From the IMG/VR virus record IMGVR_UViG_2721755587_000002: a stretch of DNA of 64,000 bases, one strand, 5' to 3'. Below, piece after piece: positions 1 to 64,000 of the stretch. The position numbers and the translations under genes were made by a program. The DNA comes from a virus. Taxonomy: Duplodnaviria; Caudoviricetes. The notes beneath the pieces were generated by a model. That model made no database searches, was not told where the DNA came from, and saw only the letters and a program-made list of their open reading frames with translations. The number at the start of each line of letters is the position of its first letter. Position 1 is the stretch's first letter.

Positions 1-32
1 CGTTCCAGCTCGGCCAATACAACAATACCGGC

Positions 33-1742
33 GTGCGCGTCAGCGACGGCACCGATACCGCAGCGTCGGGCCAGCTCAAGGACGGCGCGAGCGTCGTGGG
101 CGCCACGCTGACGGGTTTCTATACCGGCTCACTGGGCAACAGCCTGGTGGCCACGCCCGCGGCTGGCACCAAGCCGAACAGCTACAAGGTGACGCTGGCG
201 CTGCCGGGATTCTCGCCGGAGGTCTTCGATAACGTCACCCAGGGCATCAGCGGCGCCACCGTCACTGCCGGCACCGGCTACACCTCGGTCCCCGCGGCTA
301 CCGTCTCCGCGCCGCAGTTGGCCGGCGGCGTGCAGGCGGTGGTGGCGCCTACCTTGGCCGTGGTCTCGGCGAACGTCACCGGCGGGGGTGCCAGCGGCGG
401 CACCGGCTATGTCACGAACGACACCATCACGATGCCCAATGGCGTGGTGCTGAGGGTCACGGCGTCGAGCGGCATCATCTCCACCCTGACGGTCGTCAAC
501 GGCGGCTCGCTCTCGGGCGGCTCGGTGCCGACCAACCCGGCGGCCCCAACCTCGACTTCTAGCGCCGGCACCGGCGCGCTGGTGAATCTCGTCTGGGGGC
601 TGGGGCAGCCCCAGATCGTGAACCCGGGCAGCGGCTACACCAGCGCCACGCTGACGCTGAATGGCGGCGGTGGTGGCACCGGCGGCTCGATCACGCTGGC
701 CGCGAGCGTCTGGCTGAACCTGGTCAATGCCATCAACAACGGCCAGTCCGGCGTGCGCGGGCCTTCGCAGTTGTGCGTGGCCACCGTCGGCACGTCTGCC
801 GCCGTGCCCGCGTTGACGGCCGTCACCCTGGCCGGCGGCACGGACGGCGCGTCTGGCGTCACCGACGCACTGCAGATCGGTTCGAACAGCATGCCGGCCA
901 CCGGCATGTACGCGCTGCAGAGCACCGGGGTGCAGACCGTCAACCTGGTGGATCACCAGACGCAGAGCCAATGGAGCACCCTGGGGCTGTTCTGCCAGCA
1001 GTACGGGATGTTCGGTGCGGCGCAGGGGCAGCCCGGACAGTCCATCGCGACCGTCGCCACGGCGCTGGCAACTGCCGGCGCCGACACCTACGGCCTAAAG
1101 TGCTTGGTTGGCGACTGGGTGTACTGGAACGATACGGTCAACGGCCAGCAGCGCTTGCTGGGGCCGGCCACCTTCTGGGGCCCGATGCGCGCCAACTTGG
1201 CGCCGAACCAGTCGACGCTGAACAAGCCGGTGATGGGGATCATCGGCACCCAGCGCTCGGTGCAGAACTCGCCGTACGCTGGGCCGGAAACGCTCGCCGC
1301 GGTGCAGGGGCGCCTGGACTTCCTGGCCAACCCGTCGCCGGGCGGCAACTACTTCGCGTTCCAGACCGACCGCAACACGTCCAGCTATGCCGCCACCAAC
1401 AGCGAGGCGTACACGACCATGACGAACTTCCTCGCGTTGACGCTGGCGGCGAACTTCGGCTACGTGGTGGGTAACCCGCAGACGGTGGACCTGCGCCAGG
1501 GCGTCAATGACGCCATTACGGCATGGCTGAACCGGCTGTGGCTGGTCGACAAGTACATCGGCGATGTGAACAACCCCACCAAGGTGCCGTTCAAGGTCAC
1601 ACTGAATGGGTCCAACAACCCGGATGCGGCTGTGTCGACGGGTCTGATGCAGTGCCTGGCGCAGGTCAAGTTCCTGTCCATCGTGCGCGAATTCCTGATC
1701 TCGCTGCAGGGTGGCTCGACCGTCAACGTCAGCGTGAACTGA
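33..1742 (+). CDS. Tail sheath protein (5' end lies before the window)
   Basis: LAGGTDG motif, sheath-like C-terminus, directly upstream of the tube gene. Confidence 0.85.
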   Translation: MRVSDGTDTAASGQLKDGASVVGATLTGFYTGSLGNSLVATPAAGTKPNSYKVTLALPGFSPEVFDNVTQGISGATVTAGTGYTSVPAATVSAPQLAGGVQAVVAPTLAVVSANVTGGGASGGTGYVTNDTITMPNGVVLRVTASSGIISTLTVVNGGSLSGGSVPTNPAAPTSTSSAGTGALVNLVWGLGQPQIVNPGSGYTSATLTLNGGGGGTGGSITLAASVWLNLVNAINNGQSGVRGPSQLCVATVGTSAAVPALTAVTLAGGTDGASGVTDALQIGSNSMPATGMYALQSTGVQTVNLVDHQTQSQWSTLGLFCQQYGMFGAAQGQPGQSIATVATALATAGADTYGLKCLVGDWVYWNDTVNGQQRLLGPATFWGPMRANLAPNQSTLNKPVMGIIGTQRSVQNSPYAGPETLAAVQGRLDFLANPSPGGNYFAFQTDRNTSSYAATNSEAYTTMTNFLALTLAANFGYVVGNPQTVDLRQGVNDAITAWLNRLWLVDKYIGDVNNPTKVPFKVTLNGSNNPDAAVSTGLMQCLAQVKFLSIVREFLISLQGGSTVNVSVN

Positions 1743-1762
1743 TCGACCAACAACGCTTCACG

Positions 1763-1791
1763 AGCCCGCCGCGCGCGGGCTTCTTGTTTTC
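1763..1791 (+). terminator. Hairpin + U-tract after sheath gene
   Basis: AGCCCGC-cgcgc-GCGGGCT then TCTTGTTTT. Confidence 0.5.
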
Positions 1792-1804
1792 ATAGGAGCC
1801 GCAT

Positions 1805-2245
1805 ATGGCGGGCAACAATACCTTTAACGTCGGGCGAGATGGATACCAGATCACGATCATCGACTCGAATGCCGGACCCGTGAGTTTTAGTGGGATCACC
1901 AGCTTCGAGGCGAAGCCGGCGTTCGTGAAGCTCAAGAGCGTCAACGTGAACGGACGCATCATCCATCGCAACGTGCCGGATGGCCACTCTGGCACCCTCG
2001 AACTGGACCGTCAGGACTCGTCGTTCGACGACTACTTCGCGAATGTCGAAGCGAACTACTTCGCAGGGCTGCCGCCCGGCGCGGTGTTCATCACTCATAC
2101 CATCAACGAACTGGATGGCAGCGTCAGCCAGTGGCAGTACTCGGACGTCGCGCTTGCGCCGGAAGACGCGGGCACGTGGAAGGGTCAAGACAAGGTCACC
2201 GAACGCATGACGTTCGACGCTGGCCGCAAAATCAGGATCGCATAA
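1805..2245 (+). CDS. Tail tube protein
   Basis: 146 aa, AGGAG RBS, follows sheath. Confidence 0.75.
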   Translation: MAGNNTFNVGRDGYQITIIDSNAGPVSFSGITSFEAKPAFVKLKSVNVNGRIIHRNVPDGHSGTLELDRQDSSFDDYFANVEANYFAGLPPGAVFITHTINELDGSVSQWQYSDVALAPEDAGTWKGQDKVTERMTFDAGRKIRIA

Positions 2246-2625
2246 TGCACGCCAAAGTCACCGTCAACCCCACCCCCCAAACGCCGTCTGAACAGGTCGT
2301 GCGGCCCGCGACGGACGTCAGCACGGAAGACGCGCGCGGACGCGTCATCGTGCTGCGCAAGCCGAATCCCATTACCAAGCTGCGTTTCATCGAGGCCATG
2401 GGGCCGTCGTCGAACAACCCGCTCTGGGCTAGCACCGTCTGGCCGCTGATGTTCGTGGCTTCGATCGACGGGCAGCCCGTCCCGACGCCGGCCAACAAGG
2501 CCCAGATCGAGGCCCTGTACCTACGGCTAGACGAGGACGGTCACGACGCGGTCGTGAAGGCCCACGCCGAGCATTTCAATGCCGGTGACGCGGACGTCGA
2601 CGAGGACCTCGTAAAAAAATCGTAG
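2245..2625 (+). CDS. Tail assembly chaperone (G-like); -1 frameshift extension to 2807
   Basis: TAATG coupling with tube; GTA AAA AAA TCG TAG slippery end; -1 frame open to TGA 2805-2807. Confidence 0.75.
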   Translation: MHAKVTVNPTPQTPSEQVVRPATDVSTEDARGRVIVLRKPNPITKLRFIEAMGPSSNNPLWASTVWPLMFVASIDGQPVPTPANKAQIEALYLRLDEDGHDAVVKAHAEHFNAGDADVDEDLVKKS

Positions 2626-2803
2626 GCGACCCCGGGACGCGCCAGTCGCTATGGCTGGCGCGCCACGGCGTGCCGTTTGATGTGGCTTTCAGCATCGACG
2701 ACACGACGCGCACAGCGTGGTCGATCATCTGTTCCGAGCATAGCAACAATACGCGCTTCAACTTCTCAACCCGCAAGTACGAGAAGCTCGCCCAGGACAG
2801 CAC

Positions 2804-3283
2804 GTGAAAGAGTTCAAGAGCTTCGGCGCCTTCGCGACGCACCTCGCGCGCCTGGCGGCAACCTCTGAGGTGGTCACGCACCACATCGTCGACAAGGCGG
2901 CCGAGGAGATTCAGAAGACCGCGCAGGGGATCATCGGGGACTATCAGGATGCCGTCGGGCCTTATCCGGCATGGGAAGAACTGGCCGAGTCGACGCAGGC
3001 CGAGCGGTCGCGCCTGGGCTATTCCGAAAACGATCCCGGCTACCGCGACGGCAAGATGCAGCGCTCGATCGAGCGCACCGTCGAGGGCAATGAAGCTGTC
3101 GTGGGTTCGAATGACCCGCACCTGGTGTGGTTCGACCAGGGCACTCCCCACCAGCCGCCGCGGCCGGTCATGGGGCCTGCCGCACTGCACAGCGAGGGGA
3201 GGGTGAAGGCCATCATCGGCGCCACCGCGTTCGCATGGCTGGCCGGTCGCGGCTGGATGCGGCCCCGGATCAAGTCCTCTTGA
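2804..3283 (+). CDS. Phage morphogenesis protein, HK97 gp10-like
   Basis: G..GT...PPRP.MGPA C-terminal motif; GTGA overlap with the frameshift product. Confidence 0.6.
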   Translation: MKEFKSFGAFATHLARLAATSEVVTHHIVDKAAEEIQKTAQGIIGDYQDAVGPYPAWEELAESTQAERSRLGYSENDPGYRDGKMQRSIERTVEGNEAVVGSNDPHLVWFDQGTPHQPPRPVMGPAALHSEGRVKAIIGATAFAWLAGRGWMRPRIKSS

Positions 3284-3527
3284 AGTAGATGAAGAGGAAG
3301 ACCAGGTAGGCGATCGACAGGTACACGCCGATGACCGGGATAAACAGCATCAGGGGCGGCGGAATCATGGCGACGGCGATCGGCATGCGCGGTCGCTCAA
3401 TCCACAAGCGGCGCAGGCCAGTCGGGCGGTTGTCCAGCGGGAATGCGCGCGGCGACGGGTATTGGATGAATGAAAAGTGCTCTGCGAGACACTCATGAAT
3501 CCGGTAGCGGGTTTTGGAATCCAGCAT
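3270..3527 (-). CDS. Small membrane protein, antisense moron in tail operon
   Basis: 85 aa MLDSKTRYR..., hydrophobic C-terminus; fills the gap before the TMP gene. Confidence 0.5.
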   Translation of the reverse strand: MLDSKTRYRIHECLAEHFSFIQYPSPRAFPLDNRPTGLRRLWIERPRMPIAVAMIPPPLMLFIPVIGVYLSIAYLVFLFIYFKRT

Positions 3528-3575
3528 GATGCTGTGCGCCGAGAGCCATAAAACAACCAGTATAGGCGGCACAAA

Positions 3576-5513
3576 ATGATTGATGCATACGCAATCGGCA
3601 CAACGCTGAAGTTGCACGACCACATTACGCCGCAACTGCTCAAGCTCTCGCAGGAATTCGCCAAGGTCGACAAGCTGGCGCTGCAGGTCAACAAGCGCCT
3701 GAAGACGATGGGCGCCGAGGTGGTTGGCGTGCGCAATCTCGCCGCCGCGGCGCGCCAACTAAACACGGGGCTGCGCGGCATCGCCGACCAGGCGCTGCGG
3801 GCCGAGCGCAACCTATACAGCATTCGCGGCGCCATCCCAAGCGGCGGCATTGGACTGGAAGCCGAGCTGGTGCGTGCGAACGCGCAGGCCGCTACGCTGC
3901 GAGCTCAGATCGCGGGCATGCGCGGCGCCGGCCGGGTGCCGGGCGGTGGCACCCCGATTCTGCCGGGCGCTGGCGGTGGTGGTGGTGGTGGTGGTGGTCG
4001 CCGCCCAGGCCACATCCACGGCGGCAACATGCACGTCGGCCCGAATGGCTTCGGCATTGGCGGCGTGGGCATGGGCATGGCCACCAACATGCTGGTGCCG
4101 CTGGCCGCCACCGGCGCGACGATCTATGTCGGTCACAAGTTCTACGAGGCCGCCAAAGACTACGAAATGGCCTTCGCCCGGTTCCGCACACTGAACCTGG
4201 GCGAGAAGGTCAACAAGGATGCCGACGCGTTCGCGACAGGCACCAAGCAGTTCGGCGTCTCGATGACCGAGCGCATGACCATCCTGCGTGACATGCACGA
4301 GGTCATGGGCAGCTATGAGGAGGCGAAGGCGGTCACGCCGCTGTTCTCGCGCATGCTGGCGGCCAACAAGGGGATCTTCGGCGAGGCTGGTAACAAGTTC
4401 GACACGAAGACCTTCCAGGCGCTGGGCAAGGTCATCGAGATGCGCGGTGGCACGTCCTCCGAAGCCGAGATGTTCCGGCAGGCGGACTTCGCACAGAAGA
4501 CGCTCACCGGTTCCGCTGGCCTGGTCACCCCGTCCGATCTGCTGGCCTTCATGAAAACCGGCGGCGTGGCGACGCGCCTGCTGTCGAACAAGGCTTTCTA
4601 CGAGGAATCGGCGCCGCTGATCCAGGAGATGGGCGGCTCGCGGTTCGGCACGGCGCTGATGAGCGCCCACCAGAACTTGGCCATGGGCCGCGGCTCGCTG
4701 AAGTCGATGAACGAGGCCGCACGCTTGGGGATCATCGACCCCCGCATGATCGAGTACACCAAGATCGGCACGATCAAGCAGGTGCTGCCGGGTGCGCTGA
4801 CCAACGACGACCTATACAACAAGTCGAAATTCGAGTGGCTCAAGCAGGTCCTGATTCCGGCCATTCGCGCCAAGGGCGTGCGCGGCAAGGATGGGCTCAT
4901 CACTGGCGACGCCATCACCGATGACCAGATCGTGAACGAGCTGAACACCCTGTTCAGCCAGCGCACGGCTAGCAATGCGTTTGCGCAGATGTTCCTGCAG
5001 CAGCACAAGATCGAGAAGAACATCGCGGTCACCGAGGGCGCGATGGGGATCAAGGAACTGGAAGATCAGTACAAGAAGTCTCCCGCCGGCGCCGAGGCGG
5101 AATTCAATGCGGCATGGACCGACTTCAAGACGGAGTTCGGCAAGAACATGCTGCCGGCTATCAGTGGAATGTTGACAACTGGCGCGAGCATCTTGCGGAA
5201 GATCGCCGACATCGGAAAGCCGAACCAGGCCGACGTCGAGCTATATCGCGGCGCGCGATTGACTCCGTCCGCGCAGGCGCGCTTAGGGGAGGTGAGTGGC
5301 GATCAGAACGATCGTCGCGCCGCCTCTCTTGCCGATCAATCGGTATCGGCGCGCGGTGCCAGCAGCGATAAGGACATCCACTGGACCGTCAATCTGGATG
5401 GCCGCAAGGTCGCGCAGGGCGTGACGCCCTACATCGCGGCGCAACTGGGCCTGTCGACCAACACCGGCGGCATTGACAGCCACCTGAGCCTGCCGATGCC
5501 CGGCTTGAGGTAA
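3576..5513 (+). CDS. Tail tape measure protein
   Basis: 645 aa, Ala/Gly-rich helical, VNLDGRKVA C-terminal motif, position. Confidence 0.8.
   Translation: MIDAYAIGTTLKLHDHITPQLLKLSQEFAKVDKLALQVNKRLKTMGAEVVGVRNLAAAARQLNTGLRGIADQALRAERNLYSIRGAIPSGGIGLEAELVRANAQAATLRAQIAGMRGAGRVPGGGTPILPGAGGGGGGGGGRRPGHIHGGNMHVGPNGFGIGGVGMGMATNMLVPLAATGATIYVGHKFYEAAKDYEMAFARFRTLNLGEKVNKDADAFATGTKQFGVSMTERMTILRDMHEVMGSYEEAKAVTPLFSRMLAANKGIFGEAGNKFDTKTFQALGKVIEMRGGTSSEAEMFRQADFAQKTLTGSAGLVTPSDLLAFMKTGGVATRLLSNKAFYEESAPLIQEMGGSRFGTALMSAHQNLAMGRGSLKSMNEAARLGIIDPRMIEYTKIGTIKQVLPGALTNDDLYNKSKFEWLKQVLIPAIRAKGVRGKDGLITGDAITDDQIVNELNTLFSQRTASNAFAQMFLQQHKIEKNIAVTEGAMGIKELEDQYKKSPAGAEAEFNAAWTDFKTEFGKNMLPAISGMLTTGASILRKIADIGKPNQADVELYRGARLTPSAQARLGEVSGDQNDRRAASLADQSVSARGASSDKDIHWTVNLDGRKVAQGVTPYIAAQLGLSTNTGGIDSHLSLPMPGLR
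3975..3998 (+). repeat. (GGT)8 microsatellite encoding a poly-Gly linker
   Basis: Seen directly; in frame within the TMP gene. Confidence 0.9.
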
Positions 5514-5517
5514 CGCT

Positions 5518-6480
5518 ATGACTACCCTAATCCTTGGTGATTTTGTCTTCCAGGACTTCGAGGTGCCCGAGGAGATTTCCTTCGGCGGTTCGCAGCGCCT
5601 AGCAATCAAGAAGATGGTTGGCGGCGTGCGGGACATCCAAGCCCTAGGCGCGGACCCGAAGCCGATTGCCTGGTCTGGCATCTTCATGCCGACGGAGGAC
5701 GGCCAGTCGGCGCTCGATCGCGCGCGTCTGCTTGAGGCCATGCGCGACGCCGGGCTGCCTGTCGCGCTGGAACTGGACGAGATCTACAAGCTGGTCTACA
5801 TCCGGGACTTCGACCCGGATTTGCGGTTCGGCAGGATTCCGTACCGGATTGCCCTTGAGGTGCTGAAGGACCTGGCCGCGCCGGTCAGCGACGACACCGC
5901 GCCGGATGCAGATGACCTGATCAACGGCGACCTGGATGCCGCCAACGGGCTGGCCGACAGTATCGGCGACAGCGGGCTTTCTGGCCTAATGGCGAACGTC
6001 ACCAGCGCGGTCGGTCAGGTTAGAAGCTTCGTGGGCGCATCGCTGAGCACCATCGCATCGGTACTGCAGCCTATCAACGCCGCTGTGCGCAGCGTGAGCT
6101 CGCTGATCGCCACGACCGATTCGGTGCTGGCCAGCGTGGGCGTGCCGGCGGGCGTGCTGCCCTCCGTGCCGCTGGCCGGGAACATCGCGCGCTTCACGGC
6201 GCAACTGAACGCGACGGCCATGCAGCTTCCGCTGGTGCAGCTGCAGGGTGTGTTGGGCCGCATGTCCACCAACCTCGCGCAGATCAATTCCAGTGGGCGC
6301 TCGATCACGGTTGGCGGTGGCAACCTGTTCGATATCGCTTCGAAGGAATACGGTGACGCCACGGGCTGGACGCAGATCGCCCAGGCCAACAACATCACCG
6401 ACCCGGAACTGCCAGGCATCACGACTCTGATCATCCCTCCGTACAGCAGCGGCGCGGGTGGCGGCGTACTCAGTGCATAG
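5518..6480 (+). CDS. Tail tube initiator / baseplate protein with C-terminal LysM-like domain
   Basis: NLFDIASKEYGDATGWTQIAQANNI LysM-like motif; follows TMP. Confidence 0.7.
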   Translation: MTTLILGDFVFQDFEVPEEISFGGSQRLAIKKMVGGVRDIQALGADPKPIAWSGIFMPTEDGQSALDRARLLEAMRDAGLPVALELDEIYKLVYIRDFDPDLRFGRIPYRIALEVLKDLAAPVSDDTAPDADDLINGDLDAANGLADSIGDSGLSGLMANVTSAVGQVRSFVGASLSTIASVLQPINAAVRSVSSLIATTDSVLASVGVPAGVLPSVPLAGNIARFTAQLNATAMQLPLVQLQGVLGRMSTNLAQINSSGRSITVGGGNLFDIASKEYGDATGWTQIAQANNITDPELPGITTLIIPPYSSGAGGGVLSA

Positions 6481-6486
6481 CGACCC

Positions 6487-7611
6487 ATGACCTCATTCAC
6501 GGAACCAACCGGGCGCCAGCCGCGCGGGGCGGTGAAGGTCAATGGCGTCCTCATCAATGGCTGGGTTGAGTTTGAGCTCGAAAACAATGCGTTCTATTCA
6601 GCCGACACGTTCCGCTGCACGTTCGCGGGCGCGTTGCTACCGCCAGACCGGGATGCCGCGTGGTTTTCCGAGCAACAGGACATGTTCGTCGAGCTCTTCA
6701 TCGGCTTCCCTAGCGACCCGGTGAACTACGGGCCGTCCGACCTGAAGAGTTGGATCTACGGGCAGGCGGACGATGTCGTGATCGACCCGGTGACTAACAC
6801 CGTCACGGTGCCCGGGCGTGACCTGACGCGCGTCTTCATCGACACCAAGACCACGCAGAAATGGCCCAACCAAACAGCGTCCCAGATTGCCACGGCGCTG
6901 GCGCAAAAGCACGGGTTGACGCCGATGGTGGAAACCACCACCACGCGGGTTGGGAAGTACTACGAAATCGACCACGTCAACCTTACCGACGAGCGGTCTG
7001 AGTGGGACATCCTGAACTACCTGGCGGACATCGAGGGGTTCCGCGTCTGGGTGCGCGGGCAGTCGCTGTATTTCCAGCCGCCCCCGGACCCGAAGACCAC
7101 CGCACCGTACCGGATCGTCTACGAGGTCGCGACCGGCGCCGACGGCGTCCCGAAGGCCAACTTCGAGGCGCTCAAGATGCGGCGGGCCCTGACGGTCTCG
7201 CGCGGCATCCAGGTCAAGATCCGGTCCTGGAACAAGAAGTACGCCAAGGGCTTTGCGGTGTCCTACCCGTCGAACGTGAAGACCATCCGGGTCGGCTCGT
7301 CGGCGCTGGGCTCCGGTGCGCAGATCTACTCGCGCACGATCCCGAACCTCACGCAGGAACAGGCGCTGCAGCGCGCCCAGAGCTGGTACCAGCAGATCGT
7401 CGCGCACGAGATGCGGCTGGAAGGGTTGGCAATGCCGGGCGACAACGACCTGGACACCACCTCGATTCTCGATTTCAGCGGGACTGGCACTGCATTCGAC
7501 CAGCAGTACTTCCCCGACACCATCCACCGCTCGATGAACTTCGACGGCGGCTACGACATGACCATCACGGCGAAGAATCACTCGCCGGAATCGACGATTG
7601 CGACCATATGA
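6487..7611 (+). CDS. Baseplate hub (late control D-like)
   Basis: ADTF motif, SEWDILNYLA segment, size and position. Confidence 0.75.
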   Translation: MTSFTEPTGRQPRGAVKVNGVLINGWVEFELENNAFYSADTFRCTFAGALLPPDRDAAWFSEQQDMFVELFIGFPSDPVNYGPSDLKSWIYGQADDVVIDPVTNTVTVPGRDLTRVFIDTKTTQKWPNQTASQIATALAQKHGLTPMVETTTTRVGKYYEIDHVNLTDERSEWDILNYLADIEGFRVWVRGQSLYFQPPPDPKTTAPYRIVYEVATGADGVPKANFEALKMRRALTVSRGIQVKIRSWNKKYAKGFAVSYPSNVKTIRVGSSALGSGAQIYSRTIPNLTQEQALQRAQSWYQQIVAHEMRLEGLAMPGDNDLDTTSILDFSGTGTAFDQQYFPDTIHRSMNFDGGYDMTITAKNHSPESTIATI

Positions 7612-8120
7612 GCCGAGGAGACCACGCGCTGGCGAACGCCATCCGCCAGCAGGCCCGTATGGCGACCAACGACGTGTCGCAGCCGCGGCTGGCGACGATC
7701 AGCAGCTACGACGCGTCCAGTCACGCGGTCAAGGTGACGCTGGAACCACGCGACCCGGGCGTGCCGCCCACCGAGTCCAACTGGATGCCGCTGGGCGCCA
7801 TCGGGATCGGCAACGGCTGGGGGGTGGCTGTCGGCCCGCAGATCGGCGACCAGGTGCTGGTGGTGTTCGAGTATGGGGATTTCAGTTCGGGCACGATCGT
7901 GTCTCGGATCTTCTCGGTCGCCCAACAGGCGATTGCGGTCCCGTCCGGGGAAATCTGGGCGGTACACGAGACAGGGAGCTTCGTGAAGCTGGTCACCAAC
8001 GGCGACGTGGACATCAATGCTGCAGGGAAGATCACGGTAACCGCGGTGCAGGAGATTTCACTTACCAGCGAGACGAAGGTATCGGTCCATGCGCCGCTGA
8101 TCAGCATGAACGGGGCCTGA
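7608..8120 (+). CDS. Baseplate spike (gpV-like)
   Basis: ATGA overlap; ESNWMP...GPQIGDQVLVVFEYGD OB-fold motif. Confidence 0.8.
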   Translation: MSRGDHALANAIRQQARMATNDVSQPRLATISSYDASSHAVKVTLEPRDPGVPPTESNWMPLGAIGIGNGWGVAVGPQIGDQVLVVFEYGDFSSGTIVSRIFSVAQQAIAVPSGEIWAVHETGSFVKLVTNGDVDINAAGKITVTAVQEISLTSETKVSVHAPLISMNGA

Positions 8121-8123
8121 TCC

Positions 8124-8993
8124 ATGCATTTATGCGCGAGCACGCCAATCCCCGATTTCAACAGCCTCTACAACGGCGCGTTATCGGCGATGACCTTCCC
8201 GCCCGGCTCGATCTCGATCCCCGCGCTGCCGACTCTACCGAATCCAATCTACCCAGACATCTCGAACATCAATGGCGAGATCGTGCAGCTCGTGCAGGAA
8301 CTGCAGTCCTACCAGATGCTGACAACTTTCACCGCGTTCCTGACGCCGCTGACCTCGTTCCTTGGGCTCTCGCTGTCCTCGATTCTTCCGCCGATCCCCG
8401 GCACCGCATTGACGCTGATCGACTTGCTGGCAATGAACCCCGCACCGATCTATTCGGGAATTTCTGCGGCGCTGGCGGCGCACGGGCCCAGCATTTTCCC
8501 GTACCTCAAGACGCCCATCTTCGGAAGCCTGTCGGTCCCCTCTATCGAGCTGGTGACGACGGTGAAGATGGTCGTGAAGGGCTACATGAACAACCTGCTC
8601 GACACCGTTTTCGGGCTGATTAACCAGGTTACTGGCAATTTGCATTTGCCGGCCATGCCAGCACTGCCGACGTTGCCGACGCTGGCCCGCATCGAGGCGA
8701 TGGTCATTGCCGCGTTTCCCGGCTTCGGAAGCCTCACGGCGCTGATCAACTCGGGGAACGCGTCACTGAACGCACTGCTGGGCGCCGTGGTGGTGCCCGG
8801 CTTCCCTGCATTGCCCGCGCTGCCGGTGCCGCTGATCCCGAACTACAGCAGCTACGAGCACGAGTTCAACGAGGGACTGAACGTGCTCTATTCATCGCTG
8901 GTGGCGTATCCCATGACGCTGATCATGAGCTTCGTCACCGGAACGCTTTCGATGCTGGGCTTTAGCTTCCCGACGGTCTGCATCACCTTCTGA
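8124..8993 (+). CDS. Pro/Leu-rich hypothetical protein in baseplate cluster
   Basis: 289-aa ORF tightly packed between spike and wedge genes. Confidence 0.6.
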   Translation: MHLCASTPIPDFNSLYNGALSAMTFPPGSISIPALPTLPNPIYPDISNINGEIVQLVQELQSYQMLTTFTAFLTPLTSFLGLSLSSILPPIPGTALTLIDLLAMNPAPIYSGISAALAAHGPSIFPYLKTPIFGSLSVPSIELVTTVKMVVKGYMNNLLDTVFGLINQVTGNLHLPAMPALPTLPTLARIEAMVIAAFPGFGSLTALINSGNASLNALLGAVVVPGFPALPALPVPLIPNYSSYEHEFNEGLNVLYSSLVAYPMTLIMSFVTGTLSMLGFSFPTVCITF

Positions 8994-9003
8994 GCCTCGC
9001 CAC

Positions 9004-9405
9004 ATGATCGATGTCTACCACTACTACGGTAGCGACCTTTCCGCGTCGCCGTCCGGGGACTTGATGCTGGCCGACCGGCCGACCACCGGCACGCAGCGCG
9101 TCTACCGGCGCCTGCTGACCAACCCGCAGCTCAGCAACGCGGCAGGGCAGCCCATTGCGTCAGCCGACTACACATGGCACCCAACTTACGGCGCCGGCCT
9201 GCCGCGCAAGGTGGGGTTGCCGGGCGACCTGGGCGCTACGAAGGCGCTGATCCGGGGGCAGATGCTACTGGAATCGGCGGTGGCACGGCAGCCGCGCCCG
9301 AACGTGAACCTGACGGACTTCGGTGACGGCATCAGTGCAGCCATCAAGTACACCGACACGAACACCGCGGCGGTGCAGTCGGTGACGTTTGATATCAACA
9401 AGTGA
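9004..9405 (+). CDS. Baseplate wedge/sheath initiator (gp25/W-like)
   Basis: RRLLTNP...WHPTYGAGL motif. Confidence 0.7.
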   Translation: MIDVYHYYGSDLSASPSGDLMLADRPTTGTQRVYRRLLTNPQLSNAAGQPIASADYTWHPTYGAGLPRKVGLPGDLGATKALIRGQMLLESAVARQPRPNVNLTDFGDGISAAIKYTDTNTAAVQSVTFDINK

Positions 9406-9408
9406 GCC

Positions 9409-10533
9409 ATGGCGAATCTCAACACTCAGTCGTTCGCGCAGATCGTCTCGAACTTCGCCACAGCGGTGCAGGGGCGGGCGTCCAAGCTGGTGGATTTCAC
9501 CATCGGGTCGGTCCTGCGTGCCATCGCGGAGGCGATGGGCGGCGTGTCCCTCTGGCTGCAGGGGCTGGCGCTGCAGGTGGGTGCGCTCACCCGTGCCGCC
9601 ACGTCCAACGGAACCGATCTGGATTCGTGGTTCGCGCAGTTTGGCTTTGCCCGGCTGCCGGCGGTAGCTGCGACCGGGCAAGAATCCTTCGCGCGCTACA
9701 CGCCCACCAACCAGGCGTTGGTCCCGGTGGGGGCGACGGTCCAGACGCAGGACGGTTCAGTCCTGTACACCGTCGTCGCCGACGCCACCAACGCTGCGTA
9801 CAGTGCCGCGCAAGGCGGCTACGTGCTGCCGCCCGGCCAGGCCAGCGTGAATGTGACGGTGCAGTGCACGGTAGCGGGCGCCATCGGAAACGTCTCGGCA
9901 GGCGCGGTGAACACGCTCGGCACGGCCATTTCTGGCGTCGATTACGTCACGAACGCCGCGGCCTTCCAGAATGGCGTGCCGGCAGAAAAGGACGCGCCGG
10001 CGCGCGCCCGGTTCGTGCTGTACATCGCCAGCCTGGAGTCGGCGACGCTGCTGGCCGTCAAGAACGCCATCGCCAGCGTGGGCCTGAACATCACCGGGAT
10101 CATCACCGAGAACCAGCAGTACAACGGCTCGACCCAGAACGGCTATTTCACAGTGATTGCAGACGATGGCACCGGCTATCCGTCCTCAACAACGCTGACC
10201 AACGTCGCCAACGCGGTCGAGGCGGTGCGGCCGCTGTGTTCGACCTACGGGGTGCATGGGCCGACGATCCTCACCGCCGCCGTATCGATGGCGATCACCA
10301 CCGGCACCGGATACACGCACTCTGCGGTGGCCGCGCAGGTCGCCGCCGACCTGCAGGCCTACATCAATGGGCTCGGCGATGGGGTGCAGTTGCCATGGGC
10401 GTACCTGTCCACCGTCGCATTCGACGTGGAAGGCGTCACGAATGTCGCGAACGTGCTGCTCAACGGCGGCACCGCCGATATTGTCCCAACTCCGCAGCAG
10501 CGCGTCCTGGCTGGCGTAATTACGGTGACCTGA
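9409..10533 (+). CDS. Baseplate J/gp47 family protein
   Basis: GSVLRAI, DLD..G..R, GAIGNV motifs; 374 aa. Confidence 0.85.
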   Translation: MANLNTQSFAQIVSNFATAVQGRASKLVDFTIGSVLRAIAEAMGGVSLWLQGLALQVGALTRAATSNGTDLDSWFAQFGFARLPAVAATGQESFARYTPTNQALVPVGATVQTQDGSVLYTVVADATNAAYSAAQGGYVLPPGQASVNVTVQCTVAGAIGNVSAGAVNTLGTAISGVDYVTNAAAFQNGVPAEKDAPARARFVLYIASLESATLLAVKNAIASVGLNITGIITENQQYNGSTQNGYFTVIADDGTGYPSSTTLTNVANAVEAVRPLCSTYGVHGPTILTAAVSMAITTGTGYTHSAVAAQVAADLQAYINGLGDGVQLPWAYLSTVAFDVEGVTNVANVLLNGGTADIVPTPQQRVLAGVITVT

Positions 10534-10534
10534 T

Positions 10535-11218
10535 ATGGCGACTGGTGATTCCGACGACATCCTGTCGCGACTGAAGGCCTACGTGCCCCGCGGCTGGTTC
10601 GGGGGCTGGGCGCAGGCCCCCATCATCACCGCGGTGCTGGGCGGCATCGCATCTGTTCTGGCGGTGTCCTACGCGCTGATCATGTTCTTCTGGGCGCAAA
10701 CGCGCCTGCAGACCTCGACGGGCGGCTGGATCGACATCTGGGCGGCAGATTTTCTCGGAGGGACGCTGCCGCGCAAGCCGAACGAGCTCGATTCCAGCTA
10801 CATCGCGCGCATCCAGGTCGCGATCTTCCAGAAGCGGGCCACGCGGCCGGCCATGATCAGTGTGCTGACGCAGTTGACCGGGCGCGCGCCGATTATTTTC
10901 GAACCGGCCAGGCCACTCGATACCGGCTGCTTCAGCGCGCCCACGTCGCCGGGCTTCTTCGGTGTGGCGCGCTTCGGCTCGATTGCCTGCCCATTCGGCG
11001 CACTCATCACGGCGTACCGGCCACTGGTGGCCGGGGGCTCGGCGGGCGCCGCCTACCGCAACGCTGCGGCCTGGTCCGCATTCAGCACGCCGCTTTCTCA
11101 CGGCTCCTTCGGCTCGCTGTCCGAGCAAACGTCCGTGGCGACCGATGCCGACATTCTGGCGGCCATCAACGCCACGAAGCCCATCGCCACCAATATCGGC
11201 GTGCTCATCTCGAACTAA
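10535..11218 (+). CDS. Baseplate wedge protein (tail protein I-like)
   Basis: TSTGGWID..A.DF...R..NE.D..Y..RI motif; follows J. Confidence 0.7.
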   Translation: MATGDSDDILSRLKAYVPRGWFGGWAQAPIITAVLGGIASVLAVSYALIMFFWAQTRLQTSTGGWIDIWAADFLGGTLPRKPNELDSSYIARIQVAIFQKRATRPAMISVLTQLTGRAPIIFEPARPLDTGCFSAPTSPGFFGVARFGSIACPFGALITAYRPLVAGGSAGAAYRNAAAWSAFSTPLSHGSFGSLSEQTSVATDADILAAINATKPIATNIGVLISN

Positions 11219-11282
11219 CCCTGTTCCTCTCCATCCTTCGAAGGGCCGCCGTGCGCGGCCCTTTCCTATTGAGAATCCCCAT

Positions 11283-13055
11283 ATGCGACGCGTTGAAACG
11301 TATGTAGGCAGCCAGGTGTATGAGTGGTACGACTCTGCGCAGGCCCAGAGCACCATGACGGCGATTGCCAAGGTCTGCGCGGCGATCTTCGGCACCAGCG
11401 CAGTCGCCAACGGCCTTGCATGCACCCCCACGACGCCGGCATCCATAACCGTGCAGATCGGTGCAGGCGAAATCTACCAGGCCGCGCCGCTTGAAGCGAC
11501 TGCCTGCGGCACGCTGCCGGCGAACACGACCTACAGCATCCTCAAGCAGGGCATCCAGCTCGGCACGTACACGACCGGCGCCTTTGCGCTGCCGAGCACC
11601 AGCGGCCAGTCGATCAACTACCTGATCGAGGCGCAGTACCAGGATGCGGACATCAGCCTGGACCCGACCACGGGCACCGCGCCGGTCGTGCTGCAGTTCT
11701 ACAACTCGGCCAATCCGACGCAACCGTGGGCCGGCCCGAACAACACCGGGGCGACCAGCAACACCTTCCGCGACGGTGTGGTGGCCTACCAGGTCAAGGC
11801 GGGCGTCGCCGCGGCGACGGGGTCACAGGTTACGCCGACGCCCGACACGGGCTGGGTCGGCTTGTGGGTGGTCACGGTGCCGTACGGCGCGGCGTCGCTG
11901 ACCAGCGCGAATATTGCGGCCTATCCGGGGGCGCCGGTACTGCCCGGCGGCGTGCTGCAGTCCGCCATCAACGGCAACCTGGTCTATGGGGGCGACAACG
12001 GCTCTGCCAACGTCGTGCAGGCCAGCTTCCCGCTGCCGTCGGCCACGCTCACGGACAATCAGCAGTTCTGGGTCAAGATCAAGGCCGCCAATACAGGGGC
12101 AACGACGTTCACGCCGAATCCTGGTGTGATCAGCCCGGCGCCGGTTGTCGGTGCGGCGCACCAGGCGCTACAAGGAAACGAGCTCGTGGCCAACGGGCGC
12201 GCATTGTTCGTCTGGCGCGCGGACATCAGTTCGTTTGTGTTGTTGGAATGTACCGGCGGCGCACTGCAGGTTGCTGCGGCCGCGCAACCGCAACATGCCG
12301 CCCAGCTCGGCCAGATCGGCCACGGCCAGTGCCGCCTCTCCGTCGTCAGCGGCACGTCGCTGAAGCTGGCGCCGTACAACGGCAACAACCTCGTCATCAA
12401 CGGCGTGCCGCAGCAGGTCTCTGGCGCTGGCGTGACGATTGGCAACGGTGGCCTCGCCGCCTCGACGCTGTATTACGTCTACGCGTACATGAACGCCGGT
12501 GCGATGGCGCTGGAACTGTCGGCCACGGGCCATACGACGGGCTCGACCGGCATCGAGCAGAAGACAGGCGACGCGACGCGGACACTGGTTGGGATGATCT
12601 ACACCAGCGCAGCCACGCCGGGTCAATTCTCCGGCGCGCTGTGCCATAACTTCTTCAACCGTCGGATGTTGACTGGCGACAACATCACCAACGGGTCTCC
12701 GGTCAATTTCACCAATACGAGTGTCGCAGAGGTTACTGCGGCGCTCCGCGTCAGCATGCTGTGCTGGGGCGATGAAGGGTTCTCAGCCGCCTGCAGCGGG
12801 ACGGCATCTGTGGCTACGTCTGGCGGCGTCGGATCGCTGGGCCTGGTCGCCGATGGGATTCAGTTCGGCAGCTACGGAAACTTCGGATTGGCGGGCAGCG
12901 CAATCTTTGCAGAGACTTTCGCCGTCACGGGGGCGAAGACGCTTACAGAAGGTCTCCACATCTTCCAACTATGGGGCGCAGTGACCTCAGGTGGTAGCGC
13001 AGCGCTAGGGGCTAGCAACGGCCAAGTCAACATGTCAGTCACCACGCGAGGTTAA
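11283..13055 (+). CDS. Tail fibre protein
   Basis: ATG 11283; conserved N-terminal anchor, ANTGATT and GHGQCRL modules, variable C-terminus. Confidence 0.8.
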   Translation: MRRVETYVGSQVYEWYDSAQAQSTMTAIAKVCAAIFGTSAVANGLACTPTTPASITVQIGAGEIYQAAPLEATACGTLPANTTYSILKQGIQLGTYTTGAFALPSTSGQSINYLIEAQYQDADISLDPTTGTAPVVLQFYNSANPTQPWAGPNNTGATSNTFRDGVVAYQVKAGVAAATGSQVTPTPDTGWVGLWVVTVPYGAASLTSANIAAYPGAPVLPGGVLQSAINGNLVYGGDNGSANVVQASFPLPSATLTDNQQFWVKIKAANTGATTFTPNPGVISPAPVVGAAHQALQGNELVANGRALFVWRADISSFVLLECTGGALQVAAAAQPQHAAQLGQIGHGQCRLSVVSGTSLKLAPYNGNNLVINGVPQQVSGAGVTIGNGGLAASTLYYVYAYMNAGAMALELSATGHTTGSTGIEQKTGDATRTLVGMIYTSAATPGQFSGALCHNFFNRRMLTGDNITNGSPVNFTNTSVAEVTAALRVSMLCWGDEGFSAACSGTASVATSGGVGSLGLVADGIQFGSYGNFGLAGSAIFAETFAVTGAKTLTEGLHIFQLWGAVTSGGSAALGASNGQVNMSVTTRG

Positions 13056-13057
13056 TC

Positions 13058-13252
13058 ATGGTAACGAGGAAGAGAATCGGATCGAACTTCTTTGCTGATC
13101 TCGTCGCGCATGGGAATCTCGTGGGCCAGCATTTCAGTTGGAGGGCCGACGGGACCATCGAATTCTTCGACGACACGCCCCAAGATGTGGTGGCCGGAGT
13201 GTTGTCGGTATACGATGCACATGTTCCGTCGGACCCTGCTGGACCAGCATAA
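13058..13252 (+). CDS. Small tail-fibre-associated protein/chaperone
   Basis: 64 aa directly after the fibre gene. Confidence 0.55.
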   Translation: MVTRKRIGSNFFADLVAHGNLVGQHFSWRADGTIEFFDDTPQDVVAGVLSVYDAHVPSDPAGPA

Positions 13253-13271
13253 ATGCCGGTAGAATTGGGGT

Positions 13272-14090
13272 ATGAAACCTACTCAATTTCTCGCCGCTGG
13301 CTTCGTGGCTATGACTCTGATCGGAGGCTGCGGCTCTGACCAGAAGGCCGACGCAACGCGGGTTGGCAACGTGTCAACTGCTAGCTACGGGGTTTTGCCA
13401 GGGTCTCCGGCAAAGCCGCTGGCCTTGGTTTTCACCACGGACGTCGCCAATTCGCTGAATGGCACTTTCACGTCAGTCTCGAAGACTTTGCAGGCGGCGG
13501 GTTACACAATCGCCGCTGTCGATGTCACTTGTCACGGTCAAGACCTGCAGGCCGGTGAGACAGCGGGCCTTGGTTGCTGGGCTACTCGCGTTCAGCAAGG
13601 CAATGGCGACATCTTTGCCCCCATGGTTAAACGCGCTTCGGATGCGATCTCTGATCTCGTAGCCAAGGGAGTGGCGAGCGGGGTGGATGTCGTGGCAATC
13701 GGCGTTTCGCGCGGCGGCTATGCTGCCCTTCGCGCGGCTGCCGCGGATTCTCGCATCGGGACGGTGGTCCTCCTGTCGCCGGTGACGGACTTGGCAAGAT
13801 TGACGGAATTCCGTGGCATTGTCGTCGATCAGTCGATGTATGGGCTCGCCAACGACTTTGCAAAGTTTGCCGGTCGTCGCATCTTCATGCAGATCGGAAA
13901 CAGCGACGATCGTGTAGGCACCGCTGAAGCAATCTCCTTCGGCGTAGGTGTCGTAGCTGCGGGGGCCGGTAATCCTGTGGATTTCACCACAATAATCACC
14001 CCGAACAAAGGGCACGGCACCGCGTCGCAGGATATAGCAGCCCAGTGGATTCTGAAGGGGCCTGAGTCAGATTCCGGCAATGCGCCGTAG
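13272..14090 (+). CDS. Lipoprotein alpha/beta-hydrolase (esterase)
   Basis: Lipobox IGGC, nucleophile elbow GVSRGG, GNSDD Asp and KGH His. Confidence 0.75.
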   Translation: MKPTQFLAAGFVAMTLIGGCGSDQKADATRVGNVSTASYGVLPGSPAKPLALVFTTDVANSLNGTFTSVSKTLQAAGYTIAAVDVTCHGQDLQAGETAGLGCWATRVQQGNGDIFAPMVKRASDAISDLVAKGVASGVDVVAIGVSRGGYAALRAAAADSRIGTVVLLSPVTDLARLTEFRGIVVDQSMYGLANDFAKFAGRRIFMQIGNSDDRVGTAEAISFGVGVVAAGAGNPVDFTTIITPNKGHGTASQDIAAQWILKGPESDSGNAP

Positions 14091-14127
14091 TGCCGGAGCG
14101 AACCATGCTCCGGATTCCCTGTGGAGC

Positions 14128-15246
14128 TTACCGAAACACAGGAAGAATCGAGCGCACGAGTGGGCGGTTCTCAAAGATCCTGGATGCAGCTTTGGAAATC
14201 CAAACGATAGCTGGGACGAAGCTCACCCCCGCCACGATGCTTAACGCTGTGGAACTTTGAATTGTGGTTTGGAAAATGCCGAATGCGAACAGCAGAAGCG
14301 GCATGTGGACGATATACAGCGTGTATGAGTAGGCGGCGGCAGGTGCAAAGGCCGTAGGGACACGTATTGCTCCGGAAAGCAACAGTCCGAGAATCGCCGC
14401 GAAGCAAAGCCCCGTGGTCACGTTGAAGAGCACGAGAAAGTGCCAGGCGCTGCGGGCATCTGCTACGGTCAATGACTTGTACGCGAACGCGGCAGCGGCA
14501 ACAGAGAAGGCTGCTGTGGCCGCCCGCAGATACTTGGCAGGCGGAATCCAGTGGCGGTCGTGCAACTCGGACAGCGCGTAGCCGGCCCACCAGACGGGTA
14601 GGTAGTAGTAGAACTGATCGTTGTTCCAGCCGACGTAGAAGAGCGCAGTCGCGGCTGGCACCGACAGGATCTTCCACCATCCTCTCGGCCAAGCAATGAT
14701 CGCAGCCAGAACGTAATACCAGACCTCGATGGAAAGGCTCCAGAGCGGCCCGTTGGAGGATGGGGTGTCCGTAAAGAAGTCATTCAACGCCAGCGCAGCC
14801 CCAAGCATCTGAGTGGGCTCGAAGATGAATGCTTGTCTTGCGAGTGCATTTCGTTCAGCAGGCAGAAAAGCATTTGAGCCGCTTGGAAATACCGCTGGCG
14901 CCAGTTGGTACAGCAGCGCCATCAAAACGACGGAGAAAAGGAGCGGGGGCCAAATACGGATGACACGGTCCGAAAGGTACTTCCGCAAGAGAAGGTTGCC
15001 GTCGTGTCGAGCAATATTGCCTTTAATCGACTTGGCAATCAGAAAGCCGCTCATCACGAAGAACACCATTACAGCGCTCTGCGAGAGAAGCCCGAACCAT
15101 GGGCTTAACTTGTCGTAGGCAGGCGCAACCACGATTTGGTTCGTATGACCCACCAACACGGCCAGGGCTGAAAAACCACGAAGAGAGTCAAGTTGTTTTG
15201 ACTCGTTCTCGGAGAGGGGTCGGAAATTGTGGCTAATGGGCTTCAT
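14128..15246 (-). CDS. Acyltransferase-3 family membrane O-acyltransferase
   Basis: LDSLRG..A..V..GH, FFVMSGF, R..RIWP, WSLSIEVWYY and SYTLYIVH motifs; about 10 TM segments. Confidence 0.9.
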   Translation of the reverse strand: MKPISHNFRPLSENESKQLDSLRGFSALAVLVGHTNQIVVAPAYDKLSPWFGLLSQSAVMVFFVMSGFLIAKSIKGNIARHDGNLLLRKYLSDRVIRIWPPLLFSVVLMALLYQLAPAVFPSGSNAFLPAERNALARQAFIFEPTQMLGAALALNDFFTDTPSSNGPLWSLSIEVWYYVLAAIIAWPRGWWKILSVPAATALFYVGWNNDQFYYYLPVWWAGYALSELHDRHWIPPAKYLRAATAAFSVAAAAFAYKSLTVADARSAWHFLVLFNVTTGLCFAAILGLLLSGAIRVPTAFAPAAAYSYTLYIVHMPLLLFAFGIFQTTIQSSTALSIVAGVSFVPAIVWISKAASRIFENRPLVRSILPVFR

Positions 15247-15352
15247 CCGTGTTGGAGGGTGTCGTTTTGGTGGTTTCGCGCTGCCAGCGCAGGATATTAC
15301 TACACGCGCCTATTTTACTTTTCCAGATTGCCGCCAGAACTGACGGCGCTAC

Positions 15353-15384
15353 AAAGCCCGCCACCGCGCGGGCTTTTCTCTTTT
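15353..15384. terminator. Hairpin + U-tract
   Basis: AAAGCCCGC-caccgc-GCGGGCTTTT. Confidence 0.55.
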
Positions 15385-15440
15385 GGGTGACCCGTCCTGA
15401 CTAAGGTTGACACTTTTCCCGCAGCAATGAGGAGAGTGTC

Positions 15441-15845
15441 TTGGATATAGATCGGAAACGAACCCAACGCGACTACACGCTGGCTTTTAAGCTGGCGGTC
15501 GTTGAGGAAGTGGAAAAAGGCGAACTGACGTACAAGCAGGCGCAACACAAGTACGGAATCCAGGGGAGGTCCACGGTGCTGGTATGGTTACGCAAGCACG
15601 GACTACAGGACTGGAGCGGCTCGTTGCCACAGGGCGCCCGGTACGCGACGATGGAAAAGCAAGGTAAAGCCAAGCCCCGCACGCCGGAGCAGCGCATCAA
15701 GGAACTGGAAGTCCAGTTGCGCGAGGCGCAGGAGAAGGCGCGACTGTTCGAAGCAGTGATCGACGTGATTCAGAAGGAGCACGGGGTACGCGTCGTAAAA
15801 AAGCCTTCGGGCAAGTCCTCGCGCAAGAGCTCGTCCAAGGGCTAA
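15441..15845 (+). CDS. IS3 transposase OrfA
   Basis: YTLAFKLAVV HTH; A AAA AAG slippery site at 15797-15803. Confidence 0.9.
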   Translation: MDIDRKRTQRDYTLAFKLAVVEEVEKGELTYKQAQHKYGIQGRSTVLVWLRKHGLQDWSGSLPQGARYATMEKQGKAKPRTPEQRIKELEVQLREAQEKARLFEAVIDVIQKEHGVRVVKKPSGKSSRKSSSKG

Positions 15846-15949
15846 GCGTTAGCAGGGCTTGCCGTTACTTTGGCATCAGTCGCCAGGCGTACTACAAGCG
15901 CCGCCACAGCGAGCTTCGACAAACGGCCCGAGACGCCAGGATCTGCGCA

Positions 15950-16684
15950 TTGGTCACCGAAGTGCGGCTGCGCCAACCCCGTTTGGGCACGCGAAAACTG
16001 CAGCGGGTTCTGCAGGCGCCGCTGGCGAAGGCAGATATCCGGGTGGGCCGAGACCGGCTATTTGATGTTCTGCGCGCAGCCAGGCTGCTCGTGAAACCGC
16101 ATCGGGCGTATCACAAGACCACTAACAGCCATCACCGTTTCCGGTGCCATCCCAATCTTCTCAAGGAGGGGCCGCAGAAGGTAGTGCCCACGGCGGCCGA
16201 GCAGGTCTGGGTCGCTGACATTACGTACCTTCCCACCACCCAGCAGACCGTCTATCTGAGTCTTGTTACGGATGCCTGGTCGCGCAAGATCGTGGGCTAC
16301 CATGTCCATGACAGCCTGCAGACCGAGCAGGTGAGCCAGGCGCTGAAAATGGCACTACGCTCGCGCCGGACCCGGCAGACGCTGGTACATCATTCGGATC
16401 GAGGAATTCAATACTGCGCGACCTACTACCAGGCCATCCATCAGCGGCACGGTTTGACCTGTTCCATGACCGACGGCTACGACTGCTACCAGAACGCCAT
16501 GGCCGAGCGCATCAACGGCATCCTCAAGAGCGAATTCCTGCTGAACCGACCAACTGACCTGCAGCAAGCGGCTCGCATGGTGAAGGAGTCCGTACAGATC
16601 TATAACCGTGAACGCCCCCATCAAGCCCTGAAATACAAAACGCCCGATGAGGTTCATCGGGCGTCTATTACCTTGGAACGCTAG
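15950..16684 (+). CDS. IS3 transposase OrfB (DDE), reached by -1 frameshift from OrfA
   Basis: WVADITY, HHSDRGIQY and AERINGILKSE motifs; frame open back to the slippery site. Confidence 0.9.
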   Translation: MVTEVRLRQPRLGTRKLQRVLQAPLAKADIRVGRDRLFDVLRAARLLVKPHRAYHKTTNSHHRFRCHPNLLKEGPQKVVPTAAEQVWVADITYLPTTQQTVYLSLVTDAWSRKIVGYHVHDSLQTEQVSQALKMALRSRRTRQTLVHHSDRGIQYCATYYQAIHQRHGLTCSMTDGYDCYQNAMAERINGILKSEFLLNRPTDLQQAARMVKESVQIYNRERPHQALKYKTPDEVHRASITLER

Positions 16685-16742
16685 GCGCCCACGGCGCCAC
16701 AAAACCTGTCAACCTATGTCAGGACTTGACAGGGTACCAGAC

Positions 16743-17036
16743 ATGGCCGCAGGCAAGCAGCTCAAAGATTTCCCGGATGCCGCCCCCATCGGCGACGCCG
16801 ATCTTCTCTACGGCGCCCAATCCGGCGCGGAAAAGCGGATGACACGCGGCGCCCTGGTCGCGCAACTGTCGTTCCCCACCTTCGCCGCCATGCAGGCCGC
16901 TCTGACGGCTGGCGCGTTCACTCTCCCTCGGAAGGTGCTCGTCATGGTGGATGAGACGTTCAACAGCATCCCGACCGAATACACCATCGACGCCAACGGC
17001 CACGGCTACCAAGTGGCGTCCATTCAAAGGTTCTAA
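16743..17036 (+). CDS. Hypothetical phage protein
   Basis: 97-aa ORF starting 11 bp after the IS end. Confidence 0.55.
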   Translation: MAAGKQLKDFPDAAPIGDADLLYGAQSGAEKRMTRGALVAQLSFPTFAAMQAALTAGAFTLPRKVLVMVDETFNSIPTEYTIDANGHGYQVASIQRF

Positions 17037-17039
17037 GCG

Positions 17040-17729
17040 ATGACGACCTCCGTATTTTTCCCTGTAGGCGTTTCAAACCAGTCGACGTCGGGCACGCTGG
17101 CGGCGCTGAATGACGCCGTGACGCTCGCGACCGATTCCCTGGGCTCTGTCGGCGTCAACCTCTCCGGCACGAATGCCGGCGCGACGGTCGTGATCGAAGG
17201 GCTTATCGCCGGTACGACCTGGGACACGATCAAGGTCTACCCCCTCGTGGCGGGCGCTGCGGGCGTGATGTCCATCACCGCAGCGGGCGATTTTGAATTC
17301 AACTGCGCCGCGTTCAAGCAGGTTCGCGCGCGGCTGTCGGTGGCTGGTTCGGGTTCCTTCTCGGCCACGCTGAATGGGACTGGTGCTGCGAAGCACATGG
17401 CGGTGAAGAATGGGAATCCGGCGGACATGCAAGTGCAGCCGGTACCGGCCAGCATCCCGCCGACGGATCGCAGTGGTTCGATCGCCGCAGGCGGTACTGC
17501 GCAGGTGCTCATGGCGGCCAATGCCAACCGGCGCGCTTGGTGGATTCAAAACAACTCGTCGGGCGATCTTTGGCTGAATGAGATTGGCGGTACGGCGGTA
17601 CTTTCGCAGCCGTCAATCCAGATACAAGCCGGGGCGCTCTATGAAACCCCTGCGTCCTACTGCTCGCCGTCCGCCATCAGCATCATTGGCGCGACGACTG
17701 GTCAGACTTTCACCGCTCGGGAGGCTTGA
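17040..17729 (+). CDS. Beta-rich phage structural/adaptor protein
   Basis: 229 aa; RARLS and RRAWWIQNNS beta-sandwich-like segments. Confidence 0.6.
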   Translation: MTTSVFFPVGVSNQSTSGTLAALNDAVTLATDSLGSVGVNLSGTNAGATVVIEGLIAGTTWDTIKVYPLVAGAAGVMSITAAGDFEFNCAAFKQVRARLSVAGSGSFSATLNGTGAAKHMAVKNGNPADMQVQPVPASIPPTDRSGSIAAGGTAQVLMAANANRRAWWIQNNSSGDLWLNEIGGTAVLSQPSIQIQAGALYETPASYCSPSAISIIGATTGQTFTAREA

Positions 17730-17731
17730 TT

Positions 17732-19225
17732 ATGCCGATGTCGTTTCCGCAAAAAAGGCCTAGCCGGGTGCAAAATTGGGCGCGTAGCTTCAACAAACTG
17801 CGCGATCCATACGGCGTCATGGCCTCGCCCCCAACCATCACCCTTGGCGGCTCATCTTCTGCAATCAATGCCTTCACCTCGGGCAATGTTTCGCATCGAT
17901 TCGACAATGTCAGCCTTCGGCATTCTGGATGCGTGGTCATTAATGACGGCACGAATCGCGGGGTTGGCACAGGCACCACCTTTGCCGATGGGTCAAACCA
18001 AGCGAACAATAGCCCCATTCGCACGTGCTTCGTTACGGATGAGCCTGTTTTTGAGGCGTGTTTTCGCGGGACTCAATTCGGACAGGTCGGCATTACCGTC
18101 CGCGATCTGTTGGGCGGTGATCAATATGCCGCAAAGACTCGCGCCATCTCGCTTCCGAACAGTGGAAATCCATGTTACGTCAAGTTTGACTTTGGCGATG
18201 CCGCGAATACACGCACTTATACTTTGGCGCAGATCAGCAAAAGCGCGGGTGGATCTGGCTACGCAGTAGGCGATCAGATCACGCTAGCTGGTGGTACCGG
18301 CACTGCGGCTGTGCTGAATGTCATTCAGGTGAGCAGCGGGGCCGTCTCCCTGGTGGAAGTTCTTAACATCGGCGCCTACACGGTCGTCCCGACTGGCACC
18401 ATTTCGCAAGCATCGACCACAGGCAGCGGCACTGGCGCGACGTTCGTCAGCCCAATTTGGCTGGCGGCCTACGCCACTCGCCGCCTGCGCGAGATTGAGG
18501 TGATCTGGCATGGCTCGGGCCTCAAGTTGTATGGCATCAACGTACGCTCGCAAGGAAGCATCCTTCCGTACCCGGCGCCCCCGAATCAACCAATTTTGGC
18601 TCAGATAGGCGACTCCATCTCTAGCCTGACCTACGGCAACTATGCCGGCGAGCACATGGGCTACATCATGGCCCAAAGGCTCGGCATGGCTGATCGTTGC
18701 AAGGTAAATGCTATCGGTGGGACTGGATGGGCCACAGTCAATAGCGCAGTTACCCCAAACGGTCCGGCGTGGAGCGACGACAAGCGCATTGCTGATTTCG
18801 TTGCTATGAATGCAGACGTGTATGTATTTTGGGGGTCGCAGAATGATGCGGCCGCCGGTTCGTCGGTAGTAACTGCCGCAGTTACTAAGGTGTTGTCCGC
18901 TCTGCGCGCCAACAACCCGGATTGCTACCTCATTGGGCTGGGGCCTATTGTTGCGTCCGGTGCCGCAGCAACCACCTTATCTAGCGCTATCGCTGCTGGT
19001 TTTGCGGCGCAGGATCAGACGCGTACGGCCTATATCGACTCGACTGCCGAGGGGTGGCTGATGACCACGAGCACCGGCAAGGCGACGGCGGAAACCGGGG
19101 TTGGCAATTGGGACTTCTACGTTGCATCCGACGGTGCTCATCCGGGAGGATTGGGCCGCGACTATCTCAACTATCTGGCGTCCCTGCGTGTCGCAACGAC
19201 GTTGCAATCACTGGTTGGCACCTAA
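17732..19225 (+). CDS. SGNH/GDSL hydrolase-containing tail(spike)-like protein
   Basis: Blocks IGDSIS, GGTG, GSQND, DGAHP. Confidence 0.8.
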   Translation: MPMSFPQKRPSRVQNWARSFNKLRDPYGVMASPPTITLGGSSSAINAFTSGNVSHRFDNVSLRHSGCVVINDGTNRGVGTGTTFADGSNQANNSPIRTCFVTDEPVFEACFRGTQFGQVGITVRDLLGGDQYAAKTRAISLPNSGNPCYVKFDFGDAANTRTYTLAQISKSAGGSGYAVGDQITLAGGTGTAAVLNVIQVSSGAVSLVEVLNIGAYTVVPTGTISQASTTGSGTGATFVSPIWLAAYATRRLREIEVIWHGSGLKLYGINVRSQGSILPYPAPPNQPILAQIGDSISSLTYGNYAGEHMGYIMAQRLGMADRCKVNAIGGTGWATVNSAVTPNGPAWSDDKRIADFVAMNADVYVFWGSQNDAAAGSSVVTAAVTKVLSALRANNPDCYLIGLGPIVASGAAATTLSSAIAAGFAAQDQTRTAYIDSTAEGWLMTTSTGKATAETGVGNWDFYVASDGAHPGGLGRDYLNYLASLRVATTLQSLVGT

Positions 19226-19275
19226 ACAAAACCACAGCCCGCCCCGAGCGGGCCTTTTCATTTCCGGGGTCACAA

Positions 19276-19674
19276 ATGTCCGAACCAATCAGCGGCAGCG
19301 CCGCAGGCGTAGCCGGCTGGAAGCTAATCGGCGGTCTCGCCGGTGCGGGGGCCATTGGGGCCGGTCTCGCATCTCTCGTTGTGATGTGCATGATGACGCC
19401 ACGTAGCAGGAAGGAATGGGCGGTAGGGTTGACCTCGACTGTCGTCGGGTCAGCGTGCGGCGGATCTGCCGTGATCATGAAATATGGGCTGCTGGTCTGG
19501 GCGCGCGAGTACATCGGCCTGGTGGCGCTGATCGGATTGGCGTTTGCCTGTGGGTTGCCTGCGTGGGCCGTCGTCCGGTGGACCTTCAACTTCATCGAGA
19601 AGCGCGAAGGCAAGGATCTGGGCGAGGTCGCTCAGGACGTGCGTGACGCGGTGACGGGGGGCAATCATGGCTGA
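19276..19674 (+). CDS. Holin
   Basis: 3 TM segments, charged C-terminus, immediately upstream of endolysin. Confidence 0.7.
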   Translation: MSEPISGSAAGVAGWKLIGGLAGAGAIGAGLASLVVMCMMTPRSRKEWAVGLTSTVVGSACGGSAVIMKYGLLVWAREYIGLVALIGLAFACGLPAWAVVRWTFNFIEKREGKDLGEVAQDVRDAVTGGNHG

Positions 19675-20212
19675 CGCACTCGTCACTGCCGCCCAGCTGC
19701 ACGCCATCATGCCGCTCGCCGGCGCGCGGGCCGACGTGTTCGCCGTGCCGCTGGCTGCCGCGATGCTGCAGTTCGAGATCAACACGCCCACGCGGGTGGC
19801 CGCCTTCGTGGCTCAGGTCGCGCATGAGTCTGGGCAACTGCGCCTGCTGCGCGAGATCTGGGGACCAACGCCGACGCAGCGCCGGTACGAGGGGAGGGCG
19901 GACCTCGGCAACACCGAGGTGGGCGACGGCAAGCGGTTCATGGGGCGCGGCCTGATCCAGGTCACCGGCCGCAAGAACTACCTGCTGTGCGGGTTCGGGC
20001 TGCACCTGGACCTGCTGACGCATCCCGAGCTGCTCGAGCTTCCCGTGCATGCGGCGGCGTCTGCTGGATGGTACTGGCACACGCACAACCTGAATCGGTT
20101 TGCGGATGCCGGTGACTTCGTGGGCCTGACGCGGGCTATCAACGGCGGGATCAACGGTATCGCCGAGCGGCGGGCGTTTTGGGTGAAGGCCAAGGCAGTG
20201 CTGGGCGCGTAG
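19667..20212 (+). CDS. Endolysin, glycoside hydrolase family 19
   Basis: AQVAHESG, GRGLIQVTGRKNY and INGG.NG motifs. Confidence 0.92.
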   Translation: MADALVTAAQLHAIMPLAGARADVFAVPLAAAMLQFEINTPTRVAAFVAQVAHESGQLRLLREIWGPTPTQRRYEGRADLGNTEVGDGKRFMGRGLIQVTGRKNYLLCGFGLHLDLLTHPELLELPVHAAASAGWYWHTHNLNRFADAGDFVGLTRAINGGINGIAERRAFWVKAKAVLGA

Positions 20213-20251
20213 CCCCAGTTTTCCCTCAGCCCCACCACATTTTTCTCATTC

Positions 20252-20275
20252 CAGCCGCCTTCGGGCGGCTTTTTG
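20252..20275 (+). terminator. Intrinsic terminator-like hairpin
   Basis: AGCCGCC-TTCG-GGCGGCT-TTTT. Confidence 0.7.
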
Positions 20276-20291
20276 CATTTCTGAGGCCCCT

Positions 20292-20783
20292 ATGGCTGTC
20301 ACCGATACCCACGAAGAGAAAGAGACCCTGGCCGTCGACGTGCTGCTGCCCGGGCACGAGGCGCGCACCACCACGCCGCTGTTCCTGCATTCCAAGAAGA
20401 CGTTGATCGAGCGCGAGGGCGGGCGTTGCTTCATCTGCGGAGAGACGGCAAAAGTGAGCGGCCATCCGCTGGAGGCCCACCACCATCCCATCGAGCGCTC
20501 GCTGGCCAACATGATCGACTGGGCCAGCGTGGCTGAATTCGCGCGCGCCGGCGCGCTGGGCCCGCACGCGGCCACATTCGACTGGGACAAGTTCGACCCG
20601 GCCGATCCCTACACCTTCGTGGACGACATGACGGTCAACGGCCTGCTGCTCTGCAAGGCCCACCACACCGGCAAGGACGAAGGCATCCACGACATGCCGT
20701 TCCCGCTTTGGATCGCACAGAAGTACGCGCGGGAAGGGTACCAATTCACGCCGACGGAGGTGATTCACCATGCTGCTTCTTGA
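20292..20783 (+). CDS. HNH-like zinc-binding protein
   Basis: CFIC, LEAHHH and N..LLCKAHH pattern. Confidence 0.6.
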   Translation: MAVTDTHEEKETLAVDVLLPGHEARTTTPLFLHSKKTLIEREGGRCFICGETAKVSGHPLEAHHHPIERSLANMIDWASVAEFARAGALGPHAATFDWDKFDPADPYTFVDDMTVNGLLLCKAHHTGKDEGIHDMPFPLWIAQKYAREGYQFTPTEVIHHAAS

Positions 20784-21195
20784 AGCCGTCTGTGCGGCCA
20801 TCAAAGCCGTCTTCGCCACGCCCGAACGGATCTTCTTTGCCACCGTGCTGATCATCCTGGCGCTGGCCGGCGGGTCGGTGCTGACCTACCGGCATGAACG
20901 CGACGTGGCGCGCACGAAGCTGACGCAAGCCCAGGCCGACCTGGTCAAGGCCCAGGGCGACAACAAGGCGCTGGCCGGCTTGGTTGCCACCCAGAACGCG
21001 GCGGTGGCCGACCTGGAGGCGAAGGCCAAGCTGCGGCAGTACCAGGCGGCAAAGGCCGACGCCGAGGCGCAGGCGGCCCAGTCCAAGTACACGCTGCTGG
21101 CCGGGAAGATCCAGGCGCAGGTGCCTGGGTCGGATCAGTGCGCATCGCTGCACGGGCTGCGGCAGACCTTCACGACCGAGCGGGGGAAGCTATGA
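20770..21195 (+). CDS. i-spanin (Rz-like)
   Basis: N-terminal TM, coiled coil, C-terminal Cys. Confidence 0.7.
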   Translation: MLLLEAVCAAIKAVFATPERIFFATVLIILALAGGSVLTYRHERDVARTKLTQAQADLVKAQGDNKALAGLVATQNAAVADLEAKAKLRQYQAAKADAEAQAAQSKYTLLAGKIQAQVPGSDQCASLHGLRQTFTTERGKL

Positions 21196-21509
21196 ATGGG
21201 CAAATTGCGCAAAAACGCAATTCTGCGGCGCTGGCGGCACGCAGGAATATTTTGGGAATAATTTGCGCCGCGTTTTGTAGTCTGGCCGGATGCGCCGCCG
21301 CGCCGCAGGTGATCGAGAAGCCGGTGGAGGTGAGGGTGCCGGTGGCCGTGCCGTGCAAGACGGCTGAGATCCCCGAGCCGGACTGGCCGCTGGCGAAGGT
21401 GCCGGAGACGACCAGCGACTTCGAGTGGTTCCGGGCGGCGCTGGCCGAGCTGGCGTTGCGGGCGGGGTATGAGGTCAGGCTGCGGGCGGCGGTGGCGACG
21501 TGTCAGTGA
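21192..21509 (+). CDS. o-spanin lipoprotein (Rz1-like)
   Basis: Lipobox LAGC, VRVPVAVPC, ends AAVATCQ. Confidence 0.75.
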   Translation: MNGQIAQKRNSAALAARRNILGIICAAFCSLAGCAAAPQVIEKPVEVRVPVAVPCKTAEIPEPDWPLAKVPETTSDFEWFRAALAELALRAGYEVRLRAAVATCQ

Positions 21510-21799
21510 ACATCCATCCTTGCGACAGATGGAAAAAAGGGGTGTAGGCGGCAGGGTAGACGCCTACACCCTCGAGGTTTGGCAACGGGGGTCAATCTGT
21601 CGCCGAAATCAATTGTGGTGCGTTGCAGCAATCTTAGTACCCTTCCGAGGAAGGGATGCGTCGCGGAGCCGCGAGGGGCGGAGGATCTGGAGAACGAGGT
21701 GCGGGAGCGGCACGGGTGACGTGGCGCAGCAGCCTCCGGCGCGTCGCGTTGCCCCTGCGTGGCTTGCTGTGGCATCCTTCGGGGATAACGAGGGGTCAC

Positions 21800-22081
21800 A
21801 TGAACAAACTTCTATTGCTCGGCGTCGCGGCGGCTGCCGCCTGGTTCTATTTCAAGCAAGCGCCCAAGGCTGAGCAAGCTGCTCAACCTGCCGAACCCAT
21901 GATTGAAGCGACGACATCTCCTGCAGCTTCGCCGGTCTTTCAGTGCCAGGGGAAGCAGCATTGCAGCCAAATGGCTTCCTGCGAGGAAGCTCGTTTTTAC
22001 CTGCGCAATTGCCCAGGCGTGAAGATTGACGGCGACCACGATGGCATCCCTTGCGAAGTGCCACCACTGCAGTGTTCGTAG
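21800..22081 (+). CDS. Excalibur calcium-binding domain membrane protein
   Basis: TM N-terminus; CSQMASCEEA.FYL..CP..KIDGDHDGIPCE. Confidence 0.85.
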   Translation: MNKLLLLGVAAAAAWFYFKQAPKAEQAAQPAEPMIEATTSPAASPVFQCQGKQHCSQMASCEEARFYLRNCPGVKIDGDHDGIPCEVPPLQCS

Positions 22082-22339
22082 ATGGCGCCGGGCCAGCGCG
22101 CGACGTGTGACACGTGGCTGAAGGCGGCCGTAGCTGCATGCCAGTGAGCTCGTGGATGGTCTAGGATCAAATCGTCGATGACGACATTGGAGACCATCAT
22201 GCGTATGTCGATGCAAATTACCGGGCGTGCCGGCCACGCGATACCTGCAAATCCCAATTGGCCGAGCAAGGTGCCTGGACACCAATCAGGCCCCGGCAGA
22301 GGCAACAACCCGCCGAGCAAGGGAAAGTAGATCGGGGCT

Positions 22340-22480
22340 GGGGCTAGTCGGCGACTTTCTTGGGGTGCTCGCCGACGTGCTCAGCCGGGCTGACCAGCGC
22401 GCGGGAATCCTGGCTGGGTACGCTGACGCCGCCCGCATCGCCGGGCAGGCCTGTGAGCGCGCATACGACGCCCTAAGCGA
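22340..22480 (+). pseudogene. 3' relic of an alternative i-spanin (DUF2514-like)
   Basis: LADVLSRADQRAGILAGYADAARIAGQACERAYDAL with no credible N-terminus. Confidence 0.65.
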
Positions 22481-22491
22481 ATCTGGACAAA

Positions 22492-23166
22492 TCAAAGATC
22501 TTCAATGATCTCTCGCGTGCCGCGAATGAGATCGCCGACATCGCGGAGTTCGATCTTGTCCCATTGTGCATGCAGCGCTTCGTTGCGCACGGCCGCGTGG
22601 GCCTTCCAACGTTTCGCCTTCACCGGTGTGATCGTGCCCTTCTTCACGAGGGCATCGATGAGCGGATCAAGGTTTATCCCGGCCTGGGGGACGCCAGCCT
22701 TGTCGGCTGTCTTCCGGACAGCGTCCTCGAAGACAGCACTCGATAACACGGCCGATTCCGTTATTTTCCCTCGCTTGTGATAGTCCTCAGCATGATCAAG
22801 GAACTCATCAAAAGTAGATGCGGTGTAATAAAACTCCGCAGTACGAAGTAAGCCAAGATCAAGTTCTTCCGCCAAAGACCTCAACAATCCAATCGCCGCG
22901 TCCAATGCTTTCGTTGGCACTCCGGTTATGAGTGAATCGTCGCCAAGGATCTTGGCGATTTCACTTGAAAAATGCGAGTCTGAGGGTGCGGAGATTCGGA
23001 TCAGATTCTGCGCAGAGGAAAGCCAAGCCCGGGAATCCTGAATTGCTGCAGTATCAGTCACCCAATATTCTCTACCGTATCTTTCGGAGCGCTTGACCGT
23101 CGCCTCGATGGCCACGCCTCGCGCGATCAATTCATTGCATCTCTGAGAAATTTCTTCCGATTTCAT
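22492..23166 (-). CDS. HEPN-domain protein
   Basis: Low GC; SAVFED...RNEALH (Rx4H) C-terminal motif. Confidence 0.7.
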   Translation of the reverse strand: MKSEEISQRCNELIARGVAIEATVKRSERYGREYWVTDTAAIQDSRAWLSSAQNLIRISAPSDSHFSSEIAKILGDDSLITGVPTKALDAAIGLLRSLAEELDLGLLRTAEFYYTASTFDEFLDHAEDYHKRGKITESAVLSSAVFEDAVRKTADKAGVPQAGINLDPLIDALVKKGTITPVKAKRWKAHAAVRNEALHAQWDKIELRDVGDLIRGTREIIEDL

Positions 23167-23222
23167 ATTTCTTTCGTCTCGGGCAGTCAGTGCTGGGTGC
23201 AAGTCTACCGCGAATGTCTCCT

Positions 23223-23450
23223 GCCAGTTGAACCGCTCCGGAGGCACCGGCCGGCGCATTTGATTTTCACCCAGTCGCGCGGGAGCAGACGCCGGCCCGA
23301 TAGGTACCACCGGCGCGCTTGCCGACGATCCCCTCCAGATTCAGCGCCAGCGCATTGGCGTAGAGCCATTTCCCATCGTCGACGTCCTGGGCATACAGCA
23401 GGCCGGCCGGCGGATCGGCCAGCACCGGTACCCGTAGTACTTTTATGCGC
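23223..23450 (-). pseudogene. 3' relic of ATP-dependent DNA ligase
   Basis: LEGIVGKRAGGTYRAG then frameshifted WVKIK and VPPERF segments. Confidence 0.65.
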
Positions 23451-23557
23451 GCCGATTGGACTTGCAATTGACCGAGGGCGCGCGTGTTTAGCGAGCGTTG
23501 GGGCCGAGTCTGCTCTTGTGGGGCCGGGCTAAATGAGCCGGTGCCATTCGGCACTGA

Positions 23558-24139
23558 TTAGCGGTCCTTTGCTTCCAGTCCCATGGCTCGTGCAACGGAG
23601 GCTATAAGTTCGCGCCCCACGGCGCTAAGCGGTTGCGTGTTGTCCCTATGCATTTGTTCGCGGGCGTTCTCTAGCTCCGAGCATTCCCGTTCCCATCCCG
23701 CTAAGGTCTCCTGCCATTCCTTGACTTCTTTGTCGTGTTCCTCTGCATTGCGAACCGCGACCTCATGCCTGCTCACAGCATCCCTTTCCGCAAGCCAATA
23801 GCAAGCAGCGGCAGCCAATAGGGCCACGACCGGCCCGAACATTTGCAGGGCAATAGCAGCCACAATCAGGGTCGGAACGATAAGCGCAGCGCTGCTCCTC
23901 TTCGGCTCCGGCAAGGGCGTCGCATCCGGCCGATAATAGGCAGTGTTCGCCTTGAGCATCACTATTGCGAGATCGCAGTACTGTCGACGTAGATTGGCGT
24001 CGGTGATAAGTCGTGCCCGCTCTGACAATCCCATGTTTGGATTCGCGCCGTCCAGGCCCGCCGTCGCCACAAACTCCTTGAAGGCCTTTCTAGCAGCTTG
24101 CAAATTCTCATACAAGGAATCCCGGCTCAGTTGTTTCAT
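23558..24139 (-). CDS. Hypothetical membrane protein (2 TM + coiled coil)
   Basis: 193-aa ORF. Confidence 0.6.
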   Translation of the reverse strand: MKQLSRDSLYENLQAARKAFKEFVATAGLDGANPNMGLSERARLITDANLRRQYCDLAIVMLKANTAYYRPDATPLPEPKRSSAALIVPTLIVAAIALQMFGPVVALLAAAACYWLAERDAVSRHEVAVRNAEEHDKEVKEWQETLAGWERECSELENAREQMHRDNTQPLSAVGRELIASVARAMGLEAKDR

Positions 24140-24187
24140 GGCGTACCCCCATGCAACTAGTTTAGCCCGTTCCAGTGGACCCGGGGC

Positions 24188-24673
24188 CTAACGACTCACA
24201 AGGCTGATGCCGACCGCAACGGTGCTGGCTGCCGCTAAGGTCGCCGACATCCATCCACAAAATTGACCAACTATATTAAGAACTCTACCGGCCTTTGGGC
24301 GATCGAAAATCCCAGCCATACTTTCCGACAGTTGCCCTGTAAGCGAGATCCTGTCTTTGACTTCACTGGCCATCCGCTCAAAACTCTTTCCGCCCAAATG
24401 CATATTGAGCACGGCCAGCAGCACTGCGAAGCCGTATCCGAGCAGAGTGGCTGGCCCAATGCATTGCGGGGTGAGCTTGTTGCTAGCCAGAAGCGTCGAT
24501 ACACCAGCGAATCCGGCGGCGTTGAGAATCACTAAGTGTTTTACAGTTTCCAAGTCCCATATGGACGACATTTTGGCTAACCTCGCCCACCATTCTCCAA
24601 GCGAGTCGCGGATACGTTGACGGCGAGCAAGCTCCAACGCACACTCGTCCTGTTTCGGGTCTTGCGTGGTCAT
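24188..24673 (-). CDS. Hypothetical membrane protein (3 TM)
   Basis: ATGA overlap with SRAP stop; lower GC. Confidence 0.6.
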   Translation of the reverse strand: MTTQDPKQDECALELARRQRIRDSLGEWWARLAKMSSIWDLETVKHLVILNAAGFAGVSTLLASNKLTPQCIGPATLLGYGFAVLLAVLNMHLGGKSFERMASEVKDRISLTGQLSESMAGIFDRPKAGRVLNIVGQFCGWMSATLAAASTVAVGISLVSR

Positions 24674-25311
24674 TGGATTCTCCAAGGTCGCGGCGCCGGC
24701 TCGGCCGCCATGAGTTCGGATGGATAGGGCCGCATGAAGCTCCTCGCCCGCTCCGGATCCCGGCAGGTCAGCCAGTCATCCCACTCCGCCCGCGGCAGGA
24801 TGACGATCATTCGTTTTTCCTTGCCCGGGGCGTGGAAGCGATTCATCAGCGGGTGTTTGTCTGAGTTGATGGTCAGCATGGTGAATGAGTAGGCGCCATC
24901 CGGCCAATCCCGCCACAGGCCCGCGATGGCGAACTCGGGCTCGTCCTTCAGCCAGATCCGCCAGCGCACCGACTTTGCTTGCCCTTCTGCATAGAACGGT
25001 TCGTAGAAACTCGACGCCGGCACCAGGCAGAGTTGCCCCTTCTTCCACGGCCCCGAGAACGACCGCTTTTCGCCGACCGTCTCCGATCTGGCGTTCGTGG
25101 TATCGAACTTGGCCACGCCCGGCGGGATGCGGGTCTTCGGCACCATGCCAAACGTGCCCACAAGCGCCTGGCGCGCGCCGTCGCCGTTGCCCACGATGAT
25201 CGGTGCGGCATAGTCCGGCCAGGTCTCCGGCGGATAGTCCAGAGGTGGCGGCTCGACGCCGAAGACGTCGCGCAGCAGCTGGCGCTGCACGGGGGCGTAA
25301 TTAGTGCACAT
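24670..25311 (-). CDS. SOS response-associated peptidase (SRAP/YedK family)
   Basis: MC N-terminus, NARSET, FYEP, AGLW, FH....KRM. Confidence 0.92.
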   Translation of the reverse strand: MCTNYAPVQRQLLRDVFGVEPPPLDYPPETWPDYAAPIIVGNGDGARQALVGTFGMVPKTRIPPGVAKFDTTNARSETVGEKRSFSGPWKKGQLCLVPASSFYEPFYAEGQAKSVRWRIWLKDEPEFAIAGLWRDWPDGAYSFTMLTINSDKHPLMNRFHAPGKEKRMIVILPRAEWDDWLTCRDPERARSFMRPYPSELMAAEPAPRPWRIQ

Positions 25312-25723
25312 CCTCATCTCCTGGCAGGGGCGTGAGCGGCAACACCCGCCGCGCCTTCTCCGAGACGCGCCGGTGCTTATCCTGCGCATCTTGCCACGTT
25401 GGCGAGGTGAAGATCTTGTCGATGCCGCCGCCAATCAGGTGGGTAAGGAAAACCGGTTTGTCGCTCATCTTGTCCGACCATGGGCAGAAGCATGTCCAGA
25501 CGCGGGCATCCTGCTCGGGAAGGTCGGTGCGCAGCACGAAGCGTTTGAACCAGCCCCTCAGAAATTCACGATGGGCGTTCCCGTCGAGCGTGTGGACTGG
25601 CTGGCCGTGAGGGTCCAGGAGGTACAGCTGCATGCTGAACGGATTGCCATAGGCATCTGGCGTGCCGCCGCGCACGGCTTGGCGCAGCGCGCGTACCCAA
25701 TTCTCTGGGGTGTTGGGGGGCAT
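25301..25723 (-). CDS. Hypothetical protein
   Basis: 140 aa, overlaps SRAP start. Confidence 0.5.
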   Translation of the reverse strand: MPPNTPENWVRALRQAVRGGTPDAYGNPFSMQLYLLDPHGQPVHTLDGNAHREFLRGWFKRFVLRTDLPEQDARVWTCFCPWSDKMSDKPVFLTHLIGGGIDKIFTSPTWQDAQDKHRRVSEKARRVLPLTPLPGDEDVH

Positions 25724-25743
25724 GGTGGGGCGGGTGCAGCTAG

Positions 25744-26010
25744 TCAGCGGCGCGGGAACCGAGCGCGCAGCGGCGTCGTCACCGCCGGCCGGGCCACCTT
25801 GATCCGGTGGTGCTGGCCGTCCTGCTCGAACGACAGGTAATCGGCCGTCCACGCCATCTTCTCGATATGACGCGTCTCGATGCCGTGCACGGTGACGGCG
25901 TTGGCCGACACCGTGACGCCTTCGCAGTCCAGGCGCAACTCGGCCGTGTCGCCGGGCAGGAACTGGGTTTCCAAGAAGATCGATGCCGCCTGGTAGGTCA
26001 CAGGGAACAT
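25744..26010 (-). CDS. Hypothetical protein, paralogue of 25998-26360
   Basis: Shared WT.D.L.F...G motif. Confidence 0.6.
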   Translation of the reverse strand: MFPVTYQAASIFLETQFLPGDTAELRLDCEGVTVSANAVTVHGIETRHIEKMAWTADYLSFEQDGQHHRIKVARPAVTTPLRARFPRR

Positions 26011-26360
26011 GCCATCTCCCGCTGGGTGGCATAGTGGCGCTCGCCGCGGGTGCGCAGGCGGATGGCGCGCGGGCCGGCAAACTCAATGCTGTGGGCGAGC
26101 TGGAAGCTCAGCGAGGCGCCCTGGTAGTCGAACGCCAGGCGGTCGATGGTCCACGGTAGCGCCATGATCGCGGCGGTATCGACCCCCGTCAGGGTGATCG
26201 TCGCGCTGGCGGCCTGCGCGGCGGCCTCGACCTCGGGATTCCAGGTGTCGGCGGTGAGCAGCGGGTCCTCGATTGTCAGGCGAGGGCAGCGGATGGCCAA
26301 ACGGGCCGCTCCGTGGGACTGGCTATATAGATAGGCCGCTTCAGGGGCGCAGGCGAACAT
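25998..26360 (-). CDS. Hypothetical protein, first gene after the LexA boxes
   Basis: 120 aa; ATG at 26360. Confidence 0.6.
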   Translation of the reverse strand: MFACAPEAAYLYSQSHGAARLAIRCPRLTIEDPLLTADTWNPEVEAAAQAASATITLTGVDTAAIMALPWTIDRLAFDYQGASLSFQLAHSIEFAGPRAIRLRTRGERHYATQREMACSL

Positions 26361-26375
26361 GTCTCTCTCACTGGA

Positions 26376-26395
26376 TACTGTATGGATGTCCAGTA
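26376..26395. promoter_or_regulatory. LexA (SOS) box 1
   Basis: TACTG-TATGGATGTC-CAGTA. Confidence 0.75.
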
Positions 26396-26434
26396 TAGGA
26401 GTCGTCCTAATGCGGGTGCTGATAGTTGAGTTAA

Positions 26435-26450
26435 CTGTATGGATATACAG
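26435..26450. promoter_or_regulatory. LexA (SOS) box 2
   Basis: CTGT-ATGGATAT-ACAG. Confidence 0.85.
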
Positions 26451-26604
26451 TGTCGATGATCGCGGAGACCATGCGGCGCATGGGGCGCGGCGGCAACCGC
26501 GCGCTATACTGGCTCCCACCGCGGGTTCGGGATGCGATTCGGGTGCCAGTTCGATTCGGGGCGCTAACGGCGACTTTGGCCCCAAACCGGCCCCATAAGT
26601 GCAC

Positions 26605-26617
26605 TAAGTGATTGATT
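26605..26617. promoter_or_regulatory. IHF-consensus site beside att
   Basis: TAAGTGATTGATT matches YAAnnnnTTGATW. Confidence 0.55.
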
Positions 26618-26633
26618 TCAAAGTGGGAGGGAG

Positions 26634-26650
26634 TCCCCTCCCTCGCACCA
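26634..26650 (+). repeat. att core copy 1 (tRNA-Leu-like 3' end)
   Basis: TCCCCTCCCTCGCACCA, identical at 62687-62703. Confidence 0.9.
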
Positions 26651-26777
26651 AAGTCCTCTTTCCGCACTACCCAAATCCACACCAAATCATGCCGCAAACC
26701 TAAGCCCCACAAGGGTTTCTAGGCGTTTGCGCGTCTCGGCATTCGTGTCGGGAATGCCGCACAAAAACCCACGAAAC

Positions 26778-26815
26778 TACGCCTCATTACGCCTAAATTA
26801 CGCCCGCACTACGTC
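26778..26815 (+). repeat. TACGCC x3 + TACGTC at 10-11 bp spacing; probable integrase arm sites
   Basis: Seen directly between att and int. Confidence 0.55.
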
Positions 26816-26915
26816 AGGCGCAGCCTGCTCGGTACAATGCCATGTGATAAGCACACCACAATATCGGGATGAGCGCGTTTGCTCTGGCTCCGGGGGCCCC
26901 TGAGGAATTTGGGCA

Positions 26916-27920
26916 ATGGCAAGTCTGAGGAAAAAGGCAGCAGGATGGCAGGCGTCGGTATTCGTCCACGGTCAGCGCGAAAGCCGGTCTTTCGATACCA
27001 AGGCAGCGGCCCAGGCCTGGGCCGTACAGCGGGAAGCAGAGTTGCGCTCCCTGGCCGATGGTCAAGGCAGCAAGACGCATACGGTCGGCGACGTGCTCGA
27101 CCGCTACCAGCGAGAAGTCAGCCCTCAGAAGCGAGGCAAACGTTGGGAGATCTACCGGCTTGAGCTCATCGGCAACAAGGAGATCGACGGCAAGCCGTTC
27201 CGCGCGATCCGGCTCGCCGACCTGAAAGTCCAACACATCACCGCCTGGCGCGATGCCCGCTTACGCGAGGTGTCAGGGGCATCCGTGTCCCGCGAGATGT
27301 GCCTGCTGTCTCATGCGCTCAAGGTGGCCCGGGACGAGTGGGGCTGGCTGATCACCGACCCCATGAAGCCGGTCCGCCGGCCACCAGACAGCCGGCCCAG
27401 GGCGCGGCGCATCTCCGAGGCTGAGGTTGCCGCGATCACGGCGGCCCTGGGCTATCAGGAGGGGCTCCCCGTCGCTCTACCTAAGCAACGCGTTGCCGTT
27501 GCCTTCCTGTTCGCCATCGAGACGGCTATGCGCTCCGGCGAGATCCTGGGGCTGACAAGCCAGGCAGTCGACCTGACTGCCCGGGTTGCCCATCTTCCCC
27601 TAACCAAGAACGGCGGTGCGCGCGACGTGCCGCTATCGAGCCGTGCGGTCGAGTTGCTGCAGCTGTTGCCGGCAGTCGAGGAGGGCGAACCGCTCTTCAA
27701 CCTGACGAACAGCAGTCGAGACGCGCTTTATCGCGTGGGGCGGGATAGGGCGGCGGTGGGGGATGTGACTTTCCACGATACGCGGCATGAGGCGATCACC
27801 AGGCTGGCGAAGAAGATCCCGGTGCTCGACCTGGCGCGGATGACTGGGCATACCAATCTGAATGAGTTGATGACCTACTACAACGCTAGTGCGGCGGAGA
27901 TTGCGCGGCTGTTGGTGTAG
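26916..27920 (+). CDS. int: Tyrosine integrase
   Basis: TAMRSGE, TKNG, FHDTRH, TGH...TYY catalytic residues. Confidence 0.95.
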   Translation: MASLRKKAAGWQASVFVHGQRESRSFDTKAAAQAWAVQREAELRSLADGQGSKTHTVGDVLDRYQREVSPQKRGKRWEIYRLELIGNKEIDGKPFRAIRLADLKVQHITAWRDARLREVSGASVSREMCLLSHALKVARDEWGWLITDPMKPVRRPPDSRPRARRISEAEVAAITAALGYQEGLPVALPKQRVAVAFLFAIETAMRSGEILGLTSQAVDLTARVAHLPLTKNGGARDVPLSSRAVELLQLLPAVEEGEPLFNLTNSSRDALYRVGRDRAAVGDVTFHDTRHEAITRLAKKIPVLDLARMTGHTNLNELMTYYNASAAEIARLLV

Positions 27921-27981
27921 CGGTAGCGAGCAATAGCGCCGATCTTCCCAGATCAGCGCTACTGCAACGAGCACATCGGTT

Positions 27982-28281
27982 CTAGCCTGTCCGGCGCTGC
28001 CCTCGGGGCAATTTCTCTCGATGTGACTCTGTCCAGGCGATCACTTCGGCCGCCTTCCAGCGGGGATGGGCAGTGGCCTTGCTTCCCGCAGCCGCGGGGA
28101 GGCGAATGGGCCGGGGGAAGCCGGGTAAGCAAACGACTCGCTCGCGCACCACCTGCGCGGGCCGCTGCAGGTAGGTGGCAATCGCCTCCGTGCTCCACAA
28201 CTGCACGTTAAACGGAACCGCCGGCAAGACGCGCTCGGCGACGGCGGCAGCGAGGCGATCAATCAGCTCCGCGTCGCTCAT
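27982..28281 (-). CDS. Excisionase-like HTH protein
   Basis: LWSTEAIATYL...GFPRPIRL...RWKAAEVIAW; convergent with int. Confidence 0.7.
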   Translation of the reverse strand: MSDAELIDRLAAAVAERVLPAVPFNVQLWSTEAIATYLQRPAQVVRERVVCLPGFPRPIRLPAAAGSKATAHPRWKAAEVIAWTESHREKLPRGQRRTG

Positions 28282-28700
28282 TGCGGTCTCCCGTGCTCGG
28301 CGGGCCTCGTGATGGAGTCCACGGCCGCGTCTGCTTCCTTGCCACTCACATAGTCCCCGCTCTGCAGTCCGGATGGCACGGCGATGCAAGGCACACCCGC
28401 GGTGCCGAGCTGGTCAACGGGCGCGTCACGCAGTTTCAGATACCGTGCGGCATTCTCCCTCGCTGCATGGAATGAGGCGTGCTGTACATGGCTACCCTGC
28501 CAGTTCCACAGCGGCGCCGGCGTCATCCGCAACCAGCGGCAGATGATCTCCCTGCCGATCTGCTCCGCCAGGTGGCACGCGGCCGGGTCGCCGAACGGCG
28601 CCGGGTTGGCCTGGGCGACGTACCACAGCGTGGCGAGGCTCTCGTCGCTATGCTGAGCGAGCTGGTGTTCATCGATCGCGATGGTGATCTCGTGCTTCAT
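28278..28700 (-). CDS. Hypothetical early protein
   Basis: GGAGG RBS, ATGA coupling to next gene. Confidence 0.6.
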   Translation of the reverse strand: MKHEITIAIDEHQLAQHSDESLATLWYVAQANPAPFGDPAACHLAEQIGREIICRWLRMTPAPLWNWQGSHVQHASFHAARENAARYLKLRDAPVDQLGTAGVPCIAVPSGLQSGDYVSGKEADAAVDSITRPAEHGRPQ

Positions 28701-28720
28701 GGGTTGACCCTCCTGCAATA

Positions 28721-28924
28721 TCAATCTTCAAAATCGCCGCCGGCGCGGCGCTTCATATCCACCGGCCGCCGCGCTGCGCGCTGACGGTCCCGGACCGCCA
28801 TGGCGCCAGCCGCTGCAGCCAGCGCCCGGCGCACCAGGTCGGACATCGCTTCGAACGGGGTGGCGATGCGCATGGCACGGTGCGCGCGGCGCAGATCGGC
28901 TTCGGTGAGCTCGGGCTTAGCCAT
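28721..28924 (-). CDS. Hypothetical early protein
   Basis: Ends DMKRRAGGD, a common phage motif. Confidence 0.6.
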   Translation of the reverse strand: MAKPELTEADLRRAHRAMRIATPFEAMSDLVRRALAAAAGAMAVRDRQRAARRPVDMKRRAGGDFED

Positions 28925-29159
28925 CGTGATCTCCAGGCCGGAGGAAGCCGTTCCAGACGCCTCGGCCATAGCAGAGCGTGAAGAACAGGCTCGCCGCGAA
29001 CATGCCGGCCTCGCCGGTGGCGTGGGTCAGGTACAGCCAGGCCGGCTGGCCGAGCAGGCCGGCAAGGGCCGCCCAGCGTGCCCGCGAAGGGCCTGCGTTG
29101 AACAGGAACACGGATACCAACGCCGTGGCGACCATCCACAGGTTGAGCACGGCGAGCAT
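28917..29159 (-). CDS. Small membrane protein
   Basis: GLLGQPAW motif, 3 TM. Confidence 0.6.
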   Translation of the reverse strand: MLAVLNLWMVATALVSVFLFNAGPSRARWAALAGLLGQPAWLYLTHATGEAGMFAASLFFTLCYGRGVWNGFLRPGDHDG

Positions 29160-29317
29160 CAGGCAGCCCTCCCGATCGCGCGGGCGCGGCAGAAGCGGGG
29201 CGGCTCGGTTAGGTGCTCGAGCGTATTCAATTGCGCGTCAAGCCGAGTATGCGCAATCGCGGTGAACTGCAGGCGTACGCCGGCGTGCGAGATGACTAAG
29301 ACCAAGAAGGCACTCAT
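29159..29317 (-). CDS. Hypothetical 52-aa protein
   Basis: MSAFLVLVISHAG...; coupled at both ends. Confidence 0.5.
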   Translation of the reverse strand: MSAFLVLVISHAGVRLQFTAIAHTRLDAQLNTLEHLTEPPRFCRARAIGRAA

Positions 29318-29568
29318 GCCAGCGCTCCTTCCATTGCCGACACAGGCGGAATAAGAACAGGTGGGCCGGCCTCTAGGCAGCCACAGCCTTCAGTGAGATG
29401 GATCACCAGTTCGAAGCGACTACCGTCATGAAGCGTGGCCTCAAGGCGTTGCGTTGCGATGAGGTAGTCAGATCTACCATCCGCGGGGGAGTACCTGTGG
29501 AACTGAACCGCCGTCAAGTCCACATGGACGGCGCGGCAAAGAACGGTGCTGATTGCGCTCATACTCAA
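29314..29568 (-). CDS. Hypothetical early protein
   Basis: ATGA coupling at both ends. Confidence 0.55.
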   Translation of the reverse strand: MSMSAISTVLCRAVHVDLTAVQFHRYSPADGRSDYLIATQRLEATLHDGSRFELVIHLTEGCGCLEAGPPVLIPPVSAMEGALA

Positions 29569-32270
29569 ACTCCCTTAAATGCCGACCGCTCTCCCTCAAA
29601 CACCCAGCACTTCACAGTGGCTGGCCGCTTCGGAGACATCGGATACTCGGCGTTGTGGTGCGCGTTGATAGCGCTGTTGACCACCCGCAGGTCGACAAAC
29701 TTGCGATGCCGCGATGTCTTGAGCACGCGCTTCAAGTCGGCAAGCGGGGGGATGTTGAGGCGGCGGTCGTTCGCCACCTGTTCGAAGTGCCGAAGGCTGA
29801 TGGCGATCAGGCCATCGCCGCGGGCATGGTTCAGTACCGGGCGGTCGTCTTCGGCGGATTCGACGTGGTCGTAGACCTCCCAGAATTCCGCCACCAGCGG
29901 GTGGTCGGCGCCGATGGCCTGCTGGCGCTCCACCGTCATGGTGGTGAGCTGGCGCAGCGCGGCGTCGCGGTATTCCTTGGGCAGGGGCAGCACATGCCCA
30001 AGGCAGTCCACCAGCGCCATGATCTGCGCGTGGTTCTTGATCAGGCGCGGGTGCTTGATGTCCGGATGCTTCGCCAGGTGCGCCTGGTACACCGGCTCGC
30101 GCGCCAGGAAGTCCTTCATGATCTCCTGTTCCTTCATCGCGGCGGCCAGCAGGAAGCCAGACGCCTCTTCCACGGCGACATGCTCGATGGCCTTGGCGGC
30201 GGTGAGGCTGTCGTGGCTCTGCCCTGAGCGGTCGAAGTACAGGTGAACGATCCGCTGCAGCACCGCCTCGCTGGCACTCACGTCCGCGTTCTGGCTGATG
30301 ACCACGGCGCCACGGAAGGGCGGCTCGTAGGTTTCGTTGCCGCCATTCTTCACGCCGCGCGCGCGCACGCTGCGGCCGTTGTAGGCTGTTTTGAGCTCGT
30401 CCCAGTCGAACCCGCGCGCCTTAGCGCCATCGTCGCCACGGTCGCCCTCGATCAGCACCACTGGCAGATTGGATACCTGGGCGAAGTTGCGCGCCCGCGC
30501 CGCCAGCGATGACTTCGATGGATCGAAGCCCTCGTAGTCGCGCCGGCCGCAGAGCTTCCACAGGAACTCGATCAGCGTCGTCTTGCCCGCACCCGGCTCG
30601 CCAACGATCTCCAGGAAGGGGAAGCTCTTGTGCGCGCCACGGATCTGCTCGGCAAACAGGCTGCCCAGCCAGAACGCCAGCGCCACGATGGCCTTTGGCC
30701 CGAACGCGCCCCATAGCAGCTGCAGCCAGTCTTGTTTGAAGTCCTTGAGGACCGTGTTCAACGACAGCCCAGCCGAGGTGCTGATCGTCTTGATCGACAG
30801 CCGGCCCACGTCGAAGAAGTCCTCGTCGTTCAGCGTATGCAGCTTCCCGTCTTTGATGGCCACTTCGGGAAACACATAGCAGCCGTGCTCCTTGCTGTAC
30901 CCCACATAGTCGATGGTCTGCACGCTCCTGATGCGCTGCATCTGCGCCTTCAGGTACTCGTCCAGCTGCCCGTTGGAACCCGTGTAGAACGCACCAGGTG
31001 CAACGGCCAGCAGCCGCTTCTTGAACTCGCCGGCGGAGGCGATCTGGGCGCTGGTGAAGGTGTTCTTGACCGGCGCCCCGTCGTGCGGAAACGCCACGCG
31101 GAAGTAGTACCAGCTCTCGTCCGTCAGCGCGTTGGCCTGGTAGTACAAGGCGGTGGGCAAACACGTGGCGATGTTCACGACCACGCCGGCCTTCAGCATG
31201 GCCTGCTCGCGGACCTCGGCCTCCGGCATATCGCCGTGCGTCTCGCGGATGGCGTAGGCCTCGCGGTTCAGCGCCTCGATGTCCAGCTTGAACCAGTAGA
31301 GCCGGTTCTCGAAGTCAAAGGAAAACTGGCTGGCGCTGCCCCGGCCATAGATCAGCCGCGCCTTTTCCGCCGGCGAGTTCGCGGCAAGCAGGGCGCCCAG
31401 GTAGCGGTACTCGTCCAGGTCCTGCTCACGCAGCAGCCCGCGCTGGTGCATGTCGTTCCAGTCCAGCTTCTTGGCGCCGCTGGCCTTCACCTGGGCGGCG
31501 GTGGCCGTCCAGCCTTCCTCCAGGCTGCGCGCGATCCACTGTCTGGCGAATGTGCGGCCCGCCTTGTCACTATCCAATGCCCACACTAGCGTGGGCCGTG
31601 GCCGTTCGAGCGCCGTCAGCTGCTCGATCAATGCCGCCAGCGCCTTCGCCGGGTAGTTGTTGCAGGACATGACTGCCACGGCGGCAATACCATGGTGCAG
31701 CAGCGCGATCGCGTCGAAGATGCCCTCCACGATCCAGATTTCGTCCACCGCCGCCGTGTTCAGCGTAGGCGGCTGCCACCAGGTGCCCGCGTAGCTGCCG
31801 TGGAAATTCGCCTTGCGCTTGCCGAAGCGGTGCGGCTGGTCGATGATCCGCTCCCAGTAGCCGCCGGCGGGCAAGGGGAAGCGCACGGTGGCGCTGCCGA
31901 TCTGCAGCTCGTGGTTGAAGTAGCTCTCCAGCGTGTACCAGTCGCGCACCTGGTCCAGGTCGAAGCCGCGGCCGTCGCGCATGTAGGCATCTGCCGTGGC
32001 CTTCGGGCTGTCCGGCGTGGGCTTGTGCAGGGAACTCCAGTTGTCGAACAGGTCCGGGTACAGGTCCTTGATATGGAACTCCGCGCCGCAGTGGTTCAGC
32101 CGGTTGCAGCGGATCACCCACGGCGCGTCGCCAAAGGCCCACAGCATCTTCTTGCCGCACGATGGGCAGGCCCCGGCGTCCAGCTTCTCGCCAGTGGGCG
32201 TGCTCTTCTGCTTGAAGCCGTAGTCGCGCAGCAAGCGGCTGGTGACTTCGGTGCGCAGGGATGGGTTCAT
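29565..32270 (-). CDS. Primase-helicase replication protein (Zn finger, TOPRIM, P-loop)
   Basis: CPSC/CNR..HC, VEGIFDA, ALDSD.AG, GEPGAGKT. Confidence 0.9.
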   Translation of the reverse strand: MNPSLRTEVTSRLLRDYGFKQKSTPTGEKLDAGACPSCGKKMLWAFGDAPWVIRCNRLNHCGAEFHIKDLYPDLFDNWSSLHKPTPDSPKATADAYMRDGRGFDLDQVRDWYTLESYFNHELQIGSATVRFPLPAGGYWERIIDQPHRFGKRKANFHGSYAGTWWQPPTLNTAAVDEIWIVEGIFDAIALLHHGIAAVAVMSCNNYPAKALAALIEQLTALERPRPTLVWALDSDKAGRTFARQWIARSLEEGWTATAAQVKASGAKKLDWNDMHQRGLLREQDLDEYRYLGALLAANSPAEKARLIYGRGSASQFSFDFENRLYWFKLDIEALNREAYAIRETHGDMPEAEVREQAMLKAGVVVNIATCLPTALYYQANALTDESWYYFRVAFPHDGAPVKNTFTSAQIASAGEFKKRLLAVAPGAFYTGSNGQLDEYLKAQMQRIRSVQTIDYVGYSKEHGCYVFPEVAIKDGKLHTLNDEDFFDVGRLSIKTISTSAGLSLNTVLKDFKQDWLQLLWGAFGPKAIVALAFWLGSLFAEQIRGAHKSFPFLEIVGEPGAGKTTLIEFLWKLCGRRDYEGFDPSKSSLAARARNFAQVSNLPVVLIEGDRGDDGAKARGFDWDELKTAYNGRSVRARGVKNGGNETYEPPFRGAVVISQNADVSASEAVLQRIVHLYFDRSGQSHDSLTAAKAIEHVAVEEASGFLLAAAMKEQEIMKDFLAREPVYQAHLAKHPDIKHPRLIKNHAQIMALVDCLGHVLPLPKEYRDAALRQLTTMTVERQQAIGADHPLVAEFWEVYDHVESAEDDRPVLNHARGDGLIAISLRHFEQVANDRRLNIPPLADLKRVLKTSRHRKFVDLRVVNSAINAHHNAEYPMSPKRPATVKCWVFEGERSAFKGV

Positions 32271-32290
32271 GATGGATGCCGATGTTTAGG

Positions 32291-32839
32291 TCAGGCGACG
32301 CCATCGAGCCGGTGTTGGCGCGGCAGCAGGGCATCGAGATCCGATACCGGCAAGCCGAGCAGGCGGGAGACGTGGCGCAGGTTGGCGTACAGCTCCACCG
32401 CCACGGCGCGTGTCCTGATGCCGGGCAGTTCCTTCACCAGGGCGCCCCGGTAGCGGAGCGCGGCCAGTTGCTGCGCCACGGTCAAGGCGCCGACCTTGCG
32501 CGGCACCTGCCGGCCCTCCAGGACGTCCAGCACCCAGCGGCGGAAGTCCTTGGCGCGTTCCGTGCGGGCCAGCATGCCTAGGAGGTAGCAACCGCGCGGG
32601 CTGAAGATGCGGACCTGTTGGCGGCCGCCGGCGGTGTCGAGTTCGACCAGTCGGGTCATCTCCGCAGTGAATTCGTCGGCGTTGCGGTCGAACAGGTTCT
32701 GGATATCAGCCGACGGGTTTTTGTAGCCAAGGGCACTTGCAACCTGCAAGCCCCTTAGCCAGGGCACGTTGTGAATATCGACCACGTCGAACTCGATGTT
32801 TTCATAGGCAAGGACGATGGAATCGGCGTGGTTCTGCAT
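32291..32839 (-). CDS. BRO-N domain antirepressor
   Basis: VASALGY, RIFSPRG, AKDFRRWVLDVL. Confidence 0.8.
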   Translation of the reverse strand: MQNHADSIVLAYENIEFDVVDIHNVPWLRGLQVASALGYKNPSADIQNLFDRNADEFTAEMTRLVELDTAGGRQQVRIFSPRGCYLLGMLARTERAKDFRRWVLDVLEGRQVPRKVGALTVAQQLAALRYRGALVKELPGIRTRAVAVELYANLRHVSRLLGLPVSDLDALLPRQHRLDGVA

Positions 32840-32948
32840 GGCGTTCTCCAGGGCAAAGCCGCAAGGGCGGCGGATTTTGGACAAAAGGAGCCCCTCACGC
32901 CCCGAAGGGCATGAAACAGGCAATCAAAGGAAGGAAGAGGCTAGGCCA

Positions 32949-33197
32949 TCAGGTCGTCAGCAATTCGAGCTGGCGCTCGTCGCCGGCCGCAGGCCGTGCG
33001 CGGCCTAGCGGCAGGTATGCCTTCGGATTCGGTCGGATGCTGGGCGCGATGGTGTGCACAGGCGAAAGCAGCATCTTGCAGGTGTAGGCGCACTCCACGT
33101 TCGGGCACTGCACGTATAGCTCGCGGGAGAGCAGTGATACAGGGCGGCTGGTGCGGATATGCATCCGGGTGCCGCAGTGCGGGCAGTCCATTTTCAT
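32949..33197 (-). CDS. ogr: Ogr/Delta zinc-finger late activator
   Basis: CPHC...RTSR...YVQCPNVEC. Confidence 0.9.
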   Translation of the reverse strand: MKMDCPHCGTRMHIRTSRPVSLLSRELYVQCPNVECAYTCKMLLSPVHTIAPSIRPNPKAYLPLGRARPAAGDERQLELLTT

Positions 33198-33304
33198 ATG
33201 CAATCCCGGTGAGGCGGTGGCTTTGATGCATTGGGGCGAGGGACATCCACCAACGTAGAATCGCCAGTTGCAACGCTGTTCAATTCAACATCGGAGGAGC
33301 CCTC

Positions 33305-33805
33305 ATGGAACTTATGACCGCATTCTCGGCACTCAAGCAAGCCGTCGATTTCACCAAGGTCGCCATCGGTCTGCGCGACGACGTCAAGCTCAACGAAGCG
33401 AAGGCTGTCCTGACTGAGCGCTTGGTCGAGATCTCGCACGCAGCCTTCGAGCTCCACTATGCGAATAACACGCTCCTGCAGGAGAAACGCGCAGCGGAAG
33501 ATCTGGTGGAGGAACTCCGCGCCGAACTGCGCAAGATCGAAGAGTTTCAAGCCGATATGACGCGCTATGAACCACATCACACCAGGCTCGGCGGCTTCTG
33601 CTTTCGCGACAAGGCGCAGGGAGGGGCGGCTGATCCGGCGATATACCTTTGCGCCAATTGCATGAACCGACATAAGAAAACGTACCTGCAATTGCAGGAT
33701 GGCGGCCAATCCCTTCATTGCAGCGAGGGTCATGGGAGCATTCCAGGCGTAATACCGCCAAGCAACCCGAAACCATTTATCGAGGTCACGGCGCCGACAG
33801 TCTGA
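33305..33805 (+). CDS. Coiled-coil + zinc-ribbon hypothetical protein, antisense to early operon
   Basis: GGAGGAG RBS; LCANC and CSEGH. Confidence 0.7.
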   Translation: MELMTAFSALKQAVDFTKVAIGLRDDVKLNEAKAVLTERLVEISHAAFELHYANNTLLQEKRAAEDLVEELRAELRKIEEFQADMTRYEPHHTRLGGFCFRDKAQGGAADPAIYLCANCMNRHKKTYLQLQDGGQSLHCSEGHGSIPGVIPPSNPKPFIEVTAPTV

Positions 33806-33879
33806 CCGCGCCGTGCTGATGCAGGCGAGTGTGGCGCTGGCCGTATCCAGCAGTCCGCGCAGTTTGCGAGTGGAGCGGT

Positions 33880-34173
33880 TCATTGGCGTACCTCCCGCGA
33901 CAGCCCGCATTCGCCCATGCCTTGCCGCGCGCATTCGCAGTGCATGCCGACCTCGCCAAGGGTGGCGACCGCGTCCAGGTACTTCCGGGTGACCAGCACA
34001 TAGCCCACCGACGCCACCATGGTGTCCAGCTTGTCGATCACCACGCCCTGGTCGCCGTTGAGGAAACGGCTCACCTGCGAGTTGTCCCAGCCGATGGAGC
34101 GTTGCATGTCCAGGCGACCCGGGCCGCTTAGTGCTGTTCGAAGGGCCTGTTCAATTCGGATGGGTGGCCGCAT
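33880..34173 (-). CDS. CII-like HTH regulator
   Basis: IGWDNSQVSRFLNG HTH. Confidence 0.65.
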   Translation of the reverse strand: MRPPIRIEQALRTALSGPGRLDMQRSIGWDNSQVSRFLNGDQGVVIDKLDTMVASVGYVLVTRKYLDAVATLGEVGMHCECARQGMGECGLSREVRQ

Positions 34174-34176
34174 GGC

Positions 34177-34416
34177 TCAATCTCCCTCAACGGACGTTGT
34201 TTGCTGATGCGCTGGGCCCTGAGTAGCCTTTGAGTTGCCAGCAGCCTGCATGCCCACCAGGATGAAAACCCTAGCCATGTTTGAGAGCGACCGGCCTTCT
34301 TCCAGCGCACGTGCCTCGAATTCACACTGCTCGGCGGGCAGCAAGCGGGTGTAGATCGGTTTGCTAGTCAGCACGCCGCGCGGAGAGCGAGACACAGGAA
34401 CTTTAGCTTTGAGCAT
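34177..34416 (-). CDS. Cro/Cox-position ribbon-helix-helix protein
   Basis: PIYTRL...EGRSLSNMAR; divergent from repressor. Confidence 0.65.
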   Translation of the reverse strand: MLKAKVPVSRSPRGVLTSKPIYTRLLPAEQCEFEARALEEGRSLSNMARVFILVGMQAAGNSKATQGPAHQQTTSVEGD

Positions 34417-34458
34417 GGCGGATATACTTGTGTAAGTTAGCGTTGCACAACAAATTAT

Positions 34459-34476
34459 ATGCACCGAACGGTGCAT
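34459..34476. promoter_or_regulatory. Palindromic operator in immunity switch
   Basis: ATGCACCG-AA-CGGTGCAT perfect IR between divergent regulators. Confidence 0.7.
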
Positions 34477-34490
34477 TTGACAACATCAAA

Positions 34491-34913
34491 ATGAACCAAT
34501 CGGTGACTATCGGGGGCCGGCTGGCCGAGGAGCGGAAGCGCAAAGGCTTGAATCAGGCCGCTTTCGCGGCCATTGGCGGGGTCTCAGTCAAGACTCAGGT
34601 TCTCTACGAGAAGGCCGAGCGTGTCCCGGACGCAAACTATCTGGCGGCAATAGCTGGGGCGGGCGTTGACGTTCTTTATGTTCTAACTGGCGCGAGCAGC
34701 TCGGCTGCTCTAGCGGCTGAGGAAGCGGCCGTCTTGGCGGGCTATCGTCTGCTCGATGCGCGCGGCCGAGCCGGCGTGCTCGCATTGATCGGTGGCATGC
34801 AGCCAGACAATGGAAACGCCATCGTCCGCGTGAAAGGCAACGTTGGCCAGTACGTCGAGGGCAACGTCACCGCGCCATTTACCATCGACATGAGTAAGAA
34901 GAAGCAACCCTGA
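34491..34913 (+). CDS. Prophage repressor (XRE HTH, no S24 peptidase domain)
   Basis: IGGRLAEER..GLNQ..FA..GGVS..TQ..YE...RVPD.NYL. Confidence 0.88.
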   Translation: MNQSVTIGGRLAEERKRKGLNQAAFAAIGGVSVKTQVLYEKAERVPDANYLAAIAGAGVDVLYVLTGASSSAALAAEEAAVLAGYRLLDARGRAGVLALIGGMQPDNGNAIVRVKGNVGQYVEGNVTAPFTIDMSKKKQP

Positions 34914-34930
34914 GTCATCGGGATGAACGA

Positions 34931-34960
34931 AAAACGGGCCTGCTAAATGCAGGCCCGTTT
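34931..34960. terminator. Strong hairpin after repressor
   Basis: AAACGGGCCTGC-TAAAT-GCAGGCCCGTTT. Confidence 0.7.
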
Positions 34961-35212
34961 CCGTTTGGGACCGCGCAATTAAGTGCCGCGCATATCTGAT
35001 TACAAATGATCGAAATCAGATCCAGACTTGTCCTAGAGCGTTTTGACTCTTTTTAGGATAGGTTGGGTGGGCCATGCTCCCTGTGGCGTTTCGCATGCGG
35101 TTGCTTGGAATTCCACGGGCAGCTCAGTGACGTGACTTTGCCGGTCACGGTAATCCAACACTTAAATTTATGCTGAACAAAGTACACACACCTGCCAGTC
35201 TCGCTCGCGAAC

Positions 35213-35947
35213 ATGTCGTCCTCTAAACCGTCGGTGAATATGAAGAATGGTGGTGTAGCCGTAGATGGCGACGTGGGGCAAGTGGTCGCCGGCAACGTGG
35301 TCCACGAAGGCGCCAATGCCAATAGCCACATGAGCAACGTCATCACGATTAGCACCGGCGAGCCATTGCCCCCGGTCAGGACGATTACGGAGTTGCAGCG
35401 CAAGCGCATCGCGGCCAAGGTGAAAGAGGTCATGCAGGTCGCAGGTGTCGAGCGTCAGCTTGATGTCTACTCGGTCGTTCTGAGCGATTTCGGTGTTGAG
35501 AAGATTCTCGACTTGCCTTGTGGCCAGTTCAAGAGCGTGATGTCGATGCTCGACAACTGGATCGTGGAAGCGAGAGGTGAGCCGCCTGGCTCTCTCTGCA
35601 GGCAGTCCGACGTCACAACGCCCGCGCATTCGGAGTGCACCGGTTGTGCAGCACTATCTGCTCGCCTTGACGGTACCCGCCAGACGCTTCGCTTCCTTAA
35701 AGGCACTGCCATAGTAGCGATGGGCTTAGCCGCCTATAGCCTATATGCCAACGCCACGTGGCCCGCAGCGGATGCAACGAACCCCTCGACTTCACTTTCA
35801 TGCCGCCACGATGGAAAAGAACACTCCATCGGCAGCATGGTACGCATGCCAGACAACAGCATCTATGAATGTGCTGCTCTAGCTACCAGCGGTGACATGG
35901 CGAGCTGGGTACCTGCCCGAGGCGTAGGCGGCAAGCGTCGCCTGTAG
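35213..35947 (+). CDS. Membrane protein: G[ND]VGQ motif + ORF6C-like domain + CxxC + TM + small periplasmic (DUF1496-like) domain
   Basis: ITELQRKRI...DFGV..I.DLP..QF...ML.NW; TM AIVAMGLAAYSLYA; C.HDGK.HS.G...YEC...W. Confidence 0.65.
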   Translation: MSSSKPSVNMKNGGVAVDGDVGQVVAGNVVHEGANANSHMSNVITISTGEPLPPVRTITELQRKRIAAKVKEVMQVAGVERQLDVYSVVLSDFGVEKILDLPCGQFKSVMSMLDNWIVEARGEPPGSLCRQSDVTTPAHSECTGCAALSARLDGTRQTLRFLKGTAIVAMGLAAYSLYANATWPAADATNPSTSLSCRHDGKEHSIGSMVRMPDNSIYECAALATSGDMASWVPARGVGGKRRL

Positions 35948-36051
35948 TAGTACCTGGCATTGCCAGTCGTCTACAACCTGAACGCGCACGCGCATCGGTG
36001 CCAACGAGCAACCTTGCTGCGCTGCCGTACCGAGACAAATTTTGGGATTCA

Positions 36052-36507
36052 ATGAAAATGATTGCACGGCTCGTCGCCCTGTGGAGGTCTCTCGTTCATG
36101 CAGCTACCCGGATCGAGGGAGATGTGCGCAATCGAACTCCCGGCAACTCGACAAGCCGCGTTCAGGCTGAGATTGAGTCTTTGCGCAAGCTCGCTTCTAA
36201 CGCGGCAAAGCCGACATACGCTGTCACCGATACGCAGTCTTCCGATTTCGAATCCATCCAAGTGGACATGGCCGCCGTGTCAGACGAGGTGAGGTTCGTA
36301 TATCGGGATCGACAGGGCGCGAAGTCAGCGCGGCATGTGAGTGTACAAAAGGCGGATGACGAGTACTTCGAGGGCTTCTGCCATCTTCGAAGGGACGTGC
36401 GAACCTTCCTCTTCGATAGCATTGTTGGCAAGGTCACCAGAATGAGCACCGGAGAACTGCTGACGGCAGGCAAGTGGCGCGATGAATTGCTTCGGGACGC
36501 CGACTGA
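36052..36507 (+). CDS. Stand-alone WYL-domain protein
   Basis: FVYRD..G..S.R.V...YFEGFCHLRRDVRTF.FD.I. Confidence 0.75.
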   Translation: MKMIARLVALWRSLVHAATRIEGDVRNRTPGNSTSRVQAEIESLRKLASNAAKPTYAVTDTQSSDFESIQVDMAAVSDEVRFVYRDRQGAKSARHVSVQKADDEYFEGFCHLRRDVRTFLFDSIVGKVTRMSTGELLTAGKWRDELLRDAD

Positions 36508-36572
36508 GGCGGGGATCGCTAGTCCATACCCCGCGCAGGTATGCAACTGCGCGGGAGTCCCTCACAAGTAGC

Positions 36573-36800
36573 TCACGCCGCCGAGGGCTCCACCTCGGCC
36601 AGACGATCGTTGGCCGCTTCATGGTAGGCCGGCTGCAGTTCGCACCCGACCACTGATGCCCGGCCTCCTTTGCGGCGACCAAGAAACTGCCCGAGCCGGC
36701 GAATGGATCGCAGACTACGCTCCCGGGCGGTACAAGGCGGACCACCTGCTGTGCCAGACCCATGGGTTTTTCCGTCATGTGCCGCTTCGGGAATGGCAAA
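36573..36800 (-). pseudogene. Truncated, frameshifted N4/N6 DNA methyltransferase
   Basis: H.TEKP, DPFAGSGS; 1-nt loss near 36651 before GCEL; N-terminal part absent. Confidence 0.8.
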
Positions 36801-37052
36801 CGTTCTGCGAATACGCCCAGCAGGATTCGACTATTGAGGACTCAATGTCGAATGACCGCTTCTGGCCGGCAAGCGATCTCCACCAGTCGTGAGCCGATCG
36901 GCACTTTCCAATCCTTCTCGGCGGTTCGTTGGCTATGGGGGAATGACCGCATCCGACCCGTTGTTGTCGATTTGCTTTCGGACATCGACGATGTGCGCTC
37001 CCTGCGCAGAGCACACGACGATGCTCAGTAAGAAAGTAGGTTTTTGCCTCCA

Positions 37053-37859
37053 CTATTGCTGGACTGTCTCGCTAGGCAAGGATTCAGCGACGGAACCGGC
37101 TCCGCTCCATCCCAGGTGGCTCAGACTCACCGTGTAATGACCACCTTCCCCTTTTCTGAGAGCCAAAAGGTCGTACGTCTTCAACATGTCTAATAAGCCG
37201 GAATGACCGTAGCTTGTTGTTGAAAAACCAGGGTCTGTGCGTTTCAGGTATTGTCCTAGTGCGCTTAAAGCAACTTGGCCTTCGGATGTGCTACTCGCGA
37301 GCAACGCCACCGCGTCCATAATGAACCTCGGGCGCCGCTTGATTACTGGCTGCTGCTTTGGCTGCTCCGTTCTCAGTTGGGTTGGCTTGCCATTGGAAGG
37401 CTCAGCGCTTGCGGTGGATACTGATGACCATTCAAAGAATTGGTCGCTCGCATTGCGTAGCGCTTCTGGCGTCTTTGACTCGCCGACGATGCAGACCGTC
37501 GCCCCGCGCTCTCGAAGCTTCCGGCATAGATAGGCAAAATCGGAATCACTGGTAACAAGGCAGAACTTGTCAGCACGATGATCAAACATCGCTTCGAGAG
37601 CATCCAGCGCCAGCGCAATGTCGGCTGTATTTTTGCCGGCAGCGTATTGATATTGAAGGCATGGTGTGAAAGCTTGACGAACCAGTGCCTCCTGCCACGT
37701 CTTTGCGAGCGTGCTGTGGTTGCCATAGCCGCGACGAAGAACAACACGGCCAAACTGAGCTACGACTCGTAGTGCGTATTCCAGAATCTCCGGACTAGTG
37801 TTGTCGCAGTCAACCAGTACGGCAACGCGAGACTCAGCGGAAATTAGTGGTGCGCTCAT
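37053..37859 (-). CDS. NYN-domain RNase with OST-HTH/LOTUS domain
   Basis: VDCDN, K..ADIAL, TSDSDF; PGF...YG..L..L. Confidence 0.88.
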   Translation of the reverse strand: MSAPLISAESRVAVLVDCDNTSPEILEYALRVVAQFGRVVLRRGYGNHSTLAKTWQEALVRQAFTPCLQYQYAAGKNTADIALALDALEAMFDHRADKFCLVTSDSDFAYLCRKLRERGATVCIVGESKTPEALRNASDQFFEWSSVSTASAEPSNGKPTQLRTEQPKQQPVIKRRPRFIMDAVALLASSTSEGQVALSALGQYLKRTDPGFSTTSYGHSGLLDMLKTYDLLALRKGEGGHYTVSLSHLGWSGAGSVAESLPSETVQQ

Positions 37860-37991
37860 CTATCGGTTCATCCGTTGACATAGTTCGCACATGATAACGG
37901 CAAATGGTAGTCTGCTATTAGACGTACTGAGGATACTGACTCTGTCTCATGAAGCCGAGTAGAGATGCAGAGGCAACATCTCAAACTGACT

Positions 37992-39146
37992 CTAAGGGCT
38001 GACTGATCTTCTGTCCAGACGTTCCTCATTGTCGAGGTCGGCAGGCCTGATCTCCAGCTCGAGCGCAGTCGTGTAGCCATTGCCAGTTAGGTTGTGGGTA
38101 ACCTTCGTCACGATCCAGCCAGTACTGTCGATCTGCGGCTTCCACCCGCGCACGACGGCAGGCAGTTCGGGAAACAACTCGGGCCGGCCGCGAGCGAGCG
38201 TGATACTGAAGGTGGCCACGCCGCGCTGGATGCGCTGCCACTCGGCACGTGCGGCGCGTTCCGCGTTGGCCCTGCTGGCATAGGTGTGCCGCAGCACCTT
38301 CACGTTGTCCGGGTTGGGATAGCTGGTGACGGTCTCTTTCTTCTTCTTTCCCTTGCCCGAGCCGGCCTTCTCCCGCACCGCTACTGCGTTCGACGCGTCG
38401 ATGACCACCTCTCCCTTTTTCGCCGAGCGCGTGTCCTGGTAGCTGGCCTTGACGCCGTTGTAGTTTTCTCGGTCGGCAATGTTGAAGGTGTGCTTGTCGC
38501 CCGACGCGCGGGTAATGGTGACAACGGGCAACGGTATGCCCGATGCGCACAGCGCCTCGCCGGCCTTGATGAACAGCAGCTTGCCCTGTTTGACGGTGGC
38601 GACGGCGTCGTAGTCCTTCGCCAGGCGCGTGAGCAGGTTGGCATCGGACTCGCCGGTCTGGTCCAGGTGGTCGATGACCAGGTCGGCGAGCTGCTGCGCG
38701 ATCACGGCCGCCAGCTCGTTCTTGCTGGCGATGGCGCGCACCACCGCGCCCACGGTCCTGTCGCGGAAGGAGCGCTCTTTCCGGGTGGTCAGGTCGCTGC
38801 CCAGGTCCGCGCTACGTGCGCGGATGGTCAGCTGGTCCGGTGGCCCGCTATGCTCGATCTCATCCACCTTGTAGGTGCCCTTGTCTACTACGCCGGTATC
38901 GGCCCAGCCGAGCGCAAGGGACAACCGGGTTCCCTTCTCCGGCAGATCCAGCATGCCGTCATGGTCGTCCAGCTCGATATCCAGCTGGTCGGCCTCGAAG
39001 CCGCGGTTGTCCGTGAGCGTCAGGCTCATGAGCCGTCCCTGGAAGCGAGCGGTAATGTTCTTGCCGTTGTGCGTGAGCCGGTAGATTGGCTTGGGTTCCC
39101 GCCCGGTGGTCTCCCGCGGCTCGGTGTTTGCAACGGAGCGGATCAT
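37992..39146 (-). CDS. gpD: P2 gpD baseplate hub
   Basis: LTDNRGFEADQLDI, QTGESDA.LLTRLA. Confidence 0.92.
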   Translation of the reverse strand: MIRSVANTEPRETTGREPKPIYRLTHNGKNITARFQGRLMSLTLTDNRGFEADQLDIELDDHDGMLDLPEKGTRLSLALGWADTGVVDKGTYKVDEIEHSGPPDQLTIRARSADLGSDLTTRKERSFRDRTVGAVVRAIASKNELAAVIAQQLADLVIDHLDQTGESDANLLTRLAKDYDAVATVKQGKLLFIKAGEALCASGIPLPVVTITRASGDKHTFNIADRENYNGVKASYQDTRSAKKGEVVIDASNAVAVREKAGSGKGKKKKETVTSYPNPDNVKVLRHTYASRANAERAARAEWQRIQRGVATFSITLARGRPELFPELPAVVRGWKPQIDSTGWIVTKVTHNLTGNGYTTALELEIRPADLDNEERLDRRSVSP

Positions 39147-39568
39147 GCGAGCCCATCCTCCACCAGCCCGGGGCCAATCAGCGCCTCGGCTTCATCGTCC
39201 ACGCGCGTCAGCTTGAGCGAAAACTCGATCCGTCGCGCCTTACCATCCTGGAAGAAGAGGGTACGGGTGAGGCTTAGCCCCTCGATCACGAAGAGCCCAT
39301 AGTAGCGGCCTGTGCCCTCGATCAGCACATACGCCGCGCCGGCATCGCCCATATTGCGCAGTCTGTCGACGGTCACATCGCCGCCGGTCAGTTCGGGAAC
39401 AAGCAGGCCCGCCAGCGTAATGGTCTCGTCGTCGGGGCCAAGGAACTGCCGCGCAGGCCGGCGGCCGATCCGATTGTTGGAGGGGTGCTGCCAGCCCATC
39501 TGCTGCTGAAAGTCCTGGTAGGGCGCCGTCTCCACGCTGAAGACGAACTGCCCGAGTGCCATCATCAT
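39143..39568 (-). CDS. gpU: P2 gpU tail protein
   Basis: MMMALGQFVF...QFLGP...IEFSLKL.RVD. Confidence 0.9.
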   Translation of the reverse strand: MMMALGQFVFSVETAPYQDFQQQMGWQHPSNNRIGRRPARQFLGPDDETITLAGLLVPELTGGDVTVDRLRNMGDAGAAYVLIEGTGRYYGLFVIEGLSLTRTLFFQDGKARRIEFSLKLTRVDDEAEALIGPGLVEDGLA

Positions 39569-39570
39569 GG

Positions 39571-42252
39571 TCAGTCCCTGTCGGTGAATCGCGAGCGCTC
39601 CCGAGCGCCACGCTGGCGCTCCAGGTTGCGGAGCTTGTCTTCCACCAGGCGCGCGATCAGCTGCTCGTCCGCGCCCGCGGGCGGATATATGTTGAAGATG
39701 ACCGTCGCCGGACCCACGCCGGCGCTGGCCGAGGCGCCACCCTGGGTGGCGAGGGGCGGACGCGTGTCGATAGGCACCGTGGCCACGGCCGGCGCGCCGG
39801 CGCCCCCGGCAAGTCCCGCAGCACCGGCAGCCGTCACGGCTGCGGCGATGCGTGCCATGGCCTGCAGTGGGCCGTCCTGGCCCTGCGCCAGGCCCTGCTC
39901 GAGCCCGGCCATGGTGAAGCCGCCCAGCTGGGCAAAGACGCGGCTGGGCGAGTGGATGCCCAGCTTTTCCTTGAACCATGCGGCGACGCTCTCGCCAGCG
40001 CCCACCACGGCGTCCCGCACGGCGCCGAGCTTGCTGGTGATGCCGTCGACCAGGCCCTGCAGCAGATTGGCGCCGAATTCGCTGAACTTGGCCGGCAGCT
40101 TGATCCCGAAATAGTCGAGCGCCGGCGCGACGATGCGATAGAGCGCGCCAAGCAGAGACCAGTTGAGGATCAGTGCCAGCACGCCGCCCAGGCCGCCCAG
40201 GAAGGCGCCGCGCACCTCGGACCACAGCCCGGTGAAGAACGCCTTGATCGGCTCCCAATACTTGTAGATCAGGTAGGCGGCCACAGCGATGGCGGTGACG
40301 GCCAGCCCGATGGGATTCATCAGGAAGGCGCGGCTGAGCAGGCCCACCGCTTTCATGACGACATTGAAAGCCCCTGCCAGGCGCGCGGCGATGCCCGCGC
40401 CGGCACCCATGTGGACCCCGAGCATGGCCAGGCCGTACTTGGCGATCACCAGCGGCCCGAGCACGGCAGCTAGCGCGAGGGTGAGGGCGCCCATGACGGC
40501 CAGCAGCACGCCAACGGCGGCGGCACCCTTGATGAGCCAGGCCACCACCCCGGGGTTCGCCTGTGCAAAGGTGTTGAAGCGGTCCACCAGGCCACTGATG
40601 CTGTTCATTAGGTCCACCAGCACCGGGCGTAGCACTTCGCCGCTGGTGGCGCTGGCGTTGAATAGTTTGTTCTGCAGGCGCGTCCACGCCGCCGAGAGCG
40701 TCTGCTGGCGCGCGGAGAACTCTCGTTCCATTGAGCCTTGCGCCTTCGTACCCCGTGCCAGTGACAATTGGCGCTCGAATTCCTCCGGCTTGTCGACAAG
40801 CTTTGCGAGGGTATCGGAGTGCTCCATGCCCACGAGTTCCACCATGACACCTACGCGTTTTTCCTTCGGCAACTTTTGCACCGCCTCGATGACTTTTTGT
40901 ATCGTGCCGGTGGCGTCTTCGGCCATCCCCTTCTGGATGCCTTCCGGGGTCAGGCCGATTTCCGCCACCGCCGAACGAAACTTCTTCGTGCCTTTTTCGG
41001 CCGCAGCGAACTTCTGTGTAATGGCGTTGATAGCCGTGGCAGCTGTCTCGGCGCGCTCTCCCAGCGTGAGCAGCGTTGACGCGAGGGCGGCGGAATCGCC
41101 CGGAGTCATCTTGACGGTGGAGACTACGCCGGAGGTGCGATTCACCACATTGATGATGTCCGCGCCCTTGCTGATGGCGTTATCGTCCAGGTAATTGATC
41201 GTGTCTGCCAGGCCCCGGATGTGCTTGGTGGGAATCTTGAAGTTCTTCGCCACCTTGCCCATGCTCTCCGCGATCTCGTCGGGCACAGCATCAAATGCGG
41301 TGGCCATCATCGCCACCATCTTGTTGTACTCCATCAGTTCTGCAATGCCGAGCGCGCGTTTGCGAGCTGCTTCAATGCGGTCACCGGCCGCTTCTGCTGC
41401 CTCCGCCTGCTCAAACCAATCCGTGCCGACCTCCATGCGCGCGGCGGCTGTCGTCATCTCGATGATCTGATTGGTGGGGATGGGAATATCCTCGCTCAGT
41501 TTCCTGGCGGCCGCGCCAATGTCGTAGTACAGCTGTGTCAGCTTCCCCGCATCGTCTCGCGCGCCGGGAATCTGCCTCGCAACGCCCAGCATCGCGTCTT
41601 CATAGCTGACAAAGTCCTTCACCGCCTTGGCAACTGGCGCCATGGCTACGCCGCCGGCCGCCATGGTGGAGACGCCCGCGCCGAGCATGGAATTTCGCAC
41701 GGCGATCCCCTTGGCGTATTGCGCCTGGGCGGCGGCCATTTGCCGCTGGCGCGCGCCTACGGCCCGCAGCCGCGCTTCCTGCTGCACGAGCGCTTCGTTT
41801 GCCGTCGTGACGCGGGTCCGCAGCTCGCGCTGCGCCAGGCCCAGGTTGGTAGTGCTGACGCCGGCGGCTTCGAGCCGGCCGCGCACGCCGTGCAGGTTCT
41901 GCTGCAGCTCCGTGCCACGCCGCTTGAGGGCCTGGGCCTCGCGCACGGCCACCTGCAGGCCTCGGGCCATCGCGGCCGTGGGCTTCTCCGTTGCGGCCAT
42001 CTGGTCGGAGAGCGCCTTGACGCGTGCCTGTGCGCCGCGCATTTGGTTCTGCGTGATCGCAGCGTCCTTGGATAGCTTGCGGAAGCTGTCGATGCCGGCT
42101 TGCGTGCGGTTCAGTTCCTTCAGCTGGTCGCGCGTGGCTTTCACCGTGCGGGCCAGGGCGGTGCTGCTGCCCATGGCGGAGCGGAACGGGCGGGTGAGGC
42201 GGTCTACCGCCTGCAGGATCACCTCCAGCCTTAGATTGCGTGGCGTGCTCAT
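39571..42252 (-). CDS. gpT: Tape measure protein (gpT)
   Basis: 893 aa; AVDR.T.P, LGIHSPSRVF. Confidence 0.92.
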   Translation of the reverse strand: MSTPRNLRLEVILQAVDRLTRPFRSAMGSSTALARTVKATRDQLKELNRTQAGIDSFRKLSKDAAITQNQMRGAQARVKALSDQMAATEKPTAAMARGLQVAVREAQALKRRGTELQQNLHGVRGRLEAAGVSTTNLGLAQRELRTRVTTANEALVQQEARLRAVGARQRQMAAAQAQYAKGIAVRNSMLGAGVSTMAAGGVAMAPVAKAVKDFVSYEDAMLGVARQIPGARDDAGKLTQLYYDIGAAARKLSEDIPIPTNQIIEMTTAAARMEVGTDWFEQAEAAEAAGDRIEAARKRALGIAELMEYNKMVAMMATAFDAVPDEIAESMGKVAKNFKIPTKHIRGLADTINYLDDNAISKGADIINVVNRTSGVVSTVKMTPGDSAALASTLLTLGERAETAATAINAITQKFAAAEKGTKKFRSAVAEIGLTPEGIQKGMAEDATGTIQKVIEAVQKLPKEKRVGVMVELVGMEHSDTLAKLVDKPEEFERQLSLARGTKAQGSMEREFSARQQTLSAAWTRLQNKLFNASATSGEVLRPVLVDLMNSISGLVDRFNTFAQANPGVVAWLIKGAAAVGVLLAVMGALTLALAAVLGPLVIAKYGLAMLGVHMGAGAGIAARLAGAFNVVMKAVGLLSRAFLMNPIGLAVTAIAVAAYLIYKYWEPIKAFFTGLWSEVRGAFLGGLGGVLALILNWSLLGALYRIVAPALDYFGIKLPAKFSEFGANLLQGLVDGITSKLGAVRDAVVGAGESVAAWFKEKLGIHSPSRVFAQLGGFTMAGLEQGLAQGQDGPLQAMARIAAAVTAAGAAGLAGGAGAPAVATVPIDTRPPLATQGGASASAGVGPATVIFNIYPPAGADEQLIARLVEDKLRNLERQRGARERSRFTDRD

Positions 42253-42422
42253 TCGTCTGTTCCGCTACGTTCCCTGGCGCGTTCGCGCCATGCCATGAGT
42301 TCGGCGAGCCCCATCTCGAAGAGGTGTTCGGGCTGCCAATGGAAGATCACTGCAACGTCGGCGATGGCGTCTTCGACTCGGTCTGGTATTCCTCGCCCTT
42401 CGCCGCCTTCGGCAGCAAAAAA
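42249..42422 (-). CDS. gpE' extension produced by -1 frameshift
   Basis: TTTTTTG at 42422-42416; DAIADVAVIFHWQP...ELMAWRERA. Confidence 0.85.
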   Translation of the reverse strand, partial: FFAAEGGEGRGIPDRVEDAIADVAVIFHWQPEHLFEMGLAELMAWRERARERSGTDE

Positions 42423-42676
42423 TTGCTCACCGCGGTGGCGAGCTGGGTCATATCGGCGGGGTCGAGCTTGCTGACGTCTTGCGTGGTGAGCGTGGGCGTG
42501 GTGATGCGCGGTAGCACCACGTGGAGGGCGGTGACGTCCATGCGCATGAGATCCATCAGGCTACAGCCGCGCAGCTCGCCGGCGGCCGGCTTGCGTACGG
42601 TGATGGTGGCGATGGTCTGCTCGCCACGGGTGATGGGCGTGTCGAGCGGGATGATGACGGTGGTTTGTTCGTTCAT
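42347..42676 (-). CDS. gpE: Tail assembly chaperone gpE
   Basis: LDTPI.RG, RKP.AGELRG. Confidence 0.9.
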   Translation of the reverse strand: MNEQTTVIIPLDTPITRGEQTIATITVRKPAAGELRGCSLMDLMRMDVTALHVVLPRITTPTLTTQDVSKLDPADMTQLATAVSNFLLPKAAKGEEYQTESKTPSPTLQ

Positions 42677-42718
42677 GATGGCGTTCCAAGGGAGGGCAGA
42701 TAGGGGAGTGTGGCGACG

Positions 42719-43228
42719 TTACAGGCCCATGGCGCGGCGCTGCTCAGCCAGGCGGTCGACGCCGAACACGATCTCGATGAAGTTGACGTAGTCGATCTCG
42801 ATCCAGACTTCGCCGTTGACGGCGAGCTTGAAGTAGCTGACGGACGACTTGACCTTGAACTGGCTGTTGTCGCCGACCTTGCCGGTGCCGAAGTCCAGCT
42901 CGGTATGCCGGCCGCGGACAACGATTTCCACGGAGTCAACGTCCCCGCTGTCGTCGCGCTGGTAGGCGCCGGCAAAGCGCACCAGGGCGGCATCGGTGCT
43001 GGTGACGCCGTACTGCTTGAGGATCTCGCGCATCAGGCCGCCGTAAGTGGCCTCGAGCTCAAGCTTCTCGCCGCCCATGTCCAGATCGACGGGGCCGTTC
43101 ATGCCGCCGGCGCGGTATTCCTCCAGCTTGCGGGTTAGCTTGGGGAGGGTGACTTCCTCGCATTCGCCGGCGTAGTTCACGCCATCGGCGAAGATGATGA
43201 AGTTCTTGAGTTTGCGTGGCAGAGCCAT
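42719..43228 (-). CDS. gpFII: Tail tube FII
   Basis: MALPRKLK...LPKLTRKLEEYRAGGM. Confidence 0.93.
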   Translation of the reverse strand: MALPRKLKNFIIFADGVNYAGECEEVTLPKLTRKLEEYRAGGMNGPVDLDMGGEKLELEATYGGLMREILKQYGVTSTDAALVRFAGAYQRDDSGDVDSVEIVVRGRHTELDFGTGKVGDNSQFKVKSSVSYFKLAVNGEVWIEIDYVNFIEIVFGVDRLAEQRRAMGL

Positions 43229-43250
43229 GGTGGTTCCTTGTCAGGGGCAG

Positions 43251-44423
43251 TCAGGCCTGGACGGCCTCGGCGAACTGCATCAGGTAGCGATCGGTGATGC
43301 GCTGGCGCAGGGTGAGGTTTTCCAGGGGCGGAACGGGGGTGTAGTCGTAGTCGAGCATCAGGCCGCCGTCCTTGAGCGTTTCCTTGGCGTTGACCTCGGG
43401 GTCGAACCAGGCCGCGCCGCCCAGCAGGTAGCCTTGCCGGATGAGGCTACGCATCTTGGCGTTGATGCCTTCCAGCAGGTCGCGCACCAGCGAGGGCGTC
43501 ATGGGGAGATCCATGGCCCAGGCATGTGCCTCGGCCATGGTGTCGGCCAGCACTTGCGCGGTGCGGGTGTAGTTCTCGAAGGCGAAGAGCGGATCGGCGG
43601 AGCAGGTGCGAGAGCCCCAGAAGCGGAAGCCCTGGAAGTTCACCAGCGTGGTGACCTCGTTGCTGTTCAGGTAGCCGGCGTCCGTGGCGGGGTCCTGCAG
43701 ATCCCAATAGACGTCCTTGGAGATGCCGCTGACGCCGTTGACGGGCACGTTGGAGAGCGTCTTGTGCCAGCCGATGGTCTCGTCAAGCTTCGCCCGCAGG
43801 CCGGCGGCCTGGGCGGCCGTGGGCACGATGCCGTTGGTGCCCGACTTGGGATGGCGGCCGATGAAGTCCGGCCACAGCACCATGGCCTCGCGTTGGCCGA
43901 ACATTTGCCGGAAGGCGGTGGCGTCTTCCTTGGTCTTGCGGTCTGAGGCGGCAATGTAAGTGAAGCCGCGCAGCTTCTGGCACAAGGCGGCCAGTTCCAG
44001 GCCGATGCCCATGGTTTCCAGCCCAGGCGCCACCAGGATGCGTGGCGCGACCCCGAGGCGTGCCTTGGCGGTCAGGAAGCTCTTCATGCCGGTGTAGCGG
44101 CCGTCCTTGTTGACGGAGCCGGCGACGTTGGCATGCATTTCGTTCTCGTTCTTGCCGCTGGCTACTCGCGTAACGACGGTCAGCGGATTGGCCTGGTCGC
44201 AGATGCCCTGCAGGCTGGGGGCGAGAGTGCCCTTGTCTCCGGCCTTGCCAATGCTGGCCTGAGGGTTGGCCAGGAGCACGGGCGTGTCGAGCGGGAAGAC
44301 CTTCGGGTCGGCATCGTCTGCGATGCAGACCATGCCGATCACGGCGGTGCTGATGGTGCGGATAGCGCGTGTGCCTTCGTTGAGTTCGATGACACGCACG
44401 CCATGGTGGTAGTCGGTTGCCAT
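43251..44423 (-). CDS. gpFI: Tail sheath FI
   Basis: DYHHGVRV, GWHKTLSN, FWGSRT, YTPVPPLE. Confidence 0.93.
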   Translation of the reverse strand: MATDYHHGVRVIELNEGTRAIRTISTAVIGMVCIADDADPKVFPLDTPVLLANPQASIGKAGDKGTLAPSLQGICDQANPLTVVTRVASGKNENEMHANVAGSVNKDGRYTGMKSFLTAKARLGVAPRILVAPGLETMGIGLELAALCQKLRGFTYIAASDRKTKEDATAFRQMFGQREAMVLWPDFIGRHPKSGTNGIVPTAAQAAGLRAKLDETIGWHKTLSNVPVNGVSGISKDVYWDLQDPATDAGYLNSNEVTTLVNFQGFRFWGSRTCSADPLFAFENYTRTAQVLADTMAEAHAWAMDLPMTPSLVRDLLEGINAKMRSLIRQGYLLGGAAWFDPEVNAKETLKDGGLMLDYDYTPVPPLENLTLRQRITDRYLMQFAEAVQA

Positions 44424-44504
44424 GCAGTCCTCCGGGGATGGTCGGGCGAAGAAGGGTTCGTCCCGGTAGGATGCAGTGCTCGCGCGAGCTGGTCGCGTGC
44501 GTTG

Positions 44505-44529
44505 TGTTGTGCGGTTTGGTGTCACAACA
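44505..44529. promoter_or_regulatory. Ogr-type late promoter element (FI)
   Basis: TGTTGT-N13-ACAACA. Confidence 0.8.
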
Positions 44530-44544
44530 CAACGTAGCGGTTTG

Positions 44545-45255
44545 CTATGGGTTGGGCGCTAGAGCGTCTGCCCCAGGCGCTGTCGCAGGTGGTTCGTGAG
44601 GGGCACGTCCATCGTGGGATACCAGATCAACCGCAGCCTCGGGTGTGATCTCAGGCTCTACTTCGGCGGCGACCTCGATCGCGATCGCATCCTCGTCCGG
44701 CTCTGCCGGCCACGCATGGCTTTCGGGGAAGCCTGGCGACTGGATCGCGCGTACCAGCTCCAGCTGATACGCCGCCCAGGCCTTAAAAACGGCAACCTCA
44801 AGCCGGGAGAGCTGGCCGGCTGCATAGGCGTCGGCTTTGCCGGCGTTGCGCGTACGCGCGTGCTCCAGCCGCATCTCGAACTCCGCCATGGCGGCGTCGC
44901 GCGCGTGCGCCGCCACCACAGCAGGGTCAAGCTCCCAGCCGTCGCTGGTCCAGCGGTGCTGAGCCGTGGGGCGCGGCTGCTCCGTCAGGCCGACATCGGC
45001 TGGTGTGAGGCCGGCGGCCAGCACTTCCGCGCGTTCGCCGTTGTTCTGGCGATAGAGCAGGATGCCGCGATAGTCCGGCAGAAGGACCCACTCGCCGTTC
45101 CGGAAGAAGGGCCAGGTCGTGCGGGCGCGCTCAGGCAAGGCCAGCGGTGTCGTAAAGGCCGGGATCAGCCAGCGCCCAGGGTTGAGCGGATCGGCGTCGG
45201 CCAGACGGCTGGATACGTACTGGCCGGTCTCGCTGTCGTATTGGTGAATCAGCAT
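44545..45255 (-). CDS. Tail fibre assembly protein
   Basis: W....DYRG, C-terminal W..Y...L...FP...WP.EP. Confidence 0.85.
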   Translation of the reverse strand: MLIHQYDSETGQYVSSRLADADPLNPGRWLIPAFTTPLALPERARTTWPFFRNGEWVLLPDYRGILLYRQNNGERAEVLAAGLTPADVGLTEQPRPTAQHRWTSDGWELDPAVVAAHARDAAMAEFEMRLEHARTRNAGKADAYAAGQLSRLEVAVFKAWAAYQLELVRAIQSPGFPESHAWPAEPDEDAIAIEVAAEVEPEITPEAAVDLVSHDGRAPHEPPATAPGADALAPNP

Positions 45256-45267
45256 GCTGTGTCTCTC

Positions 45268-46839
45268 CTAGTAAGCGCGGATCATCGCTAGGAATGCGAT
45301 GGAGCGGACGCGGACCTCGTCGCCACCGTGTGACTCGATGGTGACGCCGTGCGTGTGGCCGCCGCCCGTACCGATTCCGACGTTGTGGCCGTGGTGGCCG
45401 TCCCAATACACCCAGTGCTGGTGGTCGCCCGCGCCGCTGGTGTAGATCGGATCGGTAGGGTACTCACCGATGTCGTCGCGCGGGCCGCCGCCGCCATAGA
45501 TCATCGAATTGCGGTAGATGCCGGAGTGGTGGTTGTGGGCACCAGCGGCGGTTGTCGGTCCACCGTGGTTGTGGTTGCCTTGCGCGTCCGTCCAGGCGCT
45601 GTGTAGATGGTCGCCCGCGGTCGCAGCACTGGCAGTATGCGAGTGCGTCATATTCTGCGGACCTTGATAGCTGCCAATTTCGCGGCCTGTGTCAGCGCCA
45701 CGCCCATCGTCCCAGAAACGCAGGTACTCTCCGCGCCCGTCCGGAATACGGAACGTGGCGATGCCGTCGCCGGTGGAGAAGCAACCCCAGCCCCGGGCGA
45801 ACCATTCGAGCTCTGGTACCAGCGCGCCGCTGCTCTGTGCGTAGGCCCACAGCAGCGGATAGTCTGCGCGGTTGAGCACGGCGCCATTGAGCTTGAGCCA
45901 ACCGGCGCGCACGCTAGTGCGCGCCTCGATGATGATCTGCCCGATGGACGCTGTTGAGATGACGTCCATCACGAAGGCTGTGGTGGCGATCCGGGTGGAG
46001 TGGTCGCCTGCCGGTGGCGTCGGTGCGGTAGGACTACCTGTGAGGCGTGGGCTGTCGGTCGGCGCCAACTCGGACCAGGAATGCCATTCCTGGTCGATGC
46101 GACGCCGAAAAAACAACTGAGAGTGTTCCTGGGGCGAGAAGATCTGCATGCCCGCAGTGCCATAGACCCGGTGCAGGACTATGCCGGCGCCACGCGGCAT
46201 CGGGAGGTTCTTGGCATCCGCAGCTGCGAAGAACATCCCGCTACCCACCGAGACATCGTTCAGGTCGGCGATGCTGGCGCTGTTATCCGTCGTGCCCAGC
46301 CCGAGCGCCGCGAGGCGATGCCTCAGTTTCTGAGGGGTGACGGCTCGGGAGTCGTCTTCGCCAGCGCCGGTTTCCTCCGCCGTTGCCAGCTCGATGATTC
46401 CCATGCGCTCCTCGGTGGCCGGCGGGTTGGCAAAAGAGGCATCACCGAAGACCAGGACGGTGGCGTCTGCAGTTTCGAACTTGATATCGGCTGCCACCAG
46501 CATGATTGCCGCCGGCGCTTTTTCCGCAATCGCTACGGTCGAACTAACGGTGCCGAGCAGCACGCCGTTGTCCAGGTACAAGCCGAAGCCAAACATGGTG
46601 TATCGATCATCGGTGTCGTCTTGGATCGTGACGTGGATGGTGTCAGGCGCAACGTTCACTCCGGCGATAGTCTGCAGGCGTTTTCGCTCGTTGGGCAGCT
46701 TGGCGAGATCGTCCTTGTGGGTGAACGCGGCGGTGGCTACGCCGATGGAGACCACCAGGCGCTTTGCGGTGCCAGTGTTGCCGGGGCCGACGAGCGCCGC
46801 GCGCCCGGCAGTGGTGAGCTTGATGAGGATGCCGGCCAT
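45268..46839 (-). CDS. gpH: Tail fibre gpH with collar domain and HxH repeats
   Basis: GWLK.NG, FRIPD.RG, HSH/HNH/HGH repeats. Confidence 0.9.
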   Translation of the reverse strand: MAGILIKLTTAGRAALVGPGNTGTAKRLVVSIGVATAAFTHKDDLAKLPNERKRLQTIAGVNVAPDTIHVTIQDDTDDRYTMFGFGLYLDNGVLLGTVSSTVAIAEKAPAAIMLVAADIKFETADATVLVFGDASFANPPATEERMGIIELATAEETGAGEDDSRAVTPQKLRHRLAALGLGTTDNSASIADLNDVSVGSGMFFAAADAKNLPMPRGAGIVLHRVYGTAGMQIFSPQEHSQLFFRRRIDQEWHSWSELAPTDSPRLTGSPTAPTPPAGDHSTRIATTAFVMDVISTASIGQIIIEARTSVRAGWLKLNGAVLNRADYPLLWAYAQSSGALVPELEWFARGWGCFSTGDGIATFRIPDGRGEYLRFWDDGRGADTGREIGSYQGPQNMTHSHTASAATAGDHLHSAWTDAQGNHNHGGPTTAAGAHNHHSGIYRNSMIYGGGGPRDDIGEYPTDPIYTSGAGDHQHWVYWDGHHGHNVGIGTGGGHTHGVTIESHGGDEVRVRSIAFLAMIRAY

Positions 46840-46840
46840 A

Positions 46841-47389
46841 TCAGGATTCGGTAATGGAGAGACGGTAGTAGAGGGCGACGCGCAGCGCGGCGCCGATGGC
46901 GACGGCGCCGCGGCTGTTCATGCGCTGCGTGAAGGTGTAGTGCGAGCGAACGGGCTTGGTGCGATCGATCTCGCCGATGACGTCAGCGACGAAGTCGGCG
47001 GTGACCGGCTCGCCGTTGCGGCTGTTCACTGTCAGCACCACGTCGAAGGTGTGGGGCGGCCCGGGCGGGGTGAGTTGCCACCATTCCCGCAGGGCGATAT
47101 CGGCGCCGAAGGCGGCGATGACCCCGCGCACCGCCGCGGCAGTGCCGTTCTGGCGGGCGATGGGGATGGCGGCCTTCACGCGGGCGCGTTTGACCTCTTC
47201 GGGCCAGTAGTCCTTCCAGGCGTCCACGCCGAGGTGCCAGGCCAGCCAGGGCAGCAATTCGATTGGGCAGATGTCGGGCTGCATCAGCTCGCGTAGGGGC
47301 GAGGGGATGTCTCCCAGGCGACCCATGATCTCGGTCAGCCGGCGCTCCAGTGGTGAGGCGTTTGGCGGGAGCAGGCTGCGGTCAGCCAT
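46841..47389 (-). CDS. gpI: Tail protein I
   Basis: LLPPNAS.LE, LPWLAW, KPVRSH. Confidence 0.9.
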   Translation of the reverse strand: MADRSLLPPNASPLERRLTEIMGRLGDIPSPLRELMQPDICPIELLPWLAWHLGVDAWKDYWPEEVKRARVKAAIPIARQNGTAAAVRGVIAAFGADIALREWWQLTPPGPPHTFDVVLTVNSRNGEPVTADFVADVIGEIDRTKPVRSHYTFTQRMNSRGAVAIGAALRVALYYRLSITES

Positions 47390-48290
47390 AGACGCCTCCG
47401 TGCTTGATCTCGGCCTGGATGCAATGCGGCGCCTGGGTGCGGGAGATAGGGATGCTTGCCTTGGGCTCCAGCAGCTCGACGCGCTCCACGCCTTCGATAT
47501 GCAGGGCGGCGTAGATGGCGGATAGGTTGATCTCGCGGCCGATGCGGTGGGAGGCTGCGGCGTACCTGGCCAGGTTCCGCTCGGCTTCTACCAGCACCAC
47601 GCTGGAATCGGGGCCCGGCAAGGTGTAGAGCGTAGCTCGGACGCGGTAGCTGACGATCTCCGCCGAGCGGACGGTGACGAAGTCGGTCAGCGGACGGACG
47701 TGGTCGGCCGTCAGCACCGCGCTGACGCCTTGGACCAGGGCATCGTCCGCCGTGCCGTCGGCGGTTCGGGCCAGGATCGTCACCAGCACATTGCCGGGAC
47801 TGGGGCTGGTGGCGGACGCGTCCAGCACCAGCCCGCTGGCGCCCATGGCATGCGAGATGTATGCCCCCTCCGGGCCGGCCACGGAAAAACCCTGCGGGGC
47901 AAGCTGCGTGCGCTTGCGCAAGTCTTCGTCGCCTTCCTTTACCTCCGGGATACCCCGGTCCGGGTCGCCTGGCGTGATCGTCAGCTTCTGGATGCCAAAG
48001 AGGGCGGCCAAGTGCTCCAGGTCGGCGCCGCGCGCCTTGGCGAGCATGACGGCGCGCGCCGCTTCATTTACGCGCTGGCGCAGCACGAGCTCGCGGTAGG
48101 TGCTGGACTGCACTGCCTTCGCCATGGGCTCGGATTCCAGGGCCAAGGCGGCTGCAATGGCGGGCTGCTGCTCGGGCGGCCACAGGGCAATGAACTCGGC
48201 CTTGCGCTCGGCGTACAGGGTTTCGAAGTCGAGCGCTTCCACCACATCGGGCGAGGGCAGGCGCGAGAGATCGATCGGCGTGGCGCTCAT
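47382..48290 (-). CDS. gpJ: Baseplate J
   Basis: IDLS.LP.P, SVAGP.GAY, VRPLTD. Confidence 0.92.
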   Translation of the reverse strand: MSATPIDLSRLPSPDVVEALDFETLYAERKAEFIALWPPEQQPAIAAALALESEPMAKAVQSSTYRELVLRQRVNEAARAVMLAKARGADLEHLAALFGIQKLTITPGDPDRGIPEVKEGDEDLRKRTQLAPQGFSVAGPEGAYISHAMGASGLVLDASATSPSPGNVLVTILARTADGTADDALVQGVSAVLTADHVRPLTDFVTVRSAEIVSYRVRATLYTLPGPDSSVVLVEAERNLARYAAASHRIGREINLSAIYAALHIEGVERVELLEPKASIPISRTQAPHCIQAEIKHGGVYG

Positions 48291-48649
48291 GCGTTGGCCT
48301 CGCGCAGCAGGACGCGGTAGGCGCCGGCCTCAAGGCGCGGGCCGTCCACGCGCGGCGCGTCGATATCGATATAGAGACTGCCTTGCGCGCTGACTTCGAA
48401 GCTCACGCGCTGTACGCGGATGCGTGGCTCCCAACGGACCAGCGCGGCAACGGACGCCGACATGGCCCGCAGCAGCGTGGCGCCGTGTAGCGGTTGGTCG
48501 ATCAGTTCGGGCAGTAGCGAGCCGTAGTTGCGCCGCATGACGCGGGTGCCAATTGGCGTGGTGAGGATGTCGCGCACGGATTGCATGATGTGGTCGCGGT
48601 CGCCGATGGCGGTACCGGCGATGGCGTGCATGCCGAGATAAGTGGTCAT
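48287..48649 (-). CDS. gpW: Baseplate W
   Basis: QSVRDILTTPIGTRVMRR.YGS, WEPR. Confidence 0.92.
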   Translation of the reverse strand: MTTYLGMHAIAGTAIGDRDHIMQSVRDILTTPIGTRVMRRNYGSLLPELIDQPLHGATLLRAMSASVAALVRWEPRIRVQRVSFEVSAQGSLYIDIDAPRVDGPRLEAGAYRVLLREANA

Positions 48650-49263
48650 CGGGGGCCGTCCGTTCGGCTGTCGCCGCGATAGACGCCGCCGTGGTCGTGC
48701 TTGTCGAGGACCACGTCATTGGAGGATAGGACGCCGTCGCGGTGGATGAAGTCGCCTGTGATGGCGTTGCCATGCTCGCCGCCGGTACCGGCGATGCCGT
48801 TCTGGTAGGAGAGCAGGCCCTGTACGGTCACGTTGCCGTCGAAGGTGGTGTCCGGGCAGCGCACCAGGACGCTGGTTGCCGCCTCTACCAGGATGGTCTT
48901 GACGCCGGTGATGGCCAACTCGCTGGTGGCGTGGTCGTAGCGGGTGAGGGCGCCGTCCGGGTAGCTCGTGACGGTCTCGTTTGCGCTGTGGCTGGGAACG
49001 TCGGTTGCGTCCGAAGGGATGCCGGTCAGGACGATGCCGTTGGCGACGTCGCCGCTCGGGCAGAGGAGCAGAACCTGCTCGCCGACGGTGGGTGGGTTCC
49101 AGGTGCGTGTTTTGCCGGCGCGGCGCTCGGCCCAGGGTAGCCAGGTGGTGGTGAGACCGCCGGTTTGGACGCGGACGCGGGGCGGATTGCCTGTCTGCAC
49201 GGCGGCGACGGTGCCGAGGCGGAGGAGGTTTTCGAGGAGACGAGCGAGTTCGGCGAGGTCCAT
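48646..49263 (-). CDS. gpV: Baseplate spike V
   Basis: WLPW...RAG..RTW.PPTVGEQV, C-terminal HDH. Confidence 0.92.
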   Translation of the reverse strand: MDLAELARLLENLLRLGTVAAVQTGNPPRVRVQTGGLTTTWLPWAERRAGKTRTWNPPTVGEQVLLLCPSGDVANGIVLTGIPSDATDVPSHSANETVTSYPDGALTRYDHATSELAITGVKTILVEAATSVLVRCPDTTFDGNVTVQGLLSYQNGIAGTGGEHGNAITGDFIHRDGVLSSNDVVLDKHDHGGVYRGDSRTDGPR

Positions 49264-49306
49264 GCGGCAAGATTGCCTTGCGCGCGCGGGATGGTCATTC
49301 ATTCGA

Positions 49307-49331
49307 TGTTGTCATTTCTGCCACTACAACA
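49307..49331. promoter_or_regulatory. Ogr-type late promoter element (V)
   Basis: TGTTGT-N13-ACAACA. Confidence 0.8.
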
Positions 49332-49544
49332 ACGCTAGGCTGGCAGCGTCAGCGCGCCGAAGTACTAAATCTTTGCAACCGGCGCGCCAATATCCTTTGT
49401 TCTGCAGTGACGCAGATAGGTGGGAAGATCTTCTGGTTTCCGATCCTCTGGATTCCGCTGCCGGTGGTCTGCCTTGAACTGACGCTCGGTGCCGCCCGCC
49501 AGGCGTTGATGCGAGGCTAAGTTTGATGCGTAGGTAGCAGTGGT

Positions 49545-49991
49545 TTAGCCCGCGATGTGCGCAACGATGGCGTCGGTCAGTGCCGACACCATTGCATCGT
49601 CGAAGCCTAGCAATTCGCGCTTGGGGTACTGCGCTTCTAGGCCTGCCTTGTTGACGCGATCCCTCAGCCCAAAGTGATGCACTTCCGCAATTCGGCGCGC
49701 GCGCCCGATGAATGTGACCACGGCAGCGTTTTCATCAGATTCGGCCTTCAGGAACCGTGCAGTGCGCAGCCGCGCGAACATCGTGCGGCGTATTCGTCCA
49801 GGCCGCTGCCGCAGTTGCGGCTTGCGCGGCTCATACGCCGACCCATCGGGGTTGCGCTGCGCGGCAATCCGCTTGACCTGGCGGCGCCGCATCTCCGCCG
49901 CCACGGCCCGCGCCAGCGCGCGGCGCGCGGGCGCATCGACGTTGACCAGCAGCCCGCCCAACCAGGACTCCAACTCGTGAAGATCGCTCAT
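49545..49991 (-). CDS. gpS: Tail completion gpS
   Basis: RIAAQRNPDGS.YEPRK, RELLG. Confidence 0.9.
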   Translation of the reverse strand: MSDLHELESWLGGLLVNVDAPARRALARAVAAEMRRRQVKRIAAQRNPDGSAYEPRKPQLRQRPGRIRRTMFARLRTARFLKAESDENAAVVTFIGRARRIAEVHHFGLRDRVNKAGLEAQYPKRELLGFDDAMVSALTDAIVAHIAG

Positions 49992-50428
49992 GGCACCACC
50001 GGCCGCCAGGTGGAGGGATCGTCGTACTCGTTCACCGGCTCCGGCTCGTGCGTGATGCTGTAGCCGCTGCCGGCCACGCGGACTGTTACGCGCTCGGTGA
50101 GCGCCAGCTTGATGGCGATATCGACAGTGGTGTGGTTGAGGATGTCTGCCTCAAACTTGAAGCCATCTTCCCGCCGATCCGGGTTGAAGAATAGCTCCGG
50201 CTGGTTGGCGCGCAGCCAGGCCAGCACCGGCACCGTGATGGTGTCCGAGTTGTCGGCATAGTCCGTCACGATCAGCGTCAGCGTGTACTGGTACTCGAAG
50301 GAGAGCGTTTTGCTGCCGGTAGCCACGACGCGGCCTTCGTCCACGAAGATGTGCAGCTTGTCGGGGTTGCGTTGCAGTTCCGGTACCGCGGCGGTTAGCG
50401 CTTGCCGGAGGTCGTTGGGCTTCATCAT
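49988..50428 (-). CDS. gpR: Tail completion gpR
   Basis: MMKP..LR, LSFEY.Y, LTERV. Confidence 0.9.
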   Translation of the reverse strand: MMKPNDLRQALTAAVPELQRNPDKLHIFVDEGRVVATGSKTLSFEYQYTLTLIVTDYADNSDTITVPVLAWLRANQPELFFNPDRREDGFKFEADILNHTTVDIAIKLALTERVTVRVAGSGYSITHEPEPVNEYDDPSTWRPVVP

Positions 50429-50934
50429 GGGTTGTCGTCTCCAATGACGGTCACGCCCTGGGCGCGTAGCATGGCCTGGAGCCGGGCTAGCTGTTCGGCG
50501 TTGGCGTGGCTGGTTGTGTAGTTGTCGGCAACGGTGGCGCCGACGGTAGAGAGCGCAAGGCCTGCGGGGGCCGCATCAGCATCGCCGGTACCTGGATCTG
50601 GCAAGACGCCGGCTGCTGCGGCGTCGTGCATCCGGACAAAGCCGACAGGGACAATACAAGCGGCATCAGCTTGCGGGGAAACATAGCGGGGTACCTCCTT
50701 GATGATGGTGTCGCCCTTGATTCGGATCTCGCGCACGCGATCGACGTACCGGGTGACGTACTCCGTGGCGCCTTGGGCGTTGTCCAGCTGGATGCGTAGC
50801 GCTGCAACCGTGCGTTGTGCCTCGGTAGCGCGTTGCTGCGCCGCACGGTAGCTGCCGACCGCCGAGGCGCCGGCAGTAGCTGCTGCCGCCAGCGCGACCA
50901 GCAGGGTGAGTGCGATGGCGAGCGAGCGCTTCAT
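50425..50934 (-). CDS. i-spanin (LysB/Rz)
   Basis: N-terminal TM, coiled coil, after endolysin. Confidence 0.8.
   Translation of the reverse strand: MKRSLAIALTLLVALAAAATAGASAVGSYRAAQQRATEAQRTVAALRIQLDNAQGATEYVTRYVDRVREIRIKGDTIIKEVPRYVSPQADAACIVPVGFVRMHDAAAAGVLPDPGTGDADAAPAGLALSTVGATVADNYTTSHANAEQLARLQAMLRAQGVTVIGDDNP
50487..50684 (-). CDS. Embedded o-spanin lipoprotein (Rz1/LysC-like)
   Basis: GGAGG RBS, lipobox LSGC, Pro-rich, nested in another frame of the i-spanin. Confidence 0.7.
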   Translation of the reverse strand: MFPRKLMPLVLSLSALSGCTTPQQPASCQIQVPAMLMRPPQALRSLPSAPPLPTTTQPATPTPNS

Positions 50935-51737
50935 ACGGTTGCCTGCTCCTCTGCCTGGTAACGCTCATAAGCGCGCGCCAGCTTGATGTCGTACAGGTTC
51001 GCCTTGTAGGCCGCGCCGTTATAAATGCTGGCGAAGGTATCCCATTTGCGGGTCTTCAGTGCCTTGTGTAGCGCGGGATCGGTTTCGACAAAGCGCACGA
51101 AGGCTCCAAGTTGCGCGGGCTCGCCGGTGCGCATGGCATCGGTGTAGGCGAGCACGCTGGCATAGCCGAGCCGCAGCCAATGAAAGCCCATGATCTGGAA
51201 GAGCCCCCAGCTTGCCGATTCCAACGCGCTGTCGCGATGGATGTGCATGGCGCCGGCCAGCCGTACATGCTCGCTGGCGCCGCCCATGTAGCCGCCGCGG
51301 GCGGGGTTCACTAGCTTGGGGAAGCCTTTGGCCAAGTCATCGGCATCCAGCTTTGCCAGGCGGAGCTGCCGATACATGATGTGCCGTTCGAAGAGAATCG
51401 CGGGGCGGCCATCGGGCAGGAAGCCGGTGCCGCGGCTCTCCACTTCATTCACGGCGCGCACCACGGCCAAGGGCAGGGCTAGCTTGTCGGCAGCACGTTG
51501 CAGATCGGCAGCAGCCAGGTGTCCCGGCTGGCGTCCGTCGATCTGGAGGGCGACAAAGGTCTTCGGCCCGGCGATGCCATCGATGACCAGGCCGTAGCGC
51601 GCCTGGGCGGCACGCACAGCGGCGTCGGTCTGGATGCCGAAGTGGGAGGTCAGGGGTAGGGTGGCGCCACGGAGCCGGAGCAGCCGTTGCAGTTCCAGCA
51701 CGTCATCGCCGCTGCTGCCGCGTCGCAGGATGGTCAT
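50931..51737 (-). CDS. Endolysin: PG-binding + N-acetylmuramidase (DUF3380-type)
   Basis: DGIAGPKT; EVES.G, ILFERH, SWGLFQIMGF, YNG. Confidence 0.9.
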   Translation of the reverse strand: MTILRRGSSGDDVLELQRLLRLRGATLPLTSHFGIQTDAAVRAAQARYGLVIDGIAGPKTFVALQIDGRQPGHLAAADLQRAADKLALPLAVVRAVNEVESRGTGFLPDGRPAILFERHIMYRQLRLAKLDADDLAKGFPKLVNPARGGYMGGASEHVRLAGAMHIHRDSALESASWGLFQIMGFHWLRLGYASVLAYTDAMRTGEPAQLGAFVRFVETDPALHKALKTRKWDTFASIYNGAAYKANLYDIKLARAYERYQAEEQATV

Positions 51738-52045
51738 GGGCACCTCCGCAGCAGGCGGAGCAGCCAGGAGCCCCGGCCGTCGTCCATGCGGAACAGCTCG
51801 ACCACATTGCCGCGCACGGTGTAGACGGCGACGCAGAGGATGGCGGTGATGCCGATCTGAGCCAGCATCGCCCAGTCGTACCGGCCGAACAGCACGCCGA
51901 TGGGCGCAGCAGCGGTCACCACGATCATGCCGTAGGCGAGCCGGGCGGCCCACGGCCGGTAGACCGCGCCATGCCGGCGGAAGAGCAGCAAGCGCACGGC
52001 GATCAGGGCGCACAGGATGGCGTGCAGGGTGAACAGCAGGGTCAT
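51734..52045 (-). CDS. Holin family protein
   Basis: 3 TM, RGNV..L motif. Confidence 0.75.
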   Translation of the reverse strand: MTLLFTLHAILCALIAVRLLLFRRHGAVYRPWAARLAYGMIVVTAAAPIGVLFGRYDWAMLAQIGITAILCVAVYTVRGNVVELFRMDDGRGSWLLRLLRRCP

Positions 52046-52431
52046 TTGCGGTCTCCTCGGGTACCGCCCTTGAAGAGGGCGAACATCTTGTCGCCGTTGT
52101 CGGCAACGCGGATCAGCGCCAGCAGCAGCTTGACCACCACGGCGGACGCCACGAGGGCGCCGACGCCATGGCTTACCTCAGCCTCCGGCGGTAGCGCCCA
52201 GTCGATCAGGTAGGCGGTGAGCGGTGCCGACATGCAGCCGGCAATGACGGACAGTGCCAGGAAGGCCATCTTCTTGAGCGGGCCGAGATCTTCCGAGTTG
52301 AGGACGAACACGGCGGCGCCGGCGAAGGCGCCGAGCACGGTGCCGGCGTCCACGCCAGGCAGCAGGGAGATGGCGCCGGCGGCCGTCACCGCGACGGCGG
52401 TGGCGGAGCTGGCGGCGATGGGTTCAGCCAT
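52042..52431 (-). CDS. Putative holin
   Basis: MAEP...GAFAGA.VF, 3 TM. Confidence 0.75.
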   Translation of the reverse strand: MAEPIAASSATAVAVTAAGAISLLPGVDAGTVLGAFAGAAVFVLNSEDLGPLKKMAFLALSVIAGCMSAPLTAYLIDWALPPEAEVSHGVGALVASAVVVKLLLALIRVADNGDKMFALFKGGTRGDRK

Positions 52432-52445
52432 GACGGCTCCTTTGA

Positions 52446-52649
52446 TCAGTCCCACAGCTGCACGCGTTGGATGGCAGGCTGTGGCGGGTTGTCGGGCAAT
52501 TCAAGCTCTGTGCCGTTGGGCAGGACCGGGCCAAGATCGGCCAGGCCGGGATTGGCTTCGAGCACGGCCTCAGTGACGCCGGCGGTGCGGCCGTAGACGC
52601 GCTGGCAGATCGCGTCCACGGTGTCGCCCTGCATGGCCCGCGCGCGCAT
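52446..52649 (-). CDS. gpX: Tail protein X (LysM-like)
   Basis: QGDTVD.IC...ANPGLA...VQLWD. Confidence 0.92.
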   Translation of the reverse strand: MRARAMQGDTVDAICQRVYGRTAGVTEAVLEANPGLADLGPVLPNGTELELPDNPPQPAIQRVQLWD

Positions 52650-53116
52650 CAGATCAGCGCCACGGTGCTGCGCGGGATGCCCAGCATGTCGCTGATGGCC
52701 CAGCGGGCGTCGCGGCGCAGGTCGTCGACAGCGAGCAGGAGTACTTCGCCCTTGCGGTCGCCGGCGGCGGTCGCGTCGAAGTCCGGGTAGCGCTCAATCC
52801 GACTGGCCCGGGCCATGCAGTACACGGCTCGCTGGTAGCGGTGCAGGTGGGCCGATTGGCCGTCGATCTCCGGCGTGGGGATCTCTCGCAGGGTGGTGTG
52901 GCCGGCGGCGTACTGCCGGGCCTTCCAGTTGGCCAGTTCCTCGTTGGTGGAAAGTGCTGCCTCCACGAGGGCGGCACGCAGGCGCTCGGGAGTCACAGTG
53001 CCATCGAGGCGCATGGCCTTTAGGGCGTGCGCCACGTCCAGGTCGGGGAAGAATCCGTCGTTGCGGATGATTTCCTGCGCTGTGTCGGGCGGTGCAGCTG
53101 CGATGAAAGAGGACAT
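52649..53116 (-). CDS. gpL: Head completion gpL
   Basis: NDGFFPD, Y.RAVY, DARWAI. Confidence 0.9.
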   Translation of the reverse strand: MSSFIAAAPPDTAQEIIRNDGFFPDLDVAHALKAMRLDGTVTPERLRAALVEAALSTNEELANWKARQYAAGHTTLREIPTPEIDGQSAHLHRYQRAVYCMARASRIERYPDFDATAAGDRKGEVLLLAVDDLRRDARWAISDMLGIPRSTVALI

Positions 53117-53211
53117 GGGCGTCTTGAATTAGAGGCGGTGGACGGGGCGAGGGATCGCGGCATGCCGGAAGCTCGCCCCGTGCCGCCTGGTGCGCGGGGT
53201 CACGCTCGGTG

Positions 53212-53934
53212 TCAGGCCTTGCCGGTCCCTTTTTTGGTATCGGCCTGGGCTGCGTTCTTTAGCTCGCGTTCGAGCTTCTCGATGTCTTTCTTCACGCCGA
53301 CCTTGTCGTGCAATTCCAGCGCGCGTTTGAGCGAGCTCAGAGCGAAGGCGCGGTGGTGTGGCTGCGCGTCGGGAGGGCTGGCATCGAGCACACTCAGCTG
53401 CGCGTAGCCGACGGCCTTGTGGAGCTTGGCGCGCACCTCGTCGGGCATGTCCTGGTCGGCGGTTAGGTTCACGACCGCAACTAGCGTGTCCACATCGACG
53501 GCCTGGCCGGCCTCGGCTGCCTTGATGCCCATGGTGGCGTACTCCTCCGCAATCAGGCAGGCGGTGGTGCGCTGATACTGGTCGGGCATGGCGAGCTGGT
53601 GCCGGATGGCGTACATCGCCAGGGGCAGGGCGCCGGCAAAGTCGCCGATATCGATGAACCAGACCATGACAGTCATGAAGACCTCGTCCTGCACGCCGGC
53701 ATCGGCCTCCAGCACGCCTTCGATCCAGGCTGCGTACTCGGGCAGCAGCACGCGCTTGAGCTCGGCCTTGCGCTCGATGGACTGCACCAGCTTGAGCTGC
53801 CGTTTGTGGTCCGCCAGTTGGGCCAGCATGAGCTCGTGGCCGGTGGCATGGCGCAGCGGGTTCCCGGCCTGCTCGATTGCCGCGGCCTGGGTGGCGGAGA
53901 CGCGCAGGAAGTGGTGGCGGGCCGGGCTGCTCAT
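53212..53934 (-). CDS. gpM: Terminase small subunit gpM
   Basis: SPAR.H, DMPDEVRAKLHK, GVKKDI. Confidence 0.92.
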   Translation of the reverse strand: MSSPARHHFLRVSATQAAAIEQAGNPLRHATGHELMLAQLADHKRQLKLVQSIERKAELKRVLLPEYAAWIEGVLEADAGVQDEVFMTVMVWFIDIGDFAGALPLAMYAIRHQLAMPDQYQRTTACLIAEEYATMGIKAAEAGQAVDVDTLVAVVNLTADQDMPDEVRAKLHKAVGYAQLSVLDASPPDAQPHHRAFALSSLKRALELHDKVGVKKDIEKLERELKNAAQADTKKGTGKA

Positions 53935-54938
53935 TCCAGCACCTCGATGTTCTCGGCCAGCGTGGCGCAGCCCAGGTCTTCGATGACGTAGGCATCGTTG
54001 CTGGACTCGAAGTTCTCGATCCGGTCGCGGCGCGCGTTATCGATGATGGTACGGCGACGCGCGCCGGACTGGTAGTAGAGCGAGAGGTTCTCCAGCTTAG
54101 TCACCAGCAGGCCGGCGGGCGGGAAGTAGGGCACGCGCACCGCCGGGAGGTTGCCGATGCGCTTCTGGCTGATGACCAGATCCGCTGCAAGGGTCTCCGT
54201 GGGTGCGTGGTTCTGGTTCACCACCGGGAAGTACTTGTCGGCTAGCAGCTTGCGGCCGCAGATCACCACCAGGTCGGGGTCTTCCTGGTACCAGGGTTCC
54301 AGCATCTCATTGACCAGGTCGAACACCAGGGCGTCCAGGTTGGCATAGTCGCCGTTTTTGCCGACGGCGATCGTGCCGCCGCGCTTGCCTTCCTTCATGA
54401 CGCGCTGCGGCGCTTGCTCGCGCATATGCTGCAGCCAGCCCTTGTTGACGTCCTGCAGGAGCGGGTTGGCCGAGCGATCGGAGTCCGCCTCCCGTCGCAT
54501 GCCGTTGAAGCCGATGATCATGCGGTCCAGCGCCTGGCGCTTGATGATGGCGTCGCGGATGCGCGTCTGGAAGTCGGGGAACTTGGCCCAGGCGTCCAGC
54601 TTCTGGTAAGTGATGTGCGTGTCGGAGTCGGTCTTCTCGCAGCGGTACCGGCGGTCGTCGAGGGTGGCGAGGTCGCTGGTCTGGCGATCCCGCTTGGAGG
54701 TGTCCGTGGTGCTGGCGGCGGGGCCGGATACGCCCAGGCCAATCTTCTCGCCTTCCAGTTCCAGGACCGGATAGATGTTGATCGATTTGAGGAACTGGCT
54801 GGATTCCTGGATCTTGGTTTCCAGCGTCTGCTGCACGCTGGGCTCGACCGAGAACTTACGGTCGACGCGCTGCACGCTGTTGAGCTGGGCGATGGTGTCG
54901 GCGAACTGCTGGAACAGGACGCGGGTGTCGTTACGCAT
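53931..54938 (-). CDS. gpN: Major capsid protein gpN
   Basis: MRNDTR, NPLLQDVNKGWLQ. Confidence 0.95.
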   Translation of the reverse strand: MRNDTRVLFQQFADTIAQLNSVQRVDRKFSVEPSVQQTLETKIQESSQFLKSINIYPVLELEGEKIGLGVSGPAASTTDTSKRDRQTSDLATLDDRRYRCEKTDSDTHITYQKLDAWAKFPDFQTRIRDAIIKRQALDRMIIGFNGMRREADSDRSANPLLQDVNKGWLQHMREQAPQRVMKEGKRGGTIAVGKNGDYANLDALVFDLVNEMLEPWYQEDPDLVVICGRKLLADKYFPVVNQNHAPTETLAADLVISQKRIGNLPAVRVPYFPPAGLLVTKLENLSLYYQSGARRRTIIDNARRDRIENFESSNDAYVIEDLGCATLAENIEVLE

Positions 54939-54986
54939 TGTGGTGGCTCCGGATGGATGAGTGAGGTGCGCTGGCCGGAGGCTGGG

Positions 54987-55805
54987 TCAGCAATCGGTCT
55001 TGATGGCGTCGCCGCTGCCGCCGGTGGCGGGGGGGCGGCGGGCGAAGGTTTCGGCTTTGTCGAGCGAGCTCTTCAGGGCTGTGAAGGCTTCTTTGTCCTT
55101 GTCCTGGCTCGTCTTGAGTTGGGCGAGCTGCTGGTTGATGCCATCGATGGCGGTGGAGAACTGTTCGCCAAGTGCCTGCAGTTGCTGAGCGATGGTTTGC
55201 ACGGCTTCTTGCATGTCGGCGTTTCCGGCATCGGTTTCCTGCTGTCTGGCGAACAGCTTCTTGATGCTGGCCGCGAATCCGGGCTTTACAGCCGCGGTGG
55301 TCTGCGCGGGTTCGAACTCGAGGGAGACCTCGACGGCCTCGGAGAAGAGGTTGTCCGGCTCCTGCTTGCGTTCGGCCAGCGGGTTCTGTTTCGCCTTGGC
55401 GCTGAATTGCAGCATCTCGCATCCGAGGCTGGCGGGGTTGTCGGTGACGGCCAGGCCGACCAGGTAGGCTTCGCCGGTGTCGGCGAAGTTGGGTTGGATC
55501 TCCATGGAGCAGTAGATTTTCTGGCGTGCCTTGTTGAGCGCCACCAGCTCAGAGGTTGGGTCGATCTGCGCATACAGGCCGAGTTTGCCGTCCTCTTCCT
55601 CGGTCTTGAGCGCGATCACGTCGCCGTAGGCTCTGAACGGGCCAGTGGGGTCATAGCCGCGGATGTGCTCCAGGTTGACGCGTGCGCCGTAGGTCTTGGG
55701 ATCGTAGCTGGCAGCCATCTGCAGCAGCATGTTGCGGTCAATCGTGCGGCCATCGCTGGTTGCGCCTTCGGTAGCGATGCGGAAAAACTTGGTCTTGGCG
55801 GCCAT
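54987..55805 (-). CDS. gpO: Capsid scaffolding/protease gpO
   Basis: FRIATEGAT.DGR, GLAVTD.PASLG, ends TDC. Confidence 0.93.
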   Translation of the reverse strand: MAAKTKFFRIATEGATSDGRTIDRNMLLQMAASYDPKTYGARVNLEHIRGYDPTGPFRAYGDVIALKTEEEDGKLGLYAQIDPTSELVALNKARQKIYCSMEIQPNFADTGEAYLVGLAVTDNPASLGCEMLQFSAKAKQNPLAERKQEPDNLFSEAVEVSLEFEPAQTTAAVKPGFAASIKKLFARQQETDAGNADMQEAVQTIAQQLQALGEQFSTAIDGINQQLAQLKTSQDKDKEAFTALKSSLDKAETFARRPPATGGSGDAIKTDC

Positions 55806-55879
55806 GGTGTCCTCGTGTTTGGCGATGCGTCGTGGTGATGCCATCTTCTGCGGCGGGGCACGCGCGGGCAATGTCGGGG

Positions 55880-55904
55880 TGTTGTGAGCTGGCCGTACAC
55901 AACA
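55880..55904. promoter_or_regulatory. Ogr-type late promoter element (divergent O/P)
   Basis: TGTTGT-N13-ACAACA. Confidence 0.8.
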
Positions 55905-55947
55905 TGGGCGGCGTGGCACGCGCGCGCGCGGCGGGTAGCGTGGCGGC

Positions 55948-57726
55948 ATGGATACGCAAGCCCTCTTAACAGTCCCTGTCGAAGCGGTGATGGACCCTCG
56001 CCGGCGCGCTCGGGCGCTCTACTGGCAGGGCTATCGCATTGCGCGCATCGCCGAGATGCTGGGCATCACCGCAGCCACGGTCTACAGTTGGAAGCGGCGC
56101 GACGCGTGGGATGCGGCGGACCCGGTGGAGCGGGTGAGCACCTGCATCGAAGCGCGCATGGCACAGCTGATCGCCAAGGAAGCGAAAGAGGGGAAGGACT
56201 TCAAGGAGATCGACCTGCTGGGCCGGCAGATGGAGCGACTGGCGCGCGTGCGGCGGTACGAGGTCAGCCGAAATGAGGCGGACCTGAACCCGAACGTGGC
56301 GAACCGGAACAAGGGTCCGAGAAAGGCGCCGGAGCGCAATGCGGTCAGCGAGGAACAGCAGACGCAGTTGCAGGATGCGTTCATGGATTCGCTCTTCGGC
56401 TACCAGAAGCGCTGGTACGAGGCGGGGCTGACCGAGCGCATCCGCAATATCCTCAAGAGCCGGCAGATCGGGGCCACATGGTACTTCGCGCGGGAGGCCT
56501 TCATCGACGCGCTGACCACGGGGCGCAACCAGGTCTTCCTGTCGGCCAGTAAGGCGCAGGCGCACGTCTTCAAGCAGTACATCATCCAGTTCGCCCGCGA
56601 CGCCGCGGGCGTTGAGCTACGGGGCGATCCCATCGTGCTGCCGAATGGCGCCACGCTGTACTTCCTCGGGACCAATGCACGCACGGCGCAGAGCTATCAC
56701 GGCAATCTTTACGTGGACGAGTACTTCTGGATTCAGCGCTTCCAGGAGCTGCGGAAGGTGGCGTCTGGCATGGCGATTCATGCCAGGTGGAGGCAAACCT
56801 ATTTCTCGACGCCGTCCAGTCTGGCGCATGAGGCTTATCCGTTTTGGTCCGGCGCGCTGTTCAATCGCGGTCGGAAGAAGGAGGCGCGGGTACAGGTCGA
56901 TATCGACCATGCCAGCCTGCAGCATGGCAAGCGGTGCGGAGATGGACAGTGGCGTCAGATTGTTACCGTGGAAGATGCCGTGCGTGGTGGTTGCAACCTG
57001 TTCGACCTGGACCAGCTCCGCCTCGAATACAGCGACGCCGATTTCGAGAACCTGCTGATGTGCGGGTTCATCGATGACAACGCCTCCGTCTTCCCGCTCT
57101 CGGTGATGATGCGTTGCATGGTCGATAGCTGGGAGGTGTGGGAAGACTTCCGGCACTGGTCGCCACGGCCGTTCGGCAACCGCGAGGTGTGGGTGGGCTA
57201 CGACCCGAACGGCGGTGGTGGCGACAGCGCCGCGCTAGTTGTCGTGGCGCCGCCGCTGGTGGCCGGTGGCAAGTTCCGCGTACTGGAGAAGCATCAGTTC
57301 CGCGGCATTGACTACGAAGAGCAGGCTGCCGCAATCCAGCGCGTGACCGAGCGCTACAACGTGAGCTACATCGGCATTGACCGTACTGGTATCGGCGATG
57401 CCGTGTTCAAGCTGGCGCAGAAGTTCTTTCCCGGAGCGGAGGGCTTCACGTATTCGGTCGACGTCAAGACTGGCCTGGTGCTCAAGGCGAACGACGTCAT
57501 CAGCAAGGGCCGGTTGGAATACGACGCCGGCTGGACCGACTTCGCCGCGTCCTTCATGTCCATCAAGAAGACCACCACCGCCGCCGGCGGCCGGGTCACG
57601 TACCAGGCCGGCCGCTCGGAGGAAACCAGCCACGCGGATCTCGCGTGGGCCTGCATGCATGCGCTTTCGCACGAACCCATCGAAGGCGTCACCACCACCA
57701 ATTCCAGCATCATGGAGCTGTCATGA
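55948..57726 (+). CDS. gpP: Terminase ATPase subunit gpP
   Basis: LYWQG, LKSRQIGATW, YVDEYFW, HADLAWA. Confidence 0.95.
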   Translation: MDTQALLTVPVEAVMDPRRRARALYWQGYRIARIAEMLGITAATVYSWKRRDAWDAADPVERVSTCIEARMAQLIAKEAKEGKDFKEIDLLGRQMERLARVRRYEVSRNEADLNPNVANRNKGPRKAPERNAVSEEQQTQLQDAFMDSLFGYQKRWYEAGLTERIRNILKSRQIGATWYFAREAFIDALTTGRNQVFLSASKAQAHVFKQYIIQFARDAAGVELRGDPIVLPNGATLYFLGTNARTAQSYHGNLYVDEYFWIQRFQELRKVASGMAIHARWRQTYFSTPSSLAHEAYPFWSGALFNRGRKKEARVQVDIDHASLQHGKRCGDGQWRQIVTVEDAVRGGCNLFDLDQLRLEYSDADFENLLMCGFIDDNASVFPLSVMMRCMVDSWEVWEDFRHWSPRPFGNREVWVGYDPNGGGGDSAALVVVAPPLVAGGKFRVLEKHQFRGIDYEEQAAAIQRVTERYNVSYIGIDRTGIGDAVFKLAQKFFPGAEGFTYSVDVKTGLVLKANDVISKGRLEYDAGWTDFAASFMSIKKTTTAAGGRVTYQAGRSEETSHADLAWACMHALSHEPIEGVTTTNSSIMELS

Positions 57727-58778
57727 GTCGAAGAAAGTCGCCACGCGGCGCACGCGCAACGAACCCAGCCGAGGCGCATGCAGCGCCTGCCGCCTCTGCT
57801 GAGGCGTTCAGCTTTGGCGATCCCATCGCCGTGCTCGACCGGCGCGAGCTGTTGGACTATGTGGAGTGCCAGCGCATGGGGAAATGGTATGAGCCACCTA
57901 TGTCGTGGGATGGTCTGGCGCGGTCGTTCCGCGCGGCCGTGCATCACAGCTCGCCCATCTATGTGAAGCGCAACATCCTGGTATCCACCTTCGTGCCGCA
58001 CAAGCTGCTGTCACGCTCGGCGTTCGCGCGCTGGGTGCTGGACTTTCTCATCTTCGGCAACGCGTACCTCGAACGGCGCGACAACGTGCTGGGCCGCCCC
58101 GTCAGCCTGGAGCCCGCGCTGGCGAAGTACATGCGCCGCGGCATTGACCTGGCCAGCTACTGGTGGGTGCAAAACTGGCAGCAGCCGCATGAGTTCAGGC
58201 CGGGCAGCGTCTTCCATTTGCTCGAGCCGGACATCAACCAGGAGGTGTATGGCTTGCCCGAGTATCTCTCTGCGCTCAATGCCACCTGGCTGAACGAATC
58301 GGCCACGCTGTTCCGCCGCCGCTACTACAAGAACGGTAGCCACGCCGGCTTCATCCTGTACATGACGGACGCCGCGCAGAAGCAGGAAGACGTCGATACG
58401 CTTCGCCAGGCGCTCAAGGACAGCAAGGGGCCGGGGAATTTCCGGAACCTGTTCATGTACGCGCCAAATGGGAAGAAGGACGGCATCCAGCTGTTGCCGG
58501 TGTCGGAAGTGGCGGCCAAGGATGAATTCTGGAACGTGAAGAACATTACGCGCGATGATCAGTTGTCCGCGCATCGCGTGCCGCCGCAACTGATTGGGAT
58601 CATTCCACACAACACCGGTGGGTTCGGGGATGCGGCGAAGGCGGCGGAGGTCTTCGCGTGCAATGAGGTGAAGCCTTTGCAGAACCGGCTGATGGAGGTC
58701 AACGAATGGCTTGGTGCGGAGGTGGTGCGCTTTGATGCCTACAGCCTTTGCAATGAGGTGGGAGGCCCACTACCGTGA
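57723..58778 (+). CDS. gpQ: Portal protein gpQ
   Basis: FSFGDP, YGLPEY, YKNGSHAGFI, AHRVPP. Confidence 0.95.
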   Translation: MSRRKSPRGARATNPAEAHAAPAASAEAFSFGDPIAVLDRRELLDYVECQRMGKWYEPPMSWDGLARSFRAAVHHSSPIYVKRNILVSTFVPHKLLSRSAFARWVLDFLIFGNAYLERRDNVLGRPVSLEPALAKYMRRGIDLASYWWVQNWQQPHEFRPGSVFHLLEPDINQEVYGLPEYLSALNATWLNESATLFRRRYYKNGSHAGFILYMTDAAQKQEDVDTLRQALKDSKGPGNFRNLFMYAPNGKKDGIQLLPVSEVAAKDEFWNVKNITRDDQLSAHRVPPQLIGIIPHNTGGFGDAAKAAEVFACNEVKPLQNRLMEVNEWLGAEVVRFDAYSLCNEVGGPLP

Positions 58779-58963
58779 GCCAACTCAGGAATGCCTGAAT
58801 CGACAGCGCCGTGGGCGACAAGGTGATATCGGCCGAGCTATAAAAAGGGTTCAGCGTGTGGGGGGAACCAATTTTGGCCATTTACAGACTGTCGCCAGAT
58901 CGGCCAATTTTCGGCCTAAGCAGACGGGCGGCGGCCTAACGGCGCTCGCATAGCGGCCGAATA

Positions 58964-59923
58964 TCACGCAAGTTCGGGCCTCAACCGGGTGGGCTCCTTT
59001 GCCTGCCACCAATCAGCAAAGCCGCGGGCTGAAAACGTGGATCGTCGTCCGTTAGGAAAGACCGTAGAAGGCGCATAGCGACAAATCAAATATACAAGCT
59101 CCGGCACGCTCCAGACTTGAACGCCGAGTCGCTGGCATTCGGCTTTTGACTCTTCGCTCAGGCGATACGTCGTGACCAGTACCAACTGCAATGGCGTCAG
59201 CATCTGGATGCCAAAACTTCTCCAGTGACCGCTCTCGCTTCTCTGGATGAGCCAACTACCAACTAACTCCCGTATGTGCGCTGGGTTGATTACTTTCAAG
59301 TTATCAGGGTCAGAACCAATCGCGGCTTTCGACGACGCGACGACCATGACGCGATGGCCGGGTCGAATGACCTTGTCACCAATGAGGCCATCTAGAAATG
59401 CGTCCTCAATGTGGATCAGTTGATTCCATGCGATGGCGTCTACCCCTTGATCTCCAGAGCCCTTCGTAGCTTCGCCGTAGTGACATGCGGCAGACAAAAT
59501 GGCAGCGGCCACAACTTCAAGCTTGTGGCCCTGGTCAAGTTGCAGCAGCTCTCGGCGAATGGCGCGATGCCTCCCTATCCGGGTCAGGAAGTCGGCGGGG
59601 TAGTCTGAAGGCAGTCCTTTAAGCCTCAGGTATGTGGAGATCCCAGAAATAAACGTCCGATTCTGGGGCTTTCTGTGAAAGATGATGAAGGAGGGGACCT
59701 CGCCTTTGTCCCGAAGCAATTCGTCGCGCGCGCAGGTGAGACGGCCGACGGTCACTGCTCCAGTTCCGGTTAAATCTGGGTCGGGAAATACGCCTGCCCG
59801 TTGGATTGCATTTAGACCCAAAACGTCCCCAAAAAAGTCTTCGATGGACTTTTCCGGCGCATCAAAGTCAAGCGCACAGGCGTGATTAATCACTCGCCGA
59901 ATATCCGCACTAGTCAAGGTCAT
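58964..59923 (-). CDS. Mrr-like restriction endonuclease-fold protein
   Basis: LE...A.IL, T.GSGDQGVDAIA, IRELVGS, LVTT..LS..S...GVQVW...EL. Confidence 0.7.
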   Translation of the reverse strand: MTLTSADIRRVINHACALDFDAPEKSIEDFFGDVLGLNAIQRAGVFPDPDLTGTGAVTVGRLTCARDELLRDKGEVPSFIIFHRKPQNRTFISGISTYLRLKGLPSDYPADFLTRIGRHRAIRRELLQLDQGHKLEVVAAAILSAACHYGEATKGSGDQGVDAIAWNQLIHIEDAFLDGLIGDKVIRPGHRVMVVASSKAAIGSDPDNLKVINPAHIRELVGSWLIQRSESGHWRSFGIQMLTPLQLVLVTTYRLSEESKAECQRLGVQVWSVPELVYLICRYAPSTVFPNGRRSTFSARGFADWWQAKEPTRLRPELA

Positions 59924-59924
59924 C

Positions 59925-61241
59925 TTATTCGCCGGACAACGCCTTTATCATGGACAGCATTTTTGTGACCTGCTTGTGCAATTCTAATAGCCTTGCTTCA
60001 GTCTCTGGCGAGTCAGTAAGGTCTTCTGTGGTCGTTCGCTTCAGCGTTCTAGTGAAACTAGCAATCTTCTTGGGTAATGCACCTTCTTTCCGCTCCTCAA
60101 ACAAAATCTCAGCGGACTTGAAGTCGCGGTCGAGCAACGACTCCACAATAGTCGGGTCTTCCAATCTGAGCATGTCGCGAAGCCTGCGAACAGCCATTTC
60201 GGCTGACAGTTCCGGCACGAGGTCATCATCGGTATCCTCACTGCTGGATGATGCGCCTCTAAGTCTGGTAATCAGATAATGGAAAAAGGCATCCTCATTT
60301 TCCCGATTTAGATATTGCATCTCATCGGCCGACCACTCGAGCCATTGAGATATTACAGGTGCCCGGGCAGCTTCTGCGAATGCGTTGTAGGTAAGCGAGT
60401 GCTCAATGGAATTTGCGCGCTCGAACTTTACAAAGTCATGATACAAAACGTGGGCTTTAAGATCGCGAAGGACTTCAGCTTTTTTTCGGCCAAATCGCTC
60501 GGCGACATCCGATGCACTCCAGCCCTCATCAAAGATGAGTCTCGACTGGAATTCATACCTGCTTGCTGGCTCCCAGCTCTTGGCACCCATGAGATGCCGC
60601 ATGCCAATATAAATTTCAGATGCCCGCCGATATGCCGCTAACTGCTGCGTTGATGTACCAATTACAGATCCCTTTAGAACGAAGCAGGGAAGGGTTTGGA
60701 GCGACTCGCGCACAGTTGGGCGCAGCTTCTGAAGAGTGGGTCCATTCTCCTCGAGAAGTCTGCGTACAGCCGTTACCCGTCTGTTACCTTCAAGGACGAG
60801 GAACTTCTCTCCGTCATATCTGGCGACAATTAGGCGTTCATGCTTCAGAAATCCGTTATTTGCAATTGAGGCTGCCAGCGAGCCGATATCGAATCGGGGA
60901 TCGCTGTTGATGACGTCGAATAGCTTCTTCTGGATTGAAGGCTGTCCATAGAGTTTAAGTTCCAAATTCTGGAAAGTTTCACCCACTCGTTCGAGTAACC
61001 GGAGGTTATCGGGGTCAAGAAGCAGTCGCGATGGTTCGATCTCCAGGGAGTCGCCTTCGGGAAGGTCCAGAACGGGCCCTTGGCTGCTTTTGTTTTCCTC
61101 TTCTCGAGGGAGGTCTGCTTTGCTAGTGCGCTTTCGTCCTGTCTTAGCCGTTGGTCTTGACTTCGCAGCTACTTTGGTAGCAGCAGGCGAAGGCCTACGG
61201 GTTGTTGCTGCTGTCTTTTTCGCGGCTGCGCTTGTAGTCAT
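59925..61241 (-). CDS. ParB/Srx-like N-terminal domain protein with HTH
   Basis: LLLDPDN.R, LAASIANNGF, VLEGNRRVTAV; basic disordered N-terminus; low GC. Confidence 0.75.
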   Translation of the reverse strand: MTTSAAAKKTAATTRRPSPAATKVAAKSRPTAKTGRKRTSKADLPREEENKSSQGPVLDLPEGDSLEIEPSRLLLDPDNLRLLERVGETFQNLELKLYGQPSIQKKLFDVINSDPRFDIGSLAASIANNGFLKHERLIVARYDGEKFLVLEGNRRVTAVRRLLEENGPTLQKLRPTVRESLQTLPCFVLKGSVIGTSTQQLAAYRRASEIYIGMRHLMGAKSWEPASRYEFQSRLIFDEGWSASDVAERFGRKKAEVLRDLKAHVLYHDFVKFERANSIEHSLTYNAFAEAARAPVISQWLEWSADEMQYLNRENEDAFFHYLITRLRGASSSSEDTDDDLVPELSAEMAVRRLRDMLRLEDPTIVESLLDRDFKSAEILFEERKEGALPKKIASFTRTLKRTTTEDLTDSPETEARLLELHKQVTKMLSMIKALSGE

Positions 61242-61498
61242 TGGAAAACGTTCTCTAAATTTGGGACGGTTACGCCGCACTGTAAAGCTTTTTCGCGATT
61301 CCGCCAATTCTATCTTCCTTAGCCTGCCAAGCCGAAGTTCATCGCCAGAGATGGCCCCGTGCGTACAGTGCACCTGCTATACCCATGCTTCATAGCGCCG
61401 ATGGCCTTTGTGCCCGTCCTCGCTGCGCAAAGGGTCCCTGTTCGGAATTTCATATCGTGAAATTCCAAGGGCGTGGCTGATTGCGGTCTCCGCGCGCG

Positions 61499-61517
61499 GT
61501 TGAGACCCCGCCTCGCC
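61499..61517 (-). other. cos site (P2-type 19-nt cohesive end)
   Basis: Minus strand GGCGAGGCGGGGTCTCAAC; first 12 nt equal P2 cos GGCGAGGCGGGG. Confidence 0.8.
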
Positions 61518-61709
61518 GGCCCACTTTATCGAGTTCCTTTTCTGCAGGTGCACACAGACCGGTGGCGCCGGCCAGAGCGAGCGGAGCGGTTGAGGACGGA
61601 TCTCGCCAATTCATGCAGATTTATGCGCATAAAGGCACATCGAGCCTGTCAGCCAGGGAGCGAACGGGGCGGTTACCGCTGCGCCAGGAAGTTGAGATCC
61701 AGGGCCGCC

Positions 61710-62004
61710 TCCGGAAAAAGGTAACTTCGCTAACCGCCCCCGAAAATCGCATCTAAGTACTTGATTTGTAAGGGGTGGATGGTTACCTTCGGAAGGTAAT
61801 CCGGGGTAACCAAGAAGGTAACCTACTTCTAAGTAGTTGATTTTATTGAAGGTCGGGTAAGAGGGAAATTACTCTTCAAGAAGGTAACTAATTACCTCCA
61901 GGTTACCCCGAAGTTACCTTCAGCCAGAAAGCTGGAATCCGTTGTCTGGTAAGGCTTTCCGCGATATTCCGTGCGTCAAGTTACTGAGGTTACCTTTTTC
62001 CGGA
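61710..62004. repeat. Iteron array (GGTAAY/RTTACC) with 16-bp terminal IR and two IHF-consensus sites; putative replication origin
   Basis: TCCGGAAAAAGGTAAC...GTTACCTTTTTCCGGA; about 10 hexamers; TAAnnnnTTGATT at 61754 and 61830. Confidence 0.75.
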
Positions 62005-62109
62005 CCCCTGCCCGACTTTAGCGAAGCTGCCGTTATGTGCATTACCGAACACACCCATCAGACACTCTGATGTCTACTTCGCTAGGTGTTCATGCCTTGG
62101 AGAGGCCTC

Positions 62110-62526
62110 ATGGCAACGTCCCGATTCTGTTGTCTCTTTGGTGCGGGGCTGCTTTCTGCGTGCTGTACAGTTCAGCCCCAACAGCAACCGATGGTCACAA
62201 AGCCCTTGAGTGATGTTCTTAAGCAGATCAGCACGCAGATTGCAGAGGCCCGCGCGGCTGAATGTGAAAAACATCAGAGGCTTGGCGTCTACCTTAGTGA
62301 TATCGAACTCACCCTAGGGCTGACGGTCGAAGATAAGGTTGCCGGTGGCATCTCGGTCACTTTCCCGGTAATCGGACAGTTGGCACCATCGGGAACGTTT
62401 GATAGAAGCAAGACAACAACTGCAGGCAACACCCTAGTCATCAAATTCGCAAGCATCAAGGCACCAAAATCGGGGGATCCATGCGACCCTAACAGTACGG
62501 CCCTGAACAAGTCCGTACTGCAATAG
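62110..62526 (+). CDS. Lipoprotein with Trypco2-like domain
   Basis: LSAC lipobox; LSDVL..I...I....IELTLGLTV...GGI...TLVIKF. Confidence 0.6.
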   Translation: MATSRFCCLFGAGLLSACCTVQPQQQPMVTKPLSDVLKQISTQIAEARAAECEKHQRLGVYLSDIELTLGLTVEDKVAGGISVTFPVIGQLAPSGTFDRSKTTTAGNTLVIKFASIKAPKSGDPCDPNSTALNKSVLQ

Positions 62527-62686
62527 CGCTCAGAACAACTGTGATGATCCTGGACTGTTGCGCTAGGAGCGGGGCGGGCATGTAGAGATCTCATTCGCTC
62601 CTCCAGACGCTCAATGTCCGCAATGCGGATTTCCCCTTCGGCTCCGCATGCGATACGTAAGTGCTTGATACTTAGTGCTTCACGCT

Positions 62687-62703
62687 TCCCCTCCCTCGCA
62701 CCA
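62687..62703 (+). repeat. att core copy 2 (attR of prophage 2)
   Basis: TCCCCTCCCTCGCACCA; IHF-consensus at 62658-62670. Confidence 0.9.
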
Positions 62704-62797
62704 TTTCCAGGGCTTTCCGGTACTGCCGAAAGCCTTGAAAAACAAGGGCTTACCGGTAATTCGACTCGGTAGGTTCTTTCTGTTTCTGTCTAGTCCT

Positions 62798-62825
62798 TTC
62801 ACCCAGTTCACCCAAAATTCACCCA
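62798..62825 (+). repeat. TTCACCCA x3; probable arm sites of a third element
   Basis: Seen directly, about 100 bp right of att, 9-11 bp spacing. Confidence 0.55.
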
Positions 62826-62900
62826 CGGTCAGGTTGCCCGCCTGAACTGTTGCGCAGGCCTTGGATTAATCCCCGCTGGAGACGTTGAGTTGGATTCGCC

Positions 62901-63557
62901 TCACAATGCTTTTGGGGCACGTGGCGCAGGCTCCGCATCCATCAACTCCGCCGGGTAGGGCCTCATGAAACTCCGTGCCCGCTCAGTATCCCGGCAACGC
63001 AGCCAGTCATCCCACTGCGTCCGCGGCACGATGACGATCATCCGTTTTTCCTTGCCTGGGGCATGGAAGCGGTTCATCAGCGGGTGCTTGTCCGAGTTGA
63101 TGGTCAGCATGGTGAAGCTGAACAACTCGGCGCCTGCCTCGCTCGGCCACGCCCGCCACAAGCCAGCGATCGCGAAGTCAGGCTGGTCCTTGAGCCAGAT
63201 GCGCCAGCGCACGGACTTGGGCTTCTCCTGATCGGGGTCGTAGAAGGGTTCGTAGAAGCTCGTGGCCGGCACCAGGCAGAGCTGGCCCTTCTTCCACGGC
63301 CCCGAGAACGACCGCTTCTCGCCGACCGTCTCCGATCGCGCGTTGGTGGTGTCAAACTTGGCCACGCCCGGCGGGATGCGGGTCTTGGGTACCATGCCGA
63401 ACGTGCCCACCAGCGCCTGGCGGCTGCCTTCGCTGTCGGCCACGATCAGCGGCGCGGCATAGTCCGGCCATGTCTCCGGCGGGTAATCCATCGGCGGCTC
63501 GATGCCGTAGACGTCGCGCAGCAATTGCCGCTGGACCGGGGCGTAGTTATTGCACAT
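62901..63557 (-). CDS. SRAP/YedK family protein, second copy
   Basis: MCNNY, NARSET; near-identical protein to 24670-25311. Confidence 0.92.
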   Translation of the reverse strand: MCNNYAPVQRQLLRDVYGIEPPMDYPPETWPDYAAPLIVADSEGSRQALVGTFGMVPKTRIPPGVAKFDTTNARSETVGEKRSFSGPWKKGQLCLVPATSFYEPFYDPDQEKPKSVRWRIWLKDQPDFAIAGLWRAWPSEAGAELFSFTMLTINSDKHPLMNRFHAPGKEKRMIVIVPRTQWDDWLRCRDTERARSFMRPYPAELMDAEPAPRAPKAL

Positions 63558-63739
63558 CGCTCTTGACTCACGCTATGCGCGCCGAAATAGTCCCTCTGCG
63601 CCTGGAGGGCGGCGTTGTCGGCCGTTGCTTGTAATAACTCTTGCTAGGGACGACATCCCTTTAGCCATCTCAATGGCTGCTTTTGCGAGTGTGAATGCTG
63701 CAACTACGTCCACGGTGCCTCCTGTTGGCGCCGCGTGCG

Positions 63740-64000
63740 CTATCCGCCGCGGTTCTGGGTGCGCTGTCGAGTGTAAACGCTCTGCATGGCTGGTCCGAAG
63801 AACTCTTCTTCCCAAGCCTCCCGTTCCTCGATGCAGGGTTCGCCACGGATCTCGGCCCGAAAAGTCTCTAGGATCTGCGCGTGCGACATGTGGCAGCCCC
63901 CGCCGTATGCTTTCTGCAACTTGTTGGCGCGCAGCTCGGCGGCCGTGCGCTTCGGATACAGGCACCGGCCGTCCGGGCCGATAGGGAACTCGGGTGCCAT
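63740..64000 (-). CDS. Hypothetical protein (may start beyond window)
   Basis: ORF reaches the window edge. Confidence 0.4.
   Translation of the reverse strand: MAPEFPIGPDGRCLYPKRTAAELRANKLQKAYGGGCHMSHAQILETFRAEIRGEPCIEEREAWEEEFFGPAMQSVYTRQRTQNRGG

Follow-up and report, generated by a model that had tools for sequence, protein, structure and literature searches.

In the window, that is, the whole stretch of 64,000 nucleotides analysed here, a P2-like prophage has its immunity switch (Table 1). The surrounding genome comprises two replicons and 8.4 Mb, and its close protein relatives belong to Cupriavidus. On the 5' side of the switch lie genes for a CII-like DNA-binding protein, an Ogr/Delta-type zinc finger, a Bro-N protein and a large primase-like protein. 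On the 3' side, the repressor gene is followed by an RNA hairpin, a 299-nt gap, the gene of a membrane protein that we call the partner, a WYL protein, an NYN/OST-HTH protein and a gpD-like tail gene, the last assigned from its translation as read by eye. The Arc/CopG-like protein encoded divergently from the repressor is probably the Cro/Cox-type lytic regulator. The hairpin behind the repressor gene was not called by a simple terminator scan and could be a partial terminator between repressor and partner.

The same gene order, with the repressor as ORF35, the membrane protein as ORF33 and then gpD, exists in Ralstonia phage RSA1, where an IS element has come to lie between repressor and membrane protein. 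Besides RSA1, the pair was found in the isolated Ralstonia phage RsoM1USA and in Burkholderia P2-like phages. The paper on RsoM1USA annotates the repressor merely as an XRE regulator.

Table 1 Features of the immunity switch and the adjoining partner gene, in window positions
Feature	Position	Strand	Evidence and remarks
Arc/CopG-like RHH protein	34177..34476	-	phrog_3431, Arc-like repressor, 3e-16; divergent from repressor
Sigma-70-like promoter, TTGTCA-18-TATAAT, 11/12	34454..34483	-	Directed at Arc-like gene; divergent switch region beside repressor start
Immunity repressor, 140 aa	34491..34913	+	XRE-type HTH residues 7-66; helices 76-102; beta-motif tail
Repressor tail motif VRVKGNVGQYVEGNVTAPFTIDM (residues 112-134)	34824..34892	+	pLDDT about 50-58 in monomer model
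Core of the tail motif, VRVKGNVGQYVEGNV (residues 112-126)	34824..34868	+	
Strong RNA hairpin just past repressor stop codon	34924..34967	+	-32.4 kcal/mol, z = -5.4, 0/200 shuffles
Partner membrane protein, 244 aa from first ATG	35213..35947	+	phrog_6521 'membrane protein'
Partner head motif VAVDGDVGQVVAGNV...NVITIS (residues 15-47)	35255..35353	+	Colinear with repressor tail
Core of the head motif, VAVDGDVGQVVAGNV (residues 15-29)	35255..35299	+	
ORF6C-like three-helix cytoplasmic domain (about residues 56-121)	35378..35575	+	pLDDT about 97; hhalign to Gregale repressor
CxxC, C142-T-G-C145	35636..35647	+	Cytoplasmic side of TM helix; in many relatives, not all
Predicted TM helix, about residues 161-180	35693..35752	+	Hydrophobicity and long helix 143-182 in model
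Small periplasmic beta domain	35795..35914	+	Invariant C197, C220, W232; weakly DUF1496-like

A preliminary description of this DNA had placed both genes and both motif copies, and its coordinates and sequences proved exact. It had also stated that the repressor is without an S24 autopeptidase domain. This is upheld, in that Pfam yields HTH matches only (HTH_3/HTH_31, weak) and no S24 peptidase domain with its Ser-Lys dyad was found in the 140-residue protein, so RecA-stimulated self-cleavage is not expected. The protein thereby differs from S24 repressors of the LexA/lambda CI type, with which it shares an N-terminal HTH and the place of an immunity repressor at a divergent switch. Its C-terminal 40 residues make up a beta-type tail, the motif of which has two octapeptides patterned xxVxGNVx, a third short strand and a basic end, KKKQP. 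Modelling of the monomer gives confident structure for the HTH and the two helices after it and leaves the tail unstructured (pLDDT about 50-58). Searched on its own against Pfam, the tail weakly matches Gp5_C, a beta-helix repeat (E 0.14).

Because its homologues begin at M10, the true start of the partner is probably the ATG at 35240. Its layout is the one given in the preliminary description, namely the motif, an ORF6C-like three-helix domain, CTGC at residues 142-145, a TM helix and a Cys-bearing beta domain. In the AlphaFold2 model, built with 85 sequences, the first 55 residues are disordered (pLDDT 55-63, no secondary structure), residues 60-121 form a very confident three-helix domain, a long helix at 143-182 runs across the CxxC and the TM segment, and residues 196-234 form a five-strand periplasmic domain, the signature of which is C-x3-G-x2-[YH]S-x-G. 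The partner is a single-pass membrane protein whose predicted TM helix follows basic residues and whose N-terminus is predicted to lie in the cytoplasm. Within the larger family, represented by 348 sequences in a library of 1.84 billion proteins, alignments nearly always start within the first few residues. The smallest members run to about 120 aa and comprise the motif, a TM helix and, in the periplasm, a small domain.

Among 23 relatives, Pfam gives weak matches to ORF6C (PF10552) in two (best E 0.079) and to DUF1496 (PF07383) in ten (best E 0.003), and the window's own partner matches neither. Structural look-alikes of the three-helix domain in the ESM Atlas (TM by query about 0.8) are the ORF6C-bearing P22_AR_N, KilA-N and Rha clusters, along with Flk_N and ERF C-termini; querying the Atlas by features added nothing usable. 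A Foldseek search of the PDB returned no match at E<=0.001. A VIA-wide comparison gave middling Z scores that serve as leads, for the Sak C-terminal domain (7.9), NinB (7.1) and the Red beta C-terminal domain (6.3). The likeness to ORF6C phage antirepressors (KilA-N/ORF6C, P22_AR_N/ORF6C and Rha-type) lies in a three-helix domain of similar predicted structure with weak Pfam support. Unlike these antirepressors, the partner has no KilA-N, Bro-N or P22_AR_N head and would be co-transcribed with the repressor rather than placed under its control, and the ORF6C-like domain itself is missing from many partners.

The tail of the repressor, VRVKGNVGQYVEGNV, matches the head of the next gene's product, VAVDGDVGQVVAGNV, in which G19, D20, V21, G22, Q23, V25, N28 and V29 are invariant among close homologues. 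When all six reading frames of the 8.42-Mb genome are scanned for ORFs with a loose pattern of the motif, five matches appear, of which just the two in these adjacent genes are convincing. Within the 15-residue core, six of the ten identical residues are encoded by different codons. An origin of the motif at the RNA level or as a recombination linker was considered and rejected, as the two copies are direct and not inverted and their DNA is only about 55% identical.

The preliminary description had likened the motif to RHIM, a likeness that found no support. The RHIM profile matches neither the whole repressor or partner (Pfam, E<=0.1) nor the isolated tail or head (E<=10), and the HET-s and PP amyloid-motif profiles of Pfam likewise find nothing in the two proteins. 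The core in the window reads V-G-Q-[YV]-V and not the RHIM tetrad [IV]-Q-[IVLC]-G. A VQ[IV]G core is present in other classes of the motif, at loci L075 and L084 and in the tails designated type D below.

The pairing of tail and head is not confined to the window. We collected 110 loci around homologues of the repressor, 30 of them in genomes belonging to the same family and the other 80 on viral contigs of IMG/VR. The pairing recurs in about 15 sequence classes (15 by single-linkage clustering), examples of which are listed in Table 2. Co-variation was assessed by scoring the tail of each class representative against every ORF of every representative locus, a design that limits selection bias. 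The own-locus scores sum to 721, compared with 547 +/- 27 after permutation, and none of 100,000 permutations reached 721, a figure that overstates the significance because related sequences are not independent. A simpler permutation test on head windows agrees with the all-ORF test. The classes have a core in common, and some tails score equally well against the heads of other classes, so that the own locus does not always rank first. Where tail and head hold the same residue, the codon is identical in only 38% of cases, and aligned nucleotide identity is about 0.4-0.6, which indicates selection on the protein and makes recent gene conversion or DNA duplication unlikely. The preliminary description had called for co-occurrence and co-variation to be sought in homologous pairs and had taken the motif to be conserved at the protein level; both relations were found, and the codon usage bears out the protein-level conservation.

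Table 2 Examples of matched motifs of repressor tail and partner head
Repressor tail	Partner head
GEVSQVVHGG	GDVSQLVSGN
MVFHGSVGDVKNISG	FEFHGEVKKVING
QQNFHSGVNIGQQ	EQNFHSDIGQV
HHGDIGQNIYGNI	FSGDVGQNVFGNI
GHGAVQIG	GAGAVQVG
QQFNGTVGQVV	QQFNDEVEQVA
GDIGQNIYGNI	GDVGQNVFGNI

Presence of the partner follows the kind of tail that the repressor carries. An HMM of the partner body, built without the motif by removing the first 62 alignment columns, matches 66 of the 110 loci, and the repressor tail is G/N/Q-rich and of the beta type in all 66. In every partner head that was read, the matching motif occupies residues 1-20. By the same motif-free HMM, the partner is absent from all of the roughly 20 loci with helical, acidic repressor tails. 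It is also not detectable at the 11 loci with tails of type D (KRSQIIVGGSNNVQVG), so a repressor tail can exist without a partner.

Matching heads are carried by other proteins as well. They occur on tail-anchored membrane proteins (L085, L088 and L103), on a multi-pass membrane protein (L109) and on a protein anchored in the membrane close to its N-terminus (L084). At L075 the tail is paired with a short Cys-rich protein of 72 aa in which no hydrophobic helix stands out (best hydropathy over 19 residues 0.77). The gap between repressor and partner genes has a median of about 58 nt and is at most 100 nt in 19 of 34 pairs, several of which are separated by 2 nt or have overlapping frames. Tight co-expression is nonetheless not universal, given the hairpin and 299-nt gap in the window and the IS element in RSA1. 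Two single genomes, G155 and G166, each hold two different classes, which makes a common host factor recognising both tags unlikely. The idea that classes are strictly orthogonal in polylysogens was discarded, as G121 holds two copies of one class.

Relatives in which the parts are divided differently, or not at all, bear on how the two proteins belong together. Residues 6-80 of the repressor match positions 7-81 of the 267 positions of phrog_17822 (E 1e-12), in agreement with the genome search, and the partner itself has no match to this profile at E<=0.01. At L113, positions 94-264 of the profile are found in a separate ORF of 201 aa directly after an HTH repressor, a soluble partner in this case, and the two proteins carry a different matched motif, AAGRD (..HAAGRDMAI.. 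in the repressor tail, ..YAAGRDINS.. in the ORF head). The 201-aa ORF finds a 268-aa 'CI-like repressor' of Pseudomonas phage Gregale (Casadabanvirus, OR683403.1), encoded beside a Ner-like gene. The window's repressor has an HTH homologous to that of the Gregale protein, and residues 14-121 of the partner profile align, motif included, to Gregale residues 94-205, which comprise a G/N-rich beta stretch and a helical domain (hhalign probability 92.5%, E 4.8e-7); with BLASTP the E value is 0.006. On the strength of these alignments, homology links the cytoplasmic half of the partner with the C-terminal half of this fused CI-like repressor. The Gregale repressor is a single chain with one copy of the motif and no TM helix or periplasmic domain, whereas the window pair is split at the motif, keeps a copy of it in both halves and has its second half anchored in the membrane.

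A second protein, P0258, joins a repressor-type HTH with its helices, a partner-type helical domain and a beta tail in one chain, and by its gene map it lies in a P2-like context, followed after 8 nt by a gene of 269 aa. Queried with the repressor, a search for homologues longer than 245 aa returned none, a negative of little weight, and the fused forms surfaced by other routes. The helical domain accordingly may precede or follow the motif junction, or be fused across it. These positions and the fused chains are evidence of the Rosetta-stone kind for a joint function of the two proteins as a single unit.

Given the homology to the Gregale repressor and the single-chain form of P0258, we propose that the two genes could be the halves of a split, membrane-tethered prophage repressor reassembled through matched beta motifs, a proposal in which our confidence is evenly balanced. 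One half would supply the DNA-binding HTH and a tail of roughly 25 residues, rich in G, N, Q and V and unstructured alone. Tail and head would co-fold into a shared, in-register beta structure, either a finite intertwined beta unit or one that is amyloid-like, and at the inner membrane this joint would supply the repressor with the C-terminal domain that it lacks. That tail and head are alike rather than merely complementary fits parallel in-register stacking. Since the two genes usually share an operon, a lysogen would contain the complex, and the periplasmic domain with its Cys pair could couple the availability of the repressor to the state of the envelope. As candidate outcomes, the repressor might be tethered or sequestered, possibly in response to input from the periplasmic domain. 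The notion of a missing C-terminal domain does not cover all classes, because many partners do without the ORF6C-like domain. What the sequences show are the matched motifs, their co-occurrence and co-variation, and the homology to a fused repressor; direct binding, membrane tethering and any signal or effect on induction are inferred. The parallel change of tail and head in many related phages points to a physical connection of the lysogeny switch with the cell envelope.

Other explanations of the matched motifs have to be weighed against the split repressor. Similarity arising by chance, or by recent DNA duplication or gene conversion, might be suspected of a motif so short and of such low complexity, and we give it next to no chance in view of the only two good matches in 8.4 Mb, the recurrence of the pairing in 66 of the 110 loci and the low codon identity at identical residues. 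It is doubtful, too, that the motif is a separate self-association or stability element in each protein, whether for homo-oligomerisation or as a tag for a protease or chaperone, with a likeness left over from a fused ancestor and no heterotypic binding. Such an element would suit the type D tails that lack partners, the existence of a fused ancestor or relative, the octapeptide periodicity, and the weak Gp5_C match of the tail. Independent drift after a split would, however, erase class-specific matches that are in fact kept in about 15 classes, and the presence of several classes in one host genome speaks against a common host factor.

Two further readings give the partner or its motif a more active part. 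The partner could be a membrane effector expressed in the lysogen for superinfection exclusion or abortive infection, gated by the repressor tail or reporting on the state of the repressor and not regulating it. PHROGs files the family under moron/host takeover as 'membrane protein', the gene occupies a moron slot between repressor and gpD beside the WYL and NYN genes, and known amyloid-signalling pairs terminate in membrane-acting effectors. We hold this reading to be improbable, since the protein has a single TM helix and neither an enzymatic nor a pore-forming domain, the homologue of its cytoplasmic half is a repressor's C-terminal domain, and minimal partners reduce to motif, TM helix and periplasmic domain. 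An amyloid or prion-like switch is likewise conceivable, in which an envelope signal would turn the partner head to a cross-beta form that templates and inactivates the repressor tails, with RecA-independent induction as the result. The layout as in HET-S/NWD2, Bell/NLR BASS and Bab/Agp, with G/N/Q-rich motifs of about 20-25 residues, agrees with it, as do tail and head copies that are similar and not complementary, as expected of in-register stacking, their disorder when modelled as monomers and the true VQ[IV]G core of some classes. That such a switch operates here nevertheless strikes us as unlikely: Pfam detects no RHIM, HET-s or PP match, the window's core is VGQxV, a templating pair constitutively co-expressed with the master repressor would be risky, and fused forms with one motif between two folded domains fit a finite joint better than a fibril. 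We have little faith in the generalization that a widespread class of temperate-phage immunity switches, P2-like in this instance, is wired to the envelope by a self-templating amyloid-like beta motif common to the repressor and a single-pass membrane sensor, with an envelope or periplasmic redox signal that would shift the repressor between free and sequestered states and so induce the prophage without RecA.

Matched motifs on neighbouring genes are established in amyloid signalling, in bacterial Bell/NLR pairs with BASS1-10 (bioRxiv 10.1101/2020.01.06.895854), in fungal HET-S/NWD2 and in the E. coli Bab/Agp pair with BASS11 (bioRxiv 10.1101/2024.11.07.622273). As in those systems, two genes lie side by side in the window, the product of the first ending in and that of the second beginning with a short G/N/Q-rich motif, and the motif is similar within a pair, differs between pairs and is disordered alone. 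The preliminary description had recognised this layout, and the placement of the motif on neighbours holds, but neither protein has a Bell or NLR domain; in place of a Bell/HeLo-type effector and an NLR/TPR sensor there are a repressor and a single-pass membrane protein. The pair further differs in matching no Pfam amyloid motif and in having fused single-chain relatives.

An analogy of another kind is offered by ToxR, TcpP and CadC, single-chain winged-helix regulators in which one TM helix links the DNA-binding domain to a periplasmic sensor domain, an architecture that lets envelope signals reach a promoter directly. The window pair is not homologous to these regulators; its connection would be a non-covalent beta joint, and its target a prophage switch.

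Full-text literature searches returned no paper describing a matched motif shared by a repressor and a membrane protein. To our knowledge, P2-like and many Mu-like prophages are without an SOS-cleavable repressor, and their natural inducers are largely unknown. If the proposed split repressor is correct, it would offer a concrete and testable path by which the envelope reaches the lysogeny switch, namely a membrane protein with a periplasmic domain that is joined to the repressor by a co-evolving peptide tag. The motif classes would constitute natural material for specificity swaps, in a pair that is present in workable isolated phages. Matched-motif pairing of the amyloid type would then extend from immune cell-death systems to transcriptional control.

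The junction between the immunity repressor and its motif-matched membrane partner varies among relatives. In the Ralstonia phage RSA1 (AB276040.1), an isolated phage, the insertion sequence transposase ORF34 (locus L112, 1139-2359) splits the repressor ORF35 from the motif-matched membrane protein ORF33, and the RsoM1USA paper likewise lists a transposase near the XRE gene. A membrane protein with a zinc ribbon (..CKECKKEVS..CPHCG..) recurs directly downstream of the repressor at several loci (L011, L007 and L019), its gene being inserted between repressor and partner at L011. In the window, the repressor stop codon directly precedes a G+C-rich hairpin, which approximately 250 nt of non-coding DNA separates from the partner gene, a longer spacing than the 2-100 nt found between repressor and partner in most relatives.

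Repressor homologues at 11 loci (L007, L009, L019, L022, L023, L025, L034, L039, L086, L089 and L092), most of them from Ralstonia, end in a tail of another type, KRSQIIVGGSNNVQVG, which contains a RHIM-like VQVG core. Neither a matching head motif nor a partner body was found within 1.5-3 kb of these repressors.

The helical domain of the partner has likenesses beyond this junction. The predicted structural look-alikes of partner residues 53-123 include Flk_N, which forms the cytoplasmic part of Flk, a tail-anchored regulator of flagella; Flk is thus a membrane-anchored protein with an ORF6C-like domain, as is predicted for the partner. Two proteins recovered with the partner profile, P0245 (1354 aa) and P0277 (389 aa), carry 6-7 tandem stretches resembling parts of that profile; P0277 is a secreted-looking repeat array, each repeat resembling the initial helices in the partner's three-helix domain.

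Features around the repressor and partner genes
Feature	Position	Strand	Remarks
Bro-N domain protein	32291-32923	-	
Ogr/Delta-like zinc-finger gene	32949-33203	-	
G+C-rich hairpin, 12-bp	34924-34967	+	-32.4 kcal/mol, z -5.4
Partner residues 53-123	35369-35581	+	predicted likeness to Flk_N
WYL-domain protein	35998-36507	+	
NYN ribonuclease-like protein	37053-37859	-	OST-HTH/LOTUS domain

The WYL and NYN/OST-HTH genes occupy the P2 moron slot, bounded here by the partner gene on one side and the gpD-like tail gene on the other, and the two proteins may therefore be defence or regulatory cargo. In the early region, the Bro-N gene adjoins the Ogr/Delta-like gene. The Bro-N protein is a possible antirepressor and could offer an alternative induction route for a prophage whose repressor has no S24 domain.

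Follow-up and report, generated by a model that had tools for sequence, protein, structure and literature searches.

The present study examines a two-gene cassette carried by a P2-like prophage within a 64-kb stretch of viral DNA (64,000 nucleotides, here called the window). It is on balance probable that this pair, a candidate anti-phage cassette lodged in the slot between cos and the portal gene, combines a nucleotide-switched DNA sensor with a nuclease that the sensor licenses for defence. Gene 1 (59925–61241, minus strand) encodes a ParB-like switch or sensor protein of 438 aa counted from ATG, with TTG and GTG start alternatives upstream and a database call of 460 aa. Gene 2 (58964–59923, minus strand) encodes a candidate nuclease effector of 319 aa. 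A single base (59924, minus strand; TAA-g-ATG) separates the stop of gene 1 from the start of gene 2, which suggests operon organisation and translational coupling; at homologous loci the corresponding genes are similarly close, either overlapping or separated by a few bases.

The position and composition of the pair are those of cargo. Portal gene Q of the prophage (57723–58778, plus strand; Pfam Phage_portal E=3e-14) is convergent with gene 2 across 186 bp, and the GC content of the two genes is 0.49–0.56 versus 0.61–0.70 in the structural genes. At the other end the slot is bordered by a P2-type cos-like motif (61499–61517, minus strand). This motif consists of the 12-mer GGCGAGGCGGGG (61506–61517, minus strand), which occurs once in the window and is identical to bases 1–12 of the cohesive end opening the linear record of the P2-like phage L-413C, followed by GCGCGC, also similar to the L-413C cohesive end. 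Since the 12-mer matches that cohesive end, the gene pair sits between cos and Q; coordinates, GC content and cos match thus all agree with the original prediction, made from the sequence alone, of a lower-GC pair 1 nt apart, opposite to Q and just inside cos. Megablast matched 138 phage records, and in the Ralstonia ones listed among them homology ends at about 58730–58740 of the window, at the 3′ end of the portal gene. The related phages RSY1 and RsoM1USA lack the pair and have other cargo in the slot, in RSY1 a VgrG/DUF3274 cargo. The pair therefore has the features by which cargo of the cos-portal hotspot is recognised, namely a place between Q and cos, foreign composition, and a slot whose contents vary among related phages. 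The cos-proximal region of P2 is a published defence hotspot (PMC9122126, PMC9519451), as the prediction had held. The far border of the slot is undefined because tblastn over a further 18 kb past the window found no homologue of P2 gpA.

A motif screen of 55000–64000 found no methyltransferase-like ORF of at least 180 aa, and Pfam scans of five flanking ORFs (57723–58778 and four within 61450–63557) found no methyltransferase, so that the predicted lack of an accompanying methylase stands. No ParA-type gene was present among the scanned neighbours of the pair loci. An array of GGTAAC/GTTACC repeats next to cos (61671–62004) was considered as a parS-like site of gene 1 and rejected, there being no such array at 15 other pair loci.

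The gene 1 protein begins with a basic tail (residues 1–55), of which residues 1–53 are disordered in the AF2 model (pLDDT 79.7) and residues 1–41 contain 12 K/R and no acidic residues; a basic tail had been foreseen, and it lies at the N-terminus. Structure prediction and fold search place a ParB-CTPase-fold domain at residues 64–221, followed by a ParB-type HTH (about 222–313) and long C-terminal helices (347–435). The domain carries a Box I-like motif, DPDNLR (76–81; D76, N79, R81), and a Box II in which the ParB GERR has become GNRR (G152–R155), within EGNRR (151–155). Both DPDNLR and EGNRR are invariant or nearly so in 38 homologues, across which GNRR itself does not vary. With VIA-align the predicted structure matched M. 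xanthus ParB-CTPgammaS (7bnr; Z 9.8, rmsd 2.7, 96 aligned, 21% identity), PadC (Z 9.3) and Caulobacter ParB (7bm8; Z 9.2). Full-length structural matches to Noc, KorB and pNOB8 ParB had Z 8.1–8.6 (Noc 7nfu, Z 8.6 over 203 aa; KorB 8qa9, Z 8.1 over 192 aa), the HTH matched that of SopB at Z 6.2, and Foldseek gave probability 1.00 for KorB, ParB and Noc. In canonical ParB, Noc and KorB clamps, as in gene 1, the HTH directly follows the N-domain. At the sequence level the relationship is faint: there was no Pfam match at E≤1, ParB_N (PF02195) included, searches of the gene 1 and gene 2 profiles against PDB sequences gave nothing significant, and weak, sub-threshold HMM alignments set GNRR on the GERR of M. 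xanthus ParB (per-domain E 30) and the HTH on the ParB HTH (per-domain E 110). PF02195 does have a precomputed match in two gene 1 homologues and occurs in 12–63% of the members of atlas neighbours. The predicted structure and the fold searches confirm that gene 1 belongs to the ParB/Srx (ParB-CTPase fold) superfamily, and the ParB/Srx-like core and HTH proposed from the letters alone are thereby upheld.

ParB-type CTP switches are the clamps of chromosome and plasmid segregation, and ParB mutants show that the Box II glutamate is needed for CTP hydrolysis. Because gene 1 has asparagine at this position, its switch may bind nucleotide without hydrolysing it, or may use another nucleotide. Gene 1 may bind NTP and act as a clamp.

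The gene 2 protein was modelled with higher confidence (AF2 pLDDT 90.7, pTM 0.89). Residues 1–100 form a winged-helix domain with wHTH fold matches at Z of about 5, and residues from about 115 to 317 are predicted to form an Mrr/MspJI-type PD-(D/E)xK endonuclease domain. In the VIA-align wide search the best relatives were the catalytic domain of MspJI (Z 11.8, 162 aligned), AF1548 (Z 11.4), AspBHI (Z 10.0) and the FokI cleavage domain (Z 9.4). The GDQGVDA motif, which had been read as Mrr-type from sequence, is at 157–163 and is invariant or nearly so in 40 homologues; E136, D158, D162 and K199 are invariant in the same set, S197 is invariant as well, and the domain also has R218-E219. The Pfam Mrr_cat model gave E=0.0028 and 18.2 bits, under the cut-off of 21, and hhalign aligned gene 2 with partners of related ParB-like proteins that do pass Mrr_cat (27.1–37.7 bits) over 264 columns at 99.1% (E 6e-19). 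The family departs from these partners at the catalytic (E/Q)xK position, where gene 2 and its homologues have the invariant S197 and 40 of the 42 related Mrr_cat partners have Q. Gene 2 is thus a predicted nuclease whose activity, judged from its residues, is not guaranteed, given SxK in place of (E/Q)xK. Neither Pfam nor the fold search detected an SRA-like or Mrr_N domain. We infer that gene 2 cleaves DNA.

Linkage of the two genes is strict. The prediction depended on their being conserved as a pair, and at each of the 17 loci examined gene 1 is followed directly by gene 2 in the same orientation. These loci extend beyond Pseudomonadota to Verrucomicrobiota, Planctomycetota and Acidobacteriota. 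The matrices of sequence identity for gene 1 and for gene 2 correlate (r=0.88), a value that none of 5000 permutations reached. Measured against the Ralstonia copy, dN is 0.17–0.22, and dN/dS was not computable because synonymous sites are saturated. The tight family was found in 13 of 185,579 species genomes, covering at least five phyla, and in none of the IMG/VR viral contigs; among 300 genomes of the source's own family a close copy was present only in the source genome, and two others have distant relatives (E 1.7e-35 and 4e-12). Such a patchy and rare distribution is typical of mobile defence genes, and the pair has spread horizontally.

Neighbourhoods were compared, with ORF calls made on each locus, in a small sample of 15 separate loci other than the window's own, 13 of which came from the genome scan and the remaining two of which are L001 and L004. 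The enrichment in defence islands that would be expected of a defence system was not evident there: mobile or defence-like neighbours occurred at 4 of the 15 loci, and the rest had housekeeping neighbours, most of the 13 genomic copies being isolated among housekeeping genes. The four comprise an island with integrase, IS and RT (L004), a locus with integrase and HNH (L007), one with IS200 (L017), and one with a D12 (Dam-type) adenine methylase directly upstream (L013), the last being the exception to the absence of an adjacent methyltransferase at the other 14. In Pseudomonas, Methylomonas, Opitutaceae and Lacunisphaera the pair is in chromosomes without phage genes nearby. Gene 1 of Methylomonas fluvii has a nonsense codon and a frameshift and is followed by an intact gene 2, and a Planctomycetaceae MAG likewise retains an intact gene 2 beside a damaged gene 1. 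The M. fluvii case suggests that the nuclease by itself may be tolerated, and it fits gene 1 as activator or sensor and not as antitoxin.

In the reading we prefer, the pair would be a self-contained, horizontally mobile two-gene cassette for DNA-targeting immunity or exclusion, carried as cargo by a P2-like prophage. Gene 1 would use its HTH and basic tail to bind DNA, would dimerise or clamp through the ParB N-domain when nucleotide-bound, and would thus act as both sensor and licensing factor. Gene 2, with its winged helix and Mrr-type endonuclease domain, would be the effector that cuts DNA once gene 1 recruits or activates it, and the two proteins would be expected to interact physically. 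Since no methyltransferase goes with the pair, discrimination of foreign DNA would probably be Type IV-like, through a modification or structural feature of the invading DNA, or else triggered by infection. We infer an anti-phage role from this combination of features. Several observations weigh against that role: chromosomal copies are mostly outside defence islands, the tight family is missing from IMG/VR viral contigs, both proteins have substitutions at key motifs (SxK in gene 2, Box II N for E in gene 1), and PADLOC system models are silent on the pair. If true, the coupling of a ParB-like protein to a restriction-type nuclease would represent recruitment of the segregation switch into immunity, and the pair would be a compact two-gene system for dissecting clamp loading, nucleotide state and nuclease licensing.

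A narrower, Type IV version of this model, in which modified bases are recognised by the winged helix of gene 2 or by gene 1 and only modified invading DNA is cut, seems unlikely as the specific form. It is consistent with the best fold matches, MspJI and AspBHI, both modification-dependent, with the Mrr-like architecture of wHTH plus Mrr_cat, with the absence of a methyltransferase, and with the precedent of GmrSD, SspE and BrxU, in which ParB-superfamily NTPase domains are coupled to nucleases (PMC12065111). The fold match, however, involves catalytic domains only, neither an SRA-like nor an Mrr_N domain was detected, and the ParB domain of gene 1 is of the canonical GxRR type and not DUF262. 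The same structural relatives argue against a classical restriction-modification system in which the pair would supply the restriction part and a distant region of the genome the methyltransferase, since MspJI, AspBHI and Mrr all depend on modification. A mobile two-gene cassette reliant on an unlinked methylase would also be lethal on transfer, and there is no methyltransferase beside the pair in the window or at 14 of the 15 other loci; this explanation is highly improbable, even though a C5 methyltransferase is adjacent to the sibling module of the E. coli P2-like phage vB_EcoM-12474III, the arrangement DNA_methylase + hypothetical + ParBc is in the tables of Rousset et al., and the D12 adenine methylase directly upstream at L013 points in its direction.

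An addiction-type explanation must also be considered, in which the nuclease is a constitutive toxin restrained by the ParB-like protein, and prophage loss, or phage-induced loss of the gene 1 product, frees it and kills the cell. Such a toxin-antitoxin or abortive module would be consistent with a tightly coupled two-gene operon with the nuclease second, and with a scattered spread like that of selfish elements, as single cassettes between housekeeping genes. It appears improbable, however, because M. fluvii and the Planctomycetaceae MAG keep gene 2 without an intact gene 1, which should be lethal if gene 1 were the antitoxin and gene 2 is expressed there, and because gene 1 has a full sensor-type architecture of NTP-switch fold, HTH and basic tail and is not a small neutraliser. 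Alternatively, the pair may serve the phage itself, by degrading or remodelling host or competitor DNA in lytic growth or by ParB-type handling of the prophage genome near cos. Its position adjoining cos and the packaging genes, the recurrence of ParB-like genes beside P2-like portals, and the published remark that prophages carry many ParB-fold proteins to which no role has been assigned (PMC12704722) are compatible with such a function, but this would not account for copies in chromosomes with no phage genes nearby, for RSY1 and RsoM1USA doing without the pair and carrying other cargo instead, for the low GC that marks foreign cargo, or for the repeat array near cos not accompanying the pair elsewhere. 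A phage-serving function is accordingly quite improbable.

Comparison with known systems lowers the novelty of the pair. It matches no named system; gene 1 is homologous to the N-terminal half of PDC-M38A, and a sibling arrangement with ParBc had already been listed. The pair triggers no system model in PADLOC and gene 2 matches nothing, with gene 1 matching PDC-M38A and PD-Lambda-5_A at the domain level only. In PDC-M38, a predicted candidate system in PADLOC, positions 15–361 of the 715 of PDC-M38A align with residues 71–431 of gene 1 (E=2e-30), the full proteins have the same N-terminal ParB-like, HTH and helical module, and the modules are also convergent on P2-like portal genes. PDC-M38A however continues into an ABC-type ATPase half (AAA_21/AAA_15, AbiLi/AriA-like) that gene 1 lacks, with no ATPase gene adjacent to the pair, and gene 2 shows no relationship to PDC-M38B, a DUF3226-like protein (hhalign 0.1%, no PADLOC match). 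The pair was thus judged not to be PDC-M38, since only the N-terminal module matches and both the ATPase and the M38B partner are absent. PD-lambda-5 is described, in Vassallo et al. 2022 (PMC9519451), as a compact, prophage-borne RM+Abi system with an N-terminal ParB-like domain. Only this ParB N-domain aligns with gene 1 (profile positions about 30–210 of about 470), the methyltransferase domain is absent from the pair, and PADLOC found no match to PD-Lambda-5_B in either gene; this identity was likewise rejected, the ParB N-domain being all that is common to both.

Alike in logic are GmrSD, BrxU, SspE and Menshen NsnA, in which a ParB-superfamily NTPase sensor with a DNA-binding domain is likewise joined to a nuclease effector and no cognate methylase is involved (PMC12065111). 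These belong to the DUF262 (DGxQR) branch, whereas gene 1 is of the canonical GxRR ParB type (GNRR), and their effectors are HNH/DUF1524 or other, mostly fused or accompanied by an ABC ATPase, whereas the nuclease of the pair is separate and Mrr-type. PADLOC models for GmrSD, SspE, BrxU and Nsn matched neither protein at E≤1. Mrr, MspJI and AspBHI resemble gene 2 in the fold of the catalytic domain (Z 10–11.8), and Mrr also in its wHTH-plus-nuclease layout, but gene 2 differs in having SxK for QxK, no SRA or Mrr_N domain, and an obligatory ParB-like partner gene. The lactococcal AbiR, an Abi system known from experiment, combines the ParB-like AbiRii with AbiRiii, a restriction-endonuclease/Snf2 protein (PMC13064643). 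The likeness to the pair, a ParB-like protein with a restriction-type nuclease, is by description only, and AbiR differs in being methylase-dependent and in having three genes, whose products include a protein resembling sigma-70 and an Snf2 helicase.

The P2 hotspot itself contains a related module, ParB-N + hypothetical (+ C5 methyltransferase), exemplified by gp04–06 of vB_EcoM-12474III (E. coli) and p40 of L-413C (Yersinia), and an arrangement of DNA_methylase + hypothetical + ParBc was already listed in the hotspot tables of Rousset et al. 2022. Its ParB-like protein is of the same superfamily as gene 1, matching the A3 profile over its full length, and the module also occupies a cargo slot beside cos and portal, in the E. 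coli phages on the gpA side of cos. The partner protein weakly resembles gene 2 in the PD-(D/E)xK core (hhalign 67%) but is of a different family with no Pfam or PADLOC match, and a methyltransferase was flagged by a crude motif screen at 9 of 54 loci, versus none with the window pair. The possibility that the "RM-like" construct pFR107 of Rousset et al. represents this ParBc arrangement was not confirmed; the one methylase sequence compared differs.

A profile search extended the family of the ParB-like protein to 2,172 representatives. Partners included canonical Mrr_cat nucleases (class dc1; 42 loci in metagenomes and viral contigs), an unknown partner protein (54 loci), a fused ABC ATPase with PDC-M38B (28 loci) and ion channels (3 loci). 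The dc1 pairs have the same two-gene order and tight spacing as the window pair; their ParB-like proteins have the DPxNxR, EGNRR and RH motifs in common with gene 1, and their nucleases are the gene 2 homologues aligned above. The two subfamilies nevertheless have low sequence identity (gene 1 profile E about 1e-33), and the dc1 nucleases have canonical QxK, compared with the invariant SxK and an extra loop in the gene 2 subfamily. It is possible, and we put it forward tentatively while leaning against it, that ParB-CTPase-fold proteins of the GNRR branch serve as general immune sensors, nucleotide-switched DNA clamps that survey DNA and license interchangeable effectors, in modules that P2-like phages trade at the cos-portal slot. 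Their effectors would then comprise Mrr-type nucleases, a second nuclease-like family, the ABC ATPase + DUF3226 of PDC-M38, and ion channels, and the window pair would represent, without a methylase, the minimal version of a new defence class built on the chromosome-segregation switch. Relatives that are coupled to no fewer than three further kinds of partner, and that recur in the phage defence hotspot studied best, would, if this is true, carry the same implication of a segregation switch recruited into immunity. Roles of ParB-type switches on mobile elements are only beginning to be surveyed (PMC12704722), and the pair with its roughly 2,000 relatives was missed as a system by the Pfam and PADLOC models tried.

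At viral loci of the wider family a P2-like portal was found within the 6-kb flank in 48 of 78 cases, at distances of between 13 bp and about 3.2 kb. Eight PDC-M38 modules are convergent on the portal at 13–57 bp, the orientation of the gene pair. Relatives of about 715 aa were considered as fusions of gene 1 to gene 2 and rejected, their C-terminal half being an ABC ATPase. One ORF of 631 aa is matched by the ParB-like profile as well as by that of the nuclease and may be a fusion.

The two genes lie on the minus strand of the P2-like prophage, gene 1, the ParB-like gene, at 59925-61241 (438 aa counted from ATG) and gene 2, the Mrr-like nuclease gene, at 58964-59923 (319 aa), and ORF listing and translation agree on a spacer of one base, reading TAA-g-ATG. 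The one-base gap, the lower GC of the pair (0.49-0.56 vs 0.61-0.70 in the adjoining structural genes) and every motif quoted in the original prediction were found as described. Capsid, scaffold, large terminase and portal genes are upstream on the plus strand. Among the matches listed from 138 matching phage records, the closest were Ralstonia RSY1-like (76% nucleotide), and in the listed Ralstonia records the match ended at about 58733, at the portal 3' end. A cos-like 12-mer, GGCGAGGCGGGG, occurs once in the window, at 61506-61517. Because it matches exactly the opening 12 bases of the cohesive end with which the record of P2-like phage L-413C begins, and Q, the portal gene, comes next there on the other strand, just as in the window, the pair sits between cos and Q, just inside cos as had been proposed.

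Gene 1 was without a Pfam or NCBIfam match, and its domains were assigned from an AlphaFold2 model built on an alignment of 38 homologues (pLDDT 79.7). The predicted basic tail exists and is placed at the N-terminus (disordered residues 1-53), followed by an alpha/beta domain (64-221), a helical HTH region (about 222-313) and long C-terminal helices (347-435). The expected ParB-like core and HTH were borne out by Foldseek and VIA-align, in which the model resembled ParB, Noc, KorB and PadC; the top match was M. xanthus ParB-CTPgammaS (Z 9.8, rmsd 2.7, 96 residues), and Noc, KorB and pNOB8 ParB matched at Z 8.1-8.6, spanning both domains. In weak, sub-threshold profile alignments (per-domain E 30 and 110), G152-N-R-R155 aligned to ParB G-E-R-R and residues about 225-262 to the ParB HTH. 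Residues D76, N79, R81, H134, E135, D143, E151, G152, R154 and R155 were invariant or nearly so. ParB mutants at the M. xanthus E93 position bind CTP and hydrolyze it poorly. Gene 1 N153 aligns to this residue, which is the one mutated in PDB entry 7o0n. For gene 2, a sub-threshold Mrr_cat hit was the sole Pfam signal, and the Mrr-type call is upheld by a confident model (pLDDT 90.7, pTM 0.89), of which residues about 115-317 matched the catalytic domains of MspJI (Z 11.8), AF1548 (Z 11.4), AspBHI (Z 10.0) and FokI (Z 9.4) in an all-against-all structural search and residues 1-100 matched winged-helix domains (Z about 5). Invariant residues were E136, D158, D162, S197, K199 and R218/E219, with S instead of Q in the QxK motif in 40/40 sequences of this subfamily.

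Word-indexed searches returned about 134 gene 1 and 105 gene 2 clusters, dozens of which come from contigs of matching size. The pairing is conserved: in all 17 cases, drawn from two contigs and 13 loci of a one-genome-per-species scan, a gene 2 homologue was directly downstream of the gene 1 homologue on the same strand. Between loci, the identities of the gene 1 proteins track those of the gene 2 proteins (r=0.88; 0/5000 permutations equally high), a pattern of co-inheritance that does not necessarily imply contact. The tight family is rare, present in 13 of 185,579 species genomes, and of 300 genomes from the family to which the host belongs, this one alone had a close copy, two others having distant relatives (E 1.7e-35 and 4e-12). 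Hosts include Pseudomonas, Ralstonia, Methylomonas, Thiobacillus and Ideonella, as well as Opitutaceae and other Verrucomicrobiota, Planctomycetaceae, Pyrinomonadaceae and Fimbriimonadaceae, and none of the IMG/VR viral contigs searched carried a tight-family copy. Neighbors were mostly housekeeping genes; the mobile or defense-like minority included an integrase/IS/resolvase/RT island in R. pseudosolanacearum, an integrase and HNH gene in Thiobacillus, IS200 and, at one locus, a Dam-type methylase. A role of the pair in phage housekeeping is weakened by the many chromosomal copies without a phage.

Three copies are damaged. In Methylomonas fluvii EbB (L010, a fetched locus, 9947-12193) the gene 1 orthologue has an in-frame stop (10409-10411) and then a frameshift. 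Its gene 2 orthologue, which shares 75% identity with that of the window, is intact, so the sensor seems to have decayed naturally and the nuclease to have been retained. Gene 1 is split in a Planctomycetaceae MAG and gene 2 in Ideonella. That some genomes retain gene 2 next to a broken gene 1 weakens the explanation that the two form a toxin-antitoxin module. On balance, the pair is probably a two-component DNA-targeting immunity cassette, in which the ParB-like protein would bind DNA, change state with nucleotide and recruit or activate the wHTH-Mrr nuclease. With a methylase absent and gene 2 akin to MspJI, AspBHI and Mrr, a modification-dependent (Type IV-like) trigger is a reasonable candidate sub-hypothesis, of lower probability.

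In PADLOC, gene 1 matched the candidate-system component PDC-M38A (E=2e-30) over profile positions 15-361 of 715 only, and many PD-Lambda-5_A models in the ParB N-domain only; gene 2 had no meaningful match in the same scan. Relatives of gene 1 of about 715 aa are true PDC-M38A (E about 1e-250); in their C-terminal half they carry an AAA_21/AAA_15 ABC ATPase that is unrelated to gene 2. PD-lambda-5, which the literature presents as a compact RM+Abi system that includes a methyltransferase (PMC9519451), was therefore ruled out as the identity of the pair. A ParB-like plus Mrr pair was not found described as a system in the literature. The closest functional logic is in the Menshen analysis and in the GmrSD, SspE and BrxU work summarized there, where a ParB-superfamily NTPase together with a DNA-binding domain does the sensing and a nuclease is the effector, but in the DUF262 branch (PMC12065111); in Lactococcus, AbiR joins a ParB-like protein to a nuclease/helicase of restriction type (PMC13064643). 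A survey of ParB-CTPases reported many orphan, prophage-borne ParB-fold proteins of varying nucleotide specificity, using Pfam PF02195 at gathering score (PMC12704722), and gene 1 is below that score. The components belong to familiar types, and existing catalogues or predictions already include sibling arrangements.

The interest is more in the family picture than in the single locus, with one ParB-switch module, at least four partner types and recurrence at the P2 cargo slot. Searching in full with a HMMER profile of the gene 1 family gave 2,172 representatives at E<=1e-3, the tight group and then many proteins of about 365 and 715 aa. The alignment of the 365-aa group, which retains LLDPNNYR, EGNRR and RH..G.K.W, was used to scan viral and metagenome contigs, yielding 160 loci at which downstream same-strand ORFs were clustered into partner classes. 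Class dc1 (42 loci) passes Pfam Mrr_cat, shares homology with gene 2 across 264 columns (hhalign 99.1%, E 6e-19) and has the canonical E..D.G.D..QxK; dc0 (54 loci) is a 294-382-aa family of unknown kind weakly matching the gene 2 catalytic core (67%); dc2 (28 loci) is PDC-M38B, after a fused ParB-ATPase; and dc3 (3 loci) comprises Ion_trans_2 channel proteins. At the dc3-type metagenome loci L137, L155 and L176 a protein of about 375 aa follows the ParB-like gene at 0 to -3 bp, which suggests a membrane effector replacing the nuclease. One 631-aa ORF (L124 5938-7833, metagenome contig Ga0105055_10000573) matches both ParB-like and nuclease profiles and may be a natural fusion of the components. 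By a crude motif screen, methyltransferases appear to adjoin a minority of wider-family loci only.

That the gpA-cos-gpQ region is a defense hotspot, as the original prediction held, was established by Rousset et al. (PMC9122126) and by Vassallo et al. (PMC9519451), and 'DNA_methylase + hypothetical + ParBc' is among the P2 hotspot arrangements listed in the former. In 48 of 78 scorable wider-family viral loci (dc0 37/54; PDC-M38 9/14), the 6-kb flank contained a portal gene 60-72% identical to that of the window, at a distance of 13 bp to about 3.2 kb. Eight PDC-M38 modules converge on the portal 13-57 bp from its stop; the window's pair is likewise convergent on Q (57723-58778, plus strand), 186 bp away. 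E. coli phage vB_EcoM-12474III has the order Q, ParB-N protein, hypothetical, C5 methyltransferase, DUF3850, A, and in Yersinia phage L-413C the right end carries a related gene.

Where the window has the ParB-Mrr pair, the slot downstream of the RSY1 portal (L005 16922-23544) has type VI secretion-like toxin cargo, namely VgrG, two hypothetical proteins and a DUF3274 protein. Just past cos, a 146-aa plus-strand ORF (62086-62526) with a lipoprotein-like signal (LSAC) matches Pfam Trypco2 (27.2 bits vs cut-off 24.2). This domain is associated with conflict systems, and the ORF may be a second cargo gene of the same slot. A dense GGTAAC/GTTACC array at 61671-62004 (9 units in one 500-bp bin vs about 0.16 expected) probably belongs to the phage and not the cassette, because it did not accompany the pair in 15 other loci. 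The prophage replication module may differ from that of P2, since tblastn found no gpA homologue in the 18 kb beyond the window (L185, G000:C1:1818000-1836000), a locus with an 899-aa minus-strand ORF at 10708-13407. GC is back to phage level at 62901-63557 (minus strand), the site of an SRAP (SOS-response-associated peptidase) gene (Pfam E=3e-30).
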